Part shown: piece by piece, positions 1-64,000 of the stretch
How positions within the stretch are numbered: position 1 is the first letter of the stretch
Layout: each line of letters starts with the position of its first letter
Assembly (NCBI GenBank): GCA_963787835.1
Contig: CAWBEI010000002.1
Coordinates: forward strand, 928,001-992,000
Length of the DNA: 64,000 nt
Direction: 5' to 3'
DNA from: Ignavibacteriota bacterium
GTDB taxonomy: Bacteria; Bacteroidota; Ignavibacteria; Palsa-1295
Notes under the pieces: model-generated
Told to the model about the DNA's origin: nothing
Databases searched by the model: none
What the model saw: only the letters and a program-made list of their open reading frames with translations
Program-made: the position numbers and the translations under genes

Positions 1-216
1 GGCCTGACGAAGTGTTTCCCGAAGGATAGGCAGAATGCTGCGAACATGCGCGCGCGATGCAAGCTCCGGCACCACGCCGCCGAATTTATCGTGGAAGAAT
101 TGGGAGGATACTACGACGGATGCGAGTTCACCGTCGCGCAGGATGGCAGCGCTCGTTTCATCACACGATGTTTCGATGCCGAGGATACATCCGCTTTGTG
201 AAATGGCAAGACTCAC
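1..216 (-). CDS. tsaD: tRNA N6-threonylcarbamoyltransferase TsaD, N-terminal part (runs off window edge)
   Basis: Manual translation from GTG at 216 gives ...[14 protein letters not shown]...[21 protein letters not shown], the TsaD/Kae1 signature. The start overlaps the uvrC stop (GTGA). Not in the ORF track. Confidence 0.93.
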
Positions 217-2300
217 TCGATCACCTCCACCACAATTTCATTCTCCAGCTCTTGATTGTCGGCATCGCCCGCTGATTCCGCCAGCGCTTTATCCTTGAAA
301 TAGTTAACGATAACCTTCATTGCCTTCAGTCCAACCGCAGTGACTAATTCTGGCTCACTCGCCAACTTTACGCCTTCAACGGAGCCAAATCGTTCCAATA
401 GTTTAAGCGCGGTCTTTTTTCCTACGCCAGGAATTTGGGTGAGTTCGGTTTGGAGCGTTCTTCTGTCGCGGAGCTGTCGATGGAAGGTTATTGCAAACCG
501 GTGTGCTTCGTCACGAACATGCTGGAGCAATCTCAAACTGCTGGATGATCGTGGAAGAATGAGCGCTTCCAGCGATGAAGTGGTAAATACTTCCTCCAAC
601 CGCTTTGCAAGGCCGATCATCGGAATGGATGTGAGGTCAAGCTCGGACATGACTTCATACGCGCTGGAAAGCTGCCCTTTACCGCCATCAATAATGATGA
701 GATCGGGCAAATCGGATTTTTCAGCTAATGCACGAATATAGCGCCGTCGGACGACCTCTCGCATAGCAGCAAAATCATCGTTCCCAACGACTGTTTTTAT
801 TTTATATTTTCGATAGTCCTGTTTTTTCGGCTTTCCATCGACAAACACGACCATCGAGCTCACATACTCCGTGCCCTGCAAATGCGAATTATCGAAACAT
901 TCGATGCGGCGCGGCGGGCGTTTCAGATGCAGATCGCGCTCGATCGCTTTCAGCACATGCGGAATGTGATCGGCTTCTTTCATTTTCTGCAGCTTGATCT
1001 CTCCAAGCAGAAAGCGCGCGTTCGCTCGCACCATCTCCATCAATTTTGCTTTCTCGCCGATCTTGGGATGGACAATATTCGGCGGTTTCATCGCTCCTGC
1101 TTCTTCATCGACAGAAAGCTCCCGAGCGCGGCGGCCAAGCCAGGCTATGAGTGTGTCTTCATCTTCCAATTCAAGTGGCAAGAGAATTTCTTCTGGAATA
1201 TATTCAGCAACGGAATAATATTGCTCGATGAGTGCTGATAGAATTTCCGCGTCCGGCTTTCCTTCGATGTTGGTGAAGAAAAAATGCTGCTTGCCGATGA
1301 GTTTTCCATCGCGGACTTTGAAGACAATGCCACAGGCGTCATCATCCTCGTGTGCAAGCGCAAAAATATCGCGGTCGATGTCTTCATCCGTCACGACTTT
1401 TTGCTTGCTGGCGTAATCCTCCAATATTTTTAATTGATCGCGAATCTTGCCAGCTTCTTCGAATCGCATTTCTTCGGAAAGTCGTACAATATCAGCCTTC
1501 AGTGCCTGCTCCACATCCCGTGTGCGGCCAGCGAGCAGCTTCCGCACTTTATCGATCATTGCGCGATAATGTTCCTGCGTGACTAATCCCTCACACGGGC
1601 CTTCACATTTCTTGATGTGAAATTCAAGGCAAACCTTTACTTTACCTCGCAAAATTAACTGCTCGTCGATATAATAATCGCAGGTTCGAATGGGAAAAAT
1701 GTCACGAAGCGTTTTTAGGAGATAGCGCAGATAGCCGGCTTCCGTATAAGGCCCATAATATTTCGATCCATCGCGGATCTTTCTGCGCGTTGAAAAAACA
1801 CGGGGATAAGGCTCGTTGGTAACGACGACATAAGGATATGTTTTATCATCCTTGAGATTGACATTATATCTCGGTTTCAGCTTTTTTATCAGCGTATTCT
1901 CGAGAATGAGCGCTTCGACATCGCTATCGGTGAGGATCACTTCAACATCGGCGATTTTCGATACGAGTGCGCGGAACTTTCCATCGCCGACACCACGGCG
2001 ATAATTCAAAAAGTACGAGCGAACTCGGTTCCGAAGCACCTTTGCCTTACCCACATAGATCACGCGGCCCGCGCCATTCTTAAACTGATAGACGCCCGGG
2101 TCTTTCGGCAACGAATCGAGCTTTTCTTCGAGTGTCAGATCATCGGCGGTAACCGAAAGATGAATATGCGCGCCAAAGGTCGCAATATCAATTGCGTCCT
2201 CTTCTTGTTCGAGTTCGTCATCGTGAAAGGGGATCTGATCGAATTCGTCGGGATTCGATGGTGAGTGCAGATCATCCATCGGGACAGATTTTTCCTCCAT
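213..2300 (-). CDS. uvrC: Excinuclease ABC subunit C
   Basis: GIY-YIG N-terminus ([23 protein letters not shown]), [27 protein letters not shown]-terminal HhH. Confidence 0.98.
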
Positions 2301-2713
2301 TACTTGCCCTCCTTTTTAGGGAGGGTTTGGCACAGCTCAACTAACACTCCATTCGTCGATCTGGGATGAAGAAATGCGATGAGCGTATTGTGTGAACCCG
2401 GGCGTGGGGTTTCATCGATGAGCTGAAATCCTTGTCCTTTAAGCCGAGCTAATTCTTTAGCCACGTCTTCCACTTCAAATGCAACATGATGAATGCCTTC
2501 ACCGCGCTTTTCGAGAAATCTTGAAATTGGGGAATCCTCACTGGTAGGCTCGGTCAATTCGACCCTGGCATCGCCAAGCTCGAACGATGCGATTCGTACT
2601 TTTTGATCGGCAACTTCCTCGTGATGGGTGTCAGAAACCCCAAGCAGCTTAGCAAAAAGCTGCTCTGCGCTTTTAAGGTCGCGCACGGCGATGCCGAAAT
2701 GAGAAATCTTCAT
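2300..2713 (-). CDS. mce: Methylmalonyl-CoA epimerase (VOC family)
   Basis: HFGIAV, FLEKRGEGIHHVAF, FLHPRSTNGVLVELCQ motifs. Confidence 0.92.
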   Translation of the reverse strand: MKISHFGIAVRDLKSAEQLFAKLLGVSDTHHEEVADQKVRIASFELGDARVELTEPTSEDSPISRFLEKRGEGIHHVAFEVEDVAKELARLKGQGFQLIDETPRPGSHNTLIAFLHPRSTNGVLVELCQTLPKKEGK

Positions 2714-2752
2714 TGGTGAGATAACAAAGTCCGGTTCTAAAAAAGCGCGGAA

Positions 2753-3133
2753 TCAACTGGCCGCAGCGTCCGCTAAATCCCTTCGAACATGATAAAGCTG
2801 CTCTAAAAATGGCGGGATGTCATTTTCCATGGCCAACCAAAGCAGGTGGTACTCGATGTCATCGTAACCGTGTATCAAACGATTACGCAGATCGGTCGCT
2901 TCACGCCAGGGCATTTCAGGATAGGTACGCTTAAGTTCATCGCTAATTCTTGAAGCAGCTTCGCCGAGCATTTCGTAAAGCTGCATCACGGCATACATTG
3001 TGACCCAATCATCCTCCAACACTTCTTCTGAAATGCTGTTCGTCAATTCTGCAAGTTTTTCGCAGAACTCGATCATGTGATTAACCCGATATCTATCGCT
3101 ATCCCGTGTAGATAGGGTGGGCATTTTGTACAA
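2753..3133 (-). CDS. HepT-like (DUF86) HEPN ribonuclease toxin
   Basis: GEAA, PW and RNRLIHGY (RX4HXY) motif; overlaps upstream MNT gene. Confidence 0.88.
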   Translation of the reverse strand: MYKMPTLSTRDSDRYRVNHMIEFCEKLAELTNSISEEVLEDDWVTMYAVMQLYEMLGEAASRISDELKRTYPEMPWREATDLRNRLIHGYDDIEYHLLWLAMENDIPPFLEQLYHVRRDLADAAAS

Positions 3134-3395
3134 CCTCGTTTCGGAAGGCTCGGTTTAGGAAACCGGCCGTGTTAAGATCCACACGTCTCCCAAAAACCTC
3201 CCCAAGTTCGCGCTGGAGACGCTCTAAGCCGAAAAGTCCGACCTTTGACTCCGGCTTAAATTCGACGAGGAGATCGAGATCGCTCGTAGGTTTGTCTTCT
3301 CCTTTCAATACCGATCCAAAAACCGCCAGCCGTTGCACATAATAGTCACGGCACAGCGTTTCAAGGCGATTTTGATCGTAGATAAGCGGTTTCAC
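3099..3395 (-). CDS. MntA-like minimal nucleotidyltransferase antitoxin
   Basis: FGSVLKGEDKPTSDLDLLV (GSX10DXD), VDL motif, ~98 aa. Confidence 0.88.
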   Translation of the reverse strand: MKPLIYDQNRLETLCRDYYVQRLAVFGSVLKGEDKPTSDLDLLVEFKPESKVGLFGLERLQRELGEVFGRRVDLNTAGFLNRAFRNEVVQNAHPIYTG

Positions 3396-3464
3396 GCTTG
3401 TAATACAATCATTTGTTCAAAAATGTTTTGTTCCAGATCAAACGGAAGTATTTTTGTAGTGTCA

Positions 3465-4688
3465 ATGTCGCCTACCCGCAAAATATCGATCTTTCCGCTG
3501 ATGGCCGTGAGCTTTATCAGCATGCTCGGCTATGGGATCGTGCTGCCATCGCTGGTGTATGTGGTAAAGTTATTTCACGGCAGTGATTTTCTCTATGGCG
3601 CAGTTGGTGCGTGCTATTCGGCCTGCCAATTTTTCGGAGCGCCGTTGCTGGGCAAGCTCTCGGATCGTTTTGGGCGCAAGAAAATTTTATTTCTGAGTGT
3701 GTTTGGCTCAGCAGTTGCCTGGATATTATTTATCGTTGCGTTTAAGTTGCCGATGACGATCATGGGTACGTTTACTACTTCGATGACGGGCGCGGTGTCC
3801 ATTACATTGCCAATGCTGTGCATCTTTATCGCTCGCAGCTTCGATGGACTAACCGCTGGTGATGTTTCCGTTGCGAATGCCTACGTTGCAGACATTACAA
3901 CACTGGAAGAACGCAAAGCAGATTTCGGCAAGATGGGTGTGGCTGGAAATCTGGGATTTATTCTTGGACCCGCACTTGCCGGTGTGCTGGCACAAACATC
4001 GTTTGGACTGAACTTGCCGATCTTCGTCGCACTTGGCACGTCTATTTTTGCACTCCTGCTGATCATCTTTGTTCTTCCGGAATCACATCCAAACAAGAAT
4101 AAGGAGGGAAGCGACAAATCCAAATCCATGACGCTCCGACAAGCACTTGCAACGGATCATGTGCCACTGTTGCTTGCAATCTATTTCGTATTCTTCCTTG
4201 CATTCAGCTTGTTCGTCGCGGCATTTCCGCTCTATGCGACGGAATCGCTCCATTGGTCTATCACAGAAACGGGAATTTTCTTTTCCGTGCTATCTGTCGT
4301 GATTGTTATCACCGAAGGGCCGATCCTCTCCTGGTTCAATAAGCGAGCGACTGCTGAGTCACTCACGATCTGGGGAACATTCATTGTCGTGCTAAGTTAT
4401 GTTTCTTTACTCGTGCCAAGCCCTGTATTCGCTTATTCAGCGGCAGTGCTTTATGCGCTCGGTAATGGCTTGATGTGGCCATCGTTCCTCTCGCTTCTTT
4501 CTGATCGCGCAGGAGAATCGAATCAGGGTTATATACAAGGACTGGGTAACAGCGCAGGTTCACTGGCTTCGATCGGAGGATTGCTTGTGGGAGGGATCCT
4601 CTTTACTGCGATGAAGGGAAATGTGTTTATCGTGCAGGCGGTGCTGGTTGCGATCGTCTTCGGGATGGCATTCCGGCTACGACGCTGA
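3465..4688 (+). CDS. MFS drug/H+ antiporter (TetA/DHA1-like)
   Basis: ~12 hydrophobic segments, motif A GKLSDRFGRK, motif C GFILGPALAG; ATG 3465 preferred to the ORF-track start, which overlaps the MNT gene. Confidence 0.88.
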   Translation: MSPTRKISIFPLMAVSFISMLGYGIVLPSLVYVVKLFHGSDFLYGAVGACYSACQFFGAPLLGKLSDRFGRKKILFLSVFGSAVAWILFIVAFKLPMTIMGTFTTSMTGAVSITLPMLCIFIARSFDGLTAGDVSVANAYVADITTLEERKADFGKMGVAGNLGFILGPALAGVLAQTSFGLNLPIFVALGTSIFALLLIIFVLPESHPNKNKEGSDKSKSMTLRQALATDHVPLLLAIYFVFFLAFSLFVAAFPLYATESLHWSITETGIFFSVLSVVIVITEGPILSWFNKRATAESLTIWGTFIVVLSYVSLLVPSPVFAYSAAVLYALGNGLMWPSFLSLLSDRAGESNQGYIQGLGNSAGSLASIGGLLVGGILFTAMKGNVFIVQAVLVAIVFGMAFRLRR

Positions 4689-5048
4689 AGGCCGATACAT
4701 TACCACATCCACTTTTTCCAACGTCACCATTCCTCCGCCGATCATTTCCTCCAGATCAGGCATGACGCTACGTATCTTCGATTCGCGATCGACCACCTCA
4801 ATAATGATTGGTAGATCGCTCGAAAGATATTCCGATAGAATATTTCGCGCCTTGGCACTTGCACCAAATCCGGCAATGGCGCGAACAACGGTGCATCCGG
4901 CAAGACCGCGCGCGCGGAAATCGTTCAGCAATGCTTCCCAAAGTGGCTTGCCCTTGAACTTGCCCTGAGCGGCTTTATCGGACTCTCCGATGAAGATACG
5001 CATGAGCATCCAGGGATCGTTCGGATCGTTTTTGGTAAATGAATCCAT
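4677..5048 (-). CDS. DUF190 family (PII-like) protein
   Basis: RIFIGESD, GLAGCTVVRAIAGFG, LSSDLPIIIEVVD; directly follows crcB, a typical pairing. Confidence 0.88.
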   Translation of the reverse strand: MDSFTKNDPNDPWMLMRIFIGESDKAAQGKFKGKPLWEALLNDFRARGLAGCTVVRAIAGFGASAKARNILSEYLSSDLPIIIEVVDRESKIRSVMPDLEEMIGGGMVTLEKVDVVMYRPSAS

Positions 5049-5049
5049 A

Positions 5050-5424
5050 TTACAATGCCATTTCCGCAAGTGCAAATCCGGCGAGGCACGCGAGCGGTGC
5101 GAACAGAACGGTCGAACCCATATAACAGAATGCAATACCGAATTGCCGTTGCATCATCAGGGTTACAAATTCGTAGGAGAAGGTACTCATCGTCGTGTAG
5201 CCGCCGCAGAAACCCGTTGTGAGCATCAGCCGCATTTCCGGTGAAGATGCTACACCCGTTAAATACCGCATGAGAAAACCCAGCGCAAGGGAACCCGTAA
5301 CGTTGATCACGAGTGTGGCCCATGGGAAAGGCGTGGTGCTCCATCCGGAGATCCAATGCCCGAGCGCGTAACGCCCGATCACTCCGGCAACGCCGCCTAA
5401 CGCGAGAAACAAATATGGCTTGAT
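5050..5424 (-). CDS. crcB: Fluoride efflux channel Fluc/CrcB (start uncertain)
   Basis: GG..G..GRY, FPWATLVINVTGS, TTGFCGGYTTMSTF motifs. No ATG in the expected position (ATC 5424 or TTG 5412). Confidence 0.9.
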   Translation of the reverse strand: MKPYLFLALGGVAGVIGRYALGHWISGWSTTPFPWATLVINVTGSLALGFLMRYLTGVASSPEMRLMLTTGFCGGYTTMSTFSYEFVTLMMQRQFGIAFCYMGSTVLFAPLACLAGFALAEMAL

Positions 5425-5437
5425 CGCTATGATAGTA

Positions 5438-6301
5438 TTAAAACCGATAAGCGAGCGTAAGATTTCCCAAACCCGGTTCAATAACAAAACTTGTGGGCTT
5501 TGCATCGTTCGTGCTGAGGTCATAATGTTCTGTTTGATTCACGACCCAATAGCCCGTAACCGAACCGATCACGCCGCCCAAAAATGTATCGGAAAGCCAA
5601 TGTTTGTCTGTGTACATGCGGCTATACATAGTGAGTCCAACCAGCGAATAAAGTCCCGCCGTGGCGTAGGGATTGTCGATCTCAGCGGCGAGCGTGGAGG
5701 ATAGTGCAGCCGCAACAGTTACGTGTCCCGATGGGAGCGAATTCCACGCATCATTCAGGGTGAACCCATGATAGACATTAGGACCATTATTATTATAAGG
5801 CCTCTCGCGTCCGAAAATTACTTTGAGAAGCGTCGTCGTAATTCCGGCATACGCGAAGGACTCCACAACGTCACGACCCATTAGCCGAATTTTCGAATCG
5901 TCCGAAAAAAGTCCAATGGAATACAGCGACAGAGCAGAAAGCGCTGTTGCATATCCGTTCCCGTAAAAATTATCGCCGAACTGCGAAATACTATTCCCAA
6001 CATTGCTCTGATTCCTTTGAAATAATTTGCGAACGTTGTTATCGACAGTAGCTTCGGAAAGATACGTAACACCTCCAACTGCAGCAACCAGAAGCCAATC
6101 TTTCGCATCCCAATGCAGAGGTTGCTCGAAATAGCTCACGCCATCATATGCGCCTTCTTTGATGTCGTGCCAGAGGATGTGGGATTTTGAAAGGGTATCG
6201 AGAAGTGAGAGTTGCGGATGTGCGCTTGAGTCAATATTCTGCGCTGAAACCCTCCCAGATGTCACTGCAAAAAAGATGATCAGAAGTAGAGCAATACGCA
6301 T
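5438..6301 (-). CDS. PAP2 family phosphatase with signal peptide
   Basis: KVIFGRERP, PSGH, SRMYTDKHWLSD motifs. Confidence 0.9.
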   Translation of the reverse strand: MRIALLLIIFFAVTSGRVSAQNIDSSAHPQLSLLDTLSKSHILWHDIKEGAYDGVSYFEQPLHWDAKDWLLVAAVGGVTYLSEATVDNNVRKLFQRNQSNVGNSISQFGDNFYGNGYATALSALSLYSIGLFSDDSKIRLMGRDVVESFAYAGITTTLLKVIFGRERPYNNNGPNVYHGFTLNDAWNSLPSGHVTVAAALSSTLAAEIDNPYATAGLYSLVGLTMYSRMYTDKHWLSDTFLGGVIGSVTGYWVVNQTEHYDLSTNDAKPTSFVIEPGLGNLTLAYRF

Positions 6302-6305
6302 ATTG

Positions 6306-7520
6306 TTAGCGAACTTCCTCTCCGGAATGAGACCGTAAGAAAAGGATAATCATTCCCCCGGCAACCGAAAGTACCGCGCTATAGCCAAACGCAATAGCAG
6401 TCCCAAATGCCGACCATAGCACACCGACGACAATACTCGAAGCAAAATCGCCGACTCCATTCACCGTAGCGAGGGTTCCGAATGCCATTCCGTGATGTTC
6501 TTCGTTAACAAGTTCTGCAGAGAGTGAATCTTCGAGCGTTTCTTCGAGCGCAACGTTCGTTCCACCAAGGAAAAAGACAAGCGCCATTGTTGCCACACTT
6601 GGTGGAAGCACGATGATACAAACACACATCGCACCCGCCATGAGATAACCGATTGCGAGTAAGATGTTCTTGGGCATTCTATCCGCGAACCAACCTCCGA
6701 TGAACGCAAATCCGGCATAGCACACATTATGCAGAATGTAAAGCCCAACTGCGGCGCTTGCTGCGCCAGCCAGGCCAAGCGTAGGAGTTAACTTTTGTGC
6801 GGCGAGCAGGATGAGCATCGAGTGCGCAAATGCACCAAGACCAAATAGGCCAACGCCAACGAGCATTTTACGAAACTCCGTGGGTAGCAGCCGCAATCGC
6901 TCCCAAAATGGCATGGTTTTTACGGGTAACCGTTCTTTTTCTTTAACGACGAAAGCGATCATTCCTACGGCGATCAATCCGGGAATTAATGTGAGCGCAA
7001 ATACAATCGAATAATTGTGATTAAGAGCTCCGATGAGTACAAATGCACTCGTCGGTCCGACGATGGCGCCGAGCGTATCCATCATGCGCTCGAATCCGAA
7101 GGCACGTCCATACGTCTCCTTGGTGACGGCTGCCGCGAGAATGGCTTTCTTCACTGGACTGCGAACGCCACGCCCAAACCAGGCAAGCGAGCGGCCTATC
7201 AAAATGTGCCACGCTTTCGTAGCCAATCCGAACGAAGCAGTGCCAAGCGCTGTGATCAAATATCCAATGACCAAAATTGGCTTTCTACGCTGGAGCTTAT
7301 CCGTATAATAGCCAGAACCCATTTTGGTGAAGCTCGAAAGACCATCGGAGACTCCCTCGATCACACCGAGCCATGCTGCGGCCACGCCCATCGATGCAAG
7401 GAATGCAGGCAAAAGCGCCGTCGCAATCTCATGCGACATATCAGAAAACAGCGAAGCCAGCCCGATGCCAAGCACCGTGCGGTTCAGCCAATGAATTTTG
7501 CGATTAATGTTCGATGACAT
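6306..7520 (-). CDS. MFS transporter
   Basis: 12-TM pattern, GRAFGFERMMDTLGA, FSDMSHE. Confidence 0.88.
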   Translation of the reverse strand: MSSNINRKIHWLNRTVLGIGLASLFSDMSHEIATALLPAFLASMGVAAAWLGVIEGVSDGLSSFTKMGSGYYTDKLQRRKPILVIGYLITALGTASFGLATKAWHILIGRSLAWFGRGVRSPVKKAILAAAVTKETYGRAFGFERMMDTLGAIVGPTSAFVLIGALNHNYSIVFALTLIPGLIAVGMIAFVVKEKERLPVKTMPFWERLRLLPTEFRKMLVGVGLFGLGAFAHSMLILLAAQKLTPTLGLAGAASAAVGLYILHNVCYAGFAFIGGWFADRMPKNILLAIGYLMAGAMCVCIIVLPPSVATMALVFFLGGTNVALEETLEDSLSAELVNEEHHGMAFGTLATVNGVGDFASSIVVGVLWSAFGTAIAFGYSAVLSVAGGMIILFLRSHSGEEVR

Positions 7521-7547
7521 GTTCTATGTCAAAGAACAGCACACCCA

Positions 7548-8204
7548 CTACTGCGGCTCCCGCTCGCCTCGCACCCATTGATAGACCAATGCTCCCAATA
7601 CCGCGCCAACCATCGGTGCGAGAATATAAAGCCAGAGCGTGCCCGTCGTCCCGCTTGCAATTGCGGGACCAAGCGAGCGAGCGGGGTTCATCGAATCACC
7701 GGTTATTGGCCCTCCCACGAGGGACTCCAGCATCACCGTGGCACCGATCACGAGACCCGCCAATGTTCCCACAGCTCGGGAATCCTTTGCCACACCCATG
7801 ACCACGAACATCAGGACGAACGTCAGGATCACTTCCCAAACAAACGTTTGCAGTAATGGTACATGTGGAACGGTTTCACCATATCCTATCCCATGAGGGA
7901 GCATGAGATATAAGAGGCAGCTGGCAGCACACGATCCGATACTCTGAGCCAGCCAATATTGCCAAACACTTTTGAACGGGAAATGTCGAGTGATAGCAAA
8001 GGCGAGTGTCACCGCAGGATTAAAATGCGCGCCGGAAATATGTCCCAACGTGTAAATCATGGCCATAACGATGAGACCAAATACTACCGAGATCGCGGCA
8101 GGAGAGACCGCACCTGGGAAGCGTTCCGCAACCATCATTGCGCCACAACCGAAAAAAACGATCCCGAACGTACCGATGCCTTCCGCAACCGCGCGTTTTA
8201 GCAT
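7548..8204 (-). CDS. MIP/aquaporin family channel (probable arsenite-conducting aquaglyceroporin)
   Basis: SGAHFNPAVT and SMNPARS NPA boxes; directly after arsC. Confidence 0.9.
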   Translation of the reverse strand: MLKRAVAEGIGTFGIVFFGCGAMMVAERFPGAVSPAAISVVFGLIVMAMIYTLGHISGAHFNPAVTLAFAITRHFPFKSVWQYWLAQSIGSCAASCLLYLMLPHGIGYGETVPHVPLLQTFVWEVILTFVLMFVVMGVAKDSRAVGTLAGLVIGATVMLESLVGGPITGDSMNPARSLGPAIASGTTGTLWLYILAPMVGAVLGALVYQWVRGEREPQ

Positions 8205-8205
8205 A

Positions 8206-8634
8206 TTACGCTACTGCCACGCATTCGACCGTGCACCACTCTTCGATCTTCTTCGCAATAGCATCCCGAACGGCTCGCGTCTGATCCACGCGCTCTTCCC
8301 AGGTACCGGTGAACGTGGAGGGATCCGGGAAATACCAGTGAAGCATTTTTGCGCTTGGAAAGATTGGGCATCGGTCCTCTGCCTCATGGCAAACTGTGAT
8401 CGCATACGCGAACAGCGTTCCACTCTTATAGACATCGAATGCCGAACGGGTCTGTTTACCGCTGATATCGATGCCCATCTCCTTCATTACTTCGATTGCA
8501 AGTGGGTTGATGACAGAGGGTTCCGTGCCGGCGCTTTCGGCTTCGAATTCATCGCCGCACATGCGGTTTAGCAGCGCAGCAGCCATCTGGCTGCGGGCGC
8601 TATTGTGAACGCAGAGGAATAATACTTTTTTCAT
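8206..8634 (-). CDS. arsC: Arsenate reductase, thioredoxin-dependent LMW-PTP type
   Basis: [14 protein letters not shown]-loop, TVC...CP redox cysteines, HW.FPDP. Confidence 0.9.
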
Positions 8635-8649
8635 AATGTTTTGATAAAA

Positions 8650-8673
8650 CTATATGCGCGTAAACGCATATAG
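8650..8673. promoter_or_regulatory. Putative ArsR/SmtB operator
   Basis: Perfect inverted repeat CTATATGCG-cgtaaa-CGCATATAG between arsR and arsC. Confidence 0.75.
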
Positions 8674-8695
8674 CGGCACAACTTGTTCCTTCACT

Positions 8696-9049
8696 TCAGC
8701 AACTCCTCTTTATTCTGGCGAGATCTTCTTGAAGTTCCGGCTCTGTCTCAATAGCTTTTTTAACGATCGAAAGGATATGCTTTTGAGACGCTGAAACGGG
8801 TTTATTTAAGGAATAATAAACCCACAGTGCTTGCTTCCGTCCGGTAACAAGTCCCGCGTGACGTAAGATAGAAAGATGGCGGCTGACATTCGTTTGCGTA
8901 AGTCCGGTCGCATCAACAAGATCACATACGCATGTTTCTCCATTGTGTGCAATGAGCGAGGCCAGCCGAAGGCGTACGGGGTCGGCAACCGCTGAAAGCA
9001 GTTCAGTAAGTGATGCGCCAGCTTCGCCATTCGAAGAAATATCTCTCAT
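8696..9049 (-). CDS. arsR: ArsR/SmtB family metalloregulator
   Basis: ADPVRLRL, ETCVCDL As(III)-binding box, VSRHLSILR wHTH; ATG 9049 overlaps the GNAT stop (ATGA). Confidence 0.9.
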   Translation of the reverse strand: MRDISSNGEAGASLTELLSAVADPVRLRLASLIAHNGETCVCDLVDATGLTQTNVSRHLSILRHAGLVTGRKQALWVYYSLNKPVSASQKHILSIVKKAIETEPELQEDLARIKRSC

Positions 9050-9357
9050 GGTGTTTTTTCCCAAACATCGGCATAGTGTTCAGGATGCCGCTCAAACACA
9101 GTTTTAACGTACGGACATGCAGGAACGATCTTTAATGCGTGAGCGCGTGCATGATCTACCATCGCGGCAACCAGCTTAGCTGCAAGTCCCTTGCCACTGC
9201 CGGAGGGTAAGACTTCGGTATGAATCGCTGTCAGTATCGAACCGTGAATTCGAAAGACCAGAAAAGCGATTCGTTCGCCATTCTCCTCGATGAAGAATTC
9301 ACCTTCGCCGTGATTCCCGAATTTAATTTGAACTTCGCTCATAAAAGCTTGCGCCAA
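9046..9357 (-). CDS. Small GNAT acetyltransferase (YjdJ-like)
   Basis: HTEV...GKGLAAKLV, IVPACPYV. Confidence 0.85.
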   Translation of the reverse strand: MAQAFMSEVQIKFGNHGEGEFFIEENGERIAFLVFRIHGSILTAIHTEVLPSGSGKGLAAKLVAAMVDHARAHALKIVPACPYVKTVFERHPEHYADVWEKTP

Positions 9358-10257
9358 TTATTGATAGATCACAGAACGCATGGAAAGCGAACCCATGCTG
9401 ACGCCTTCATTGAAAAAGCTCATCGTGTCCTTGGGGTTCCGAACAGCGATGGAATAGAGAAGCGGCAAATAGTGATCATACGTAGGATGCGCGAGCCGAG
9501 CAATGTCGCCTAATTTCTGGAATCCGGCGAGTGCGTTATCGTCGTGATCGACGAGGTGCTTTTCGACCCATGCATCGAATTCTTCCGCCCACGTATAGTT
9601 TGGGCCTCCATCCCATTTGATTGCGCGCAGATTATGCACGATGTTCCCACTGCCGATTATCATAACGCCTTTTTCTCTCAGCCCGGCAAGCGATCTTGCG
9701 AATTCCAGATGTTGTTCGGGAGGCATTCGGTAGTCGAGGCTTAGTTGTACGACGGGAATATCCGCATTCGGATACATTTGCTTGAGCACGCTCCAGGTTC
9801 CGTGATCGAACCCCCATTCATCATCGAGCAGAATATGTTTTGGCTGCACGATCGCCTGCGTTTCGCTCGCAAGCGCAGGAGAACCCGGTGCGGGGTATTG
9901 AGCATCAAATAATTCCTGAGGAAACCCGCCGAAATCATGGATGGTCTTCGGATGCTCCATTGCGGTAACACGAATATCGCCGCGCGTAAGCCAGTGAGCG
10001 GAAATACTAAGGATTGCCTGCGGCCTGGGAAGTTCTTTGCCAATTTTTCTCCATTCGAGGGAGTATTCGTTCTCTTCGATGGCATTCATCGGGCTGCCAT
10101 GCCCCACGAAAAGCGCCGGCATCCGCTCGGTGCTTTTAATCGCGCGTACATCCAGGCCCAATAAGCCTTCCAGCTCTCTAACGCCCGCCGTCGCCTTATG
10201 CCCCGCTCCGACGAGCGCCGCTCCTGCTGCTGTTGCCATAAATGCTCTCCTGTCCAT
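9358..10257 (-). CDS. DODA/YgiD-type extradiol ring-cleavage dioxygenase
   Basis: GHGSPMNA, SAHW, DHGTW, GSGNIVHNL, HPTYDHYLPL; N-terminal RRAF Tat-like leader. Confidence 0.9.
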   Translation of the reverse strand: MDRRAFMATAAGAALVGAGHKATAGVRELEGLLGLDVRAIKSTERMPALFVGHGSPMNAIEENEYSLEWRKIGKELPRPQAILSISAHWLTRGDIRVTAMEHPKTIHDFGGFPQELFDAQYPAPGSPALASETQAIVQPKHILLDDEWGFDHGTWSVLKQMYPNADIPVVQLSLDYRMPPEQHLEFARSLAGLREKGVMIIGSGNIVHNLRAIKWDGGPNYTWAEEFDAWVEKHLVDHDDNALAGFQKLGDIARLAHPTYDHYLPLLYSIAVRNPKDTMSFFNEGVSMGSLSMRSVIYQ

Positions 10258-10345
10258 AAATATATCTGACCTCTTGAAGACATACGAAATTGAAAAATAT
10301 CTGTTTCAACAACTATCCACTCCTCCACTATCCACTACCAAAAAG

Positions 10346-10419
10346 TGGCCTCGGCAGGACTCGAACCTGCGACACCCAGTTTAGGAAACTGATGTTCTAT
10401 CCAACTGAACTACGAGGCC
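10346..10419 (-). tRNA. tRNA-Arg (anticodon CCT)
   Basis: Reverse complement GGCCTCG...TTCCTAA anticodon loop...GGTTCGAGTCC...CGAGGCCA folds as a cloverleaf; CCA not encoded. Confidence 0.95.
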
Positions 10420-10502
10420 AAATTGTAATTACGAATGACGAATTAATAATTACGAATTGGGGGAACAGTATCTGAGTCACTACGATTTCAAAAGGATCAA
10501 TA

Positions 10503-11522
10503 ATGAAAAGTACTTTAATTACAGTCCGAATAATCTTCTTTGTATTATCCATTGTTGCAATTGGAGGATGTTCCCATAAGCACGCGGCGCCCACGTCTGG
10601 ATCGTGGAGCAGTGCTTCCGATTCTGGCTTTGCACCTCGCGTATGGTTCACCACGAGCGTCGTTAATGGCAAGATCTACGCGATCGGTGGGTTTGGCGAT
10701 AGCTTGCTTTCAACAACGGTGGATGTTTTCGATCCGGCAACGAATAAATGGAACACCCTTGTCACGACCGGAACGTTCACGCCGCGTGGGAGCCTCGCCT
10801 CAGCAGTGGTGAATGGCAAGATCTATGTCGTGGGCGGAATGACCGGACCGGAAACACCGGATCACATGAGCAACGCGCTGGAGATATTCGATCCTCAAAC
10901 AAATGCGTGGAGCACCCCTGCAACTAAGGGAACCTTCACGCCGCGCAACAATCTCTGTGCATGTGTGATCGATGGGAAAATTTATACGATGGGCGGCTTC
11001 GATGCCAGTAACGATATTAATACGTTCGAAGTCTTCGACACCACGACGAACACATGGAGCACTCCGAACGCTCATGGTACATTTTCACCGCGTGGTGCAT
11101 TTACTGCCCATGCCATCGATGGGAAGATCTACGCGATCGGCGGGTTCAACAATCTTGCAGCAAAAGGTCACCGCGTGGTGAGTCAGGTCGATGTGTTCGA
11201 TCCTTCAACAAACACCTGGAGCACACCTGTTACAACTGGAACCTTTACTGCGCGGCTGCTGCATACCTCCGGCGTCATCGATGGCAAAATTTACGTGATC
11301 GGTGGGACGCCGAATATACGCGATCCTCTTACCACTAACACCGTCCAGATCTTTGACCCTGAAACGAATGCTTGGAGCACACCCACAACGACGGGAACGT
11401 TCACTCCCCGCTCCTATCTCTCATCTGGTGTTGTTGACAACAAGATCTATGTGCTTGGCGGGCAAGATACGAGCCGTGTTATGAATGTGAACGAGGTGTT
11501 CACGCCAAAACTGGAGAACTAA
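10503..11522 (+). CDS. Kelch-repeat beta-propeller lipoprotein
   Basis: Six ~48-aa repeats (GKIY.IGG...FDP.TN.WSTP..GTFTPR); lipobox IGGC. Confidence 0.88.
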   Translation: MKSTLITVRIIFFVLSIVAIGGCSHKHAAPTSGSWSSASDSGFAPRVWFTTSVVNGKIYAIGGFGDSLLSTTVDVFDPATNKWNTLVTTGTFTPRGSLASAVVNGKIYVVGGMTGPETPDHMSNALEIFDPQTNAWSTPATKGTFTPRNNLCACVIDGKIYTMGGFDASNDINTFEVFDTTTNTWSTPNAHGTFSPRGAFTAHAIDGKIYAIGGFNNLAAKGHRVVSQVDVFDPSTNTWSTPVTTGTFTARLLHTSGVIDGKIYVIGGTPNIRDPLTTNTVQIFDPETNAWSTPTTTGTFTPRSYLSSGVVDNKIYVLGGQDTSRVMNVNEVFTPKLEN

Positions 11523-11544
11523 ACTTCGATACCAAATGGACCGT

Positions 11545-11623
11545 ATAGAACAGGCTTTCAGCCCGAGTGCATGAACATAACAACGGACTAAAATCCCGCC
11601 AACAGGCTGAAAGACTGTGCTAC
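11545..11623. repeat. Degenerate GTAG-type REP doublet
   Basis: ATAGAACAGGCTTTCAGCC ... GGCTGAAAGACTGTGCTAC inverted pair; the GTAG end overlaps the STAS stop. Confidence 0.6.
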
Positions 11624-11994
11624 ACGATGAACGCATGCTCCGCCTCCCTCACGGTCGGAAATATCTGAAAGACGATCGGGAAACCAAGCAGATCGAGTAC
11701 ATGGAAGATCTTTTCTGGGAGCGCGGCAAGCTTCATATCGCCGCCAATGGCGCGGACTTCCTCGATGAGTCCCATGAGCACACCCAGTCCGGCGCTGGAG
11801 ATATATTCGAGATCGTGGAAATCGAGGACGAGTTGCCGCTTGCCTTCATCGCGCACCACACGCTCTAAGAATCGCTCAAATTCCGAGGCAGTGTGCGCAT
11901 CGAGCTGGCCGGCAAGTTCTATGACGGTAACAGTTGATGCCGTCACCGATGCCTCGGATACGGAAAAACGTGATTGATTATTTTGTACTTGCAT
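11620..11994 (-). CDS. STAS-domain anti-sigma factor antagonist (RsbV/SpoIIAA-like)
   Basis: GQLDAHTA, LEYISSAGLGVL phosphorylation motif. Confidence 0.92.
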   Translation of the reverse strand: MQVQNNQSRFSVSEASVTASTVTVIELAGQLDAHTASEFERFLERVVRDEGKRQLVLDFHDLEYISSAGLGVLMGLIEEVRAIGGDMKLAALPEKIFHVLDLLGFPIVFQIFPTVREAEHAFIV

Positions 11995-12019
11995 AATTAT
12001 TGATCGTTACTCGGTACGC

Positions 12020-14269
12020 TTATAAACATCGCATGACTACCAGCGTCGCATCGTCATCAAAATTCCCAGAATCGGTGAACTCGGCAACCGAAGCGAGAAC
12101 TTTTAACGTCATGTCGCGTGCACGAGGAATGTCGAGATTTTCCCGAACATACCTCGCAAGGCGATCGTAGCCAAGCTCATGACCCTCTGCATTACGTGCA
12201 TCAGTGATACCATCGCTGAAAAGAACGAGCACATCGCCCGGAAGTACATCGATTGCGATCTCTTCAAGCGCCTCGACAAATATGGCTTGGCGAATCAGCC
12301 CGACGGCCATCCCGACCGGCTGCAGGAAACGGTACGTCCCATCGGCCCGAACATGCAGCAGAGGCGTATGCCCGGCGCGTGCATAGCGAACTCCTTTTTT
12401 TCCAAATGAAACGAGTCCCAGTGTTACGAACGAACGGCGCAGCGAAGTCAGCGATGGGGAATTGTGCAGAAGCGCACCGTTCGTGCCTTCGAGAAGTTCC
12501 GCCATGCTTGCCATGACAGGCGCAAGCGCCTGCACGACGCCTTTTGTTTCCGCCATATACAGCGATGCAGAGATTCCCTTGCCGGATACATCGCCGATCG
12601 CGATCATGGGTGAACCGTCCCACAGGGTGGAAAAATCGTAGTAATCTCCGCCTACATCGTAGGCTGGAATGCTAATAGCATAAATATCGAAACCGGGCAC
12701 ATCTGGGAACCGCTCGGGCAACAAGCTTTTTTGCATGACGCGAGCGGCGCGGAGTTCACCATCGAATTTCTGTTTTTCAACGGAATCCTGCACCAGGCTG
12801 GCCGTTTCCAGCGCGAGCGATGCGACATCACTGAACGCAGTAAGCACGGTTAGATCGTCATCATCAAACCCATCTTCACGGTGCTTGGCAAGATAAAGAC
12901 CACCGCGCACTTCGTTCTTGTGCATCAGCGGGACGGCAACCATCGAGTTCAGGACTTTATTTTCTTTAATTTCTCCGGATGGCGGAAAGATATATTGCCT
13001 GTCACTGATCCGCTTTCGAATAATGAACGGCTTTCTGGATCGTTCGAGCTCGCCTCGCGGTGAGGGAACTTGCAGTTCTGCGTTTGCAAATCCTTCTGCC
13101 TCTTCCATGATGCTTGCCGCCGCTTGTTCACCGATATTCGTGTACGAGCGTATGAATTCATCATTTCCTAATCCTCCGGCGAGAAACCCGGAAGTACCAT
13201 TCTCCGAATTCGATCTCAATTCGAGCCATGCGGAATCCGATTCCGTTGCTTCTGCGGCAAGCATGGTTATTTGCTCGGCAAGCTTTGGAAGGTCGAGAAG
13301 TAATTCGCTCGACAGAATATCCGATGAGAATCTGGTGAGCTTCGCCAGCGATTGGACCTCTGCGGATTTCCGTTCTACAAGATCTGTTGAGGATAACGTG
13401 AATAGCGCGCTAAAAAACACGAGCGTAAAATAGATCGCGAGTGTTGCGAAGGTCGTAAGCGCAATGCCATGCCAAAAAAGCGCGTACCGCTCGAACAGCA
13501 CATCGGCCTTTAGCCAATCCCAGTCCCTCCCGAACGCAAGCAATGCGGCGATCGCAAGTATCGTGTTAATCGCCGCGAACAGTAGCAAGCGTCGTTTCCC
13601 CTCACGAGTAACTCTCGGAAGCCAGGGTAGCCGGTATCCGAGCAGTAATGCAGCTACCCCTACCAGCAGCATGATGGAGAATAGTATCGAAGTTGTCAGC
13701 GTAGTGGTTGGCACCACGTTCTCGCCCTGCCATAAACTTCCCAAACTTACAGCACCCACCGCAATAGCCCATCCGATAAACCTTCTTCGCGAAAACCGTG
13801 GCGATTGCCGTACTTGTGCAAGCTGCCAGAAGCTTAGCAGTAGCACCACGAGCATGATCAGCCAAAAAAGGCCCATAATGTCGATCGAGATCACCGTCGA
13901 AAACGATTTTGCTTCGATCTTAAAGGGACTCGAGGCTGGGAGCTCACGTGTTGAGATCCGGAATAAAAAGGGTACCAGCGAGAACAAAACCGCTCCCGTT
14001 AGCACAGCGGCGAAACGTTCGGTAAGACGAACTGGCCAATCTGCCGACATTCGCGACTCTTCCATGATACTGACCGAAGAAGTTCGGAAGAACAACACTT
14101 CCAGAGCGCGCGCGAACCAAAGCATGGCTGCTCCCTGCACGCCGGCACGAATGAGTTCCAGCATCGCACCCTGCATCGCGGTGGTAGAAAGTGCCACGAT
14201 GTCAAGCACTAACAGCGCTGATAGGATCAGCACCGCTAAGACCATGTAAAAAAGTGCTCTCGTACGCAT
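12020..14269 (-). CDS. Membrane-bound GAF + PP2C/SpoIIE (RsbU-like) phosphatase
   Basis: N-terminal multi-TM region; VGGDYYDF, GDVSGKG, SDGITDA, DDATLV. Confidence 0.9.
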   Translation of the reverse strand: MRTRALFYMVLAVLILSALLVLDIVALSTTAMQGAMLELIRAGVQGAAMLWFARALEVLFFRTSSVSIMEESRMSADWPVRLTERFAAVLTGAVLFSLVPFLFRISTRELPASSPFKIEAKSFSTVISIDIMGLFWLIMLVVLLLSFWQLAQVRQSPRFSRRRFIGWAIAVGAVSLGSLWQGENVVPTTTLTTSILFSIMLLVGVAALLLGYRLPWLPRVTREGKRRLLLFAAINTILAIAALLAFGRDWDWLKADVLFERYALFWHGIALTTFATLAIYFTLVFFSALFTLSSTDLVERKSAEVQSLAKLTRFSSDILSSELLLDLPKLAEQITMLAAEATESDSAWLELRSNSENGTSGFLAGGLGNDEFIRSYTNIGEQAAASIMEEAEGFANAELQVPSPRGELERSRKPFIIRKRISDRQYIFPPSGEIKENKVLNSMVAVPLMHKNEVRGGLYLAKHREDGFDDDDLTVLTAFSDVASLALETASLVQDSVEKQKFDGELRAARVMQKSLLPERFPDVPGFDIYAISIPAYDVGGDYYDFSTLWDGSPMIAIGDVSGKGISASLYMAETKGVVQALAPVMASMAELLEGTNGALLHNSPSLTSLRRSFVTLGLVSFGKKGVRYARAGHTPLLHVRADGTYRFLQPVGMAVGLIRQAIFVEALEEIAIDVLPGDVLVLFSDGITDARNAEGHELGYDRLARYVRENLDIPRARDMTLKVLASVAEFTDSGNFDDDATLVVMRCL

Positions 14270-14386
14270 TGATGGCTTTTGAGGAGGTTATCTGTAAAAC
14301 GGAGCGTCTTGAAGATTCATCACCATCTCACCTACAAATTAATTACTTCAGAAGAACAGTCCTCGAATGTTTGAGGTTTGCAGGGT

Positions 14387-15211
14387 ATGCGTTCTTTCGA
14401 TCCTGACCTTACCTCGCATCAAGAGATCCACCGATTGCTGGTGGGCGGCGTAGCGCCCAGACCTATCGCACTTGTTTCTTCGCTGAACAAGGATGGGGCG
14501 AGTAACCTTTCGCCGTTCAGCTTTTTTAACGTCTTCGGGGTGAACCCAGCGGTGCTTACTTTTAGCCCGGCATATTCCGGGAAGACGGGTATGCCGAAGC
14601 ATACGATGCTCAACATTCTGGAGACGCGCGAATGCACGGTCTCCATCGTCACCTATGACATGGTCCACCAAATCTCGCTTGCTTCTGCACCGTACGACCG
14701 GAGTGTTGATGAGTTTACAAAATCCGGATTATCGAAACGTCCCAGTGTCAAGGTTGCTCCACCGGGGGTTGCGGAAAGCCCCTTCATCATGGAGGCAAAA
14801 CTGCTCGATCATATTGACTTTGGCAGACAACCGGGCAGCGCTAATCTCATGATCTGTGAGGTGGTGATGGTGCATGTGAACGAAAAAGTTCTTACTGAGC
14901 ATGGCGGGATCGATCCGCTTCTGATCGATCAAGTGGCACGATTGGGTGGCGCTTATTATACTCGAGCCAAACGTGGCATCTTTGCGCTGCCACAGCCTGG
15001 TAAACCACTTGCCGGAATCGATCGCCTTCCAGAAGAGGTTCGTTCCAGCCCGATCCTTACTGGGCGACATTTAGCTCAGCTTGCAAGCCTGGAAGACATC
15101 CCATTTGATTTTGTTGAAGATGATGCCACCATCGATGCCCGCCACAACGCCGCGCGTGAGCATCTCGATAATGGTGATGTTGCCGCAGCCTGGCGCGCGC
15201 TTGCTGGATAA
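14387..15211 (+). CDS. Flavin reductase-like (DIM6/NTAB) protein
   Basis: PRPIALVSS, NLSPFSFFN, VAESP, RLGG. Confidence 0.85.
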   Translation: MRSFDPDLTSHQEIHRLLVGGVAPRPIALVSSLNKDGASNLSPFSFFNVFGVNPAVLTFSPAYSGKTGMPKHTMLNILETRECTVSIVTYDMVHQISLASAPYDRSVDEFTKSGLSKRPSVKVAPPGVAESPFIMEAKLLDHIDFGRQPGSANLMICEVVMVHVNEKVLTEHGGIDPLLIDQVARLGGAYYTRAKRGIFALPQPGKPLAGIDRLPEEVRSSPILTGRHLAQLASLEDIPFDFVEDDATIDARHNAAREHLDNGDVAAAWRALAG

Positions 15212-15216
15212 AGGAT

Positions 15217-15238
15217 CGCAAACTAAAGTTTGCGCTAC
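15217..15238. repeat. Single GTAG-type REP
   Basis: CGCAAAC-TAAA-GTTTGCG-CTAC (hairpin plus GTAG on the minus strand). Confidence 0.6.
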
Positions 15239-15257
15239 ACCTCTTTAAAACACCTGA

Positions 15258-15286
15258 CCCCGCCGCTCCGAATTAGAGCGGCGGGG
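15258..15286. terminator. GC-rich hairpin between convergent genes
   Basis: CCCCGCCGCTC / GAGCGGCGGGG 11-bp stem. Confidence 0.65.
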
Positions 15287-15332
15287 CCGGTGTGAACTCT
15301 CTCTGACGTTAGTGTATAAAATTTGTAGAACC

Positions 15333-15360
15333 CTCCACGGATGATCGCTCATCCGTGGAG
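15333..15360. terminator. Second hairpin just downstream of the giant gene
   Basis: CTCCACGGATGA-tcgc-TCATCCGTGGAG 12-bp stem. Confidence 0.6.
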
Positions 15361-15377
15361 TTGGTTCCAATCTTTAA

Positions 15378-18300
15378 TTAGTGATTGACGATCTGGTAGT
15401 GGATCTTGAACGTACCAGTGCCAAACTGAGCGGCAGTGGTATAGACATCGAAGTGTCCTGTGTCGAATCCAGAGCCATTTGATGCGTCATTTCCTACGCT
15501 GACGAGTCCATTCGGTCCAGCCGTACTTGCTTCGACCGTAATAAGGATCGAGCTGTTAGAACGAACGAGCGTGTTATAGATCTGGATTTCCGTATTACCA
15601 GCGGCTTGGTCAGCAGCAGTAAGTACGTAGGTATCAGTCCATGCATCCTGAGGATTGCCAGCTTGTCCCGTGTTTCCGTTCGTACCGGAAACAACGTTAC
15701 CGCCAACGCCTGCTGCAGCATTACCAACTTCGAGAGCAACAGTTGCCGTCGAGCCAGTACCTTCAGCCATGATCCCGATTCCGGAAACAGAAGGACTGAT
15801 GTCGATGCCAGTGCCGCCTGTGATCCCTGTTACGGACTCACCGGTTGCAGCTCCGACACCTTCGATCGTCTCACCAGTACCCGCGCCGCCCATTCTCACG
15901 TCAACACCTGTACCGGCGGTCATCTCGACCAACGCACCCACAGAGGTTGCGCTATTCACGTTTTGAACTCGGAGGCCGCTATTACCAGCTCCTGTACCAT
16001 TGATCATGTTGACGTTCAAGCCTACAGCACTCGTTACCGGATTGCTGAAGTTGACATTCACGCCATTGGAATTGCTGAGCACGTTGTTCACGAGCACACC
16101 ATTACCAGTGTTCGAGCTTGCATCAACCTGAACTCCTGTGTTTGCACCGGAAGTCACGTTCACACCGACCGAACCATTACCCGAAGAGGTAATATTCGCA
16201 CCGATGTTTGAGAGTGTTCCAGAGCCATCTACGCTTGCGGTGATGCCTGTGATGTTCGTACCGCCGCCTGCTGCATTGAATGCACCTGCTACCGCTGTAT
16301 TACCAGCGTTCGTTGTGGCAGTTGCAGAGATAGCAGTTACATTGCCGCCGCCGTTGGCCTGCGCACGAAGTGCGGTGCCACCATTCGCTGTGTTATCGGC
16401 CGCTACCGCGTATGTGCCAGCAATGTCGCTAAAGCCCATGTTCGCTGCGTTGACAATGTTGGTTGGCAAAGCAAACGATGCGTTCGTGGTGCCAAGCACT
16501 CCGTAGTTATTGGCTGCGGCAGTAACGCCATCTAATCCATAAATGCCGGCTGCAAAGGCAGTCGTATTTGGAACATATCCAAACACGCCGATACCATACG
16601 AACCTGTACCTGAATTTATACCGCCAACAGCCTCACCCTCTTCCTGATTGGTTTCGCCATAGACGCCTGAGCCAATTGCATCATTGGAAGGAACTGTCAC
16701 GCCGTTAAGGCCCATAACACCTGCTGCAGGTGCACCAGCCGAATTCTGCAAGCCTACGATTGCAACGGAGCCTGCTGCGCCTGTGTAGGAGCCCGCGCCA
16801 TTAACTGATGCCTGAACGCCAAGCCCTGTACCAGAGAACGCAACATTCACGCCGGTTCCAGTTGCGCCGCCCGAGTAGTTAAAGCCGATTCCCGTACCAG
16901 TCGAACCGTCGTAGTTTACGCCGGTTGACGTACCCATCGCCGTAAGTTCAATGCCCTCACCCGTCGGAGCACCGGTGATATCAATACCACCGGTTACGCC
17001 GGCAACATTGATCTGTTCTCCAAACGATGTAGCAGGGATGGCGTTGACAGTCAAGACTGGTGTTCCACCCGTCGTCGTTGAACCGTCCATCGTCATCGAG
17101 CCACCTGGCGTGTATGGGTCAGCAGTATTGAAGTAGATCTGGGGAGCTGCAGCACTTGTCGTGAAGTTTGCCACACCTGCCGCAGTGATCCACCAATTCG
17201 ACGTTCCTGGATGACCGATCGCCGTGGTGAAATTACCCGTGGTGTTAATCGTAGTGTTGCCGAGAACAGTGTTTGAACCGTTGATGGCATTTGTACCGCC
17301 AGAGTTACCAATGGTGTTCGCAGCGCTAGTTCCTGTGCCGAACGAATTCGTAGCGTTAGCTCCTGCGCCAAACGTGTTGGTCAGACCGGCACCCGTACCG
17401 ATCGTCGAGGCACCCGAAGAGGTGATCGTTGTGAAGGCACCAGTACCTGGTGTTGCCAAACCGATATGGGTAAAGTTTGCCGAACCCGTTGGGCTGACAT
17501 TCCATGTGTTACCCGTACCGGTGACATCGTACGTCCCAGTACCAGTCGTAGCGATGGTCAATGCATTCTGTGTACCCGTTGCATTAATCTGCTCGCCGCC
17601 GGTAACAACCAGCGCATTGCTGTTGCCATTGTTGGCGACCGTAAGTGCCGTTCCTGCATTCGCAGCCTGACCCAAGAGAGATCCTTGCGCCAAACCAGTG
17701 TAGCTTCCAGAGGTATGCACGAGCGTTACGCCGGTGTTACCAAGCTGGATCTCATTGGCAGTGCTGACGCTCGCGCCAGCACCAAGTGCCGTTGAATTGG
17801 TCGCGCTGGCACCAGCCGCTTCGCCGAGGGCAGTAGAACCGCTGCCACTTGCCCCTGCGCCTTCACCCAAGGCAGTAGCATTGATGTTGCTGGCGGATGA
17901 TGTAGCACCGATCGCCGAAGATTGAACACCACTCGCATCCGCATTTTGGCCAACAGATACCGCAGAGTTTGCCGTGGCATAGGCATCAAAGCCGACCGCT
18001 ACGGCACTGCCGCCGGTCGAACTTGAAAACGCGCCAACCGCAACATTATCACTCGTAGAACCTCCCGCCGCATCGTATCCAAAGACAGCGTTGGAACCTC
18101 CCGTGGCAGTTGCCAATGCGCCAACAAGGATATTTAGCGAACCAGGGTTTGAAAGCACCGTCGTGCCGCCGATTTGGTAGAGACCGGTCGTAGCAGTGGA
18201 GTTGCTTACACCTCCCGTGTTAACGTTTGTCAGCGTGGTGATGAGGGCGCTAGCCGAGATCGAAGTTGGAGCGCCAGTGATATTGATACCAGTCGTTGTT

Positions 18301-21300
18301 GCATTGATCGCAATGCCGGTTCCGAATGGATCAATATTAAGACCGGTTCCGCCGCCGCCTGCGCCGCCAGTGATCTGAACGCCGTTGCTGCCAGCAGCAG
18401 CTCCACCGTTGATCTGCTCCGCATAGATGCCGTTAGCAGATGTGCCGTTGATCGTAACCGTCGGCACCGTCGTGTTCCCGTTGACATTGAATGTCATCGA
18501 GGTATTCGCAGTGTAAGACTGTGCATTGTTAAATGCAATGTTCGGAGCCGAAAGCAATGCTGCCCATACGTTACCGGCATCGACCGTGGCGGAGTAGATT
18601 GTACCCGTCACTTCTTCGTCGCCAGCGATGACCGCCTCGAAGTTGTTCAACGCGAACGGAGCAGCCGGTAGCGTACCTGCGCCCGCCCATGCCGTTACAA
18701 CGCCATTGATGTCGAGCCAGGTCTGATTGGTGCCTGCACCGATCGTGGTCAGAGCAGTACCCGTAGTGTTGATGTTGGTAATTCCAGTGACGGTCGAGGT
18801 GCCGTTGATGGCATTCGTGCCAGTCGAATTTCCAAAGGTATTAATTGCACCCGTACCCGCACCGAAGGTATTGGTCGTTCCAGCGCCCGTTGCAAGGGTT
18901 GTGTTGCCGGACGAAGCGAGCGTCGTGAACCAAGCCGCCGCAGGTACCGTGTTGCCAATGATCACATTGTTCATGTGCGTGGCAAGCCCTGCTCCAGGGA
19001 CGCCAGGAGCCCCGGGGGCTGCGTAGGATCCCAAAATGTCGTCAACAACATTGATCGGCGTGCCAGGCACGTACCCACCAAGATTGTGGAAGTAACCGTT
19101 CTGCGCCTCGATGGTCGTTGCACTGAATGCATTTGTTGTGAATGTTCCGGAGACGTTTACGTCGCCATTGACCACAACTTCATAGCCGCCAGATGGGACA
19201 GCGCCAACCAAGGTTGGAACACCGTCCACAACCAACTTCGTACCGTCCGTCGTAGAGCCACCGTCGATGACAACTTTACCGTTGAGATCATTGACTGCGA
19301 AGTTACCGGTTTCTGCGAGATTATCGTCGCCATAACCGATGGTGTTGGTCGTGTTTGCACCTACACCGATATTATTCGTGGTACCGGCTCCGCCGCCAAT
19401 GGTATTGGTTGCGCCAGTGCCATTGCCGAACGTATTCGTGAGGCCGTTACCCGTTGCAATATTAGAATTGCCCGATGAGCCGAGCGTTGTGAACGCACCG
19501 GTGCTCGGCGTTGTCGCGCCGACAGAGGTGTTATTGATCGTTCCGCCCGTGATCGTGAAGTTCGATCCGGAAACGTTATTGGCTCCGAACGACGCAGTGC
19601 CGTTAAAGGTCGAATTCCCATTGACGGTGTTCGTGCCGTTGATGGTGTTCGATCCACCAGAAGCGCCGATGGTGTTGACAGCGCCGATTCCCGTGCCGAT
19701 CGAGTTAACGTCGCCCGAGTTGTTACCAAATGTATTGACCGTGTTAGCGCCCGAACCGATATTCGAGTTACCGGTCGAGTTGAGAATTCCGTTATCCTGA
19801 ATTCCGTTGACTGTGAATAGTCCGGTCACCGTGAGCGTACCGCCGACCGTGGTGTTACCACTCAGAGTACTTGTACCGCCAACAGAAAGATTACCGCCCG
19901 CAGTAACGTTGCCCGTTGTTGCGGTGATGTTGCCGGTTGTGGAGGTGATGTTGCCAGTCGTGCTGATGGCACCAGTGTTCGTAATACCATTTGTGGTGAG
20001 CGAACCAACGACCGTTGTGTTGCCGGTCAGATTGGTTGTGCCGCCAACCGTGAGATTGCCGTTGTCAGTGATGTTACCAGCCGTGGAGAGCGCGCCGCCA
20101 TCAGTGATTGCGCCACCCGTCGAAAGCGTACCGCCATCGGTGATGTTGCCCGATGAAGTAAGCGTAGCAGTGGAAATACCGCCAGAGTTCGTGATGCTCG
20201 TCGTGGTGAGCGCACCAACCGTAGTAGCACCCAATGTGCTCGTGCCCGTAACCGTAAGATTACCGCCATCGGTAATGTTGCCAGTCGAGCTAAGCGTGCC
20301 AGTCGAGATAGCACCTGTGTTCGTGATACCGTTAAAGCTCTGGCCTACTGTCCACGTGTTCGCATTGTTGGTGTTGAGCGAAATGCTTCCGCTGCCGCCG
20401 AGCGATACCGGCCATCCACCAAGATTGATCGAACCATTGCTTGTAGCGCCGATCGTGGAGTTCTGCAGCTTTGCGTTCGTTACCGAACCGTTGGCAAGCT
20501 GTACCGATCCGATGCCGCCAGGAAGAATATAAAGATAATTTCCGTTGGCAACCCCAGTTACGCCGATCGTGCTGTTGTCAACATTGACATCGAGTAAGCC
20601 CGCCGCATCTTGCAGAAGGCCGATACCCGCGATACCGCTGATCTTCTGGCCGGTGACCGCGCCAGGAGGAATCATCTGACCGGTGATAGCACCAGGTCCG
20701 ATAGAAATGCTTACTGCACCAGTAGAAGCGTTCTCAACAAGTCCGCCGCCAGCCGTTAAGCTGCTGACGCCTCCGCTTGCGCCACCGATCGTGACCGTAT
20801 TACCAACGGTGGTAACCGTGATCGGCGCAGTTCCTTGAATGACAAAGTTGCCATTGGCATCCGGACCCTGACCATTGATGGTATTGATGGTCCCGGTTGC
20901 GAGAAGATTGTTCGGAATTCCCTTTGGAAGGAATCCGGGGTCGAGCTTGGCAGTCCCTTCGTATCCTTCGCCGATCGGCACCGGGAAGAGATCCCCAGCA
21001 ACAGGCACAGGCGAAGCCTGAATGCCGTTAACTGCTCCGGCGTTGACCGCATAGGGTGCGGACCAAAGCTCGGTCGGAGCGAGGGTGGTCAGACCGCCTG
21101 GAGTGGAAACCACAACCTGCATGAGGTATTGTGAGTTGAACGTCACGCCAGCAGGGAACGGAGCCGTAGCGCCGCCAATGACCACATTAAAGATACCACC
21201 GGCAACGGTCACAGACGGAATCGTTTCCGTATAGATCGGAGACGATGTGCTTTGGTCGATGAGGGTTATCGTGAGGGTAACAGTGCCATCGGGAAGTGGC

Positions 21301-21428
21301 AGACCATTCTCCTCTAAAAGTCCCTGATACGTGAACCCACCGGGCACATCTGCCTGAGCGGATGGAGTGCCAAAAAAGAGTGCGGCACCAAGAGCAAGAC
21401 CCATTAACCACGAACGACGTGATTTCAT
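15378..21428 (-). CDS. Giant secreted Gly/Thr/Asn/Ala-rich fibre/adhesin-like protein (2016 aa)
   Basis: Signal peptide (..PSAQA/DVP), FTYQG...SAPYA N-terminal domain, beta-strand repeats, YadA-head-like A.A.G repeats; AAGGAG SD before ATG. Confidence 0.85.
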   Translation of the reverse strand: MKSRRSWLMGLALGAALFFGTPSAQADVPGGFTYQGLLEENGLPLPDGTVTLTITLIDQSTSSPIYTETIPSVTVAGGIFNVVIGGATAPFPAGVTFNSQYLMQVVVSTPGGLTTLAPTELWSAPYAVNAGAVNGIQASPVPVAGDLFPVPIGEGYEGTAKLDPGFLPKGIPNNLLATGTINTINGQGPDANGNFVIQGTAPITVTTVGNTVTIGGASGGVSSLTAGGGLVENASTGAVSISIGPGAITGQMIPPGAVTGQKISGIAGIGLLQDAAGLLDVNVDNSTIGVTGVANGNYLYILPGGIGSVQLANGSVTNAKLQNSTIGATSNGSINLGGWPVSLGGSGSISLNTNNANTWTVGQSFNGITNTGAISTGTLSSTGNITDGGNLTVTGTSTLGATTVGALTTTSITNSGGISTATLTSSGNITDGGTLSTGGAITDGGALSTAGNITDNGNLTVGGTTNLTGNTTVVGSLTTNGITNTGAISTTGNITSTTGNITATTGNVTAGGNLSVGGTSTLSGNTTVGGTLTVTGLFTVNGIQDNGILNSTGNSNIGSGANTVNTFGNNSGDVNSIGTGIGAVNTIGASGGSNTINGTNTVNGNSTFNGTASFGANNVSGSNFTITGGTINNTSVGATTPSTGAFTTLGSSGNSNIATGNGLTNTFGNGTGATNTIGGGAGTTNNIGVGANTTNTIGYGDDNLAETGNFAVNDLNGKVVIDGGSTTDGTKLVVDGVPTLVGAVPSGGYEVVVNGDVNVSGTFTTNAFSATTIEAQNGYFHNLGGYVPGTPINVVDDILGSYAAPGAPGVPGAGLATHMNNVIIGNTVPAAAWFTTLASSGNTTLATGAGTTNTFGAGTGAINTFGNSTGTNAINGTSTVTGITNINTTGTALTTIGAGTNQTWLDINGVVTAWAGAGTLPAAPFALNNFEAVIAGDEEVTGTIYSATVDAGNVWAALLSAPNIAFNNAQSYTANTSMTFNVNGNTTVPTVTINGTSANGIYAEQINGGAAAGSNGVQITGGAGGGGTGLNIDPFGTGIAINATTTGINITGAPTSISASALITTLTNVNTGGVSNSTATTGLYQIGGTTVLSNPGSLNILVGALATATGGSNAVFGYDAAGGSTSDNVAVGAFSSSTGGSAVAVGFDAYATANSAVSVGQNADASGVQSSAIGATSSASNINATALGEGAGASGSGSTALGEAAGASATNSTALGAGASVSTANEIQLGNTGVTLVHTSGSYTGLAQGSLLGQAANAGTALTVANNGNSNALVVTGGEQINATGTQNALTIATTGTGTYDVTGTGNTWNVSPTGSANFTHIGLATPGTGAFTTITSSGASTIGTGAGLTNTFGAGANATNSFGTGTSAANTIGNSGGTNAINGSNTVLGNTTINTTGNFTTAIGHPGTSNWWITAAGVANFTTSAAAPQIYFNTADPYTPGGSMTMDGSTTTGGTPVLTVNAIPATSFGEQINVAGVTGGIDITGAPTGEGIELTAMGTSTGVNYDGSTGTGIGFNYSGGATGTGVNVAFSGTGLGVQASVNGAGSYTGAAGSVAIVGLQNSAGAPAAGVMGLNGVTVPSNDAIGSGVYGETNQEEGEAVGGINSGTGSYGIGVFGYVPNTTAFAAGIYGLDGVTAAANNYGVLGTTNASFALPTNIVNAANMGFSDIAGTYAVAADNTANGGTALRAQANGGGNVTAISATATTNAGNTAVAGAFNAAGGGTNITGITASVDGSGTLSNIGANITSSGNGSVGVNVTSGANTGVQVDASSNTGNGVLVNNVLSNSNGVNVNFSNPVTSAVGLNVNMINGTGAGNSGLRVQNVNSATSVGALVEMTAGTGVDVRMGGAGTGETIEGVGAATGESVTGITGGTGIDISPSVSGIGIMAEGTGSTATVALEVGNAAAGVGGNVVSGTNGNTGQAGNPQDAWTDTYVLTAADQAAGNTEIQIYNTLVRSNSSILITVEASTAGPNGLVSVGNDASNGSGFDTGHFDVYTTAAQFGTGTFKIHYQIVNH

Positions 21429-21929
21429 ACTATCTCCTTGAGATTAAAAAAAAAGTTGTAACGCTAGCAATAAGTTAAAAAAACAATTTGCCATCTGCAC
21501 CGTGTGACATCACTTTAAGGTGATGATGTAACGGCACAGACTTCAACGCATTTCGGGAAATGTGCCGAAGCTGGCAAGAAAAAAAATTTTCAATAAAACC
21601 CGTTTTGGCCTGTCACGAAGGCCGGACGGTGCCGGGAGCATCCCCAAAGGATTGCCATCCTGACTCGGTGGAAACCACTCCAGAATCGTCGAAATCTGGC
21701 CTAAAACGCCATTTTTCACACGTGGACGACCCTCTTAAAGAGGCATCGCCGACCTGTCTGTGCAATTCCATTGGTACGAATATATGGAAAAAAAATGGCT
21801 CATGCAAGAAATCCGATTTTTTTAGCCACAAAAATTGTAGCAGCCCGTTGGCTCGAACAATCTCCTGAAGCGCCTATTATTTCCGAAGTCACGATAACTA
21901 TATCCCAGAACCTACCATTCCCTGAATGG

Positions 21930-22175
21930 CTATATAAACGCGAATGCGACAGAGCATCCGAACAGCACCAAAGTTATTACCCGGAACGCAAGCTGCCATT
22001 TGGCAATGGAGGCAGACTCGAATTCGGCCAATTGGCCAGCCAGGTAAACGCTTTCAAAAAAAGCTAAACTCCCGATACCAAGGAATAGTGCGATAAGCGC
22101 TATCCGAGGAATTAAGGCATTAATAGCAAGCCCAAATACATATAGAATCACCAATAGATTCCACTTAAATTGCAA
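21930..22175 (-). CDS. Small hypothetical membrane protein
   Basis: 81-aa hydrophobic ORF co-oriented with neighbours; TTG start. Confidence 0.45.
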   Translation of the reverse strand: MQFKWNLLVILYVFGLAINALIPRIALIALFLGIGSLAFFESVYLAGQLAEFESASIAKWQLAFRVITLVLFGCSVAFAFI

Positions 22176-22204
22176 TAAAAACCCATTTTTTCATACACTA
22201 TCCA

Positions 22205-23041
22205 TTATTCCCCTGATATTTCCAGCGGCTGGCCAGTAGGTATCCCATCCACGAACAGCCTAACGAAGAACACCCCGGAACTCGCAAGAGTCAGGCTGAC
22301 CTCCTGGTTTCCTGGGTTAAGTTCACCAAGCGAGAGCCGCTTCACTTCCTGCCCCAGCGCATCCGTGATGGATAGTACGCCTGTGCCTGCCACCGGAGCG
22401 TTCACCCGTACTCGGGTTCCAGAAGCATGGGAGAATGGGTTCGGATAATTCATCAGCATCGGCTGTTGGTTGCTTGCGCTTTGGCCGACCGATTCCGTTA
22501 CCGAGCCCTTTTGAACCAATACGATGGCATCGAGGAAGCACGAATCCGCCCCATGCTGACCGGCATTAGGATTGGAGCCTACCGAAATAACTAACGCATT
22601 ATACCCTACGTATCCCGTATCGGGAACATGGATAGTTGTCATGTTCTCCACGAATTCCGGCCCCGATTCAATGATGTGAACCGTAGGGCCCAATACCGGA
22701 GTACCGGAAAAGTTATAATATTGGAATTGAATGTCCATCGCACAGCTATCGCTCGACTCGCGGCTCCAATAGACTTGCATGGTCGCCCCGGTATCAAGGG
22801 TCACCACTTGATTGCCATACGCAAATTGGACTGCAACGTAATCCGATCCACCCATGCGAGCTTGCGATGTATCCGGCAGCCCTTTAACAGAATCCAAATT
22901 ACTTGCAGGAACGACGGAAAACACGGAGTCGATTGGAATGGAATTGTACGTCAGAGTATCATACGTCGCGGTTTGCGCCGCAGCGCGCGTTCCGAATGCG
23001 AGAAGAAGAAGAAGTCCGAAAAGCAGAGCACGGAGTTTCAT
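22205..23041 (-). CDS. Secreted protein with T9SS type-A C-terminal sorting domain
   Basis: Signal peptide MKLRALL..RAAAQ; NYPNPF...DALGQEV...SGVFFVRL. Confidence 0.8.
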   Translation of the reverse strand: MKLRALLFGLLLLLAFGTRAAAQTATYDTLTYNSIPIDSVFSVVPASNLDSVKGLPDTSQARMGGSDYVAVQFAYGNQVVTLDTGATMQVYWSRESSDSCAMDIQFQYYNFSGTPVLGPTVHIIESGPEFVENMTTIHVPDTGYVGYNALVISVGSNPNAGQHGADSCFLDAIVLVQKGSVTESVGQSASNQQPMLMNYPNPFSHASGTRVRVNAPVAGTGVLSITDALGQEVKRLSLGELNPGNQEVSLTLASSGVFFVRLFVDGIPTGQPLEISGE

Positions 23042-23147
23042 GGTCTTGAATACATTTATTTGGTGAAGGACCCGATCATCCATTACAAAGTTACGACAAA
23101 GAGGCAAACGCGAGCGCAACTCACTCCGTTGCAGTGGACTGTAGTAC

Positions 23148-23657
23148 CTATGCATTTGTCTTCATCATGCGCGGGAAGATCTCCCGAAGCCGTGTACATT
23201 GTTCGGCCATCTCTTCGCTTACGATCTTCACATCGGCAAGGATAGGCATGAAGTTCGTGTCGCCATTCCAGCGAGGAACGATATGCCAGTGCAGATGCGC
23301 GTCGATGCCGGCACCGGCGGCGCGGCCAAGGTTCATTCCAATGTTAAATCCCTGCGGATGAAATAGTTCACGCAGTGCGCGCTCGCAGGCCATCAGCAGA
23401 TCGAGCGTTTCTATACGTTCGCTTCGAGTTAAGGATTGAAGATCGGCCGTGTGCCGTGACGGGATCACCATCAGGTGGCCGCTGTTATATGGGAACCGGT
23501 TCATCACCACGTACGCCTCGTTGCCGCGATAGACCACAAGGCTGGCTTCATCGTCCGGCAGATTCCAGGCATCGCAGAACACGCAGCGATCCTCAATCGC
23601 TTTATTCGCGAAAGAAGAAATGTACTGACTGCGCCAGGGCGAAAATAATTTTTCCAT
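23148..23657 (-). CDS. HIT family hydrolase (Ap4A phosphorylase-like)
   Basis: CVFC, NRFPYNSGHLMV, AGAGIDAHLHWHIVPRW. Confidence 0.92.
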   Translation of the reverse strand: MEKLFSPWRSQYISSFANKAIEDRCVFCDAWNLPDDEASLVVYRGNEAYVVMNRFPYNSGHLMVIPSRHTADLQSLTRSERIETLDLLMACERALRELFHPQGFNIGMNLGRAAGAGIDAHLHWHIVPRWNGDTNFMPILADVKIVSEEMAEQCTRLREIFPRMMKTNA

Positions 23658-24646
23658 TAGCCTTCCCCGGCGGGTGCAAGTGGTTTTTCGCGGCGTTTAC
23701 GTAAAATTCGTTCCATCACCTCCGGCCCGAGCAAACCCTGCGGACGTGTGATCATCAAGATCACGAGCAACAGCGAATAAATGATCATGCGATAGCTCGG
23801 CACCGAGCGCAGAAGCTCCGAGAGCGTCGTCAGCACGATCGCTGCAAGGATAACGCCGATCGTCGAACCCATGCCACCTAAAATCACGATCACAACAATA
23901 TCGATCGAAGTGAGAAAGGTAAAATCGAGCGGGGTAATATTATAATTCGAGTGCGCGAAAAGTCCACCGCCCATTCCGGCGAAGAACGCGCCGATCACAA
24001 AGGCACGCACTTTAAACTTGGTCGTATCCACACCCATCGCTTCGGCGGCTACTTCATCATCGCGCACGGCGAGAAATCCGTGTCCGTAGGTGGAGTTCAC
24101 CAAATTCTCCACGCAAAAGATCGTGATGGCCGCAATAATGAACACCCATGTGAACGTCGTGAGTGGGAGCACGCTGAATCCGCGCGCGCCGCCAATGTAA
24201 TCCACACCATCGATCTTGAAATCGACGTTCTGAATAATGACTCGAATGATCTCATTGAACCCCAGCGTGACAATGGCAAGATAATCGCCGCGCAGACGCA
24301 AACTGGGAATTCCCACGCCGAGCCCCGTTACCGCCGCCAGCGCACCACCGGCCACCAGCGCAATGAGAAATCCAAAAATTCCCATCAAGCCATCCATTGC
24401 GTAACCGTGCGTGCTGAGATAGGTTGTTATCACAGCGGACGTGTATGCTCCCACCGCCATGAACCCTGCATGGCCCAGTGAGAACTGCCCCGTAAACCCA
24501 TTGATGAGGTTCAGGCTCACCGCCAGCGAGATCATGATGCCGATATAGATAATGCGGCCAACAATATAATCGTTGATGAACGGCGTGACGAAGGATACGC
24601 CGATAATCACAGCGATCGCAAGGAAAAGCCAGCGGTAGGATTTCAT
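23657..24646 (-). CDS. livM: Branched-chain amino acid ABC permease
   Basis: GQFSLGHAGF, LRLRGDYLAIVTLGF, GGMGS. Confidence 0.9.
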   Translation of the reverse strand: MKSYRWLFLAIAVIIGVSFVTPFINDYIVGRIIYIGIMISLAVSLNLINGFTGQFSLGHAGFMAVGAYTSAVITTYLSTHGYAMDGLMGIFGFLIALVAGGALAAVTGLGVGIPSLRLRGDYLAIVTLGFNEIIRVIIQNVDFKIDGVDYIGGARGFSVLPLTTFTWVFIIAAITIFCVENLVNSTYGHGFLAVRDDEVAAEAMGVDTTKFKVRAFVIGAFFAGMGGGLFAHSNYNITPLDFTFLTSIDIVVIVILGGMGSTIGVILAAIVLTTLSELLRSVPSYRMIIYSLLLVILMITRPQGLLGPEVMERILRKRREKPLAPAGEG

Positions 24647-25551
24647 CAGACTTTCTCCACCTCCCGCTTCCCTAACAACCCGCTTGGCTTGAAGACGAGG
24701 ATCAATATCAATATTGCAAACGCGATGGCATCTCGATAGGTAGAAGCTGCTGTGCCGGAGACGAACGTCTCCACCAGTCCGATGATCATTCCGCCGAGCG
24801 CAGCGCCGGGGATGTTGCCGATGCCGCCAAGCACGGCGGCGACGAAGGCTTTGAGTCCTGGCAGGATTCCCATGAGCGGTTCGATGCTGGGATATTCTGT
24901 ACCATATAATACCCCGCCCGCGCCGGCAAGCGCGCTGCCGATGATGAAGGTGAAGGTGATCACTCGGGAGATGTTAATTCCCATCAAGCTTGCGGCTTGC
25001 TGGTTGTAGCTTACGGCGCGCATGGCCGTGCCGATCTTCGTTTTCATGACGATCACGCGCAAAAGAAGCATCAACACGAAGGAAACACCGATCACCACCA
25101 CTTCCACGGTGCCGATGGTAAGGTATTTCGTATGCACGATAGGATTATTCGGAATGATCGCTGGGAACCCGCGAGGATTTGCAGTAAACACAAGCTGTCC
25201 GGTGTATTCCAAAAAAAGCGAGACGCCGATCGCTGTAATCAGCACGGTCAGCTTTGGACGCTTACGCAAGGGGCGGTAGGCAAGGAACTCTATCGTAGCG
25301 CCAAGCGCGGCGCAGACGGTCATCGAGATGAGGAACACAAGGATCGTTGATTCGACACTTCCGACGGGAAAGAAATGGTTCACCCAGCTCGTTGCCGCAA
25401 AATACCCGACATACGACCCGATCATGAACACATCGCCATGCGCGAAATTGATGAATCGCAGCACGCCGTAAATCATCGTATAGCCGAGGGCGATCAGCGC
25501 GTAGATCGCGCCGAGGGAGATACCGTTTATTAATTGCTGGAGGAATTCCAA
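24646..25551 (-). CDS. livH: Branched-chain amino acid ABC permease
   Basis: YALIALGYTMIYG..INFAHG, KAFVAAVLGGIG; TTG 25551 start preferred. Confidence 0.9.
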   Translation of the reverse strand: MEFLQQLINGISLGAIYALIALGYTMIYGVLRFINFAHGDVFMIGSYVGYFAATSWVNHFFPVGSVESTILVFLISMTVCAALGATIEFLAYRPLRKRPKLTVLITAIGVSLFLEYTGQLVFTANPRGFPAIIPNNPIVHTKYLTIGTVEVVVIGVSFVLMLLLRVIVMKTKIGTAMRAVSYNQQAASLMGINISRVITFTFIIGSALAGAGGVLYGTEYPSIEPLMGILPGLKAFVAAVLGGIGNIPGAALGGMIIGLVETFVSGTAASTYRDAIAFAILILILVFKPSGLLGKREVEKV

Positions 25552-25558
25552 AGGAGTA

Positions 25559-26141
25559 GAACCGGGATTACGCGGATGGAAGGGGATTACGCGGACGATT
25601 AAGAGGATTATGTAGCTTGGGAATGTTTGGTTCAAGCATCGGAGCTTTGGAATTGATCATTCGCTTAAATTCTAAACTCGTTGATCCAAAATTAATTAGA
25701 AGTCCTACCCGAAGTTTGTACGCTTCCAGATAGTTCTTCGCTTGTGCGAGATGAATGTCTTCCAAGGCAACCACTGCTTTTAGCTCAACGGAAACGCGCT
25801 GTTCGACAAGAAAGTCCACTCGACGAGATCCTACTATCTGTCCTTCATACCGAATCGGCATTTCGTATTCCCGCAAAAAGTTAAGACCTTCTTTGGATAA
25901 TTCAATGCCCAATGAGTTCTGATAAACAACCTCCTGAAATCCACAGCCGAGATTGCTATGCACTCGCATGGAACATCCGATGATCCGCTTCGTCAATTCT
26001 CCATCTTCAAATTGAGAATCACTTCGCCGCTCGCTTGAAAGGTTACTATCCCTCATTGGTAACTTTAAATACGAACATTAAATAAAAATCAAATCCAAAA
26101 ATCGTCCGCGTAATCCCATTTAATCCGCGTAATCCTGGTTC
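25559..26141. mobile_element. Candidate minimal mobile element: 42-bp terminal inverted repeats around a GxxExxY gene
   Basis: 25559-25600 and reverse complement of 26100-26141 match at 38/42 (GAACC.GGATTACGCGGAT.....GGGATTACGCGGACGATT); interrupts livK-livH. Confidence 0.65.
25568..26056 (-). CDS. GxxExxY protein (PD-(D/E)XK nuclease superfamily)
   Basis: LGCGFQEVVYQ, RRVDFLVE...VELKA, H.AQ..NYL, GLLINFG. Confidence 0.92.
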   Translation of the reverse strand: MRDSNLSSERRSDSQFEDGELTKRIIGCSMRVHSNLGCGFQEVVYQNSLGIELSKEGLNFLREYEMPIRYEGQIVGSRRVDFLVEQRVSVELKAVVALEDIHLAQAKNYLEAYKLRVGLLINFGSTSLEFKRMINSKAPMLEPNIPKLHNPLNRPRNPLPSA

Positions 26142-26147
26142 AAACCC

Positions 26148-27338
26148 TTATGGCTGAAACGGCGTCATCGCCTCCCCATTCGGCCCTATGCGCTGGGCGA
26201 AGTGGAACTTTCCATTCGTGATCTTGATGATCGTGATCGGCTTCGAGGCATTGCGGTATTTGTCGATCGTGATGTTGCCGGTTACGCCGGGGAAGTTCGT
26301 CGTGCTGGAAATGGCTTTCATCAGCTTGGTCGAGTCTGTCGAGTGCGCGCGGTTCATCGCATCCACGAGAATGCGCGTGGCATCGTATCCGAGCGCCGCC
26401 ATGGCATCGGGAACCGCATGGTATTCATCCTGATACTTTTTGATGAAGCTCTGCACCGTGGTATCCGGATCTTCCGTCGAAAAGTGATTCGAGAAGAACG
26501 TGTTGTTGAACTGCTGCTCGTTGCCTTTCGTGAGTTCGGGGGAATCCCAGCCGTCGCCGCCCAAGATGGGGCAATCGATGCCCAGCTCGCGCGCCTGACG
26601 CACGATGAGCGCAACCTCTGTATAATATCCCGGCACAAAGATGACTTCCGGATTCGCGCCTTTGATGCTTGTGAGCGCCGCGTGGAAATCCTTATCGCCG
26701 GAAGAATACGATTGCTCGCTTACGATCGTACCGCCATTGAACGTAAAGGTATTCTTGAACGCATCATCTAAGCCAACGGAATAATCCTGCTTGACATCCG
26801 TAAGAATCGCCGCGCGCTTTTTGCCGAGCGAGTTCATCGCGAACCGCGCCATTGTCTGACCCTGAAACGGATCGGTAAAGCAGATGCGGAAGATATAATC
26901 GCCCTTTTTCGTCACGTCCTCGTTCGTCGAGGCGGGCGTGATCATCGGGACGTGCGCGGACTGGCAGATCGGCGCACCGGCCATCGAGCGGCTCGAAGCC
27001 ACTTCGCCGAGCACCGCAACCACGCGGTCCGAATTCACGAGCTTTTGCACGCTTGCGACCGCATCTTCGGTTTTGGACTGATCGTCCTCGGTCATCAGGT
27101 CGATCTGCTTGCCGAGCACGCCGCCCGCAGCATTGATCTCGTTGATCGCAAGCACATCGCCCTGATGCACCGACTGCCCGAACGTAGCCGTCCCGCCCGT
27201 CAGCGAGGCGAACTCGCCCACGCGGATCGTATCGCCGCCCGGCCCGCCGGACTTTTTGCAGCTAACGAACGTCAGCACCGCGCACAGCGCCGTTAACGCA
27301 ATGAAATTGTTTCGATTAAGGTAAGAAATGGTCTTCAT
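26148..27338 (-). CDS. livK: Branched-chain amino acid ABC substrate-binding lipoprotein (LivJ/K family)
   Basis: Lipobox FVSC, EINAAGGVLG, YIFRICFTD, GGDGWD, GYDA; ATG 27338. Confidence 0.85.
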   Translation of the reverse strand: MKTISYLNRNNFIALTALCAVLTFVSCKKSGGPGGDTIRVGEFASLTGGTATFGQSVHQGDVLAINEINAAGGVLGKQIDLMTEDDQSKTEDAVASVQKLVNSDRVVAVLGEVASSRSMAGAPICQSAHVPMITPASTNEDVTKKGDYIFRICFTDPFQGQTMARFAMNSLGKKRAAILTDVKQDYSVGLDDAFKNTFTFNGGTIVSEQSYSSGDKDFHAALTSIKGANPEVIFVPGYYTEVALIVRQARELGIDCPILGGDGWDSPELTKGNEQQFNNTFFSNHFSTEDPDTTVQSFIKKYQDEYHAVPDAMAALGYDATRILVDAMNRAHSTDSTKLMKAISSTTNFPGVTGNITIDKYRNASKPITIIKITNGKFHFAQRIGPNGEAMTPFQP

Positions 27339-27431
27339 AAGTGTAAATGGAATGTGTGGTCGTAATTTCCTTAATGCAAAAATACGATTAAATATGGGAG
27401 GGGCGGGGGATTTGGGTATGAGAGAAGGTAC

Positions 27432-27469
27432 GGGTGACCATTTTATCGACGCCGATAAAATGGTCACCC
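27432..27469. terminator. Perfect 17-bp hairpin (probable terminator or palindromic repeat)
   Basis: GGGTGACCATTTTATCG-acgc-CGATAAAATGGTCACCC. Confidence 0.55.
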
Positions 27470-27492
27470 CAGAGAAAGCTATCATTCTTGAG

Positions 27493-27693
27493 TTACGGCA
27501 TGTATAGATCACCGTTCTCAACCCAGTAGAATTTCCCGTCAGGCTTTCGAACTGCGGTTGTTGTCCAGGTTTCGAAACCGTGAGTTTGCAATGCGAAGCA
27601 GATGTACATGACAGATCCTGCGTCCGTGCTTGTGATGCGACCGTAGTGTTTCCCATCGCGCCGCATGTCGATAATTTGGAGTTCTTCTTGCAT
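27493..27693 (-). CDS. Small hypothetical protein divergent from the XRE gene
   Basis: 66-aa ORF from ATG 27693; no recognisable motif. Confidence 0.5.
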   Translation of the reverse strand: MQEELQIIDMRRDGKHYGRITSTDAGSVMYICFALQTHGFETWTTTAVRKPDGKFYWVENGDLYMP

Positions 27694-27733
27694 GGTTTTA
27701 ATTTGATTAAAAGTGGAGTTTGAAAAAATGAGT

Positions 27734-27794
27734 TTCACATATATGTGAAACATGAATTCCGAAGGGACGTTCCCCGATTTCACATTTAAGTGAA
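27734..27794. promoter_or_regulatory. Two TTCAC-N6-GTGAA operator boxes
   Basis: TTCACATATATGTGAA (27734-27749) and TTCACATTTAAGTGAA (27779-27794) upstream of the XRE gene. Confidence 0.7.
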
Positions 27795-27824
27795 TTTATT
27801 TTTGGTTGAGTGGGTTCGAGGGGT

Positions 27825-28055
27825 ATGCCATCATCAACCCGACTTTTTCAGCAAAAGCACAAGGCGCTTATTAAGCGACTGGAGGAAGTTTTGGCTAAGA
27901 AGGAATGGACTCAGCGAGACCTTGCAAATGCCACCGGACTGAAAGATTCTGCAATCAGTCGAATAATGCATGGTAATGCGAATCTTACATTGAAGACGAT
28001 TAGCTTGCTTGAGGATCGCTTGGGGGAGCAACTCATCAATGTTTCAGAAGTATGA
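27825..28055 (+). CDS. XRE/Cro-family HTH regulator (controller-protein-like)
   Basis: WTQRDLANATGLKDSAISRIMHGNANLTLKTI; GAGGGG SD. Confidence 0.85.
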   Translation: MPSSTRLFQQKHKALIKRLEEVLAKKEWTQRDLANATGLKDSAISRIMHGNANLTLKTISLLEDRLGEQLINVSEV

Positions 28056-28125
28056 CTTTATACGTTGTGAAGATTTTTCTGTCCGCTCTTGCGTTCTCCA
28101 ACTTGAAGGATCAATTTTAGCAGGC

Positions 28126-29262
28126 ATGAAAAGTCTTAAGACTCTATCTTTATTTTCTGGAGGGGGTGGGCTTGACCTCGGATTTGCCGCGTCCGGCTTC
28201 AAAATACTGGCATGCGTAGAAAAGGATCCATATTCGTGCAACACGCTTAAAATCAATGCTGGCCGAAGAAAGTTCCTTGACAAACCATTAATCATTAATG
28301 AAGATATAACAAAAGTAAACGGCGCCTCAATTATTAAAACCCTTGGACTTAAGGTGGGTGATCTTGATCTAATAATTGGTGGGCCACCATGTCAGGCGTT
28401 CTCGGTATTTGGCAGGCGAGCGGGACTTTCTGACCCGCGAGGAAACCTAATTTGGGAATACCTTCGATTGATTCGAGAAACGATGCCAATGAGCTTTGTT
28501 CTGGAAAACGTTAGTGGGCTTAAAACAATAGATGACGGAAAGCTTTACCTTCAGCTCCTTGAAGCTTTAACGTGTGATGGTCAATACACTGTTTCGGCAC
28601 AAGACTATCACGTTGCTAATTACGGAATACCGCAATTTAGGCATCGGGTCTTTTTTGTGGGTCATCGGAAGGGCAAAATACTTCCCCGCATGCAAGAGTC
28701 GCATGGCGACTCCAATCTATTCGGAGGACTGATTCCATACGTTGCTTCAGGAGATGCGCTCAGGGGCTTACCGAAGCCTGGACCGTCTGTTGGCATAGCG
28801 AATCATATAGGACGCTTGCACAGTCCAGTAATAGTGCAAAGATATCGAGGCCTCCGATTCGGTGAAAGAGATCCAAAAACGCGAATCAATAAGCTTGATC
28901 CAGAAAGGCCAAGTTTTACCATAATAGTTGGATCAGACGCAGGTGGAGGAAAAGGACATGTCCATCCTTATCAGCCGAGAGAGGTCACACCGCGAGAGTC
29001 CGCACGCATGCAGACTTTTCCCGATTGGTGGGAATTTTACGGTCAGGGCCGACACGTTATTAGGCAAGTTGGCAATGCAGTACCTCCCTTATTCGCGGCC
29101 CAACTGGCCCAGCATCTTCTCAGGCACTTTTTTGGGGTAAGAAATACCCTAAATTATTCAGAATTAGTGGAGCTACTTGAGTTAAATTATTTAGAAAAAT
29201 GCTCACCGACCTCTTCAGCCACAAAATACATTCGAGCACGGAAACGTGGCCAGATAAGCTAG
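28126..29262 (+). CDS. DNA (cytosine-5)-methyltransferase
   Basis: Motifs I FSGGGG, IV GGPPCQ, VI ENV, VIII PQFRHRVF, IX RESARMQTFPD, X QVGNAVPP. Confidence 0.95.
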   Translation: MKSLKTLSLFSGGGGLDLGFAASGFKILACVEKDPYSCNTLKINAGRRKFLDKPLIINEDITKVNGASIIKTLGLKVGDLDLIIGGPPCQAFSVFGRRAGLSDPRGNLIWEYLRLIRETMPMSFVLENVSGLKTIDDGKLYLQLLEALTCDGQYTVSAQDYHVANYGIPQFRHRVFFVGHRKGKILPRMQESHGDSNLFGGLIPYVASGDALRGLPKPGPSVGIANHIGRLHSPVIVQRYRGLRFGERDPKTRINKLDPERPSFTIIVGSDAGGGKGHVHPYQPREVTPRESARMQTFPDWWEFYGQGRHVIRQVGNAVPPLFAAQLAQHLLRHFFGVRNTLNYSELVELLELNYLEKCSPTSSATKYIRARKRGQIS

Positions 29263-30740
29263 TCGAGCTAGCATTCATTTTCGAGGAGTTCGATGGACTT
29301 GAATATAGCCGAGATGCTATAGAAGCCCGGCTCCGTGAAATAAGCCCTCGTTTTACCTACGCAAGCTTAGCCCACGGATCAGTTCGTGATCAATCAAAGT
29401 TCCGAGACGAAATCAGTGCATATCCAGCGTATCTTGGGCTATATTCGCTGGTAAACGAAGACAGTAAATGGATCCTACGGCTTTCGGAGACAGCTAGAGC
29501 TTGTCTTATCAGAGAAGAGCCCGATGTCTCTGCGTTCCTCCGACTTCAATTGCTTTTATTTCAGTTCCCGAATGGAAGTGGAGCAACTTACTCCCATGAT
29601 CATGTTTCGATTAAACCGAATGCTGCATCTAAGACACTTGAATACATCCAAAATGAAATGCATGTGTCGCCGATGAGGCTAATTACATGTGCCTTAGCTG
29701 CTGATGCGAAACTTAGAGAGGTAGAAATTCTCAATGCTAAAGCTGATTATTCCGAAATTTACTTTCTCGCTAATGACGCAACGGTGAGAAAGCACGCCTT
29801 ACCAAATATCAATCAAGTCGCTTCGAGACTTGATGAATTCAGACGCTCTGACCGCAGACTACCCTTTCATTTTGAGCGGCGCTTTCATTTGCTGAAGCAT
29901 ACTGAGATTTTCGAAATCAATGCCGGCGGAATAACTTTTAGAGAAACGGAAGGAGTCGAAGACTCCACTAATCTCAAAGCGAAGATCGAAGCTATACTAC
30001 GAGAAAAAGTAGAGTTCAGAGGATTTGATCACTCGCGCAGTGCAGCAGAGATTGGAAATGTTGTGAGAAGCGGAACATGGGGAAAGTATTTCGACGGCGT
30101 GCAGTCCCTCTCAGCTTCTACCGTCGAGATTTTAGGTGTATCGGAGCTTGCAACAAGAGAAATTGCTATCGACCGTCGCTTGCCAATTCAAACTGCCGCA
30201 ATCCAACCTCGCTCCGATGAATTACCATTCAATTATCCATGGAGAGACTTTCAGCCGCTCACGCCATCTGCCAACCCATCATCATCACGCACTAGGGGTC
30301 AATACGCAGACCCAGAGGTCACTAGAATAAAGTTACAGAGAAGAAATCTGACACATAAGATTCTCCTCGGCAAAATAGATGAATTGCTAGCGACTCACAA
30401 TGCAAGAACCCAAGAAACAGAGCATATCGATCTATTTGCTTCCATTCCTAACGACGGATCATTCCTTTTTGAAGTCAAAAGTGGAGGGGAGAACCTATTA
30501 GATCAAATTCGAAAAGGTATTAGCCAACTGTATGAATACCGCTATCGGTATGCATCTGCCGTTCCGAATGATGTTCATCTGTGTCTTGTCTTGGGTGAAC
30601 AGCCAATTCGTGTGCCATGGGTCAAAGACTATCTGATTAATGACAGGGGAATTGCGCTCTGCTGGGTTAATCAGGACGGTGTTTTTGAATATCCGGCGGC
30701 TTGCGCTCATGCTCTCGACCCTCTTTTCGGAAGAGGTTAA
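29199..30740 (+). CDS. Putative restriction endonuclease (C-terminal PD-(D/E)XK)
   Basis: Overlaps the MTase end; HIDLF...FEVKS...QIRKGISQLYEY nuclease-like C-terminus. Confidence 0.6.
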   Translation: MLTDLFSHKIHSSTETWPDKLVELAFIFEEFDGLEYSRDAIEARLREISPRFTYASLAHGSVRDQSKFRDEISAYPAYLGLYSLVNEDSKWILRLSETARACLIREEPDVSAFLRLQLLLFQFPNGSGATYSHDHVSIKPNAASKTLEYIQNEMHVSPMRLITCALAADAKLREVEILNAKADYSEIYFLANDATVRKHALPNINQVASRLDEFRRSDRRLPFHFERRFHLLKHTEIFEINAGGITFRETEGVEDSTNLKAKIEAILREKVEFRGFDHSRSAAEIGNVVRSGTWGKYFDGVQSLSASTVEILGVSELATREIAIDRRLPIQTAAIQPRSDELPFNYPWRDFQPLTPSANPSSSRTRGQYADPEVTRIKLQRRNLTHKILLGKIDELLATHNARTQETEHIDLFASIPNDGSFLFEVKSGGENLLDQIRKGISQLYEYRYRYASAVPNDVHLCLVLGEQPIRVPWVKDYLINDRGIALCWVNQDGVFEYPAACAHALDPLFGRG

Positions 30741-30818
30741 AATCTGCATTGCAAGCAAATCACTGATTTAGCGCCTAAACAAAAATTCGCATTTCACAGC
30801 ACCTCCGAAAAAGCGTTG

Positions 30819-31030
30819 TATATTTGGTAGTGAGATAATGAGCACCAAGTGTCTATAAGAATAGTGTTCGTGTCATGTTCATTGACATCTGGGAGGCGCC
30901 GGCGGTAGTTTTCGCTATGAACGAGTTCTCTGAGAAAAGAATTTGTTGCAACAAATGGCGAAAACAGCCTGGAAACGAGGATTCATCGGGAACTCACAAG
31001 AAAGAAAAATGGCACCTGTTTCTGGGGGAA
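30819..31030 (+). repeat. ~200-bp dispersed structured element, copy 1
   Basis: Aligns with 49959-50159; TATATTTG box, conserved hairpins, small ORF 30917-31051. Confidence 0.8.
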
Positions 31031-31034
31031 AGGA

Positions 31035-31116
31035 TGAAGTATGAAGTTTGAAGTATGAAAGGGCTCGGGAAGCAGTCGTCAACTTTCCCTCTTCATACTT
31101 CATACTTCATACTTCA
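31035..31116. repeat. Inverted heptamer tandem repeats
   Basis: (TGAAGTA)n at 31035-31059 versus (CTTCATA)n at 31091-31116; overlaps the stop of the gene ending at 31107. Confidence 0.75.
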
Positions 31117-32504
31117 AAAAGATCGTGATGGAGCTTACGGAGGGCGGGGAGGGCTTCGGCGTCCGTTACGAGGGCGATAATGCTGCGGGAGCTGGGCAGA
31201 ATGGCATGCACAACGAACGGGCGGAGGCTTCGGGCAATATCGGCAAGCAGGGCGGTATTATCATCGCCATGCTTGCGCACGATAAGCGAGAGTGCCGCAA
31301 GTGGAGCACCCTCCGTGGCTGTCATGCCGGCGTTCGAAAGCTCGCGAAGGATGGCGCGGCGGTCCTCCTTGCGGAAGATGGCGGAACTTTGCTCGGGGCT
31401 ATCCCAGGCGAGTACGGCACGGGAGCGAATTCGGGCGGCGTCCTCCTTCTGCTTTTTCGCTGCATGGGAACCCATCGGCGGGAACGCGAAAAGGACGAGA
31501 TGCTGCTCCATCGCCAGCGTCAGCGGTTTGGGGGAGCGTGTTGAAGGGGCTTCGCGGCCGAGCGTCGTGTGACCCTTGGGCAGGGAGAATGGCGTGGCGA
31601 TGCGCAGGACAGCGTCACTGGATGATCGGTCAGCCGAAAGTGGATGCGCGAAGGATGGGAACAGAATTCGCGCGCCACGGCGGCCCATCTCCTCGGCTTC
31701 GTCGAAGCTCATCGAGCGAATGAGCTTTGGCGCTTTGACGAATTCGGGATCGGCAGTGTAGAGGCCGGGGAGGGTCTTCCAGATGACGATCTCCTTCGCG
31801 CCAAGGGCGGCAGCAAGGAGCGTTGCAGTGAGATCGGAACTTTCGCTGCCCATGGTGGTCGTGATGCCATCGAGCGTGGCACCGGCAAAGCCCTGCACCA
31901 GCACGATATGGCCTTTGCGAAGCTGGGGAACGATGAGCTTTTCGGCACGGGAAGCGATCTCCTCGCGAAGCGGGGAGGCATGGCCGAACTGCTCATCGGT
32001 GATGATGACGTCCGAGGCATCGACGGCACGCACCGGGAACTCGCGATCGCGCAGCAGCGCCTCGATGAGTTCTATGGCGAGACGTTCGCCAATGGCGAGG
32101 ATGGCATCCCGCGTTCGCGGCGAAAGCTCGCGAACGATGGCAACGCCTTCGAGCAGGGCGGCAACTTCGGAGGAGATGGCCTCGAAGCGGTCGAGCAGGG
32201 CTGCTTCGTCATCAATGTCGAGCGATGCGGCAAGCTGGCGGTGCTGGGCGATGGATCGCTCGAGGACTTCTTCGGCCTCGTGCAATTTGCCATCTTCGGC
32301 AAGCTCTGCAGCGCGGGCAAGATGGCGCGTCGTGTGGCCGATCGCGCTCGTGACGAGCACGATACCGTGCGTCACACCGCCAGATTTCTTGACGCGGCGC
32401 GCGCGGGTGGCCTCGAGCTTGTAGGCCTCGTTCAGGATCTGGACGAGCGCCTCGAGGCCACGTTTCGAGCGGGCTAATGCGCCACCAAATTTATAGACAA
32501 GCAA
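31107..32504 (-). CDS. Aspartate kinase-like protein (amino acid kinase family, divergent motifs)
   Basis: VYKFGG, VTSA, GE, VQGF.G, SDLTA, GLYTADP, EAEEM..GA.IL. Confidence 0.8.
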   Translation of the reverse strand: MLVYKFGGALARSKRGLEALVQILNEAYKLEATRARRVKKSGGVTHGIVLVTSAIGHTTRHLARAAELAEDGKLHEAEEVLERSIAQHRQLAASLDIDDEAALLDRFEAISSEVAALLEGVAIVRELSPRTRDAILAIGERLAIELIEALLRDREFPVRAVDASDVIITDEQFGHASPLREEIASRAEKLIVPQLRKGHIVLVQGFAGATLDGITTTMGSESSDLTATLLAAALGAKEIVIWKTLPGLYTADPEFVKAPKLIRSMSFDEAEEMGRRGARILFPSFAHPLSADRSSSDAVLRIATPFSLPKGHTTLGREAPSTRSPKPLTLAMEQHLVLFAFPPMGSHAAKKQKEDAARIRSRAVLAWDSPEQSSAIFRKEDRRAILRELSNAGMTATEGAPLAALSLIVRKHGDDNTALLADIARSLRPFVVHAILPSSRSIIALVTDAEALPALRKLHHDLFEV

Positions 32505-32559
32505 TTTCTAAGTCCCGAGTAATGAGGGATGAGTACCGAGTTTAACTTCTACTATAACG

Positions 32560-32712
32560 TGTCATCCTGAGCGGAGTTCGTTTCGACGAAGGAGAAACGA
32601 ACGGAGTCGAAGGATCTCTGGTCTTACTGCCAAAGATTCTTCGACTCCGCAAAACTCCCGCTCATGACCGATCATACGCGTATCGCTACGTTTTGCTCCG
32701 CTCAGAATGACA
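32560..32712. repeat. GTCATCCTGAG-type palindromic repeat (MITE/REP-like)
   Basis: Terminal IR TGTCATCCTGAGCGGAG / CTCCGCTCAGAATGACA (16/17) with nested internal hairpins. Confidence 0.75.
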
Positions 32713-32742
32713 TATTATTGAATAAGTTTGTTGGAATTCACC

Positions 32743-33486
32743 ATGTGGAATATTTTGGAGTTCGAGGAACTTGGCTCGACGAATACTCTGGCGAGCGAAA
32801 TGCTTGCTCGCGGAGAAGTGAAGCATGGTGATATTATTCAGGCGCACCATCAAAGCGGAGGCCGCGGACGCGCCGCTGGGCGCGTATGGAATGATGAACC
32901 GGGTGCATCGCTGCTGATGACCGTTGTTCTTACAAAAATTCCGGAGCCGACAAATTTGCTGCAATATCGGGTTGCACTTTCGGTAATCGAAGCGCTTCGA
33001 GAAATTGATGGAACTGGAAATACTTTTCATCTCAAATGGCCAAATGATATTTTATTGAATGGGAAGAAAGCCTGTGGTATATTGCTGGAAGCGCAATGGA
33101 ATGCTTCGCAAATGCGATCGGCAGTAGTTGGAATCGGGATCAATGTTCGGCAGTCGAAATTCCCTGAAGACTTGGATGCGATCGCTACTTCACTTCTCTT
33201 GAATGGCATGGATATTACAGTGAATGAAGTTCGCAATGAGGTGATCGATAGATTGAAACAAGAAATGGAGAACCGCAACGACGACATCATCTCACGACTT
33301 CGCAGCGAGTTAGCTTGGATGGTGAATTTTCCGTCGTTTGAGTGGTCAGGTAGCGATGGCGAGAGTCTTACCAGTATTCGATACGTGGATGTTGATGAGA
33401 GCGGAGCATTGCGACTGGAACAGCCGGAAGGTTCTATCGTAACTCGGCACAACGGCAGCCTGCTGATCGGACCCTCACATCAATAA
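32743..33486 (+). CDS. birA: Biotin--protein ligase (no N-terminal HTH)
   Basis: STN, QSGGRGR, LKWPNDI..GKKACGILLE, GIGINV. Confidence 0.92.
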   Translation: MWNILEFEELGSTNTLASEMLARGEVKHGDIIQAHHQSGGRGRAAGRVWNDEPGASLLMTVVLTKIPEPTNLLQYRVALSVIEALREIDGTGNTFHLKWPNDILLNGKKACGILLEAQWNASQMRSAVVGIGINVRQSKFPEDLDAIATSLLLNGMDITVNEVRNEVIDRLKQEMENRNDDIISRLRSELAWMVNFPSFEWSGSDGESLTSIRYVDVDESGALRLEQPEGSIVTRHNGSLLIGPSHQ

Positions 33487-33530
33487 AACTTGCGTTGAAT
33501 GGTTGATGCAAAAATTACGTTTGATTGGTA

Positions 33531-34373
33531 ATGGGATTGCTTGCAGTAGATATTGGAAACACGTCGACCACGCTCGGCCTCTTTGATGATGCCGGCAGGC
33601 TCGCACAGCGTTTCGATATTCCAACGCGAACGCTGACACATCGCGCGCTTACGCGTGAAACGCTGGATGCTCCGCTCGCTGGAATTGTCGCGCCCAATAC
33701 GGTCGCCATTGCAAGCGTTGTTCCGTGGGCTTCGGAAGAACTCATCGCCGTGTTGCAGGAGATGTTCCCGACGGCACAACAGCTTGTCATCAGTAGCAGC
33801 AATATGCCGCTCGCGATCGACTATCCTAACCCAGACGAGCTCGGGACGGATCGTTTGCTTGGGGCACTTGCGGCGTGGAAACTGCGCGGTGAACCAGATC
33901 ACCGTCCGTGTATCGTTATCGATCTTGGTACAGCGACGACGTACGATGCCATTACATCTGACGGCACGTATTTAGGCGGTGCAATCGCTCCAGGACTTGA
34001 ACTTGGCGCAGAAGCACTTGCTAATCGAGCGGCACAACTTCCTACGATCGAGCTTTCATTCCCGGCGAGCATTATTGGCAGCACCACGATAGAGAGTATG
34101 CAATCGGGGATCCTTTTTGGCGGACTCGCTCAATTAGAAGGATTCGTTGAACGATTAGGCAAGGTTGCATTCCCGAACGAACTACCGATCGTGTTTGCAA
34201 CGGGCGGACTCTCGCGGCTTCTCGAAGGACACACCGATCTTGTTACTTATTTCGATGCCGATCTTGTACTTACAGGAATTCGTATTGCTGCGGAACTCGC
34301 TCCTGTTAGTATAAATAGTGCAGACACTCTCGCTTCTGTTCCTGCCGAGCAGGAGATCCTTGTCAGCCATTAA
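33531..34373 (+). CDS. coaX: Type III pantothenate kinase
   Basis: VDIGNT, LGTDR, IDLGTATTYD, GGAIAPG, ATGG. Confidence 0.93.
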   Translation: MGLLAVDIGNTSTTLGLFDDAGRLAQRFDIPTRTLTHRALTRETLDAPLAGIVAPNTVAIASVVPWASEELIAVLQEMFPTAQQLVISSSNMPLAIDYPNPDELGTDRLLGALAAWKLRGEPDHRPCIVIDLGTATTYDAITSDGTYLGGAIAPGLELGAEALANRAAQLPTIELSFPASIIGSTTIESMQSGILFGGLAQLEGFVERLGKVAFPNELPIVFATGGLSRLLEGHTDLVTYFDADLVLTGIRIAAELAPVSINSADTLASVPAEQEILVSH

Positions 34374-34400
34374 CAATTCATAAGAAAAAATTATAAAGAT

Positions 34401-34628
34401 ATGCGCGTTGGAGATAAAGAATACGAAATACTCGTTCGCCGTCAGGGAGAAGCGGTCTATTCCGCATTTTGTCCGCAGTTAGAGCTTATTGTACGCGGCA
34501 CGGCCCACCAACAGGTCGAGGAAAAAATGAAACAGCTTATTATGGAGCGTGTCTCAAAGGGCGCAAATGGTGCAACCGGCGAAGGGCAAAAAGCCAGTGG
34601 CACAAGCATCGTCGGCGATGCTCCCTGA
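34401..34628 (+). CDS. Small protein with HicB-like N-terminal fold
   Basis: VYSAFCPQL...RG..QQVEE pattern resembles the HicB N-terminal domain. Confidence 0.5.
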   Translation: MRVGDKEYEILVRRQGEAVYSAFCPQLELIVRGTAHQQVEEKMKQLIMERVSKGANGATGEGQKASGTSIVGDAP

Positions 34629-37173
34629 TTCGGTTCCGGCACTATTCGGAGTCGTAGCGCTTTCGCTCCCCTTTAAATTCCACTCTGGCGGTACGGAGGG
34701 ATTGACGTATTCCATCCCTGCTGAACTTGCAGAGCGTGCAAAAATTGGTTCCAGAGTGCTCGTTCCACTTGGCAAGCGGGAGAAGACGGGTGTACTTGTT
34801 GATGTAACGCGAGAGTCGCCGTCGATCAAAACGAAAGTTCGACCTGTTACGGATGTTTTAGATCCCGCACCTGTCTTCGATGAAGCATTCCTGAAATGGA
34901 CAAAATGGCTTGCGATGTATTACCTCACATCATGGGGTGAAGTACTCAACGCTGCATTGCCGGAAGGATTAAAGCCGGAGACAAGGGCAAGAGTGTATGC
35001 AACGGTGGGTGATTTAGAAAAAAGTGATCTAACCCCGCCGCGTGCAAAGTTGCTCAATGTGATTTCGCAGCATGCTGATGGCATATCCATTGATCGGCTT
35101 GGGAAGCTTACCAATTCAAAAAATCTCTATGCCACGCTTCATGCTCTTGAGGAATCTGGACTGATTCGTATTGAAAGACAACTTAGTAGACAAGCTTCGA
35201 TTAAGAAAGAAACGGTCGTTCAGCTTGCGCCTAATCTTTTAGTTGGTTCAGCAGAATTATCTGACATATTAAATCAACTTGAAAAAGAAGCTCCGCGTCA
35301 AGCAAATATTCTGCTAGCCTTAGTGCAACAAGCACAGATGGAGCCCGACAAGTCACTAACAGCTCCGCTTTTGCTAAAACGAGCCGGCGCATCCCAAACC
35401 ACTTTCAAGGCTTTGCGGGAAAAAGGGTTCGTCGTTACTACTCGCAGAGAAAAGAGCTCCGAAGAAATTCATGGTGGGCTATCGACCCATGACGATGATA
35501 TTTCGAAGATCACGCTTACCCACGAACAACAAAGTGCCGTTGATGCTGTTTCGAAATCACTAAAATCTGGAAAGAGTAAAACATTCCTGCTTCATGGCGT
35601 TACCGGTTCGGGTAAAACCGAAGTATATATTTCGCTTGCTCGGCAAGTGCTCTCAGAAGGGAATGGAGTTCTAATTCTCGTTCCAGAAATTTCACTCACA
35701 CCACAGCTCATTGATCGGTTTAAGCGGCGGCTGAGTTTGGCGAATGATTCGGATATTGCGGTTTTGCATTCTCGGATGTCGATCAGTGAACGTTCGGCGG
35801 CATGGCGCTCGCTTATCATGGGAAAAACGAAACTTGCTATCGGCGCACGGAGCGCGGTGTTCGCGCCCGTGCAAAACTTGAAACTCATCATCGTCGATGA
35901 AGAGCACGAAGCGACGTACAAGCAATTCGACAAATCGCCGCGCTACCATGCGCGTGATGCCGCTGTGGCGCGAGCAGCGATGATGAATGCGGTTGCAGTG
36001 CTCGGCAGTGCCACGCCAAGTGTTGAATCGTATCACAATGCCCGCGAAGGCAAATATGAATTACTCCAGCTTACCGAACGTGCAAAAAGCGCGGCATTGC
36101 CAACCGTAAAGATCGTCGATCTGCGCACGGCTGAGAATCGGCGTGATTTTGCAAAAGCGAAGATGGCACTCACTCCGGAATTACGCGAAGCCATGCGGAT
36201 TCGGCTGGAACGCAAGGAGGGAATCGTTCTCTTTCAGAATCGTCGAGGATTTGCAACCTACCTCGAATGCCAGAATTGTGGCAATCCAGAGCTATGTCCA
36301 AATTGCTCCGTCACGCTGACCTATCATCGCGCAAAGGATCAACTGCGATGCCATTATTGTGGATTCGTGACGCCTCGGCGTACTACCTGCTCCACTTGCG
36401 GCAGTGATGCGCTTCGATTGGGTGGGACGGGCACACAGCGCGTTGAAGACGATATTGTAAAAGCATTCCCAGAAGCGAAGATCGTCCGCATGGATCTGGA
36501 CACTACTTCCCGTAAAGGTTCGTATCAGAGAATTCTATCCGCCTTTGCAAGCGGGGAAGCGGATATATTATTGGGAACGCAAATGGTTGCAAAAGGTCTG
36601 GATTTCCCGCGTGTCACGCTTGTTGGCGTCGTCAGTGCAGATACAAGCCTGAACATTCCGGATTTTCGTTCGAGCGAACGAACGTTCCAATTGCTAACGC
36701 AAGTCTCTGGCCGCGCCGGACGAAGTTTGGAACTCGCCGGTGAAGTTCTCATTCAAACATTGCAGCCAATGAATGCGGCGATCGAAATGGCAGTCGCGCA
36801 TAATTACGATGCATTCTTCGAAAGCGAGATGAAGGATCGTGAATCGCTGAATTACCCTCCTTTCAGCCGATTGATCCTTATTGAATTTCGCGGGCTTCAC
36901 GAATCTGCTACCGAAGAGCACGCCAAAAAATTTGCTACACTATTCCCTCAGCGTTCATCGAATTACGAGCGCATGGGTCCTGCTCCGCCAGCCATTGCAA
37001 AGCTGCGCGGGGAATTTCGGTGGCATCTCATTATTAAAGATCTCAAGAAGCAGGATCCCAATGGCGAAAAGATTCGGCGTCTCATCACCGGTGCGCTCGA
37101 TGAGTATCAAAAGCGGTATGCTTCACCGTATGTGAAAGTTACAGTGGATGTCGATGTGCAGGGAATAGGATGA
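34549..37173 (+). CDS. priA: Primosomal protein N' (replication restart helicase)
   Basis: GVTGSGKT, DEEH, SATP, NRRG, four CxxC motifs, GTQMVAKG, QVSGRAGR; exact start uncertain. Confidence 0.96.
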   Translation: MSQRAQMVQPAKGKKPVAQASSAMLPDSVPALFGVVALSLPFKFHSGGTEGLTYSIPAELAERAKIGSRVLVPLGKREKTGVLVDVTRESPSIKTKVRPVTDVLDPAPVFDEAFLKWTKWLAMYYLTSWGEVLNAALPEGLKPETRARVYATVGDLEKSDLTPPRAKLLNVISQHADGISIDRLGKLTNSKNLYATLHALEESGLIRIERQLSRQASIKKETVVQLAPNLLVGSAELSDILNQLEKEAPRQANILLALVQQAQMEPDKSLTAPLLLKRAGASQTTFKALREKGFVVTTRREKSSEEIHGGLSTHDDDISKITLTHEQQSAVDAVSKSLKSGKSKTFLLHGVTGSGKTEVYISLARQVLSEGNGVLILVPEISLTPQLIDRFKRRLSLANDSDIAVLHSRMSISERSAAWRSLIMGKTKLAIGARSAVFAPVQNLKLIIVDEEHEATYKQFDKSPRYHARDAAVARAAMMNAVAVLGSATPSVESYHNAREGKYELLQLTERAKSAALPTVKIVDLRTAENRRDFAKAKMALTPELREAMRIRLERKEGIVLFQNRRGFATYLECQNCGNPELCPNCSVTLTYHRAKDQLRCHYCGFVTPRRTTCSTCGSDALRLGGTGTQRVEDDIVKAFPEAKIVRMDLDTTSRKGSYQRILSAFASGEADILLGTQMVAKGLDFPRVTLVGVVSADTSLNIPDFRSSERTFQLLTQVSGRAGRSLELAGEVLIQTLQPMNAAIEMAVAHNYDAFFESEMKDRESLNYPPFSRLILIEFRGLHESATEEHAKKFATLFPQRSSNYERMGPAPPAIAKLRGEFRWHLIIKDLKKQDPNGEKIRRLITGALDEYQKRYASPYVKVTVDVDVQGIG

Positions 37174-37271
37174 TCCCTGATATTGCAGGAATTCATCTTC
37201 GTTCCAAAAATTGTTGTATTTTTGCGGTTGAGTCCTTTTCACGAGTTTCATTTTCCTACTTCGAATGTCTT

Positions 37272-39137
37272 ATGAAACAATTCAAAGTCATCGCCCTTAG
37301 CGTAATTGCTATCCTTTTTGCATCTTGCAAAGCATCGCAGCCGACGGGACCGCCGACGGGTTCGACGCCTTCACTGCTGGAAGCGACACAAATACTTAAC
37401 TCGACAGACTCCATATTTCTTGCGTATTCTGCCTTGAATAATGGCAATCCCCATTTGTCAATGATGCAGACGGCGAGCTGGTTGCAAACCCAGTCGAACG
37501 TGCAATCGGCTACCACGCTGGATAGCGTCTATGTCACAATCACGTTGAAATCCGGCTTGCGGACGACTTACATGTTCGACGAAACCGATTCTGCAGGGAA
37601 CAGCCTCTTCAAAGGCGGCGAACCGGGAGGGGCTCATCTGGAGCGAGTTGGAACGCTTTCCAATCATACGATCCCGAATAAGAACGTACTGATCTATTGC
37701 GCCGGCTATAGTAACTTTTATAGCGGTAACAATGCGATCCAGACGACAGACAATATTCTTACTGGCGCGGGACTTAATGTTACGCTTCTGACGGACGCCC
37801 AGTGTACATATCAGGTCGTCAACACGTTCCCAAACTACGGATTTGTCATCATCGATTCGCATGGCTTTCCGGATGCATTTATGATCGGCACGAAAATTAC
37901 CATTAGTAATACGATTGTGAGCGATGCGCTCTTTAATGCTGCCATTGTTGCCCAAGGCGGCCAAGATATGCTAAACAAGTTATTATCTGGGGAGTTAAGT
38001 TTTTTTGATCGCATACAAGGAAGCGCTCTTCAGCCCTACTGGAGTCAAGCTTACGTTCCCAATACGGTCTTTCACCTTTTTTTAACGACCCGATACATCA
38101 ACAACATCCTGCCGCAGATGCCGAACACCGTCATCATGGGAAGTATGTGTTACAGTGGATGGCAAACGCCTTTGGGAACCGGATACACGCCGATCGAAAC
38201 CTCCTTTATGAATAGGAATCCTATCAGCTATTATTGTTTTGCGTTCGACAATGGACTTTCTGCTCCGGTCAGTGTTAGCTTTGGCAAAAATATGGAGGAT
38301 TCCTTATCGAAGGCGCTTGCCGTTGATCTGGACAGCACAAAGATCGCGAATCTTCAACCCAATCATATCTCGGAGTATTCCGATCCATATTACCCCGGAG
38401 CTCTCTACTTTAAGCATTTCGGCGCCGATGATTACAGCTTTCCCGGCGGAGATTCTTTGGTGGATCCGCGAGACGGTCAGGTCTATAAGATCGTTACCAT
38501 CGGTACGCAAAAATGGATGGCGCAAAACCTGAACTATGCAACACCCGAGGCACTGTGCTATGATAATGATCCCAATAATTGTACACTTTTCGGGAAACTC
38601 TATCCCTGGAAGATCATGATGAATGGGGCAAACGCCGTTACGTCAAACCCAAGCAACGTTCAGGGACTTTGCCCTAAGGGCTGGCATGTGCCAAGCCTTT
38701 CTGAATGGCACCAGATGTTCGCTTCAATTGGTGCTTCGTTTCTACCAGATAGCACTGCATACGGCCCCAGCATCGAGGGTCTTAGATCCACTTCGACAGA
38801 CACGAACAATTGAGGTTGGTTTCCTGGTTTATCCACTATCTCTACTAACAGCACGGGGTTTTCCGCACTGCCGGCAGGGACCTTTTTGTGGCTGCAACGT
38901 GGAAGTAATGTGATTCCCGTATTCTCTGGTAAGACGATGGGAACCTACTTTCTTACCACCAACATCGACTCGATAAAATTATCAAATGATACAACTTATG
39001 CTCAAACTGTGGCCGTGTGGATTGGCGACAATGGTGATGCAGCGGTGATCCAATTGAACCCTACCTACTCTTGGAATCCACTCGATCCTAATCAACCCGC
39101 GATAAACGGTTCCTGCCGTTGCGTGAAGGATCCGTAA
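37272..39137 (+). pseudogene. FISUMP (Fib_succ_major) domain lipoprotein interrupted by an in-frame TGA at 38811-38813
   Basis: Lipobox FASC; DPRDGQVYK..IGTQKWMAQNL; frame continues past TGA with GFSALPAG...SCRCVKDP, matching the intact paralog at 58083. Confidence 0.8.
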
Positions 39138-39241
39138 AAAAAATAGATTGACCGAAACAAGAGGCAACCCATTTCCATACATTTGTTAAAAAATATCGTA
39201 TATTTGCGCCTGTTCTTTTTCACTATTTCTTTTTAACTACT

Positions 39242-39802
39242 ATGAAAATACGAATTGCGTTGGTTTTTGCATTTTTGATAGTTCTCGCCACGGGTTGTAT
39301 GAAGAAAGGCGGCACAGCAGATAATGGTGGCGGGATGTCCACTGCCGACTCCATGAAGGCGGCATGGACTGCACTTTCCGCTGCTTTCGATGCAGCCAAA
39401 GTCGATGAATTCGACAAATACATCAGTTCGAATATGGTCGAGCATAATCCCATCCCTGGCCAGGAGCAGGGTCTTGCTGGCCTTAAAAAAATGGCTACCG
39501 AAATGAAGGCTGGAATGCCTGACCAGAAGACAACGATCGAAGCCATGTACGTCGATAGCAACATGCTTATTGCTCGTTCAAGCTTAACGGCGACCAACTC
39601 CGGCCCGATGATGGGAATGCCTCCGACAAATAAGAAAATGACCGGGGTTATGGGTATTGATATTGCACGCTGGGAGAACGGCAAATTCGTCGAGCATTGG
39701 GGTCTTTTCGACGTAGATGCGATGAAGATGCAGCTTGGCCTGATGCCTCCGCCTGGGGCCCACGCACCCGACGCTGGAAAGATGGACGACAAGAAGAAGT
39801 AA
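39242..39802 (+). CDS. SnoaL-like / ester cyclase family lipoprotein
   Basis: Lipobox ATGC; G.MMG.PPT.K, GKFVEHWG..D. Confidence 0.82.
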   Translation: MKIRIALVFAFLIVLATGCMKKGGTADNGGGMSTADSMKAAWTALSAAFDAAKVDEFDKYISSNMVEHNPIPGQEQGLAGLKKMATEMKAGMPDQKTTIEAMYVDSNMLIARSSLTATNSGPMMGMPPTNKKMTGVMGIDIARWENGKFVEHWGLFDVDAMKMQLGLMPPPGAHAPDAGKMDDKKK

Positions 39803-39826
39803 CCTTTTTTCCTTATTGAATTGCAG

Positions 39827-39856
39827 CAAAGCCCGCCACCTGGCGGGCTTTGTTTC
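39827..39856 (+). terminator. Rho-independent terminator
   Basis: CAAAGCCCGCCA-cc-TGGCGGGCTTTG followed by TTT. Confidence 0.8.
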
Positions 39857-39978
39857 TATGCTTCGCACATCGTTAATGCAAAGATATTGTGAACTTCGCA
39901 GGGAAAGTGGGGCTTTTTTCTGGGAGAGTTTCGTTTGTCACTCCCCGGTCAAGATTTTTGGTCACTTTTTAGCATAGA

Positions 39979-40830
39979 ATGCCGCTTTCCATCTCTGTAA
40001 TCGCAATTTTGCTTGGCATCGTCGAAGGACTTACGGAATTTCTTCCGATCTCCTCGACCGGCCATCTTATTGTGTTCGATCGCCTGCTTGGTTTTCAATC
40101 CATGCTGCAAAACCCCGATAAAGCAGAGCTCTTCGAGGTCGTAATTCAACTCGGAGCTATTCTCGCCATCGGAGCGATCTACCGGAAGAAGCTGATGGCA
40201 AGTATTCCGCCGTTGTCACCAAAGCTGTTCCAGCCCTTTCTTCAAACGAAGCGAGGTCAGCTGTTTATTAACCTCATCGTGGCATTTCTTCCCGCAGCGA
40301 TCATTGGGTTCCTGACGCATAATTTCATCACGAAATATCTCTTTGGGCCGCTCACCATTGGCATTACGCTCTTAGTCGGCGGGATCATTATCATCATCAT
40401 AGAACAAGTGACGAAAGATGAGAACAGGCACATCACGGTGGAGTCGATGACTTGGAAAGATGCGCTTGTGATAGGGTTTGCCCAAGTGCTTTCACTCATT
40501 CCGGGCACCTCACGCTCTGCAGCAACGATCATGGGTGGAATGTTGCATGGAGTAAAACGCGCTTCCGCGACAGAATTCTCATTTCTGCTGGCATTTCCTA
40601 CGATGCTTGCCGCTTCTGTGTATGAACTGGTGAAATATCATAAACTCCTCACGAGCGATATGTTGGGAATGATCTCTATAGGATTTATTACATCCTTCGT
40701 TGTGGCGTTAGTAGTCGTTGCATGGTTCATTCGTTACGTGCAACGCCATCCGTTCACTGGTTTTGGGGTCTATCGGATCCTTTTTGGCGCATTGGTGCTG
40801 GCGCTGTGGGCTGCGCGGTCGCTGGTATAA
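39979..40830 (+). CDS. uppP: Undecaprenyl-diphosphatase
   Basis: EGLTEFLPISSTGHL, IQLGAILA, PGTSRS, FSFLLA. Confidence 0.95.
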   Translation: MPLSISVIAILLGIVEGLTEFLPISSTGHLIVFDRLLGFQSMLQNPDKAELFEVVIQLGAILAIGAIYRKKLMASIPPLSPKLFQPFLQTKRGQLFINLIVAFLPAAIIGFLTHNFITKYLFGPLTIGITLLVGGIIIIIIEQVTKDENRHITVESMTWKDALVIGFAQVLSLIPGTSRSAATIMGGMLHGVKRASATEFSFLLAFPTMLAASVYELVKYHKLLTSDMLGMISIGFITSFVVALVVVAWFIRYVQRHPFTGFGVYRILFGALVLALWAARSLV

Positions 40831-40841
40831 AAATATCTTAC

Positions 40842-41396
40842 TTAGCGAGGATCGTACGTTTTCTGTTTTGCCGGTTGGTTGGTATTCTTAGGTTCTGGCA
40901 ATATTACTCCGTTCATCTTATCGGGCGATTGGAGGAGTACTCGATATCTTTGATGAACTGCCAAACCGATATGGCGATAGTTTTTTGATGGTGGATTCAG
41001 AAATTCGAATCGTTTGCCAGTTGATGTTTTCACATACCACTTGCCTGACGCGGTGCGATGGATACTGCCATCGATCAGCATCGGTGAAATAACGGGATCG
41101 GTAGGATAGCGCACTGAATCCAGGCGCTCCAGCACACGCACGATCTCCCCCATCATGCAGACCGAGGCCGCGCCTTTTGCCGGAATAGCACGCACCGCGA
41201 CATGCTTTCCCTCGACGTTCAAGGCATGGATGATCCCTGTATCGCCAATTAGCTCGAACCGTTTGCCCGCATCACCCTGCAAATACCAGCAGCCTCCTTC
41301 AAGAGTCGTGTGGTGCATTGTGCCGGAGAGGGTCATCTCCTGAGCAACCGTGGGTATGGAAAAAGATAGAAAAAGTGTGATAAGAAGTGATTTCAT
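40842..41396 (-). CDS. Secreted hypothetical protein
   Basis: Signal peptide ..VAQ; EGGCW and SVCM motifs; apparent two-fold internal similarity. Confidence 0.7.
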   Translation of the reverse strand: MKSLLITLFLSFSIPTVAQEMTLSGTMHHTTLEGGCWYLQGDAGKRFELIGDTGIIHALNVEGKHVAVRAIPAKGAASVCMMGEIVRVLERLDSVRYPTDPVISPMLIDGSIHRTASGKWYVKTSTGKRFEFLNPPSKNYRHIGLAVHQRYRVLLQSPDKMNGVILPEPKNTNQPAKQKTYDPR

Positions 41397-41520
41397 AGAA
41401 TATCAATACGTTCTTTTGAATGAGAAAGTAACAGCGAATCCATTCCTATAGTATCTGAACTTCCATATCGAAAATTTTGTAAATCAATGCAGACGGATCA
41501 TCTATCATCGGAAGTCCCCT

Positions 41521-43146
41521 ATGTCATACGAAAAATTCTTAGCTGAACTACCACCCCTCGAAGACTGGGGCGAGCGTGTTTATACGCGCCCGGAGTTCGA
41601 TTATCCAGAGGAGCTAAATGCTGCCGCTGAACTGCTCGACCGCAATATCGCCGAAGGTCGCGGCAGCAGGCCGGCGATCTTTTATAAAGATCAGTTGATT
41701 ACCTACGACGAGTTACTTGCCACCGTAAATAAAATGGGTAATGCGCTGAAGAAGCTTGGGATTCAACCCGGCGACCGGGTCCTCATGCGGTTCCCTAATA
41801 ACCCCACGGCCGTCGCAGCGTGGCTGGCGTGCCTGAAGATCGGCGGGGTAGCAGTGATGATCATGACCATGCTGCGAAGCCGAGAGATAAGTTACCGCGC
41901 GAATGACGCTGGATGCAAGCTGGTACTTTGCGACATCGGATCGATCGAGGAAGTGCAAAAAGCTGAGCCGGCGATGGATACCGTGGAGAAAATTCTCGTC
42001 ACCGACGGTACCCACGCTACTTACGATTCTTTTGAATCCTATTGGCAGAACGAATCTCCCTTGCTGGAACCCGCAAAGCTTTCCCGGCACGATCTCTCTC
42101 TTATCGGCTACACATCCGGCTCGACCGGCGATGCAAAAGGAACGGTGCATTTCCAGGATGATGTCCTCGCTATCGCCGATGGCTATGCGAGAAACATCCT
42201 TTCGCCAACAGAGAACGATATTTTTACCGGCCATCCTGCGCTTGCATTTACGTTTGGTCTGGGAGGCTTGCTCGTATTCCCGTTTCGGTTTGGCGCAAGC
42301 GTAGCGTTGCTCGACCAGTTCACGCCGGAGAATATGCTGAAAACCATCGCTAATTACAAAGCGACGATCTCCTTCTGTGCACCAACCTGCTACAACATGA
42401 TGATGCGGCTGGACGAAAATGGCCAATACGATCTTTCCAACTTGCGGCTTGGCGTGAGCGCCGGCGAAACACTTCCAAAACCGATCTATGAGAAGTGGCG
42501 TGCGAAATATGGTGTGGATCTATTAGATGGCATTGGCTCGACAGAGATGCTGCACATCTTTGTAACAAACCGCCCCGGCGATGTTCGCGGCGGTGCAACC
42601 GGAAAACCGGTTCCCGGCTATGAAGCAAAGATCGTGGATGAACACGGGCAATCGTTGCCAGCAAATACTCCCGGACTCATCGCCATCAAGGGGCCGACGG
42701 GTTGCCGCTACTGGAAAAAGCCCGAGCGCCAAAAAGGATATGTTGTCAATGGCTGGAATATTCCGGGCGACGTCTTCATGATGGACGACGATGGATATTT
42801 CTATTACCAGTGCCGCAATGATGACCTTATCATCACCGGGGGATATAATGTTTCTCCGCCAGAACTGGAATCGGTCATTAATGAACATGCTGCTGTGAAA
42901 GAATCCGCTGTGGTTCCCAAGCCGGATGAACTGCGTGGGTCCATTGTAAAAGCGTATGTTGTGCTCAAACCCGGCGAGCAGGGAAGTGCAGAATTAGCAA
43001 AAGATATTCAGGATTTTGTAAAGCGTGAACTCGCACCGTATAAATATCCGCGAGAGATCGAGTTCATCGAGGCGCTGCCGCGTACCGATACCGGTAAAGT
43101 TCAGCGATATGTGCTGCGGGATCGGGCGAAGTCGGAGACGGTCTGA
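41521..43146 (+). CDS. Benzoate/2-aminobenzoate-CoA ligase family acyl-CoA synthetase
   Basis: YTSGSTG..KG, FTFGLGG, SAGE, DGIGSTEMLHIF, TGKVQR. Confidence 0.85.
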   Translation: MSYEKFLAELPPLEDWGERVYTRPEFDYPEELNAAAELLDRNIAEGRGSRPAIFYKDQLITYDELLATVNKMGNALKKLGIQPGDRVLMRFPNNPTAVAAWLACLKIGGVAVMIMTMLRSREISYRANDAGCKLVLCDIGSIEEVQKAEPAMDTVEKILVTDGTHATYDSFESYWQNESPLLEPAKLSRHDLSLIGYTSGSTGDAKGTVHFQDDVLAIADGYARNILSPTENDIFTGHPALAFTFGLGGLLVFPFRFGASVALLDQFTPENMLKTIANYKATISFCAPTCYNMMMRLDENGQYDLSNLRLGVSAGETLPKPIYEKWRAKYGVDLLDGIGSTEMLHIFVTNRPGDVRGGATGKPVPGYEAKIVDEHGQSLPANTPGLIAIKGPTGCRYWKKPERQKGYVVNGWNIPGDVFMMDDDGYFYYQCRNDDLIITGGYNVSPPELESVINEHAAVKESAVVPKPDELRGSIVKAYVVLKPGEQGSAELAKDIQDFVKRELAPYKYPREIEFIEALPRTDTGKVQRYVLRDRAKSETV

Positions 43147-43147
43147 A

Positions 43148-46100
43148 TCATTGTTGAGAGAGCAGTATCACCTTCGCAGTTAAAGCACCCTGCGGCGTCT
43201 GAATGCGAAGATACAGCACACCTTCTTGAGAACTTTTCATTTCACTATTCAGATCGAGATCGAACGTCTCTTTACCACTTGTTCCCATAGGAAAAACGAT
43301 CTCCTGCTCGCCTAGCCTCTCGCCTAATGCATTATAGATCTCGAGCACATCATCGTTAGAATAATTTGCGGGCACATCGAATGTCATTTGAACAAGCCCG
43401 GTCGTTGGATTGGGCGAAATGCCATCGAGCGTAAGTATTGAAGACCCGAGCACTTGCTCTATTGTCGTGTCCCCGCATGCCTGATTCAGAATAAAGGTTG
43501 CTGTGGTATCCGGAACTGTTTCAGACGCGAGACACTGTTCGGAACCGCTTGCATCCTGGAATTGCACACCATGCAGCGTGATGCCAGTCGAAGTGACGCT
43601 TGTAACAAACGCCTCGCATACTAACTCGAATAGTTCACCAGAGGGCAGAATAGCCTCGGAACCACGCTGGAGATGAATGTTGACCGTATCGAGATGCGAT
43701 CTATTCGTTGCTCGAGAGATTTTCAATGTTTGTCCGGCAGCGCTTCCGAAAAATCCATGCGGGCTTGCGTTCAGCGGCAACGGTGATAATAGATCGGTGT
43801 TAAAAAGCAGAGTAAGATCGAATGTGCTCAAGTTCGTAGTGCTTCCTTGTTTTGCGATCACCGGAATTGTGACAAATTGACCGGCCCCGGCGCTTAAATT
43901 CGTTACGTTGAGCGCAACCTGGATCGGCGGAACGCCAATTCCGATCCCTGCGAGCGTGATCGTTGTATCGCGAACCGTTCCGTCGGCTTCTCGAATTACG
44001 ATCGATAGCTGAGCGGTTCGCGTCAGGGAATCTTCGGGTGTGAAAACTCCGCTGAAGGATCTTTGCCCTGCGGTACCCAAAGAGATCGGCAATGAATCGG
44101 CAAGTGAAAAATCTCCGGCATTCGCTCCGCCAAGTGTTATGGAATCGATCAGGATTGAGTTGCAAAGGCCATTGGAAATGGAAAACGAAAATGGTTGTGT
44201 CTGACAGGTATATGCATGAATATTTGGCGTTACGCCAAACGTAACGGTTCCTTCGCCTGAAATAACATTGATGGAAACAGGCACCGTATCCGTTCCCGCG
44301 CTTGTGGTGAATATTAGATCGACGGATTTCCGGCCCATCGCGTTGTTGGGATGATACGCGACGATAATGGTATCCGATCCGGAGGGCGGAAGCGATGGAT
44401 TAGGCGCGCGCACCAGCGAAAAACCGGTCGGATCGCTCACGCTCGAAGAATCGAATGCGGCACTAAGCGAAACGCCCTCACAGCCAGAACTAAAAACGAT
44501 GAGCGTATCGATCGCATAGGAACAGATCGGTACGGAACCCATCGGAAGGGAATCCTTCGATACACCGAAATGTGCACTCCCGGCAATACCCGTTCCGATC
44601 ACCGTGATGGTAGTATCGTACCGTCCGGTTCCGGCATACGAGACCACGAGATGGATCGAACCTGTAATGTTGCCGATCGTATTGGGAACGAACGAAAAGT
44701 TCAGAACAGTATCTTCATTTGACCGAATAGAATCTGTTAGAAGTGTCCTGTAATAAAATGGTGGATCCGTAATTATGGAATCGACTCTGAATGCTTTGCA
44801 GGCAATGTTCTTCAAGTTGAGAGTAAAAGTAGCGGAGTCGCATTCTGACGAGCGTATCGTATCGCTCAAATCAAGAGATAAGGCCTCACCAGAAGAATAT
44901 CCCGTTCCTGATAGAATAATAGAATCCAATCCTACGGAACTTGTGACATAGAGAACGCCTCTGTGGCTCCCGATAGAATCAGGCGTAAAGTGAAGAAGGA
45001 ATGTCCGCGAATTTCCAACACTTAGTACAAAAGGCCGGAAGTTGGACGATAATGAGAATAATGGACTATGGGTAGCAATGGAATCCACCGAAATATCGCC
45101 ACACCCGAAATTATTCAAGGTCACACGCTGATAGGCGTCCGAGCAAATACTGACAGAATCGAAATCGACGGTATCGCGGCCAGAAGTTCCAGAAAAGAGC
45201 AGCACATTTTTTGGCGAGGCCGTCCCGACAAGAGGGAGCACGATGATCGTATCTTCGGTATATCCATCCGGCTGGCGAATCGTGAGCAAGATACGGGCAT
45301 TCCAGACTTCCTTCTGCACGGGCCGGTAGACGATCGTCAGCTTGCCATTTCGTGTTGAAGAGAAATACCGGTAATTATTGTCATACCCGGGCGCGCTTAG
45401 CTCATGCAACGAATCGTTGAGGAATTGCACGGCAGCGATCTGAACGGAATCACAACTGTGATATTCCAGAAGGATGGGAATGATAACACTATCGCAAAGC
45501 GTGCTTTGTATGGTATCCCCGGCTGGAACTAGGGTGACAGCAGAAAGCACGGATGCCGAGAGCGTTCCATCCCCTCCATCCGTTGTGCGCCACACTCCGC
45601 CGGTATCGTCGAAGGCGATGACCACAGCGCCGCGTCCCGTGACGGCGAAGCGCTTGTCATTGATGTTATTCGGTCCACCAATAAATTTCCAGCTTATTCC
45701 GGCGTCCATAGTACGAATGATCCCATCGGGCGCAACACTCGCCGGTTCCCGGCCCTGCACATAAATAACCGATTGGCAGATATGGGAGCCTGCGATACCT
45801 CCGGTTATCCCCGAATCCCCATAATTCTTTATTTTGGATTCTGCCCAGGAACCAACCGGAACCCTAACGATCGTTGTTTGAGTCGTAAGAGTAAGCTGAT
45901 CGCTCTCACTTGCAAGAAAGAACGTCCTCGAAATGGGATCTGCGTAAGGGGTCCAGGCTTCGGATGAGGTTGTGATAGACTGCCAGGTTCTGCCGCCATT
46001 CGTCGTGTAAAGATGTGGGGAACTTGCGGCTTGCGAGGTCACAAAACCGGTAGAATCGTCCATGAAATCGATGCCAAGCGCGGTGACGGTCGAAGCAACG

Positions 46101-46594
46101 TGCGTCCAGGTTTTGCCGGTATCGCTCGAAAACATTACACCGGGATCAATATCTCGATCCGTATAGAATACCCCCCGGCTCGTCTCGCGGATTCCAGCAG
46201 GAAATCCGGCCTGCTTCACACGCACCCAGGATTGCCCTCCATCGGTGGAACGATAAACGCCACTCCAACCCGTTTCGGAAGCTTCTCGAATCGTTGCCCA
46301 GCCATGCTCGCGGTCCCGAAAATAAATATCGGTGACTTGCCCTTTAATATTCGGGTTTGCAAATTGGGCTATTTCCCACGTAGTGCCGCCATCATTCGTG
46401 TAATAGATGCGCGCCGGAATGCTGCTCAAATAATGTCCCGTTCCGATCAAGCCCTCATTTGCATTAAAGAAAAATGCGGATGCACCGTAGGTGCCTTCGA
46501 GTTGCAGCACTTTCTGCCAATCCTGCGCATGCGCTGCCGAACGCCCCCAAAGAACGTTACCAAACAGAATGATAGTGCATATCAGCCGTTTCAT
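43148..46594 (-). CDS. T9SS-secreted protein: BNR/YCF48-like propeller + Ig-like repeats + CTD
   Basis: T.DGG.TW Asp-boxes, repeated F..V.IC...N.GC Ig modules, SPNPT...YNALGE...GVLYLRI; ATG overlaps upstream stop. Confidence 0.82.
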   Translation of the reverse strand: MKRLICTIILFGNVLWGRSAAHAQDWQKVLQLEGTYGASAFFFNANEGLIGTGHYLSSIPARIYYTNDGGTTWEIAQFANPNIKGQVTDIYFRDREHGWATIREASETGWSGVYRSTDGGQSWVRVKQAGFPAGIRETSRGVFYTDRDIDPGVMFSSDTGKTWTHVASTVTALGIDFMDDSTGFVTSQAASSPHLYTTNGGRTWQSITTSSEAWTPYADPISRTFFLASESDQLTLTTQTTIVRVPVGSWAESKIKNYGDSGITGGIAGSHICQSVIYVQGREPASVAPDGIIRTMDAGISWKFIGGPNNINDKRFAVTGRGAVVIAFDDTGGVWRTTDGGDGTLSASVLSAVTLVPAGDTIQSTLCDSVIIPILLEYHSCDSVQIAAVQFLNDSLHELSAPGYDNNYRYFSSTRNGKLTIVYRPVQKEVWNARILLTIRQPDGYTEDTIIVLPLVGTASPKNVLLFSGTSGRDTVDFDSVSICSDAYQRVTLNNFGCGDISVDSIATHSPLFSLSSNFRPFVLSVGNSRTFLLHFTPDSIGSHRGVLYVTSSVGLDSIILSGTGYSSGEALSLDLSDTIRSSECDSATFTLNLKNIACKAFRVDSIITDPPFYYRTLLTDSIRSNEDTVLNFSFVPNTIGNITGSIHLVVSYAGTGRYDTTITVIGTGIAGSAHFGVSKDSLPMGSVPICSYAIDTLIVFSSGCEGVSLSAAFDSSSVSDPTGFSLVRAPNPSLPPSGSDTIIVAYHPNNAMGRKSVDLIFTTSAGTDTVPVSINVISGEGTVTFGVTPNIHAYTCQTQPFSFSISNGLCNSILIDSITLGGANAGDFSLADSLPISLGTAGQRSFSGVFTPEDSLTRTAQLSIVIREADGTVRDTTITLAGIGIGVPPIQVALNVTNLSAGAGQFVTIPVIAKQGSTTNLSTFDLTLLFNTDLLSPLPLNASPHGFFGSAAGQTLKISRATNRSHLDTVNIHLQRGSEAILPSGELFELVCEAFVTSVTSTGITLHGVQFQDASGSEQCLASETVPDTTATFILNQACGDTTIEQVLGSSILTLDGISPNPTTGLVQMTFDVPANYSNDDVLEIYNALGERLGEQEIVFPMGTSGKETFDLDLNSEMKSSQEGVLYLRIQTPQGALTAKVILLSQQ

Positions 46595-48462
46595 TTCCTT
46601 GAGATCAGGATACGAACGCTGGATGGTTGCGTAGCACCCTCGGGGCTGCACCTCAACATATAAATTCCTTCCGGTAATGGAGATAGCGAGATCGAATGGC
46701 CCTGAATGATCCCGCTTTGAACGTTCCTCCCGAGAACATCTGTCATAGCATACGGCGCGCCATCATCAACACCGAGAACATTAATATAAGATGTCGCCGG
46801 ATCAGGGAAAACGCTAATCTTGTCTGGCTGCTGATCCGAAACAGCAGCTACGCTCTCGCCGCTTCCTTCTAATTCGATGAACGTATGCCCTGCGCTCGAA
46901 CCAAGTTCCAATGCCTCAAGAGCGGGACCGGCTGTGACAGGAGAAAAAGTTACTCCGATGTTCGTAGTGGCTCCGCGTTTTACGTACAATGGAAAAGGGA
47001 GCTGCGACAACGAAAAGACCGATGGATTACTCGAAACAACGGAGTCAATGATAAGCGTCGCGCAGCCGGGATTTGTGATCGCAAGTGTGCGGCGCTCGGA
47101 AGTAAATAGTGGGATCTCGCCAAAGGAAAGACTATCGGGAACTTCCAGCAAAGCGGGCATGGTAGCAGAGAATGCCGTGACGGGAAAATCGATATGTTCT
47201 TCAAATCCCCATTCTAAGCTATGAAATAACAGCCGGAGAACAATGGAGTCCTCTCCAGGACTTTTTCCAGAATATGTAAGTGAAAATGTAGTGCCATTCC
47301 CAAACAAAACGACTGGGCGAACGCTGTTCGAAATATTGCCGGAGGAATGTACAACCGTGATAGCATCGATCTGAACTCCCGTGCAGACCGAGGATGCGAC
47401 AGAAACCTTAAAGGGTACGGAACTCACCGCGCAAAGCGTATCCGATATCGTATCGACAGATATCGCAAGCGCCGAATAGACCGAGTCAGAAATAAGGCCA
47501 TCGACACCATCATAGCTGCTGACAATGTCAAATTCTTTGGTTGGGTCCAGCAATCCCCAAAAGACGGTCGAGCCCCGGTCGAAGACCCACCCTTTTGTGG
47601 CAGGTCCCTCCCATATAATAAACGGGGTTGGCCCAACGCCTTCAAAGGTGTTACCTCCATCCTGACTTCGGAGAATATCTGTGTTCGTTCCATAGATCAC
47701 GCTGTTCGCGAAGTAGAACGTTCCCGAGCAATCGTTCGCGCCATAGACCTGACCGGTGAAACTATAGATCCCGAACTCCGGCGGTGGAACAACCGCGCTC
47801 CACGTCACACCGCTATCGCCGCTAACACGAAGGGTGTCGCCACCGATAAAGACCAGGCCGTGTGCCCTGTCTGCAAAGACGCTCGCAGCGTTTCCCACTC
47901 CGCTCAGGACGAGGTTCCAGTCCGCGCCACCATCTGTTGAAAGATAGACACTGGATTGCTGAGGATCGTCATTAAAAATGGAAACGGCAATAAGCCGCGA
48001 TTCGGAGAGATAGTCGATCGCCGTTACCGAATCCCATTGGCGAATCCCTTGAACGGCCGTGAGCATCGTGTCCCCAACGGTGGTATAAAGATAGCCGTTG
48101 GAATACACAAAAAGCGTGCTGGGTGTTGCCCGCACAAGCGTGAGGGAAGGCTGCCCGAGAATCGTTTTCCAGGCGTACCATTGTTCGGTTCCCAGATACA
48201 GGCTATCGCCATCCGTAGCCCACGCTCGGTTGGAATCCTGAATGGCGATCTGCGTAACATGCCTACGGAAAACAACGGAAAACGAATTATCGACAACCCG
48301 CTCGACCGGCCCGGCGGAATCGCTGTACGCTACTAATCCAACATGCGCATTCAGGAAATCTGCGGCGCTATAAGAACCAAAATTTTGCCACGACGCGCGC
48401 GCGCTTGAACCCGCAACCAGCAAGGGAATAAGCAGACAAAAGATGAATATGCGGGGATGCAT
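46591..48462 (-). CDS. T9SS-secreted protein: propeller + Ig-like + CTD
   Basis: STDGGADW, SGDSGVTW, VFPDPA...DVLGR...GIYMLR. Confidence 0.8.
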   Translation of the reverse strand: MHPRIFIFCLLIPLLVAGSSARASWQNFGSYSAADFLNAHVGLVAYSDSAGPVERVVDNSFSVVFRRHVTQIAIQDSNRAWATDGDSLYLGTEQWYAWKTILGQPSLTLVRATPSTLFVYSNGYLYTTVGDTMLTAVQGIRQWDSVTAIDYLSESRLIAVSIFNDDPQQSSVYLSTDGGADWNLVLSGVGNAASVFADRAHGLVFIGGDTLRVSGDSGVTWSAVVPPPEFGIYSFTGQVYGANDCSGTFYFANSVIYGTNTDILRSQDGGNTFEGVGPTPFIIWEGPATKGWVFDRGSTVFWGLLDPTKEFDIVSSYDGVDGLISDSVYSALAISVDTISDTLCAVSSVPFKVSVASSVCTGVQIDAITVVHSSGNISNSVRPVVLFGNGTTFSLTYSGKSPGEDSIVLRLLFHSLEWGFEEHIDFPVTAFSATMPALLEVPDSLSFGEIPLFTSERRTLAITNPGCATLIIDSVVSSNPSVFSLSQLPFPLYVKRGATTNIGVTFSPVTAGPALEALELGSSAGHTFIELEGSGESVAAVSDQQPDKISVFPDPATSYINVLGVDDGAPYAMTDVLGRNVQSGIIQGHSISLSPLPEGIYMLRCSPEGATQPSSVRILISRK

Positions 48463-48514
48463 GGCAAAATGGTAACGCACGGTTAGTCAAAGACAGTTCG
48501 GAGGGGAAATCAGC

Positions 48515-48591
48515 GTAGCCGTGACCTTTAGGTCACGGTGTGATTGCCGAGATAGATCGCTCCGACACCGTGACCTAAAGGTCACGGCTAC
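48515..48591. repeat. GTAG-type REP doublet (REPIN), copy A
   Basis: GTAG-CCGTGAC.N6.GTCACGG ... CCGTGAC.N6.GTCACGG-CTAC, 77 bp. Confidence 0.85.
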
Positions 48592-48641
48592 GGGGTTTCA
48601 ATGTACCATAACTGGCTTTTGCGCGCAACGCAGAATTTGTT

Positions 48642-49739
48642 CTACCGCTGGCCTACAACAATCCAACTTGTGCTGCCTTTTATTCCTACAGCGCAAACAG
48701 TATTCCCTTTCATCGAAAAAGCATTTGTTACATAATCGAGGGCTCCACCATTGTAAAGAGTATCGTATCTATGCCAGGACAGACCATTCCAGTGAGAAAT
48801 AAAGCCGCCATCTCCGGCGACCATGAAATCGTTAGCAGAATTTCCGTTGATACCGAATATTCCAATATACTCACCACCACCAACACTGTTGGTGACTTGT
48901 CCACTATCGCTTTCCCAAGCACCGTTATCTTTAGAATGCCAGACATGAGAACCACCGATATACACAATCTTATGGCTCGCGCTATCGATTTCCCACACAC
49001 TCCCTACACCATCAACACCCGGGCCAATATTACCTATGTTCTGAAGGTTAATCTCAGACCATGCGTTTCCATTGTAGTGGAGCAATTCCGACACTGCTGT
49101 TTGTGGGTTAAAACCATCCGCCCAAATGTCATTATCACTCGTTCCCCAAATAGAGCCAAGAGAATTAGTGGTTGGCGTTGACATCCTCGTCCAGTTTGTT
49201 CCATCGAAATGGAGGATAGTGCCGGAGTCGCCTACAAAATACATGTCAGAGGAGGAGGTTCCCCAAGCAGAATGAAGCCATTTCGGATACCCAGAAACAA
49301 TATTTTCCTCTCTGTAGGTTGGTGCAATCCCGTTGCCAGTGTAATGAAAGATAATACTCGCATCAGTGAGCCAGTAGTCACTTGTATCGAACCCAAAAAT
49401 CGAAAAACCGCTAAGACTACCATTAATGTTTTTTTCGATTGTTGGGTCTGGCGAATATAGGTTAAGTCTCTGCCATGTCGAGCCATTCCATTCATACATG
49501 TAGCTATTGTTAGCAAGGATACAATTCGGTCCAAAGACCCAGCAGCCCGTCATGTTGTTTTCATTCCCGACATTGAGATATTGCGTCCAAATGAAGTTGT
49601 GGCTGGTTGTGTCAATTGAGGTATTATTACATGTATCGCATTCGGTGGGATCAGCCGAGCTTGGGTGCTTGCAGGAATAAAAAACTCCCACAACCAAACA
49701 TAAAGGAACCAGGGCCGCGTGCGTTATTAACCAGCGCAT
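48642..49739 (-). CDS. Beta-propeller-like lipoprotein (DTTSHNF family)
   Basis: Lipobox FYSC; DTTSHNF.W; repeated WGTS..D..VG..G.I.H.DG..W. Confidence 0.75.
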   Translation of the reverse strand: MRWLITHAALVPLCLVVGVFYSCKHPSSADPTECDTCNNTSIDTTSHNFIWTQYLNVGNENNMTGCWVFGPNCILANNSYMYEWNGSTWQRLNLYSPDPTIEKNINGSLSGFSIFGFDTSDYWLTDASIIFHYTGNGIAPTYREENIVSGYPKWLHSAWGTSSSDMYFVGDSGTILHFDGTNWTRMSTPTTNSLGSIWGTSDNDIWADGFNPQTAVSELLHYNGNAWSEINLQNIGNIGPGVDGVGSVWEIDSASHKIVYIGGSHVWHSKDNGAWESDSGQVTNSVGGGEYIGIFGINGNSANDFMVAGDGGFISHWNGLSWHRYDTLYNGGALDYVTNAFSMKGNTVCAVGIKGSTSWIVVGQR

Positions 49740-49782
49740 GATGTTTTGTAACGTGTGGGATGCAGGAGACAGTTCGGGCAGT

Positions 49783-49859
49783 GTAGCCGTGACCTTCAGG
49801 TCACGGTGTGATTGCCGAGATAGATCGCTTCGACACCGTGACCTGAAGGTCACGGCTAC
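49783..49859. repeat. GTAG-type REP doublet (REPIN), copy B
   Basis: 74/77 identical to copy A. Confidence 0.85.
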
Positions 49860-49958
49860 AAACTCCCATGCATATTGGGTCTTTTGGCATAGGCACCAAC
49901 TTCCAAAAGAATTTTCCATTATTTTCAGAAATCGCTTGACTTATGGAAATTCCATGCG

Positions 49959-50159
49959 TATATTTGAGAGTGTGATTATAGGCACCAATGTCTGTAGGAA
50001 CAGCAATTATCGTTCATTGACAATTCGGCGGTAGATTTCACCATGAACGAGTTCTCCGTGAAAAGAATTTGTTGCAACGAATGGCGAAATCAGCCTGGAA
50101 ACGATAGTATGTCGGGAACTCGCGAAAAAGAAAAATGGCACCTATTTCTGGGAGAATGA
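49959..50159 (+). repeat. ~200-bp dispersed structured element, copy 2
   Basis: Aligns with 30819-31030; small ORF 50043-50159. Confidence 0.8.
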
Positions 50160-50183
50160 AATGGCTGCCAATTCCGGTAATGC

Positions 50184-50207
50184 CCGTGACCTGAAGGTCA
50201 CGGCTAC
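50184..50207. repeat. Single GTAG-type REP
   Basis: CCGTGAC-CTGAAG-GTCACGG-CTAC; overlaps the TAG of the oxidoreductase gene. Confidence 0.8.
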
Positions 50208-51742
50208 ACGGGCTGCTCTTTCGCCATCATCGGCGGCGGCTTCATAAAGCTCGGGCGGGCGATAGCTTTGGGCGGCGGGGGCAATTCTACTTCCATCGGC
50301 AGATCGGCTCGGACGATGTTCGATGGCACGCTTTTGTTGCCAGCCAGATCGTACGCGCGGATGTAGTATTGATAAGAAATTCCCGCGGCGGCGAGATGAT
50401 CCGTCCACATCGAAGTGGTAATGGAGTAAATATGCGAGAAGGTCTTGCCGCCATCGTCCGAACGCCAGATCTCGTAACCCATGACGGCTTCGTTATCGGT
50501 GGCGGGTTTCCAATTTAAACGAATGTTGCCAGATCGAACGAGTACGGAAAGGGGACCTCCCCCTGCCCCCTCCTTGGCAAGGAGGGGGTTCCAAACGGGC
50601 GCTTCGGTATCTTCGGAATACGGAGCCTGGATTTCATCCTTCGGCCACAACCCGCACACGACCTGATGGAAGTTCTCATCGAGCGCTTTGCAGATATTCC
50701 AGTAAATGCACTTTACTATTTTATCGGAGTTCCCAGAGCGCGCTTTGTTCGGAAGGTCGGGATCGGCAAGCAGCGCGCGCGCCATGCCGATAAGGTCGGC
50801 TCGGTCATCCTGTAATACTTCTTCGGCAAATTCGGGAGATGGAATTTTGCCGGTAGCGACAACAGGCGTTTGGAACCCATGCCGGCGCAGCATTCTGCGC
50901 GAAGCTTCGGCCATGTGAAGATTGTATCCATCTGGATATTCCATCGGCGGCATGCAGCGGTCGCCGGAATAGCCGGTATAAGGATAGAGGACTTCGCCCT
51001 CCTTATGGACCGCATCCTCGAATTTTCCACCTGCAGAAAGGGAAATATAATCGACGCCCTCCTGTGCAAATTTTAGCGCAATGATCGCCGATTCTTCCGT
51101 GGTGTATCCGCCTTTGATGCACTCTTCACCCAGGAAGCGGACTCCGATGGGGAAATCATTCCCGGTCATTTCGCGCACTTTTTTTATGATCTGCAATGGC
51201 AAACGGATTCTGTTATCGAGCGATTTCCCGCCGTAGAGATCGGGACGCTTGTTGCGTTTGGATAAAAAACTCGAAAGCGTGTAGGCGTGCGCCATGTGCA
51301 TTTCCACGCCATCGTATCCGCACTCACGCGCGCGGAGCGCAGCCTGGCCGTATTGCTCGATGATGAGCTGAATATCGGAAATGGAAAGATCTTCGATCTT
51401 CTGCCGCCATCCGGAACGCGCGATCTTCAGGAAATGAATGATCTGTGGGACGGCTTTGGAATCGCTGGTAGCGTGGATCTTTTTTGCAAGCTCGGTGAGT
51501 CCGGGCTTGAATTCATCGCCGCAAATTCGGAGCAAAGGACCCGACTTCGCGGAATGCACCGCCATCGCCTCGATCACGATAAGTCCGACACCGCCCTTTG
51601 CAAAGCGCACGTAGCGATCGGTAATATCCTGATTGACGAATCCATCCTCGCCCGAGAGCCGCGTGACCATCGCCGGCAGTACCAGCCGGTTGGGGAGGGT
51701 CATGGAATTGATGGGGTAGGGGGTAAAAAGTTTTTGATACAT
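50204..51742 (-). CDS. NADH:flavin oxidoreductase (Old Yellow Enzyme family) with C-terminal Fn3-like domain
   Basis: NRLVLPAM, GYDGVEMHMAHAY, N.R.D.YGG..NR, ARALLADP; W..ATDN.AV.GYEI.RS...Y.IRAYD.AGN.S. Confidence 0.88.
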   Translation of the reverse strand: MYQKLFTPYPINSMTLPNRLVLPAMVTRLSGEDGFVNQDITDRYVRFAKGGVGLIVIEAMAVHSAKSGPLLRICGDEFKPGLTELAKKIHATSDSKAVPQIIHFLKIARSGWRQKIEDLSISDIQLIIEQYGQAALRARECGYDGVEMHMAHAYTLSSFLSKRNKRPDLYGGKSLDNRIRLPLQIIKKVREMTGNDFPIGVRFLGEECIKGGYTTEESAIIALKFAQEGVDYISLSAGGKFEDAVHKEGEVLYPYTGYSGDRCMPPMEYPDGYNLHMAEASRRMLRRHGFQTPVVATGKIPSPEFAEEVLQDDRADLIGMARALLADPDLPNKARSGNSDKIVKCIYWNICKALDENFHQVVCGLWPKDEIQAPYSEDTEAPVWNPLLAKEGAGGGPLSVLVRSGNIRLNWKPATDNEAVMGYEIWRSDDGGKTFSHIYSITTSMWTDHLAAAGISYQYYIRAYDLAGNKSVPSNIVRADLPMEVELPPPPKAIARPSFMKPPPMMAKEQPV

Positions 51743-52152
51743 TATTCGAGGCGGAGTTGGTCTAAATCCCCAAATGAATCAAGAATTATTCGTCGAAGTT
51801 TCTCACAAACCGCTACGGCCTCCTCGGCATCTTCTCGATACGCTTCATCATCGGGATAACGCGAATCAATCGCATAACGGGTGAGAACTTCGGCAGGTGC
51901 TATCAGCTTTTCCCATTCGGGACGAATTGGTAAAGCAAGATTGATTAGGTCTCTAATATCATGCGTTTTCGGAAAATGAATATCATTCTCTTGTAAAAAA
52001 CCTTTCAATAATTTCTCGACACATTGCTGTGCATGAAAACAGATCGCATTATAGGCAGGATCTTCCGTGTTTCGGAACTCTCTTCGCATCACCCAGAAGT
52101 CTTCCGCAGCTTTATTAAGCCACCGTTTCGTAAGTGGCATCATAAAGTACAA
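51742..52152 (-). CDS. HEPN domain protein
   Basis: W..KA.ED, FHAQQCVEK.LK, KTHD, SRYP. Confidence 0.88.
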   Translation of the reverse strand: MYFMMPLTKRWLNKAAEDFWVMRREFRNTEDPAYNAICFHAQQCVEKLLKGFLQENDIHFPKTHDIRDLINLALPIRPEWEKLIAPAEVLTRYAIDSRYPDDEAYREDAEEAVAVCEKLRRIILDSFGDLDQLRLE

Positions 52153-52489
52153 CTCCTTCCTTCATTACGTCCATCATAAAAAAGTCATGCTGCTCGATAC
52201 GCCATTGAACGTCCGTAGCTTTCCGCACCAAAAGATCGAGAGAAAAATGGGGATTGATTCTGGATGCAATTTCCGCCGCCTTATAGGCTCCGCGCCGTTC
52301 CGGGAAATCCATAATGACGAGCATATCGACATCGGAATCCTCATTTGCGGTGCCACGCGCATAGGAGCCGAAGAGAATGATCTTCTCCGGCGCATATCGT
52401 CTCACGATCTCGTCAGCAAAATTTCGGATGGCTTCCTCGGATACCATAAATTTGGGTGGGTAATGTTCCTTAAAATGGATTTCAAGCAT
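52115..52489 (-). CDS. Minimal nucleotidyltransferase (MNT)
   Basis: LFGSYARG....DSDVDMLV. Confidence 0.88.
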   Translation of the reverse strand: MLEIHFKEHYPPKFMVSEEAIRNFADEIVRRYAPEKIILFGSYARGTANEDSDVDMLVIMDFPERRGAYKAAEIASRINPHFSLDLLVRKATDVQWRIEQHDFFMMDVMKEGVVLYDATYETVA

Positions 52490-52615
52490 TTAACGTTCTA
52501 TTCATGGAATTACTCTCAAAAGAAACAATAAATCGGGTTCTTGTGCGTCACGGGACAGAAGAGTTATTTTTGTATTGTACGCTTTAGCCCGAATAGCCAT
52601 ACCTCAGCTTTTTTC

Positions 52616-53860
52616 ATGCCGATCGAACCACAAAAGACCGACCTTTCCGCCCTCCGAATTAAACGGGATGCACCCGCACCAAGCTCTAATAGGCAACAGC
52701 GAGGTAGCGGATCGAGCAAAACCATTGTTTATGCGGTCGTCGCCGTTGTGATTTTAGCGGTTTTGTTCTATTTCGGTCAAGGGCTATTTTCATCGCCGGA
52801 GCCGGTGCAGACGGGTGTGGTTTCGACCACCTATCCTTCGCAAGCTAATTCCGTGCTAACAGCAAGCGGCTATGTTGTTGCCAGCCGCAAAGCGGCCGTC
52901 GGCTCGAAGGGTACGGGACGGTTGGTGTGGCTTGGTGTAGAAGAAGGCTCAATCGTTAAGAACAACCAGATCATCGGACGGTTGGAGGATGCCGATGTTG
53001 TTGCCGCCGTCGCGCAAGCCGAGGCATCACTTAACGCCGCAAAAGCAACGCTTGAAAATGCGAAGGCTGGTCTTGAAAACGCAGACTCTACGTACCATCG
53101 CGAACAGGCACTGTATAAAAAACAGCTGGCGGCGTCAGCGGACATCGTTAATGCACTGGCCGCATTCAAGCAAGCACAATCGCTCGTCAATACGGACGAA
53201 GCGAACGTTCAGCTTGCTGAGAGAACCGTCCAGGCCGCGCAGGTGCAGGTGGAGTTTACCAATATCCGCGCGCCCTTCGATGGTACGGTGCTTACCAAAG
53301 ATGCCGACGTTGGCGATGTCATGACCCCGTTCGGAGCAGCGGCCGGATCGAAAGCTGATATCGTTTCGCTAGCGGATATGAGTTCCCTCGATGCCGAGGT
53401 AGATGTTTCGGAATCGAACTTAGAGGAAGTGCATGTTGGGCAGCCGTGCGAAATTTCGCTTGATGCTGTTCCCGAGAAACATTATCATGGGAAGGTACAC
53501 ATGATCGTCCCCACGGCCGATCGTACCAAAGCAACCGTGCTCACGAAAGTAGATTTTCTGGACCGGGATACGCGTGTCCTTCCTGAAATGAGCTTAAAAG
53601 TTATTTTCATGAAGGATTCCACGCAAGTGGATACCAGCGGCCCGAAACTTACCGTTCCGGCTGCGGCTGTTATTTCAAAAGATGGGAAAAAAATGGTTTT
53701 CGTCATTCAGGGAGATGAGATAAGGGAAACACCCGTTGAGCTTGGCGAGGCTGTCGGCAACGGATTGGAAGTTAAATCCGGTGTGAAGGATGGGGATAAA
53801 GTCGTGCTCAACCCGGCCGATAAATTGAAGAATGAGATGAAGGTAAAGGTAGGAGAATAA
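52616..53860 (+). CDS. Efflux membrane fusion protein (MacA/HlyD-like)
   Basis: TM anchor, ASGYVVA, IRAPFDG, EVDVSE. Confidence 0.9.
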   Translation: MPIEPQKTDLSALRIKRDAPAPSSNRQQRGSGSSKTIVYAVVAVVILAVLFYFGQGLFSSPEPVQTGVVSTTYPSQANSVLTASGYVVASRKAAVGSKGTGRLVWLGVEEGSIVKNNQIIGRLEDADVVAAVAQAEASLNAAKATLENAKAGLENADSTYHREQALYKKQLAASADIVNALAAFKQAQSLVNTDEANVQLAERTVQAAQVQVEFTNIRAPFDGTVLTKDADVGDVMTPFGAAAGSKADIVSLADMSSLDAEVDVSESNLEEVHVGQPCEISLDAVPEKHYHGKVHMIVPTADRTKATVLTKVDFLDRDTRVLPEMSLKVIFMKDSTQVDTSGPKLTVPAAAVISKDGKKMVFVIQGDEIRETPVELGEAVGNGLEVKSGVKDGDKVVLNPADKLKNEMKVKVGE

Positions 53861-53909
53861 GAACCCACCCAAGAATTGTCGTAAATTCGCATAATAAAAC
53901 ACTAAGATC

Positions 53910-54590
53910 ATGGCAGAATCGATCGTACAAGTCAAGAACGTAACGAAAATCTATAAGCGGGACACGATGGATATTCCCGTACTCCAGAATCTATCGCTCG
54001 ATGTACCGGAAGGCGAATTTTTGGCGCTTATGGGGCCATCCGGCTCCGGGAAAACCACGCTGCTCAACCTCATCGCCGGCATCGACCGACCGACGAGCGG
54101 GTCCATCAGCATTTCCGGCAGCGATATTTCCACGCTTTCGGAATCGGCATTAGCAAAATGGCGCTCGCAGCATGTGGGATTCGTATTTCAGTTCTATAAT
54201 CTTATTCCCGTGCTGACAGCATATGAGAATGTCGAACTGCCTCTGCTTCTGACGAAACTATCAAAAGCGGAACGCAAGCAGCATGTCGAAGCTGCGCTAA
54301 GTGTAGTAGGTTTGGGTGATAGAATGAAGCATTATCCTAAGCAGCTATCCGGCGGGCAGGAACAGCGCGTTGCCATTGCACGAGCTATCGTGACGGACCC
54401 GACGCTTATCGTTGCCGACGAACCTACGGGCGATCTGGATAGAAAATCCGCTGAGGATGTGCTCGATCTTATGGAGCAGCTGAATCAGGAATTCAAAAAG
54501 ACGATCATCATGGTCACGCACGATCCGAACGCCGCGGCAAAAGCGCATAAGACCCGACACCTCGATAAGGGCGAACTTGCCGTCAATTAA
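53910..54590 (+). CDS. ABC ATPase (MacB/LolD-like)
   Basis: [26 protein letters not shown]. Confidence 0.95.
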
Positions 54591-54605
54591 GAATACTTCC
54601 TGCTT

Positions 54606-55763
54606 ATGAAAATCGCCAAACTGATACTTCGGAACGTATTTCGGCATAAGCTGCGCGCGTTCCTTACGATCCTCGGGGTAGCCATTGCCGTCATGGCATT
54701 TGGATTGCTCCGCACGATCGTGACATCCTTTTATGCCGGCGCGGATGCTGCTTCGCCAGACCGGCTCGTTACGCGTCATGCCGTTTCGTTCGTTTTCCCA
54801 CTTCCGCTGGCAGACCGTGAGCAGATCCTTCGAATTCCCGGTGTGAAAAACGTCACGTTCGAAAACTGGTTCGGCGGTCAGTATATCGACAGCAAACATT
54901 TCTTTCCTCGTTTTGCCTGCGATCCGCAGACCTTGTTCTCGATCTATCCAGAGTATGAAGTTCCACCGGACCAACTGGAGAATTTCAAGAAAGAACGTGA
55001 CGCCTGCATTGTTGGACGAAAGCTAGTCGAACAATATCACTTTAAGCTCGGCGATATTATCACGCTGACAGGGGATATTTTCCCCGGCCAGTGGCAATTC
55101 GTCGTTCGCGGCATCTATAAAGGAAAAGAGGCTGCAACGGAAGAGAATGCGCTGTTTTTCCACTGGGATTATTTGAACGAGTCACTGCTCAAAACTGCGC
55201 CCGGACGCGCGAACAATGTAGGGTGGTACGTCGTGCAAATCACGAATCCGAACGATGCGGCAAAGATATCGCAACAGGTAGACGCCCTGTTTACTAACTC
55301 GATCGCGGCGACCAAGACCGAGACCGAAAAAGCATTCCAGTCGGGTTTTGTTGCGATGTCCAGCGCGATCATTACTTCACTGCAGGTAATCTCGTACGTG
55401 ATCATCGGCATTATTTTCCTGGTGCTTGCAAACACCATGATCATGACGGCCCGCGAGCGCATCCGCGAATATGCAGTTCTGAAAACATTGGGCTTTACCG
55501 GGCAGCATCTCATCATACTTATTTTCGGGGAATCGCTTTCGATCGCTGTCTTCGGCGGGATTTTAGGAATGTTGATCACGTTCCCGATCGGAGCAGGGTT
55601 TGCGAAGGGCATGGAGAATTTCCTTCCACGATTTGTGATCGAACCGCAAACGCTTATCATGGCGGGTATCTTTGCGATCCTCGTAGGAATTATTTCCGGG
55701 ATCTTCCCCGTCAATCGCGCTCTGAATATGAAAATTGTCGATGGACTGAGACAAGTAGGCTGA
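54606..55763 (+). CDS. ABC permease (FtsX/MacB type)
   Basis: R..LRAFLT, ERIREYAVLKTLGF. Confidence 0.9.
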   Translation: MKIAKLILRNVFRHKLRAFLTILGVAIAVMAFGLLRTIVTSFYAGADAASPDRLVTRHAVSFVFPLPLADREQILRIPGVKNVTFENWFGGQYIDSKHFFPRFACDPQTLFSIYPEYEVPPDQLENFKKERDACIVGRKLVEQYHFKLGDIITLTGDIFPGQWQFVVRGIYKGKEAATEENALFFHWDYLNESLLKTAPGRANNVGWYVVQITNPNDAAKISQQVDALFTNSIAATKTETEKAFQSGFVAMSSAIITSLQVISYVIIGIIFLVLANTMIMTARERIREYAVLKTLGFTGQHLIILIFGESLSIAVFGGILGMLITFPIGAGFAKGMENFLPRFVIEPQTLIMAGIFAILVGIISGIFPVNRALNMKIVDGLRQVG

Positions 55764-55785
55764 ACCTGGATTACGCGGATTAAAT
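55762..55785. repeat. Solo partial copy of the GxxExxY element terminal repeat
   Basis: GAACCTGGATTACGCGGATTAAAT, 23/24 identical to the reverse complement of 26118-26141. Confidence 0.75.
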
Positions 55786-55791
55786 ACGACT

Positions 55792-56967
55792 ATGAAAATC
55801 CCTTTAAGTTATAGCTTCCGTTCGCTGTGGACACGCAAACTCACGACCGCGCTTACCATTGGCGGCGTAGCACTCGTGGCGTTCGTGTTTACTGCCGTGC
55901 TGATGCTTGCCAATGGCGTGAAGGATACGCTCGTCGCGACAGGCTCGGACGAAAATGCGATCGTCCTGCGAAAATCGGCTGAAAGCGAAACGTTGAGCAT
56001 CATTACCTTCGATGAAGCGAACAACATCGGAGCGCAGCCGCAGATCGCCGTTGGTGCCGATGGTCAGCCGCTGCTGACCAAAGAAGTCCTGACGATGATC
56101 AATTTGAAGAAGCATGGGGCAAACCCGGAGGATCTTTCGAACGTCGCCGTCCGCGGTGTTACGCCGGACGGTGTGCTTCTGCGGCCGCAGGTAAAGATGA
56201 CCTCTGGAAGAATGTTTAACTTCGGCGCGTCAGAACTCATCGTAGGGAATGAAATTGCAGACCGATTCGACGGCATGGACATCGGCAACTCGATAAAATT
56301 TGCGGGACGCGAATGGAAGATCGTCGGTCATTTCGATGCGGGCCGCAGCGGATTTGCTTCCGACATCTGGGGCGATGAGAATCAGATCCTGCAAGCGTTC
56401 CGGCGGCAAGCGTATTCTTCTATTGTACTGCGCTTGAAGGATCCAAAACAATTCGATGCGCTGAAAGCTACATTCGATAGTGATCCTCGTTTAAGCGATC
56501 TCAAGATCGAGCGAGAAAAACAATTTTACGCCGAACAATCGGAAACGCTTGGTAACTTTATTCGCATTTTGGGAATTGTTATAACGGTAATCTTCAGTTT
56601 TGGCGCGATGATCGGCGCGATGATCACCATGTACGCCGCTGTTGCGAACCGCACCGTTGAAATTGGAACGCTGCGCGCGTTAGGATTTCAGCGCCAAAGC
56701 GTACTCAGCGCATTTTTAATAGAATCGCTTTTTATCTCGCTGTTAGGAGCTGGCGTGGGCCTTGTTGGGGCTTCGATGCTATCGTTCCTAACTATTTCCA
56801 CAACGGATTTCAGTTCATTCTCTGAGATCGCGTTCGGGTTTTCAATGACGGCAGGGATCGTTATCGCAACACTGATCTTCGCAGTGCTCATGGGCTTTGT
56901 CGGCGGATTTCTTCCCAGCTTCCGCGCCGCGCGTCTGGATATTGTGAATGCGCTTCGGTCAGGATGA
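55792..56967 (+). CDS. ABC permease (FtsX/MacB type)
   Basis: NRTVEIGTLRALGF. Confidence 0.9.
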   Translation: MKIPLSYSFRSLWTRKLTTALTIGGVALVAFVFTAVLMLANGVKDTLVATGSDENAIVLRKSAESETLSIITFDEANNIGAQPQIAVGADGQPLLTKEVLTMINLKKHGANPEDLSNVAVRGVTPDGVLLRPQVKMTSGRMFNFGASELIVGNEIADRFDGMDIGNSIKFAGREWKIVGHFDAGRSGFASDIWGDENQILQAFRRQAYSSIVLRLKDPKQFDALKATFDSDPRLSDLKIEREKQFYAEQSETLGNFIRILGIVITVIFSFGAMIGAMITMYAAVANRTVEIGTLRALGFQRQSVLSAFLIESLFISLLGAGVGLVGASMLSFLTISTTDFSSFSEIAFGFSMTAGIVIATLIFAVLMGFVGGFLPSFRAARLDIVNALRSG

Positions 56968-56980
56968 GTAACTTATCACG

Positions 56981-58069
56981 GTGAGTACAATAAAGAAAAT
57001 TCTCCTTGCCGCATTACTGCTATTAGTTGCGGCAGCGGTCGTGTTTGCGGTCTTTAGACAACCGATCGAGGACTACCTCGTCGAACGTGCTATCAAGAAC
57101 ACGATGAGCAAGCAGCAATTAGCTCCTTCTGACGGAATAACTGTTGTGCTGGCTGGAACCGGATCGCCCATGCCGGACGTAAACAGAGTTGGACCGTGTC
57201 TTGTGGTTTTCGTAGCTAATAAAATTTACGTGATCGATGCGGGACAAGGCGCAGCGCGGAATATCATGCTGTGCGGCGTTAATATCGGCAAGGTCAACGC
57301 CGTGTTGCTGACGCATTTTCATTCCGATCATATTGGCAGCTTAGGTGACATTATGCTGCAACGATGGATCGGCGGAAGCAATGACACGCCGCTCGACATC
57401 ATCGGCCCTCCCGGCGTGGAGCAAGTTGTCGATGGATTTAACGCAGCCTACAAACTCGACGATGGTTATCGCACTGCACACCACGGCGCTAAAACAGCTC
57501 CACCGACCGGAGCTGGCGGAATTGCGCGGCCCTTCACATTAGATACTGCTTTCAATGCCTCTACCGTCATCGTTAACGAGAACGGACTTAAGATCACAGC
57601 ATTCAAAGTAGATCATTTCCCGGCAGTTCCCGCAGTCGGGTACAAGTTCGAGTATAAAGGCCGGTCGGTGGTGATCAGCGGCGATACGAAATACAGCAAA
57701 TCGCTTGAGCAGCAAGCGGTGGGCGCGGATCTTTTACTCCACGAAGCACTCAACACAAAATTAGTGGGATGGATGGGAAAATATAGCTATTTGAAAAACA
57801 CTCCTTCAAACGCTAAGATACTGCATGATATCCCCTTTTATCACACGACACCGGAACAAGTTGCAACGATCGCAGAAAAGGCCGGAGTAAAAAAGGTCGT
57901 GCTGTATCATACCATTCCACCGATCCCGAACGGGTGGATGAACGATTATTTCTTGGGAAATGCAAAGAACATTTACAGTGGCCCTATCTCCGTTGGTGAG
58001 GATGGCATGATGATCGCGCTGCCGGCCAACAGCACGGAGATCGAGACGAAATATTTGTTCAAGAAATAG
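56981..58069 (+). CDS. MBL-fold metallo-hydrolase (RNase Z/AtsA-like) with N-terminal anchor
   Basis: GTGSP, DAG, THFHSDH, SGDT, HEA, YHT. Confidence 0.85.
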   Translation: MSTIKKILLAALLLLVAAAVVFAVFRQPIEDYLVERAIKNTMSKQQLAPSDGITVVLAGTGSPMPDVNRVGPCLVVFVANKIYVIDAGQGAARNIMLCGVNIGKVNAVLLTHFHSDHIGSLGDIMLQRWIGGSNDTPLDIIGPPGVEQVVDGFNAAYKLDDGYRTAHHGAKTAPPTGAGGIARPFTLDTAFNASTVIVNENGLKITAFKVDHFPAVPAVGYKFEYKGRSVVISGDTKYSKSLEQQAVGADLLLHEALNTKLVGWMGKYSYLKNTPSNAKILHDIPFYHTTPEQVATIAEKAGVKKVVLYHTIPPIPNGWMNDYFLGNAKNIYSGPISVGEDGMMIALPANSTEIETKYLFKK

Positions 58070-58082
58070 GGCCGAACTTTGA

Positions 58083-59921
58083 TTAGGGGTCTTTCACGCA
58101 ACGGCAGGAATTTCCGCCGTTGACGATATCACCCGGTGAGGGTGAAGGCGATGCCGAATAATTCCAAAGGCCCCATAGGTTCCAAGATGGGGTGGTTCCG
58201 GACTGCGGTGTATTCGTAGTGGTTCCGAACATTGCTACGCTTCCTAACTCAAGGGACGTAGAAGTCACATTGTTCAAACTGAAGCAATAACCACCGGGCA
58301 GCGCCGAGAATCCACTGGCGTTCGTTGCACCCACGTTGGGAGCAGCCCAGAGACCGCTCGTAGATTTCATCGCCCCAGCAGCATTCGAACCAATGGTAGC
58401 GAACAACTGCTGGAACTCTGCATCGCTTGGGACATGCCATCCGTGAGGACAGATCCCCTGCACTTTGCTTGGGTTGGCACTGGTAGAATCGGCGCCTTGC
58501 ATCATGGTATTCCAATCGTAGAGCAGCCCGTATGTTGCGCAATTCCCAGCATCGTCATTATAACAGGCATAGCCAGAACCGGATGGATAATAATCCAGAT
58601 TTTGCGCCATCCACGTTTGGTTACCTATACAGACTGTTTTATAGACCTGACCGTCCCTTGCATCGACGAAGGAATCGGGACACGGCGGCGGGTAACTATA
58701 GTTATCGGCCCCAAAATGCTTTAAGAACAAAGCATCATTAGGAGTGAAATAGTAATCAGCAAATTCGTTGCCATTTTGGTCGAGATAAGCATGCCCTGTA
58801 CTATCGAAGTTTACTGCCAGTGCTCTGCACAAGGTATCCATCATCCAATTATCTAATATAGTACGAACCGAGGCGGATGTGCCATCCGAATGAGCCCATC
58901 CATAGTAGGAAATTAGGTTTTTATTCATCCAAGCCGTTTCCATCGGAATCTTCCCGTTAAATACTGGGCTGCTTTGCCCGCTATAGCACATACATCCAAA
59001 CAGTACCGTGCCGAGCATTGAATGGAGGGACTCTATATAGTCTGTCGTAACAAGCACCTTATGCGCGTGCCCAATATAGACAGTGTCATACCACGGTAGA
59101 TTAAGGTTAATGGCTATTGCATCTCCTAAGCGTAAAAATCCGTTCTCTATTTTATTGAGGCCATCCTGACCAAGCTGACTAAGGACGATCGTTTCAGCTT
59201 CACTATCACTTATGGCCGTAGTCCTGTAATAGTTAACAATCGAGCCGGTTAAATAATCATCTGGTCCGCCATGGGTTCTCAGAACGACGAATCCATAATT
59301 ATTAAACGATTCAACCGTGTTATAACTACACTGCGAATCTTTCAGGACGGTAACGGTGAATCTGGAACTCGAATTAGTAAAATAATCATAGGACGGCTGA
59401 AAAATACTATCCGTCATTTGCTGACTGTATGCGGGACAATTGAATAGTACATTCTTATTTGCTATGGTATTGGACGATAGTGTGTTCATACGCGTTGGTG
59501 GAATTGGATTCAAAAAAGGTTCATGAGATCGAAAGGGTTCCATACCAATCACCGTGTCGGATGGCGAACCATCTTCACCATCCGATTGGCTTTTGCCATT
59601 AACATCAACTTGAACGAATGTGAATTCGGTCTGCAATCCTGATTTCAGAAGTATACTGATATAGATGCTGTCAAGTGATTGTACAGCCTGAACATTCGGC
59701 TGGGTCCTCAACCATTGAGTGGTCAGCATTATTGCCTGCCTGGGATTGCCATTGGTGGTTTTCCCAAATCCCAAAAATATTGAATGCGTGGTATCGAGGA
59801 TTCGCATCACCTCACCGACCGAAGGTGCTCCCCCCGCAGACGGCCCTGTCGGCTGCGTGGCCTTGCAGCACGATAGAACAACTGCTATCTCGCCGAGCAT
59901 GAGGAGTTTGAAGAGTCTCAT
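58083..59921 (-). CDS. FISUMP domain lipoprotein (intact paralog of 37272-39137)
   Basis: Lipobox LSC; DARDGQVYK..IGNQTWMAQNL, CP.GWHVPS, GFSALPGG, SCRCVKDP. Confidence 0.85.
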   Translation of the reverse strand: MRLFKLLMLGEIAVVLSCCKATQPTGPSAGGAPSVGEVMRILDTTHSIFLGFGKTTNGNPRQAIMLTTQWLRTQPNVQAVQSLDSIYISILLKSGLQTEFTFVQVDVNGKSQSDGEDGSPSDTVIGMEPFRSHEPFLNPIPPTRMNTLSSNTIANKNVLFNCPAYSQQMTDSIFQPSYDYFTNSSSRFTVTVLKDSQCSYNTVESFNNYGFVVLRTHGGPDDYLTGSIVNYYRTTAISDSEAETIVLSQLGQDGLNKIENGFLRLGDAIAINLNLPWYDTVYIGHAHKVLVTTDYIESLHSMLGTVLFGCMCYSGQSSPVFNGKIPMETAWMNKNLISYYGWAHSDGTSASVRTILDNWMMDTLCRALAVNFDSTGHAYLDQNGNEFADYYFTPNDALFLKHFGADNYSYPPPCPDSFVDARDGQVYKTVCIGNQTWMAQNLDYYPSGSGYACYNDDAGNCATYGLLYDWNTMMQGADSTSANPSKVQGICPHGWHVPSDAEFQQLFATIGSNAAGAMKSTSGLWAAPNVGATNASGFSALPGGYCFSLNNVTSTSLELGSVAMFGTTTNTPQSGTTPSWNLWGLWNYSASPSPSPGDIVNGGNSCRCVKDP

Positions 59922-60008
59922 AATTATAGTCATACAAAAAAGGCACAGTGAACAAGTCGAATGCAAAGTTACAACAAAATCGCGGGAGTTGTTTGAATTT
60001 TTTATGCT

Positions 60009-60100
60009 CTAGCCGTCTATCCCCGCAAGGCGCAGTCTCTCCGCAAGCTCCAAGGCCTGCGGGGAATCCTTACGGAGTAGGTGATGAAGATGTCAGGCAT
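60009..60100 (-). pseudogene. Frameshifted 5' remnant of a second TIR gene
   Basis: MPDIFITYS / RKDSPQALELAERLR versus MPDIFISYSRKDSQQALALAEQLR of the upstream gene; 1-nt deletion then TAG. Confidence 0.8.
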
Positions 60101-61859
60101 GGGCACCGCTCTTGGCTTCTTTCACGACCTCCGCTTCGAGACGCTTTACTAATTCGGAGTATCGTGCAAACACGGTGGGATCGTTTTTCACATCCTCTTT
60201 ATCAATATTAACCCTGAAGACTTCAATATTTCTGAATCCGGCATCGATCGATCGCTCAAACAGTTCCATCGAGCGCTCGGTTTGGTGTACTGCCATGAAG
60301 ATACAAGCCAGGTTATAATAGGTGTTTCCATCCAGACCTGTTAGTAGTAACACGTGTTCGGCTTCCGCCAAGGATTCCTCGACTTTTCCCGCAAGGTAGA
60401 GCAGTGTCGAATAGCTTAACCGTTGGGTTTGATCCTCTGGATGACGCGCGACATATTTTTCGAGATAAGGCAATGCTCGTTCGGATGCTCGTTTTGCATT
60501 CTCGTGATCGTCCACAGTGTCATACATAATAGCCAGATTGAAATGGGCAGGACGCGATACCGGATTTCTTTCTACAGCTTCTTCAAATGCATCGGCAGCA
60601 TCCCTGGGTTTTGCGAGCACCATATAGGCAAAACCCAAGTGGAACCATCTCATCCAATTGTTGGGCTCGATCTCAACAGCTTTTTTCGACGCAGCGATCG
60701 CCAGTTCCGGATCATTGCGAAAGATATAATAGATCCCGAGCATACTCTGTGTATGCGCAGATCCAGGGTTCAATGCGAGCGCCTTTTCGATGACAACTTT
60801 CGCACGATCCAGCCATTCCTCTGAACGGTCGTAATTGCGGTAATATCCGAGATAGGAATTACCGAGGCTTGCGAGCGCAAGCACGAACTGCGGATCCAGC
60901 GCAACCGCCTGCTCGCCTAATCGTATGGCATTCAACGAGTCCTGTTTGGTATTGCGGTTATCGAATGACATTGCCTGCAAATACAATTCGAATGCGTCGG
61001 AATTATCGGTAGGCCGTTCTTCTATCCGCTTCTCTTCTGACGGAGTAAGCGTGAGCAGCAATCCTTCGGTGATTTCCTTTGCGACTCGTTCCTGAATGTC
61101 GAAGATATCATTCATCACACCACCCTGCTTAAAGTTCCAAAGCGTTTTACCGTCGAACGTATCGACGAGCGTGGCAGAAATACGGATATTGTCGCCGGCT
61201 TTTTGCACTCCACCGGTCACAAGGTAACGAACATCCAGTTCGGCAGCAATTTGTTTTGATTTCAGGCTGCTTTTTTTATATTCTCGCGCGGTCTGCCGGT
61301 CGATCACAAACAGTTTTGACAGCCCCGATAACGTATCGATCAATTCATAGGTAAGACCATCCGAGAACCAATCGTGATCTTTGTTCGGGCTTAGATCTTC
61401 GAACGGAAGCACCGCAAGCCGTCTGGTCAGAATGGTATCTGGCGCAGATTCACGATCTTGTGATAAGCGTTCACTACGGTTAATACCAAGTTTTTTCAAG
61501 GAACGAAGTATCGCATCGAAATCCGATACTCCGGCCCGCTGCAAGCCTGCCAGTTGGTACTTGAAATCACTTGGAAGCACGACCGCTTCCAGTTCGATCG
61601 GAAGGATCGTCCGCTTGGACTCGCTGGCTATGGAAAGTTCTTTGACCACATTATCGCTTGCGATCGAAGCACTGGAGAGGAGAATGATAAATGCCTTTGA
61701 AGACTCGATGGCCTCGACGATCTCTTTGCTCCAGCTTGTCGCTATTTCAATGCCATGCTGATCGATCCATACCTCCATCCCCGACGCGCGAAGTTGTTCC
61801 GCAAGCGCAAGCGCCTGCTGGGAATCTTTGCGGGAGTAGGAGATGAAGATGTCAGGCAT
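60093..61859 (-). CDS. TIR + TolB-like + TPR protein
   Basis: DIFISYSRKD..VWID..SDNVVKEL; LAVLPFEDLS...DGLT.ELI..L; multiple TPRs ending YNLAC. Confidence 0.88.
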   Translation of the reverse strand: MPDIFISYSRKDSQQALALAEQLRASGMEVWIDQHGIEIATSWSKEIVEAIESSKAFIILLSSASIASDNVVKELSIASESKRTILPIELEAVVLPSDFKYQLAGLQRAGVSDFDAILRSLKKLGINRSERLSQDRESAPDTILTRRLAVLPFEDLSPNKDHDWFSDGLTYELIDTLSGLSKLFVIDRQTAREYKKSSLKSKQIAAELDVRYLVTGGVQKAGDNIRISATLVDTFDGKTLWNFKQGGVMNDIFDIQERVAKEITEGLLLTLTPSEEKRIEERPTDNSDAFELYLQAMSFDNRNTKQDSLNAIRLGEQAVALDPQFVLALASLGNSYLGYYRNYDRSEEWLDRAKVVIEKALALNPGSAHTQSMLGIYYIFRNDPELAIAASKKAVEIEPNNWMRWFHLGFAYMVLAKPRDAADAFEEAVERNPVSRPAHFNLAIMYDTVDDHENAKRASERALPYLEKYVARHPEDQTQRLSYSTLLYLAGKVEESLAEAEHVLLLTGLDGNTYYNLACIFMAVHQTERSMELFERSIDAGFRNIEVFRVNIDKEDVKNDPTVFARYSELVKRLEAEVVKEAKSGAHA

Positions 61860-61923
61860 TAATTCGCAGCCCTGCCCGTTAGGGTACAGGATTCGTCGAA
61901 AATAACTTTTGAAGGAACATTCA

Positions 61924-61947
61924 CCGTGACTTAAAAGTCACGGCTAC
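61924..61947. repeat. Single GTAG-type REP
   Basis: CCGTGAC-TTAAAA-GTCACGG-CTAC. Confidence 0.8.
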
Positions 61948-61952
61948 AAACA

Positions 61953-62879
61953 TCATGGTTGAGGCAGGTTCCTTATCGCATTTTTGACGAACCCATCGGA
62001 TTCCGATAAGATGAGTGTCGCTTCTTCCTTCGTGCAATTTCTCAATTGCATCACGATCGCGGTTTTAACATGGCTTCCGCTTTGCGTGAGTAATAGAGTG
62101 GCACGCTCGTAATCGCAATCCGTTGCGAGCATTACGATTCGCTTCGCTCGTTCTTCCAGCTTTTTATTGGTAAGCTGAAGATCGACCATCATATTCTCAT
62201 ATACTTTCCCAAGGCGGACCATGGTAGCGGTGGTGATCATCGTCAGCACCATTTTCTGTGCCAACGCGGATTTCATTCGTGTCGATCCCATTAACACTTC
62301 AGAACCAACTACCGGACAGATCAACGCATTAAGAAATGAATAAGAAATTGATTCCCGTGGGTTCGTCGTGAGCAGTACCGTAAAGGCTCCCAGGATAGAA
62401 GCACGCTCCAAGGCACCGAGCACGAATGGCGTTCGATTACTTGCCGCGATCCCGATCACCATATCTTTTGCGGTAACTCTTCGCAGGTCCATTTCTTTTT
62501 TGCCAACGTCCTGATTATCCTCCGCTCCTTCCTGAGACTGGAACACTGCGTCTTTCCCTCCGGCAATGATAGCCTGTATAAGCTGCGGACGTGTCCCAAA
62601 TGTGGGTGGGCACTCTGCCGCATCGACAACCCCCATCCTGCCGCTGGTCCCGGCACCGACGTAGAAAAGCCGCCCACCATTTTTTATCACTTTGACTAAT
62701 TCCGAGACAACCGCTGTGATGTACGGAATTTCAAGCTCTACGGCAAAGGCGACCTTCCGGTCTTCTGAATTAATGAGGCGGAGAATTTCCTCCGCCGACA
62801 TCTCATCCATGTGCGTCGATGATGGATTCCGTTGCTCGGTTGCTAACTCCTGAACCTGATTGAATATTGATGACGGCAT
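61953..62879 (-). CDS. murQ: N-acetylmuramic acid 6-phosphate etherase
   Basis: TEQRNP, GAGTSGR.GV.DAAECPPTFG, GAED, GSTRMK, NMMVD..TN.KL. Confidence 0.95.
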   Translation of the reverse strand: MPSSIFNQVQELATEQRNPSSTHMDEMSAEEILRLINSEDRKVAFAVELEIPYITAVVSELVKVIKNGGRLFYVGAGTSGRMGVVDAAECPPTFGTRPQLIQAIIAGGKDAVFQSQEGAEDNQDVGKKEMDLRRVTAKDMVIGIAASNRTPFVLGALERASILGAFTVLLTTNPRESISYSFLNALICPVVGSEVLMGSTRMKSALAQKMVLTMITTATMVRLGKVYENMMVDLQLTNKKLEERAKRIVMLATDCDYERATLLLTQSGSHVKTAIVMQLRNCTKEEATLILSESDGFVKNAIRNLPQP

Positions 62880-62926
62880 TTATATAAAAAAGAACTTATT
62901 AATATATAAATATATACTATTTGTAT

Positions 62927-62942
62927 GGTTCCACGTGGAACA
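62927..62942. other. parS centromere-like site
   Basis: GGTTCCACGTGGAACA matches the bacterial parS consensus (TGTTNCACGTGNAACA). Confidence 0.8.
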
Positions 62943-62946
62943 ATTA

Positions 62947-64000
62947 TTAGAAAGCCTTCCTACGTACGGTTGCGAGTAAAATGGCCGCATCCGATGGTGT
63001 AACACCCGCCAGCCTTGATGCCTGCCCAATTGTGCGAGGCTTAACTTTAGCAAAAACCTCACTTGCCTCTTTGCTTATCGATGAAATAGTGTCAAAATCG
63101 AAGCTGTGTGGGATTTCCATATTCTCGCTTTCGGATAATCTTGCTATCTGCTCTCTGTGCCTTTTTATATATCCTTCGTAGGCGATCTCCGTTTCAACCA
63201 TTGTGATAATATCAAGATCCTCTTGAAGGATCTGTTTCATTCTTGAATCCGAGCTGTTGGTAATAAATTCAGTCAAAGACCCATTCTTAGACTTCAATCG
63301 ATTTTTCACGGTATCTCGAACTAATGGCACCTGACTGACAGTGACACGTTCCGATTGGGCCCATTCAATTACTTGGTTTATCAGAGCCTGTTTATTCCTA
63401 ACTCGCTCGATCTCGGAAGAAGTAATTAGTCCATATTTAAATGCTTTATCAGAGAGACGCAAGTCAGCATTGTCCTGCCGCAATAGTAACCGGTGTTCGG
63501 CGCTGGATGTAAAAAGACGATATGGCTCTTCCTGAATCTTGTTGATCAGATCATCGATCATTACCCCAACGTAAGCTTCATCTCTGCCGAGGATGAACTC
63601 AGGCATTTGCTTAAGTTTTGCTGCAGCATTGATTCCAGCGACTAAACCCTGAGCAGCCGCTTCTTCATATCCAGAAGTGCCATTTACCTGTCCTGCAAAA
63701 TAAAGGCCTTCAACGGACTTGCTTTCCAATGTATGATGGAGCTGATATGCTGGGAAATAGTCATACTCGACGGCATATCCGGGCCGGAGCATGATGACAT
63801 ACTCAAGCCCAAGCAATGTTCGCAGTGCCGAAAGCTGAACATCTTCGGGCAAGCTCGTTGAAAATCCGTTTACATAGATTATATCACCATCTTCCTCTTC
63901 TGGCTCCAGGAAAATGTGGTGCTCAGTCTTATCTGCAAACCGGATGATCTTGTCCTCTATCGAGGGACAGTACCGTGGCCCTTTTCCTTGAATCCGGCCA
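62947..64000 (-). CDS. mnmG: tRNA uridine-5-carboxymethylaminomethyl modification enzyme MnmG/GidA, C-terminal part
   Basis: [58 protein letters not shown]. Confidence 0.97.

Follow-up and report, generated by a model that had tools for sequence, protein, structure and literature searches.

Terminal inverted repeats around one gene, accompanied by short gene-less derivatives, characterize TIR insertion sequences and MITEs, and TnsA and XisH are accessory to a transposase or recombinase that is a separate protein. For the REPtron/REPIN-RAYT systems, the available portions of the literature describe RAYTs as keeping one site within a species (PMC3733652; 10.1101/2021.07.10.451892; PMC5581495). 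In the accessible part of PMC3424549, the PD-(D/E)XK proteins tied to mobility are TnsA, XisH, YhgA-like, PDDEXK_2 and I-Ssp6803I, homing endonucleases of the same superfamily are listed, and PDDEXK_3 is entered as a family of unknown function with multiple transfers; that part of the text makes no link of the mobility-tied families to repeat arms. No work connecting the GxxExxY family to repeats was found in the open literature, and the REPtron/TIRtron supplements of PMC3733652 could contain related cases.

Based on comparisons within and between genomes, we propose that a GxxExxY gene located between livK and livH belongs to a REPtron-like selfish cassette that would be moved by its own predicted PD-(D/E)XK nuclease in conjunction with host repair, a reading to which we assign a probability of roughly 0.6. 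The cassette occupies 583 bp (25559-26141) of the 64,000-nt window, i.e. the whole stretch of DNA analysed here (Table 1). Alignment of its ends bears out the initial annotation, which had described inverted repeats at both termini: the two arms agree at 38 of 42 positions when one is reverse-complemented, and each contains two GGATTACGCGGA units spaced 19 bp apart (25565 and 25584 on the plus strand, 26105 and 26124 on the minus strand). In the window this 12-mer is matched five times against 0.37 expected, and five or more matches were reached in 0 of 100 shuffles. The sole gene encodes a GxxExxY protein, as previously noted, scoring above both curated cut-offs (TIGR04256, 134.9 bits, cut-off 35; PF13366 PDDEXK_3, 128.4, cut-off 22), with the stop codon (25568-25570) and the final ten codons falling inside the left arm. 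These two families are the only ones matched by the cassette gene, with no DDE or other transposase match; no partner gene besides GxxExxY lies within the cassette, and no direct repeat flanking it was found, in agreement with the earlier description of a segment devoid of transposase, recombinase and obvious target-site duplication. The flanking genes are liv-like, their top NCBIfam matches being LivH and the Liv binding protein, both below the curated cut-offs.

Table 1 Positions in the window of the livK-livH cassette, its neighbours and a related solo half arm
Feature	Position	Strand	Remarks
Host livH-like permease	24646..25551	-	Start (TTG, 25549-25551) inferred from relatives, which have ATG/GTG at the equivalent place
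Downstream arm, by livH start	25559..25600	+	Inverted copy; contains the GxxExxY stop; ends 7 nt ahead of the inferred livH TTG
GxxExxY predicted PD-(D/E)XK nuclease, 162 aa	25568..26056	-	Core at about residues 17-137; last 10 residues arm-encoded
AT-rich 5' leader, upstream arm to GxxExxY ATG	26057..26099	-	18% GC across the 38 nt measured
Upstream arm, by livK stop	26100..26141	-	GAACC end, then two GGATTACGCGGA units; terminal AAC starts 8 nt past the livK stop
Host livK-like branched-chain amino-acid binding protein	26148..27656	-	Extent is that of the listed ORF, whose true start is probably later; stop codon, 26148-26150
Solo half arm, same arm family	55761..55781	+	Supplies the TGA stop codon of a MacB/FtsX-type permease gene

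A chance hairpin or an assembly artefact behind the cassette was rejected because the related genome G002 carries the entire region at 89% identity. Contigs from 4 of 17 read runs include one from a soil run that spans livH, the cassette and the end of livK with 167 differences over 1,464 nt, and none with a joint skipping exactly the cassette; a 190-nt contig from an RNA run lies inside the GxxExxY gene with 1 difference, which is too weak to count as expression. Elsewhere in the window, the region directly upstream of livK (27493-30740) holds a small HTH gene, a DNA cytosine methyltransferase-like ORF (28009-29262) and a 513-aa ORF, possibly a restriction-modification island as read from motifs, and a protein of 2,016 aa that is rich in Gly, Thr and Asn and has a signal-like N terminus (15378-21428, minus strand) is probably a large secreted surface protein.

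The protein was modelled from an alignment (pLDDT 84), and model and alignment together display a restriction-endonuclease-like fold with a conserved E...D...E-x-K arrangement. The top Foldseek matches are Cas4 SSO0001 (E 2e-4, TM 0.42) and lambda exonuclease, while VIA gave middling scores for BpuSI (Z 8.3, rmsd 3.4, 97 aligned) and SSO0001 (Z 7.9, rmsd 3.1, 100 aligned); by sequence profile, no relative of solved structure was detected at E up to 1. As modelled, GxxExxY resembles Cas4, lambda exonuclease and the nuclease domains of restriction enzymes, a likeness of fold and not a demonstration of function. E42, D81, K93 and Y109 are invariant in 128/128 GxxExxY sequences, and E91 and Q105 are present in 127/128. 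The putative catalytic residues E42, D81, E91 and K93 and the Q105-x3-Y109 motif are intact in the livK-livH copy; we take these conserved residues to be the PD-(D/E)XK site and the RecB-type QxxxY motif.

The arms of the cassette are two of about 67 matches of a dispersed, genome-wide repeat and not ends private to the cassette. The genome-wide count suggested in the initial annotation gave 60 exact occurrences of GGATTACGCGGA in the 3.57-Mb assembly, and a profile built from 33 arms of this genome returned 77 matches at E<1 (67 at E<0.01; a few are halves of a single arm) and zero in the reversed genome. The family is built of ~9-bp GAT units, the distance from one GAT to the next being most often 9 (122 of 257, in 112 arms), and its terminal consensus, TCTG-AAC, extends about 4 bp beyond the cassette ends (TCTG preceding AAC), where the livK-livH copy is degenerate. 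In sixteen inverted pairs the two arms lie within 700 bp of each other; 13 of these pairs enclose no gene, two enclose GxxExxY genes and one a GNAT gene. The remaining arms are solo. Each of the genome's three GxxExxY genes is armed, with a separate arm subfamily for each (33, 11 and 18 copies, gene-borne ones included). Ten gene-less pairs have spacers of sufficient length for comparison, and these are mutually unrelated; therefore no replicating miniature unit was found. Across 44 arm pairs, target-site duplications of 3-8 bp show no clear excess over shuffled pairing, and those of 2 bp are slightly raised (7 vs 4.3); eroded duplications are possible because the copies are old. One gene-less pair (G000:C2:890681-890841, L109) sits at a synteny break, its flanks lying on different contigs in G002, G006 and G014.

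On the basis of ORF predictions from a simple script, 67 of 69 arm ends fall outside ORF interiors and 31 of the 69 anchored ends lie at -3 to +12 nt from an upstream stop codon, compared to 3% of random intergenic places. Such placement would also suit a function of the arms as RNA: base pairing between them in the operon mRNA would loop out the gene and juxtapose the livK stop with the livH start, and GxxExxY would bind or process the stems as a domesticated post-transcriptional regulator. The two cassette arms indeed pair in the predicted mRNA fold (z -4.1 vs 20 shuffles), and analogous inverted heptamer-type flanks accompany the 23S rRNA IVP genes of this genome. However, pairing in the transcript is expected of any inverted repeat, solo arms, which are unable to pair, are common, the fold of GxxExxY resembles DNases, and a required regulatory function is hard to square with a junction at which one repeat family readily replaces another or the occupant disappears altogether. 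We consider this RNA function improbable.

Inverted arms are almost a constant companion of GxxExxY genes. A PF13366 search of the class yielded 96 matches (94 loci) in 41 genomes, from which 71 loci were taken, 51 of the 54 in the family (among them all 36 of the genus) and 20 of the 40 elsewhere in the class. An inverted-repeat score of at least 30 was obtained at 64/71 of these loci (50/51 in the family) as opposed to 19 of 636 control small ORFs of this genome. In other genomes, arms flank 50 of 77 scorable GxxExxY loci and 0 of 139 shifted windows (the sample being the best 80 loci from a scan of species genomes, with 3 left out for short flanks). Protein identity tracks arm similarity between loci at different sites, with rho 0.61 for 62 loci and 0.32 for the 34 of the genus, and also in the other genomes (rho 0.25, 49 loci; permutation p 0.001 in each case). 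In addition, at 21/31 genus loci the arm is nearer that of the closest protein, in another genome and at another site, than the arm of any paralogue in the same genome. Hence two expectations of the initial annotation, that GxxExxY genes are routinely flanked by inverted repeats and that the repeats covary with the protein, are upheld, and the lack of flanking-repeat enrichment that it had named as counting against its proposal was not observed. Such covariation of gene and arm is also expected from simple joint inheritance, which would yield it as well.

The 16 top control matches include the three GxxExxY genes, six Y1_Tnp genes, one DUF559 gene, two 23S rRNA IVP genes and the GNAT gene. The Y1_Tnp genes (IS200/RAYT-like; L265-L267, L269-L271) have inverted flanks, none of them like the GAT arms. 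Inverted AT-rich heptamer-type arrays flank both 23S rRNA IVP genes, which encode four-helix bundles (G000:C2:1266666-1267031 and 1462684-1463046; L272, L273). The DUF559 endonuclease gene (G000:C2:1483372-1483737, L268) has long inverted flanks of its own (score 85) and is a candidate second nuclease-plus-repeat cassette.

The GNAT acetyltransferase gene lies between arms of the family studied here (G000:C2:202185-202746, L113; also L155). Its homologue in G009 sits at another locus, again with arms beside it, and at the original site in four relatives the arms bound 2.1-4.6 kb of variable DNA (0.6-4.6 kb over all). Because this gene too is found between or beside such arms, bracketing alone does not mark the mover. 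Moreover, G009, G006 and G014 hold 40, 25 and 11 arms of the livK-livH type, and their assemblies (98, 80 and 91% complete) yielded no GxxExxY gene with matching arms. These observations are those anticipated if the arms were a REP-like repeat moved in trans by a Y1/RAYT-type transposase, or by host recombination, with GxxExxY a frequent passenger of other function; the genome has at least six Y1_Tnp genes, and the livK-livH junction draws several repeat families. Yet arms at 64 of 71 loci, of a different type in each clade, are not expected of a passenger, the six Y1 genes examined have other flanking repeats, and single arms, unlike REPs, do not fold as hairpins (z -1.69, -0.79 and -0.94, i.e. 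-0.8 to -1.7). Genus genomes that carry the matching gene also have more arm copies (p 0.03 for the livK-livH arm type and 0.004 for another; these genomes are kin and not independent). We therefore regard a mover acting in trans as unlikely. The likening to RAYT/REP in the initial annotation, in which the nuclease may spread its own repeats, fits; a correction to that annotation is that arms are also found around GNAT and in genomes that lack a matching gene.

The distribution of sites is in line with a cassette moved by its own nuclease and host repair. By shared flanking proteins the 36 genus loci form 21 site groups, a count that may be too high at contig ends. A set of four proteins, in which three share 84-93% identity with the fourth, occupies four different sites with similar arms, and, conversely, one junction holds two distant GxxExxY clades, whose arms differ, in different genomes (L040 and L066 vs L049, L058 and L080; L103 vs L104), which in terms of sequence is repeated invasion of that site. 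Where callable, the upstream neighbour is co-oriented at 49/60 and 56/61 GxxExxY loci vs 317/471 controls. At three loci (L051, L057, L061) the cassette lies just ahead of a gene that reads, by its sequence, as an obg-like GTPase, with arms that overlap the adjoining stop and start codons and differ between genomes. The nearest named homologues of the protein belong to Candidatus Kapaibacterium/Kapabacteria and Bacteroidota, and the family is estimated at ~14,000 stretches in the species-genome collection. Homologues occur on 8 of 72,556 plasmid records, none was found among 50,697 phage records, viral contigs gave one weak match, and neither PADLOC nor Rfam returned a match.

At the livK-livH junction, the cassette is present in four of 15 genus genomes (G000, G002, G004, G012) and in none of the seven other-genus family members having both genes on one locus. 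The junction is empty or otherwise filled in ten genus genomes, and G005 is split across two contigs. An empty junction, which the initial annotation had proposed to look for, was found in G011, with stop and start overlapping, and the opposite outcome, all relatives carrying the gene without repeats, was not encountered. Heptamer-type repeats fill the spacer in G006 and G008. Five genomes (G009, G014, G001, G003 and G013) have a TGTCATTCCCGC hairpin there, accompanied in G013 by a remaining half arm, and G007 and G010 contain other DNA of 1.5 kb. A second junction (55761-55791), between two MacB/FtsX-type permeases, was located in 11 of the 15 genomes: G005 holds a 604-nt cassette and G007 one interrupted by a contig end, G000 has a solo left half arm and G013 a solo right half arm, four genomes have 2-7 nt and three have 19-23 unrelated nt. 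Similar turnover of occupants was seen at ten further arm sites compared in four close relatives, and at C2:839298 five genomes show four different occupants, including two arm pairs with unrelated spacers.

The patchy occupancy of the livK-livH junction (4/15) could also arise from a cassette resembling a homing endonuclease, whose nuclease would cut the empty stop/start junction of a sister allele and be copied in by gene conversion. PD-(D/E)XK homing endonucleases are known (PMC3424549, accessible part), and the proteins of G000, G002 and G004 form one clade (99/90), yet G004 is distant on the livK+livH tree. In contrast to the single fixed target site expected for each enzyme lineage, however, similar proteins, of 84-93% identity, occur at unrelated sites, and one site is shared by distant proteins. 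The cassette is no younger than its flanks, homing leaves the arms and dozens of gene-less copies unexplained, and remnants resembling arms, seen in G013 and possibly G003, point rather to loss. Homing is thus highly improbable as the source of these cassettes.

Between G000 and G002, GxxExxY has dN 0.044 and dS 0.62, with dS 0.27 for livK and 0.91 for livH; judged by these rates, the livK-livH copy is under purifying selection. Recent transposition of this copy was rejected, its dS falling between those of livK and livH, and it is an old resident, apparently vertically inherited. G012 sits on a long branch of the GxxExxY tree, and monophyly of the four livK-livH copies is neither rejected nor demonstrated (p-AU 0.48). 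The simplest reading is an old insertion followed by repeated loss or replacement, and transfer of the cassette between lineages is possible. No recent move of any cassette was seen, and moves between sites must be old because synonymous sites are near saturation among copies at different sites. The minimal mobile element put forward as a candidate in the initial annotation has partial support, and that proposal needs revision in that the arms are copies of a dispersed repeat and the livK-livH copy is old and apparently vertical.

What the analysis establishes at the sequence level is a comparative pattern only: the architecture, the dispersed arms, presence and absence among relatives, the many sites, the tracking of protein by arm and the missing duplication. 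We propose the following sequence of events for a cassette moved by its own nuclease and host repair. The GxxExxY nuclease, expressed from the host operon transcript, would bind the 9-bp GAT units of the arms and cut at the conserved arm ends, whereupon host repair would place the cassette into a new gene junction. Integration is assigned to host repair because, to our knowledge, no hydrolytic PD-(D/E)XK enzyme performs strand transfer alone. Cassettes would persist mainly at tight stop/start junctions, where an arm may often provide the stop codon, and would later decay to gene-less pairs and solo arms. The livK-livH unit is accordingly a likely gene-carrying member of a slow selfish element, and the armed GxxExxY cassette likely an undescribed kind of selfish DNA. 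A broader proposition is more tentative, and we hold it at somewhat less than even odds: GxxExxY, a PD-(D/E)XK protein of ~120 residues, would by itself make up the enzymatic machinery of a new mobile DNA class. It would read arrays of 9-bp units, carry its own cassette and gene-less copies to stop/start junctions with no duplication of the target, and have diversified in DNA specificity clade by clade, as a non-HUH counterpart of RAYT/REPIN in thousands of genomes.

GxxExxY is a very common family without assigned function, for which the arms supply a concrete candidate substrate, and the three paralogues and three arm subfamilies of this genome form a built-in test of specificity. If GxxExxY is the mover, a new enzyme class joins the prokaryotic repeat-spreading systems, a large dispersed repeat family is explained, and a tiny nuclease with natural specificity variants becomes available. 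Otherwise, an explanation is still needed for why gene and arms are paired almost universally.

In comparison to TIR insertion sequences and MITEs, the cassette is alike in its terminal inverted repeats, its one gene and its gene-less derivatives; it differs in that neither a DDE transposase nor, across the 44 arm pairs, a target-site duplication accompanies it, and in that the arm family has no near-identical copies and its spacers are unrelated. TnsA, XisH, YhgA-like, PDDEXK_2 and I-Ssp6803I share the PD-(D/E)XK superfamily with GxxExxY, but TnsA and XisH differ from the cassette, which has no partner gene. The TAACTGA heptamer repeats near start codons (PMC4679880, accessible text, in which the word 'nuclease' does not occur) likewise form short direct-unit arrays in tight intergenic positions, also in Bacteroidetes, but have units of 7 bp, whereas the arms have units of 9 bp. 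To the extent covered by the available portions of the REPtron/TIRtron and REPIN-RAYT literature (PMC3733652; 10.1101/2021.07.10.451892; PMC5581495), those systems share with the present one a small single-domain nuclease gene between inverted repeats, dispersed doublets devoid of a gene in which the arms are conserved and the spacers vary (13 of 16 pairs being gene-less here), several repeat-specific genes per genome, long persistence and rarity on plasmids. The differences are that the enzyme flanked here is a PD-(D/E)XK protein and not an HUH/Y1 transposase, and that the arms are arrays of ~9-bp direct units and not hairpin-forming palindromes. With respect to the vertical inheritance at one site described for RAYTs in the same portions of that literature, the livK-livH copy fits, whereas the GxxExxY family as a whole holds the 21 site groups among the 36 genus loci.

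Follow-up and report, generated by a model that had tools for sequence, protein, structure and literature searches.

An outward-facing, non-coding DNA element with a predicted SOS operator on one border of low-GC islets in a genome of a Kapabacteria family

A non-coding DNA element that carries a sigma70-type promoter and a predicted SOS (LexA) operator is repeated about 70 times in the 3.57 Mb genome G000, where it mostly lies on one border of low-GC islets with its promoter facing outward. Our main reading, to which we would give a probability of somewhat under one half (about 0.45), is that the element is a non-coding cassette whose promoter would be bound by LexA and looped, would be released by DNA damage, and would serve as a one-sided homology anchor for the swapping of accessory genes. 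The repeat is neither a small-protein gene nor a conserved folded RNA, and what has been conserved in it appears to be the geometry of the DNA. It is a real family of DNA elements, apparently undescribed: the literature covered contains no account of LexA in Kapabacteria or of dispersed LexA-boxed repeats at island borders. The window, by which we mean the whole stretch of 64,000 nucleotides that was analysed (G000:C2:928001-992000), contains two intergenic copies about 19 kb apart, as the initial annotation of this DNA had noted. G000 is the source genome of the window, other G numbers denote genomes of related species, and all are assemblies from uncultured cells. The labels of homologous proteins indicate Candidatus Kapabacteria as the lineage.

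Iterated nhmmer searches of G000 returned 57 matches to the repeat, a number far above chance expectation, with 54 of them at E<1e-20, and about 18 further elements carry the same promoter with a variant body. By BLASTN the body type of the window copies is present in 5 of the 18 other genomes of the family and in none of the 12 outside it. The exact 3' pattern occurs 46 times in G002, 31 in G006, 7 in G014, 5 in G009 and not at all in G005, and the end motif of another body type 14-47 times in seven other species. For the alignment we fetched 40 of the 46 pattern matches of G002 and 20 of the 31 of G006; 57 of these 60 loci, both window copies and five other G000 copies make up its 64 rows, with L104, L132 and L140 left out as atypical. 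On the whole window at the gathering threshold, Rfam reports one tRNA only (a minus-strand gene at 10346-10419) and nothing in the repeat, and on four element loci at E<=1 only matches to Acido-Lenti-1, all outside the element body. The nhmmer matches, the promoter anatomy and the Rfam searches, in which no family matches the element, bear out the earlier description of a dispersed, promoter-bearing and unannotated family, and BLASTN recovers it in relatives. One Acido-Lenti-1 match above the gathering score (L017:5519-5566) lies in the islet behind an rplS-like copy and resembles a REP hairpin.

Two other identities were considered and set aside. A CRISPR-like mini-array or guide RNA would have unique spacers, and the variable parts of the element are types common to copies together with heptamer expansions. 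As for a DnaA-box element, the DnaA-box consensus occurs in only 41 of 117 copies (14 of 57 in G000); it falls in a 10-bp insertion of element bodies, for example in L092, L094 and L098. Judged by eye against GC skew, no replication-strand bias is evident.

Each copy runs in the order AT-rich tract, sigma70-type promoter, GCACC (site 1), variable region, conserved body and a second, GGCACC-TATTTC-N5-GAA site (site 2), and the variable region is often filled with heptamer arrays. Copy 1, on the plus strand, stands after a low-GC cargo of two plus-strand genes (28009..30740), a C5 DNA methyltransferase gene (28009-29262) and a 513-aa gene without a Pfam or PADLOC family (29199-30740), which are likely a restriction-modification pair. 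Its promoter (30778..30824) consists of an AT-rich upstream tract and the -10 hexamer TATATT at 30819-30824, without a canonical -35, and is followed by site 1 (30829..30846), a predicted SOS box of the form TGA-N8-GCACC with 24 bp from the start of the -10 to CACC. The body (30847..31006) includes phased A-tracts and holds a weak tandem box (30853-30864), GTTCATTGA (30877-30885), a central TTTC-N3-ATGAAC-GAGTTC motif (30910-30928) and GGGAACTC (30988-30995), and an incidental 44-aa ORF runs from 30917 to 31051 on the same strand. Site 2 (31007..31031), which is half an SOS box plus TTTC-N5-GAA, lies 170 bp or about 15 helical turns from site 1. Between it and the convergent core gene, which is aspartate kinase-like and on the minus strand (31107..32504), is a hairpin of inverted heptamer repeats (ATGAAGT / TTCATAC arrays, 31034..31112); these heptamer repeats are a separate repeat class, often found within and beside the element.

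Copy 2, also on the plus strand, has behind it three minus-strand genes (43148..49919), two with BNR/Ig-like domains and one of these with a type IX secretion tail. It has an additional upstream GGCACC (site 0, 49892..49897), 89 bp or 8 turns before site 1, as in a gene-bearing long form of the element described below. The promoter is TTGACT-N17-TATATT (49936..49964), site 1 a predicted SOS box TGT-N8-GCACC (49969..49986), and the body (49987..50132) again contains GTTCATTGA (50012-50020), the central motif (50036-50054) and GGGAACTC (50114-50121), with site 2 (50133..50157) 156 bp or about 14 turns from site 1. The convergent core gene, on the minus strand at 50204..51742, belongs to the NADH:flavin oxidoreductase family. 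On either side of copy 2, at 49788-49860 and 50184-50208, are REP-like hairpins of the GTGACCTGAAGGTCACGGCTAC family, which has 45 testable matches in the genome, and REP hairpins often abut the upstream edge of the element.

The operator assignment is derived from lexA (upstream regions of L031-L048 and L059) and recA (L011, L067 and L071-L085). All 19 lexA loci and all 15 recA loci of the Kapabacteria family have a TGC-N8-GCA(CC) palindrome upstream, and in 20 loci of other families at most 8 of the 10 palindrome positions match. The candidate LexA box of the family is (G)GTGC-N8-GCAC(C), often in 16-bp tandem at lexA, and a canonical LexA (TIGR00498) is encoded in G000. The element carries the palindrome found at lexA and recA, and we infer that its site 1 is an SOS operator bound by LexA. 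GCACC lies 23 or 24 bp after the start of the -10 in all 101 copies; a -35 TTG(A/C) stands 17 bp upstream of the -10 in 52 of the 101 and a TG-rich upstream context in 38; and site 1 has T at -12 in 54 of 54 and G at -11 in 48 of 54, its CAC part being forced by the search anchor. The initial annotation had drawn attention instead to a TAnnTTTG box, which is indeed present as TATATTTG at 30819 and 49959, but which recurs in only 10 of 97 listed hexamer contexts family-wide; the conserved part of that region is the sigma70 -10 TATATT.

In low-copy genomes the same promoter and box precede ssb, recQ, DNA polymerase IV, vsr and a PA0069 radical SAM gene. The combination occurs 72 times in G000, 52-60 times in four congeners (57 in G002), 21-34 times in six and 6-9 times in four, with 6 each in G010 and G011, 2-15 in other genera, 0-3 outside the family and 0-1 in controls. 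As in known LexA regulons, the palindromic box is found at lexA, recA, dinB, ssb and recQ, but here most G000 boxes lie in orphan repeats and not before repair genes. The box resembles the TGC-N8-GCA reportedly described by Mazon et al. as the LexA box of Fibrobacter succinogenes. It differs from both Bacteroidetes motifs given in PMC8565304.

Several smaller observations concern these boxes and promoters. In six species a short variant element occupies the lexA leader, with its second site located 108-111 bp further downstream, and lexA of G006 (L049, L059) is split into two overlapping frames, by a frameshift or an assembly error. Some defence genes in the cargo (SIR2-like, methyltransferase-like, vsr) have a promoter and SOS box of their own immediately at the start codon, in some cases in a back-to-back arrangement with an element (L017:3754-4566; L190, L196; G000:C4:132036 and C2:461428), and SOS control of these genes is possible. 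Three G002 copies (L107, L110, L124) lack a promoter and directly follow a Cro/C1 HTH gene.

The distance between sites 1 and 2, which ranges from 146 to 303 bp, clusters near 147, 158, 169, 180, 191, 202, 214, 225 and 237 bp. In 101 copies its period is 11.2 bp (R 0.61), which none of 2000 jitter nulls reached, and the phasing holds on distinct distance values (p=0.0075) and after sequence clustering into 52 clusters (p<0.001) or 33 (p=0.004), though not at the coarsest level of 16 clusters (p=0.26). In 22 distinct metagenome copies it was replicated at 11.3 bp (p=0.002). The inner segment of 97 copies measures only 94-97, 105-107 or 116-118 bp, in steps of about 10.5 bp, the period at which A/T tracts also peak, and in another body type TTCATGAA palindromes lie 72-74, 85-86 or 94-95 bp apart (n=13). 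This spacing in whole helical turns is a property of the core type: it is not significant in copies of at least 205 bp (p=0.37), in the variant bodies of G000 and G009 (R 0.27 at 11 bp, n=25) or in G004 between site 1 and the last palindrome (p=0.5). The copies are not independent of one another, and a few founder indels could be inflating the signal. Site 2 is a half box only, and the G004 body has no second GCACC.

The predicted LexA site at the promoter, taken together with sites spaced by whole turns, makes damage-released protein-DNA loops likely. With its operator-like sites 90-300 bp apart in a phase of about 11 bp and phased A-tracts between them, the arrangement resembles the repressor loops of lac O1-O3 and araBAD and the accessory regions of Xer and resolvase sites such as cer and psi. 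In-vivo loop periods of 10.95-11.6 bp are given in PMC1762422. The difference is that the present arrangement is repeated about 70 times, away from any regulated operon. For LexA itself, looping is no more than a suggestion in the literature covered (PMC4756842).

The position of the element is strongly one-sided. In G000 GC content is lower behind the promoter than ahead of it in 53 of 53 testable copies (46.3% vs 52.2%), as is GC3 in 51 of the 53, and the average GC dip lies about 0.5-4 kb behind the element. The same measure gives 330 of 618 (53%) for promoter-facing gaps and 27 of 45, 22 of 37 and 16 of 33 for REP repeats. Polarity recurs in 51 of 60 copies from G002 and G006, in 14 of 17 metagenome copies, and in 16 of 17 from G004 and 12 of 16 from G009, two sets that cover 20 of 34 and 17 of 55 promoters, the presence of a body being one ground for their selection; it is weak in the variant elements of G000 (13 of 18). 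Among 188 low-GC islets 59 have one element and none has two, and an element stands on 11 of the 15 with the lowest GC. The other 129 have none, and the element is therefore not required for gene gain. The polarity could also have arisen after the fact, with elements merely persisting at islet edges. Inspection by eye showed no conserved motif on the opposite border of the islets. Of the 108 upstream ORFs listed, 69 were scanned, and those that have a family comprise restriction-modification, Cas9, Schlafen, GmrSD and IS1595 members among others, and many type IX-secreted or BNR-repeat proteins, secreted proteins being common genome-wide. Copies L099, L120, L122, L125, L126 and L128 directly follow a secreted-protein C-terminus.

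Comparison between species indicates that sites are shared while what lies behind them changes. Thirty-seven of the 58 placeable copies of G002 and G006 stand at sites that also have an element in G000 (26 core, 11 variant; null 1.7%), and the cargo behind shared sites is mostly different between species. At the copy 1 site G002, G006 and G014 have an element and G009 a degenerate remnant, while G010 and G011 have neither islet nor element; the different cargo of G002 there includes a Schlafen-helicase gene. The copy 2 site has a degenerate variant element in G006 and none in G009, G010 and G011, and the G002 locus ended before the gene end. Conversely, the same cargo (Cas9, a type ISP restriction-modification gene, a dehydrogenase) occurs at different sites with 87-92% identity, against 66-93% and mostly under 85% for the flanking core genes. 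Cas9 lies behind an element at three chromosomal sites (L098, L140 and G000:C2:1212923-1215466), intact (1127 aa) in G002 and partial in G000 and G006. In L224 and L238 a near-100% identical tract of about 1.3 kb, comprising the element and half a cargo gene, occurs at two different sites, one of them upstream of lexA, and ends 21 bp past site 2; this tract is possibly an assembly chimera. Crossover points are spread over different parts of the element, consistent with ordinary homologous recombination among repeats that have no special function.

Under our main reading, LexA would bind site 1 and loop to site 2 with the help of a factor that binds TTCA/TGAA (TTCATGAA / TTCATTATGAA sites), and this loop would keep the element promoter off. 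SOS induction would open all copies while RecA is high, and DNA linked to an element could then recombine at any copy on one side, the other side being joined through other homology (paralogous cargo, REP repeats) or illegitimately. Such one-sided recombination at element copies would, we propose, lead cargo to collect behind the promoter. A more far-reaching form of this reading, which we offer tentatively and think rather unlikely to hold as a whole, would make the family an equivalent of the integron that needs no integrase and is spread over the chromosome. Dozens of LexA-looped cassettes at islet borders, whose ancestor would have carried the gene for a RecA-fold protein lacking an ATP-binding loop, would occupy fixed chromosomal slots and, during the SOS response, allow defence and secreted-protein genes to be captured and exchanged on one side only. 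The RecA-fold protein would serve in trans as their loader or as a mediator of recombination. The favoured reading and its rivals are not fully exclusive.

In integrons intI points away from the variable DNA, and so does the LexA-boxed gene of the long form here. Otherwise the likeness is one of logic only. According to PMC3108266, integrons have an SOS-controlled intI whose LexA-boxed promoter lies beside a variable array of accessory genes, with exchange proposed to be timed by stress, which is the same logic as that proposed here; the integron is a single array, however, whereas the present family comprises about 70 small platforms. The element has no IntI, its enclosed gene encoding a RecA fold without Walker A, and none of the three PF00589 genes of G000 stands beside an element. 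In all 53 copies the promoter points outward from the low-GC cargo and would not drive it as an integron promoter drives its cassettes, and no attC-like sites were seen between cargo genes when the junctions were read by eye.

Many bacterial hotspots of foreign genes are thought to lack an integrase or transposase, and what marks such hotspots is the question addressed here. Among the 15 most AT-rich islets, 11 are marked on one edge by a conserved, oriented sequence with a predicted SOS operator, and if the main reading is true, stress would be linked to gene capture without an integrase, by way of a short element. Even if it is false, the family offers a candidate LexA box for a Kapabacteria family, distinct from the two published for Bacteroidetes, a naturally occurring example of operator phasing at 11 bp that is recorded in the way a repeat has evolved, and an undescribed, SOS-linked family of RecA-fold proteins.

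That protein family belongs to the long form, in which a gene of 230-480 aa is enclosed between site 1 and the body. Its product has no Pfam or NCBIfam match; the predicted structure (pLDDT 82.5) matches RecA-superfamily domains (T7 gp4 helicase with Z 13.7, rmsd 4.1 and 189 aligned; KaiC, DnaB and RAD51 paralogues tied), and its structural neighbours in the Atlas are DnaB_C-like, so that modelling points to a RecA/DnaB fold and not a transposase fold. Walker A is present in 2 of 126 homologues. The family has 302 representatives at 50% identity and 1-8 matches per genome in 15 of the 18 family genomes, with none in the 12 outside, and the number of genes does not track that of elements (5 matches and 6 promoters in G010, 2 and 57 in G002). 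Long-form loci have the polarity in 20 of 25 cases, the box in 20 of 27 and the body motif in 15 of 29, and part of the motif can fall within the variable tail of the protein. An upstream site lies 83-93 bp before site 1 in 11 of the 29; among short copies GCAC(C/T) is found upstream in 19 of 101, at 81-95 bp before site 1 in 9 of these, including window copy 2. At two sites one species has the gene-bearing form and another the form without the gene, and the short copies probably arose from the long cassette by deletion.

SOS proteins of the SulA/ImuA type have a RecA fold and lack ATPase activity. The enclosed protein has in common with them the fold, the degenerate Walker A and an SOS box upstream; it differs in having several paralogues per genome at islet borders and, in the loci shown, no imuB-dnaE2 neighbours. 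In L279 and L281 the long-form gene is directly followed by a CRISPR-like repeat array, with a Cas2-like ORF (by eye) next in L281, and its G000 orthologue sits before a ribosomal L25-like gene. At the start of contig C2, in L030 (G000:C2:2477-12745), typA-like, RecA-fold and toxin-antitoxin genes are duplicated in inverted orientation and show small frameshifts, which may be an artefact of assembly.

The best surviving rival, which we nonetheless regard as unlikely, is that the element is a selfish, MITE-like, non-autonomous derivative of the RecA-fold cassette, copied by a trans-acting enzyme along with incoming DNA or beside it; a mobilisation complex and host tolerance would then require that the SOS box and the phased sites be kept, and cargo would be exchanged only because the element is a repeat. 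A MITE had been among the first suggestions for the two window copies, and the label fits in part, since the short copies look as if they derive from a gene-bearing cassette that has lost its gene, and since they move between sites. MITEs and REP/REPIN-RAYT repeats are likewise short, dispersed, intergenic, homogenised within lineages and derived without a gene from longer gene-bearing forms. In the genome comparison the copies are dispersed and vary in presence and absence among relatives, 21 of the 58 placeable G002/G006 copies standing at sites without an element in G000, and each species has homogenised a body of its own. Gene-bearing and gene-less forms share their ends and sites, and the GGCACC-TATTTC-N5-GAA sites, which stand at the two ends as direct repeats, look like recombination ends. 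Besides abundant REP hairpins and Y1 transposases (10 matches), the genome G000 contains 3 tyrosine recombinases. On the other side, no terminal inverted repeats, target duplication or cognate transposase were found. Three G000 sites are empty where a relative has 2-5 kb of cargo and an element, and neither they nor the alignments show terminal inverted repeats or target duplications, although at about 80% identity the species are too diverged for a strict test. No autonomous parent encoding a transposase was found, the long form encoding a protein with a predicted RecA/DnaB fold, although a transposase may act in trans. Near the three recombinases, the positions checked have no SOS-type box in the surrounding 400 bp. 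As for a phage origin, the exact 3' pattern, the only form scanned, had no match in viral contigs, one of eight scans. Unlike MITEs and REPINs, the element has a promoter and operator, a fixed orientation to foreign DNA and a length constraint in helical turns, and has no hairpin doublet; random insertion would not give a polarity of 53 in 53 with one copy per islet.

The one-sided position between foreign and core DNA would also suit a transcriptional boundary, in which a loop blocks read-through between an AT-rich islet and its core neighbour while about 70 operator clusters buffer free LexA as a sink, the islet-edge position then reflecting selection for insulation and not gene acquisition. 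We consider this distinctly unlikely. It is favoured by the excess of promoter-and-box sites, about ten to one over low-copy relatives, and by the 19 of 56 copies that face a convergent gene, where 8-82 bp separate the 3' end of the core match from the convergent stop codon. Both window copies do point at the 3' end of a convergent gene, as first described, but this does not extend to the family, since in the other 37 of the 56 the gene ahead is on the same strand. Because genes of both orientations are faced, the element is not simply a leader. A boundary would be expected on both borders, and 0 of the 59 islets has two elements; nor would an insulator need the intact outward -35 and -10 that have been kept.

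The strong promoter conserved in most copies raises the alternative of SOS-induced, largely unstructured, purine-rich small RNAs of about 150-250 nt, whose UGAA words would soak up an RNA-binding protein or which would act as antisense on convergent genes. The sense strand is 60% purine and TTCA/TGAA words recur across body types, yet indels come in whole helical turns, several copies without a promoter keep the body, and the islet polarity would be left unexplained; we judge this reading very unlikely. A structured sRNA family, as the initial annotation had proposed, finds no support as a conserved fold: RNAalifold assigns 0 pairs on 64 copies, and mean folding z is -0.5/-0.7 for the two strands (26 of 52 G000 copies). 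The stretches on which that proposal was built are present in both window copies, including GTTCAT and ATGAAC, thought to bury the ATG, the long-range GAGTTC and GAACTC, the CTAT-aaga-ATAG / CTGT-agga-ACAG hairpin (the weak tandem box of copy 1) and the palindrome ATTTGTTGCAAC(A/G)AAT. Their pairing does not carry over to the family. For the two long stems and a GAAA hairpin covariation is 0.078 against 0.077 in shuffles, 140 of 500 shuffles scoring as high, and changes on both sides of the tested stems occupy 3 of 1067 cells. Among 34 copies with the segment, the supposedly compensatory hairpin is fully Watson-Crick in 9, has one G-U in 7 and is mismatched in 18, and the ATTTGTTG palindrome is found in only 21 of 113 copies. 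That account had no place for an SOS-type operator, for helical phasing or for a position on one side of foreign islets.

It is scarcely credible that the element is a translationally locked, type I toxin-like small-protein mRNA, for although the 44-aa and 38-aa ORFs of the window copies share a frame of 38-44 codons, the ORF stops before the 3' site in 53 of 96 testable copies, all three frames are used, the peptide is charged and not hydrophobic, and the stem thought to bury its ATG lacks covariation. The test started from 117 copies, of which 4 had no 3' anchor and 17 were missed by the start-codon regex, some of these having an ATG. The distance from ATG to the end is spread over the three frames as 51/38/7 in the 96 copies, and the W/R-H-L frame survives in 19 of them. 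In the G002 orthologue of copy 1 the ORF stops at codon 3.
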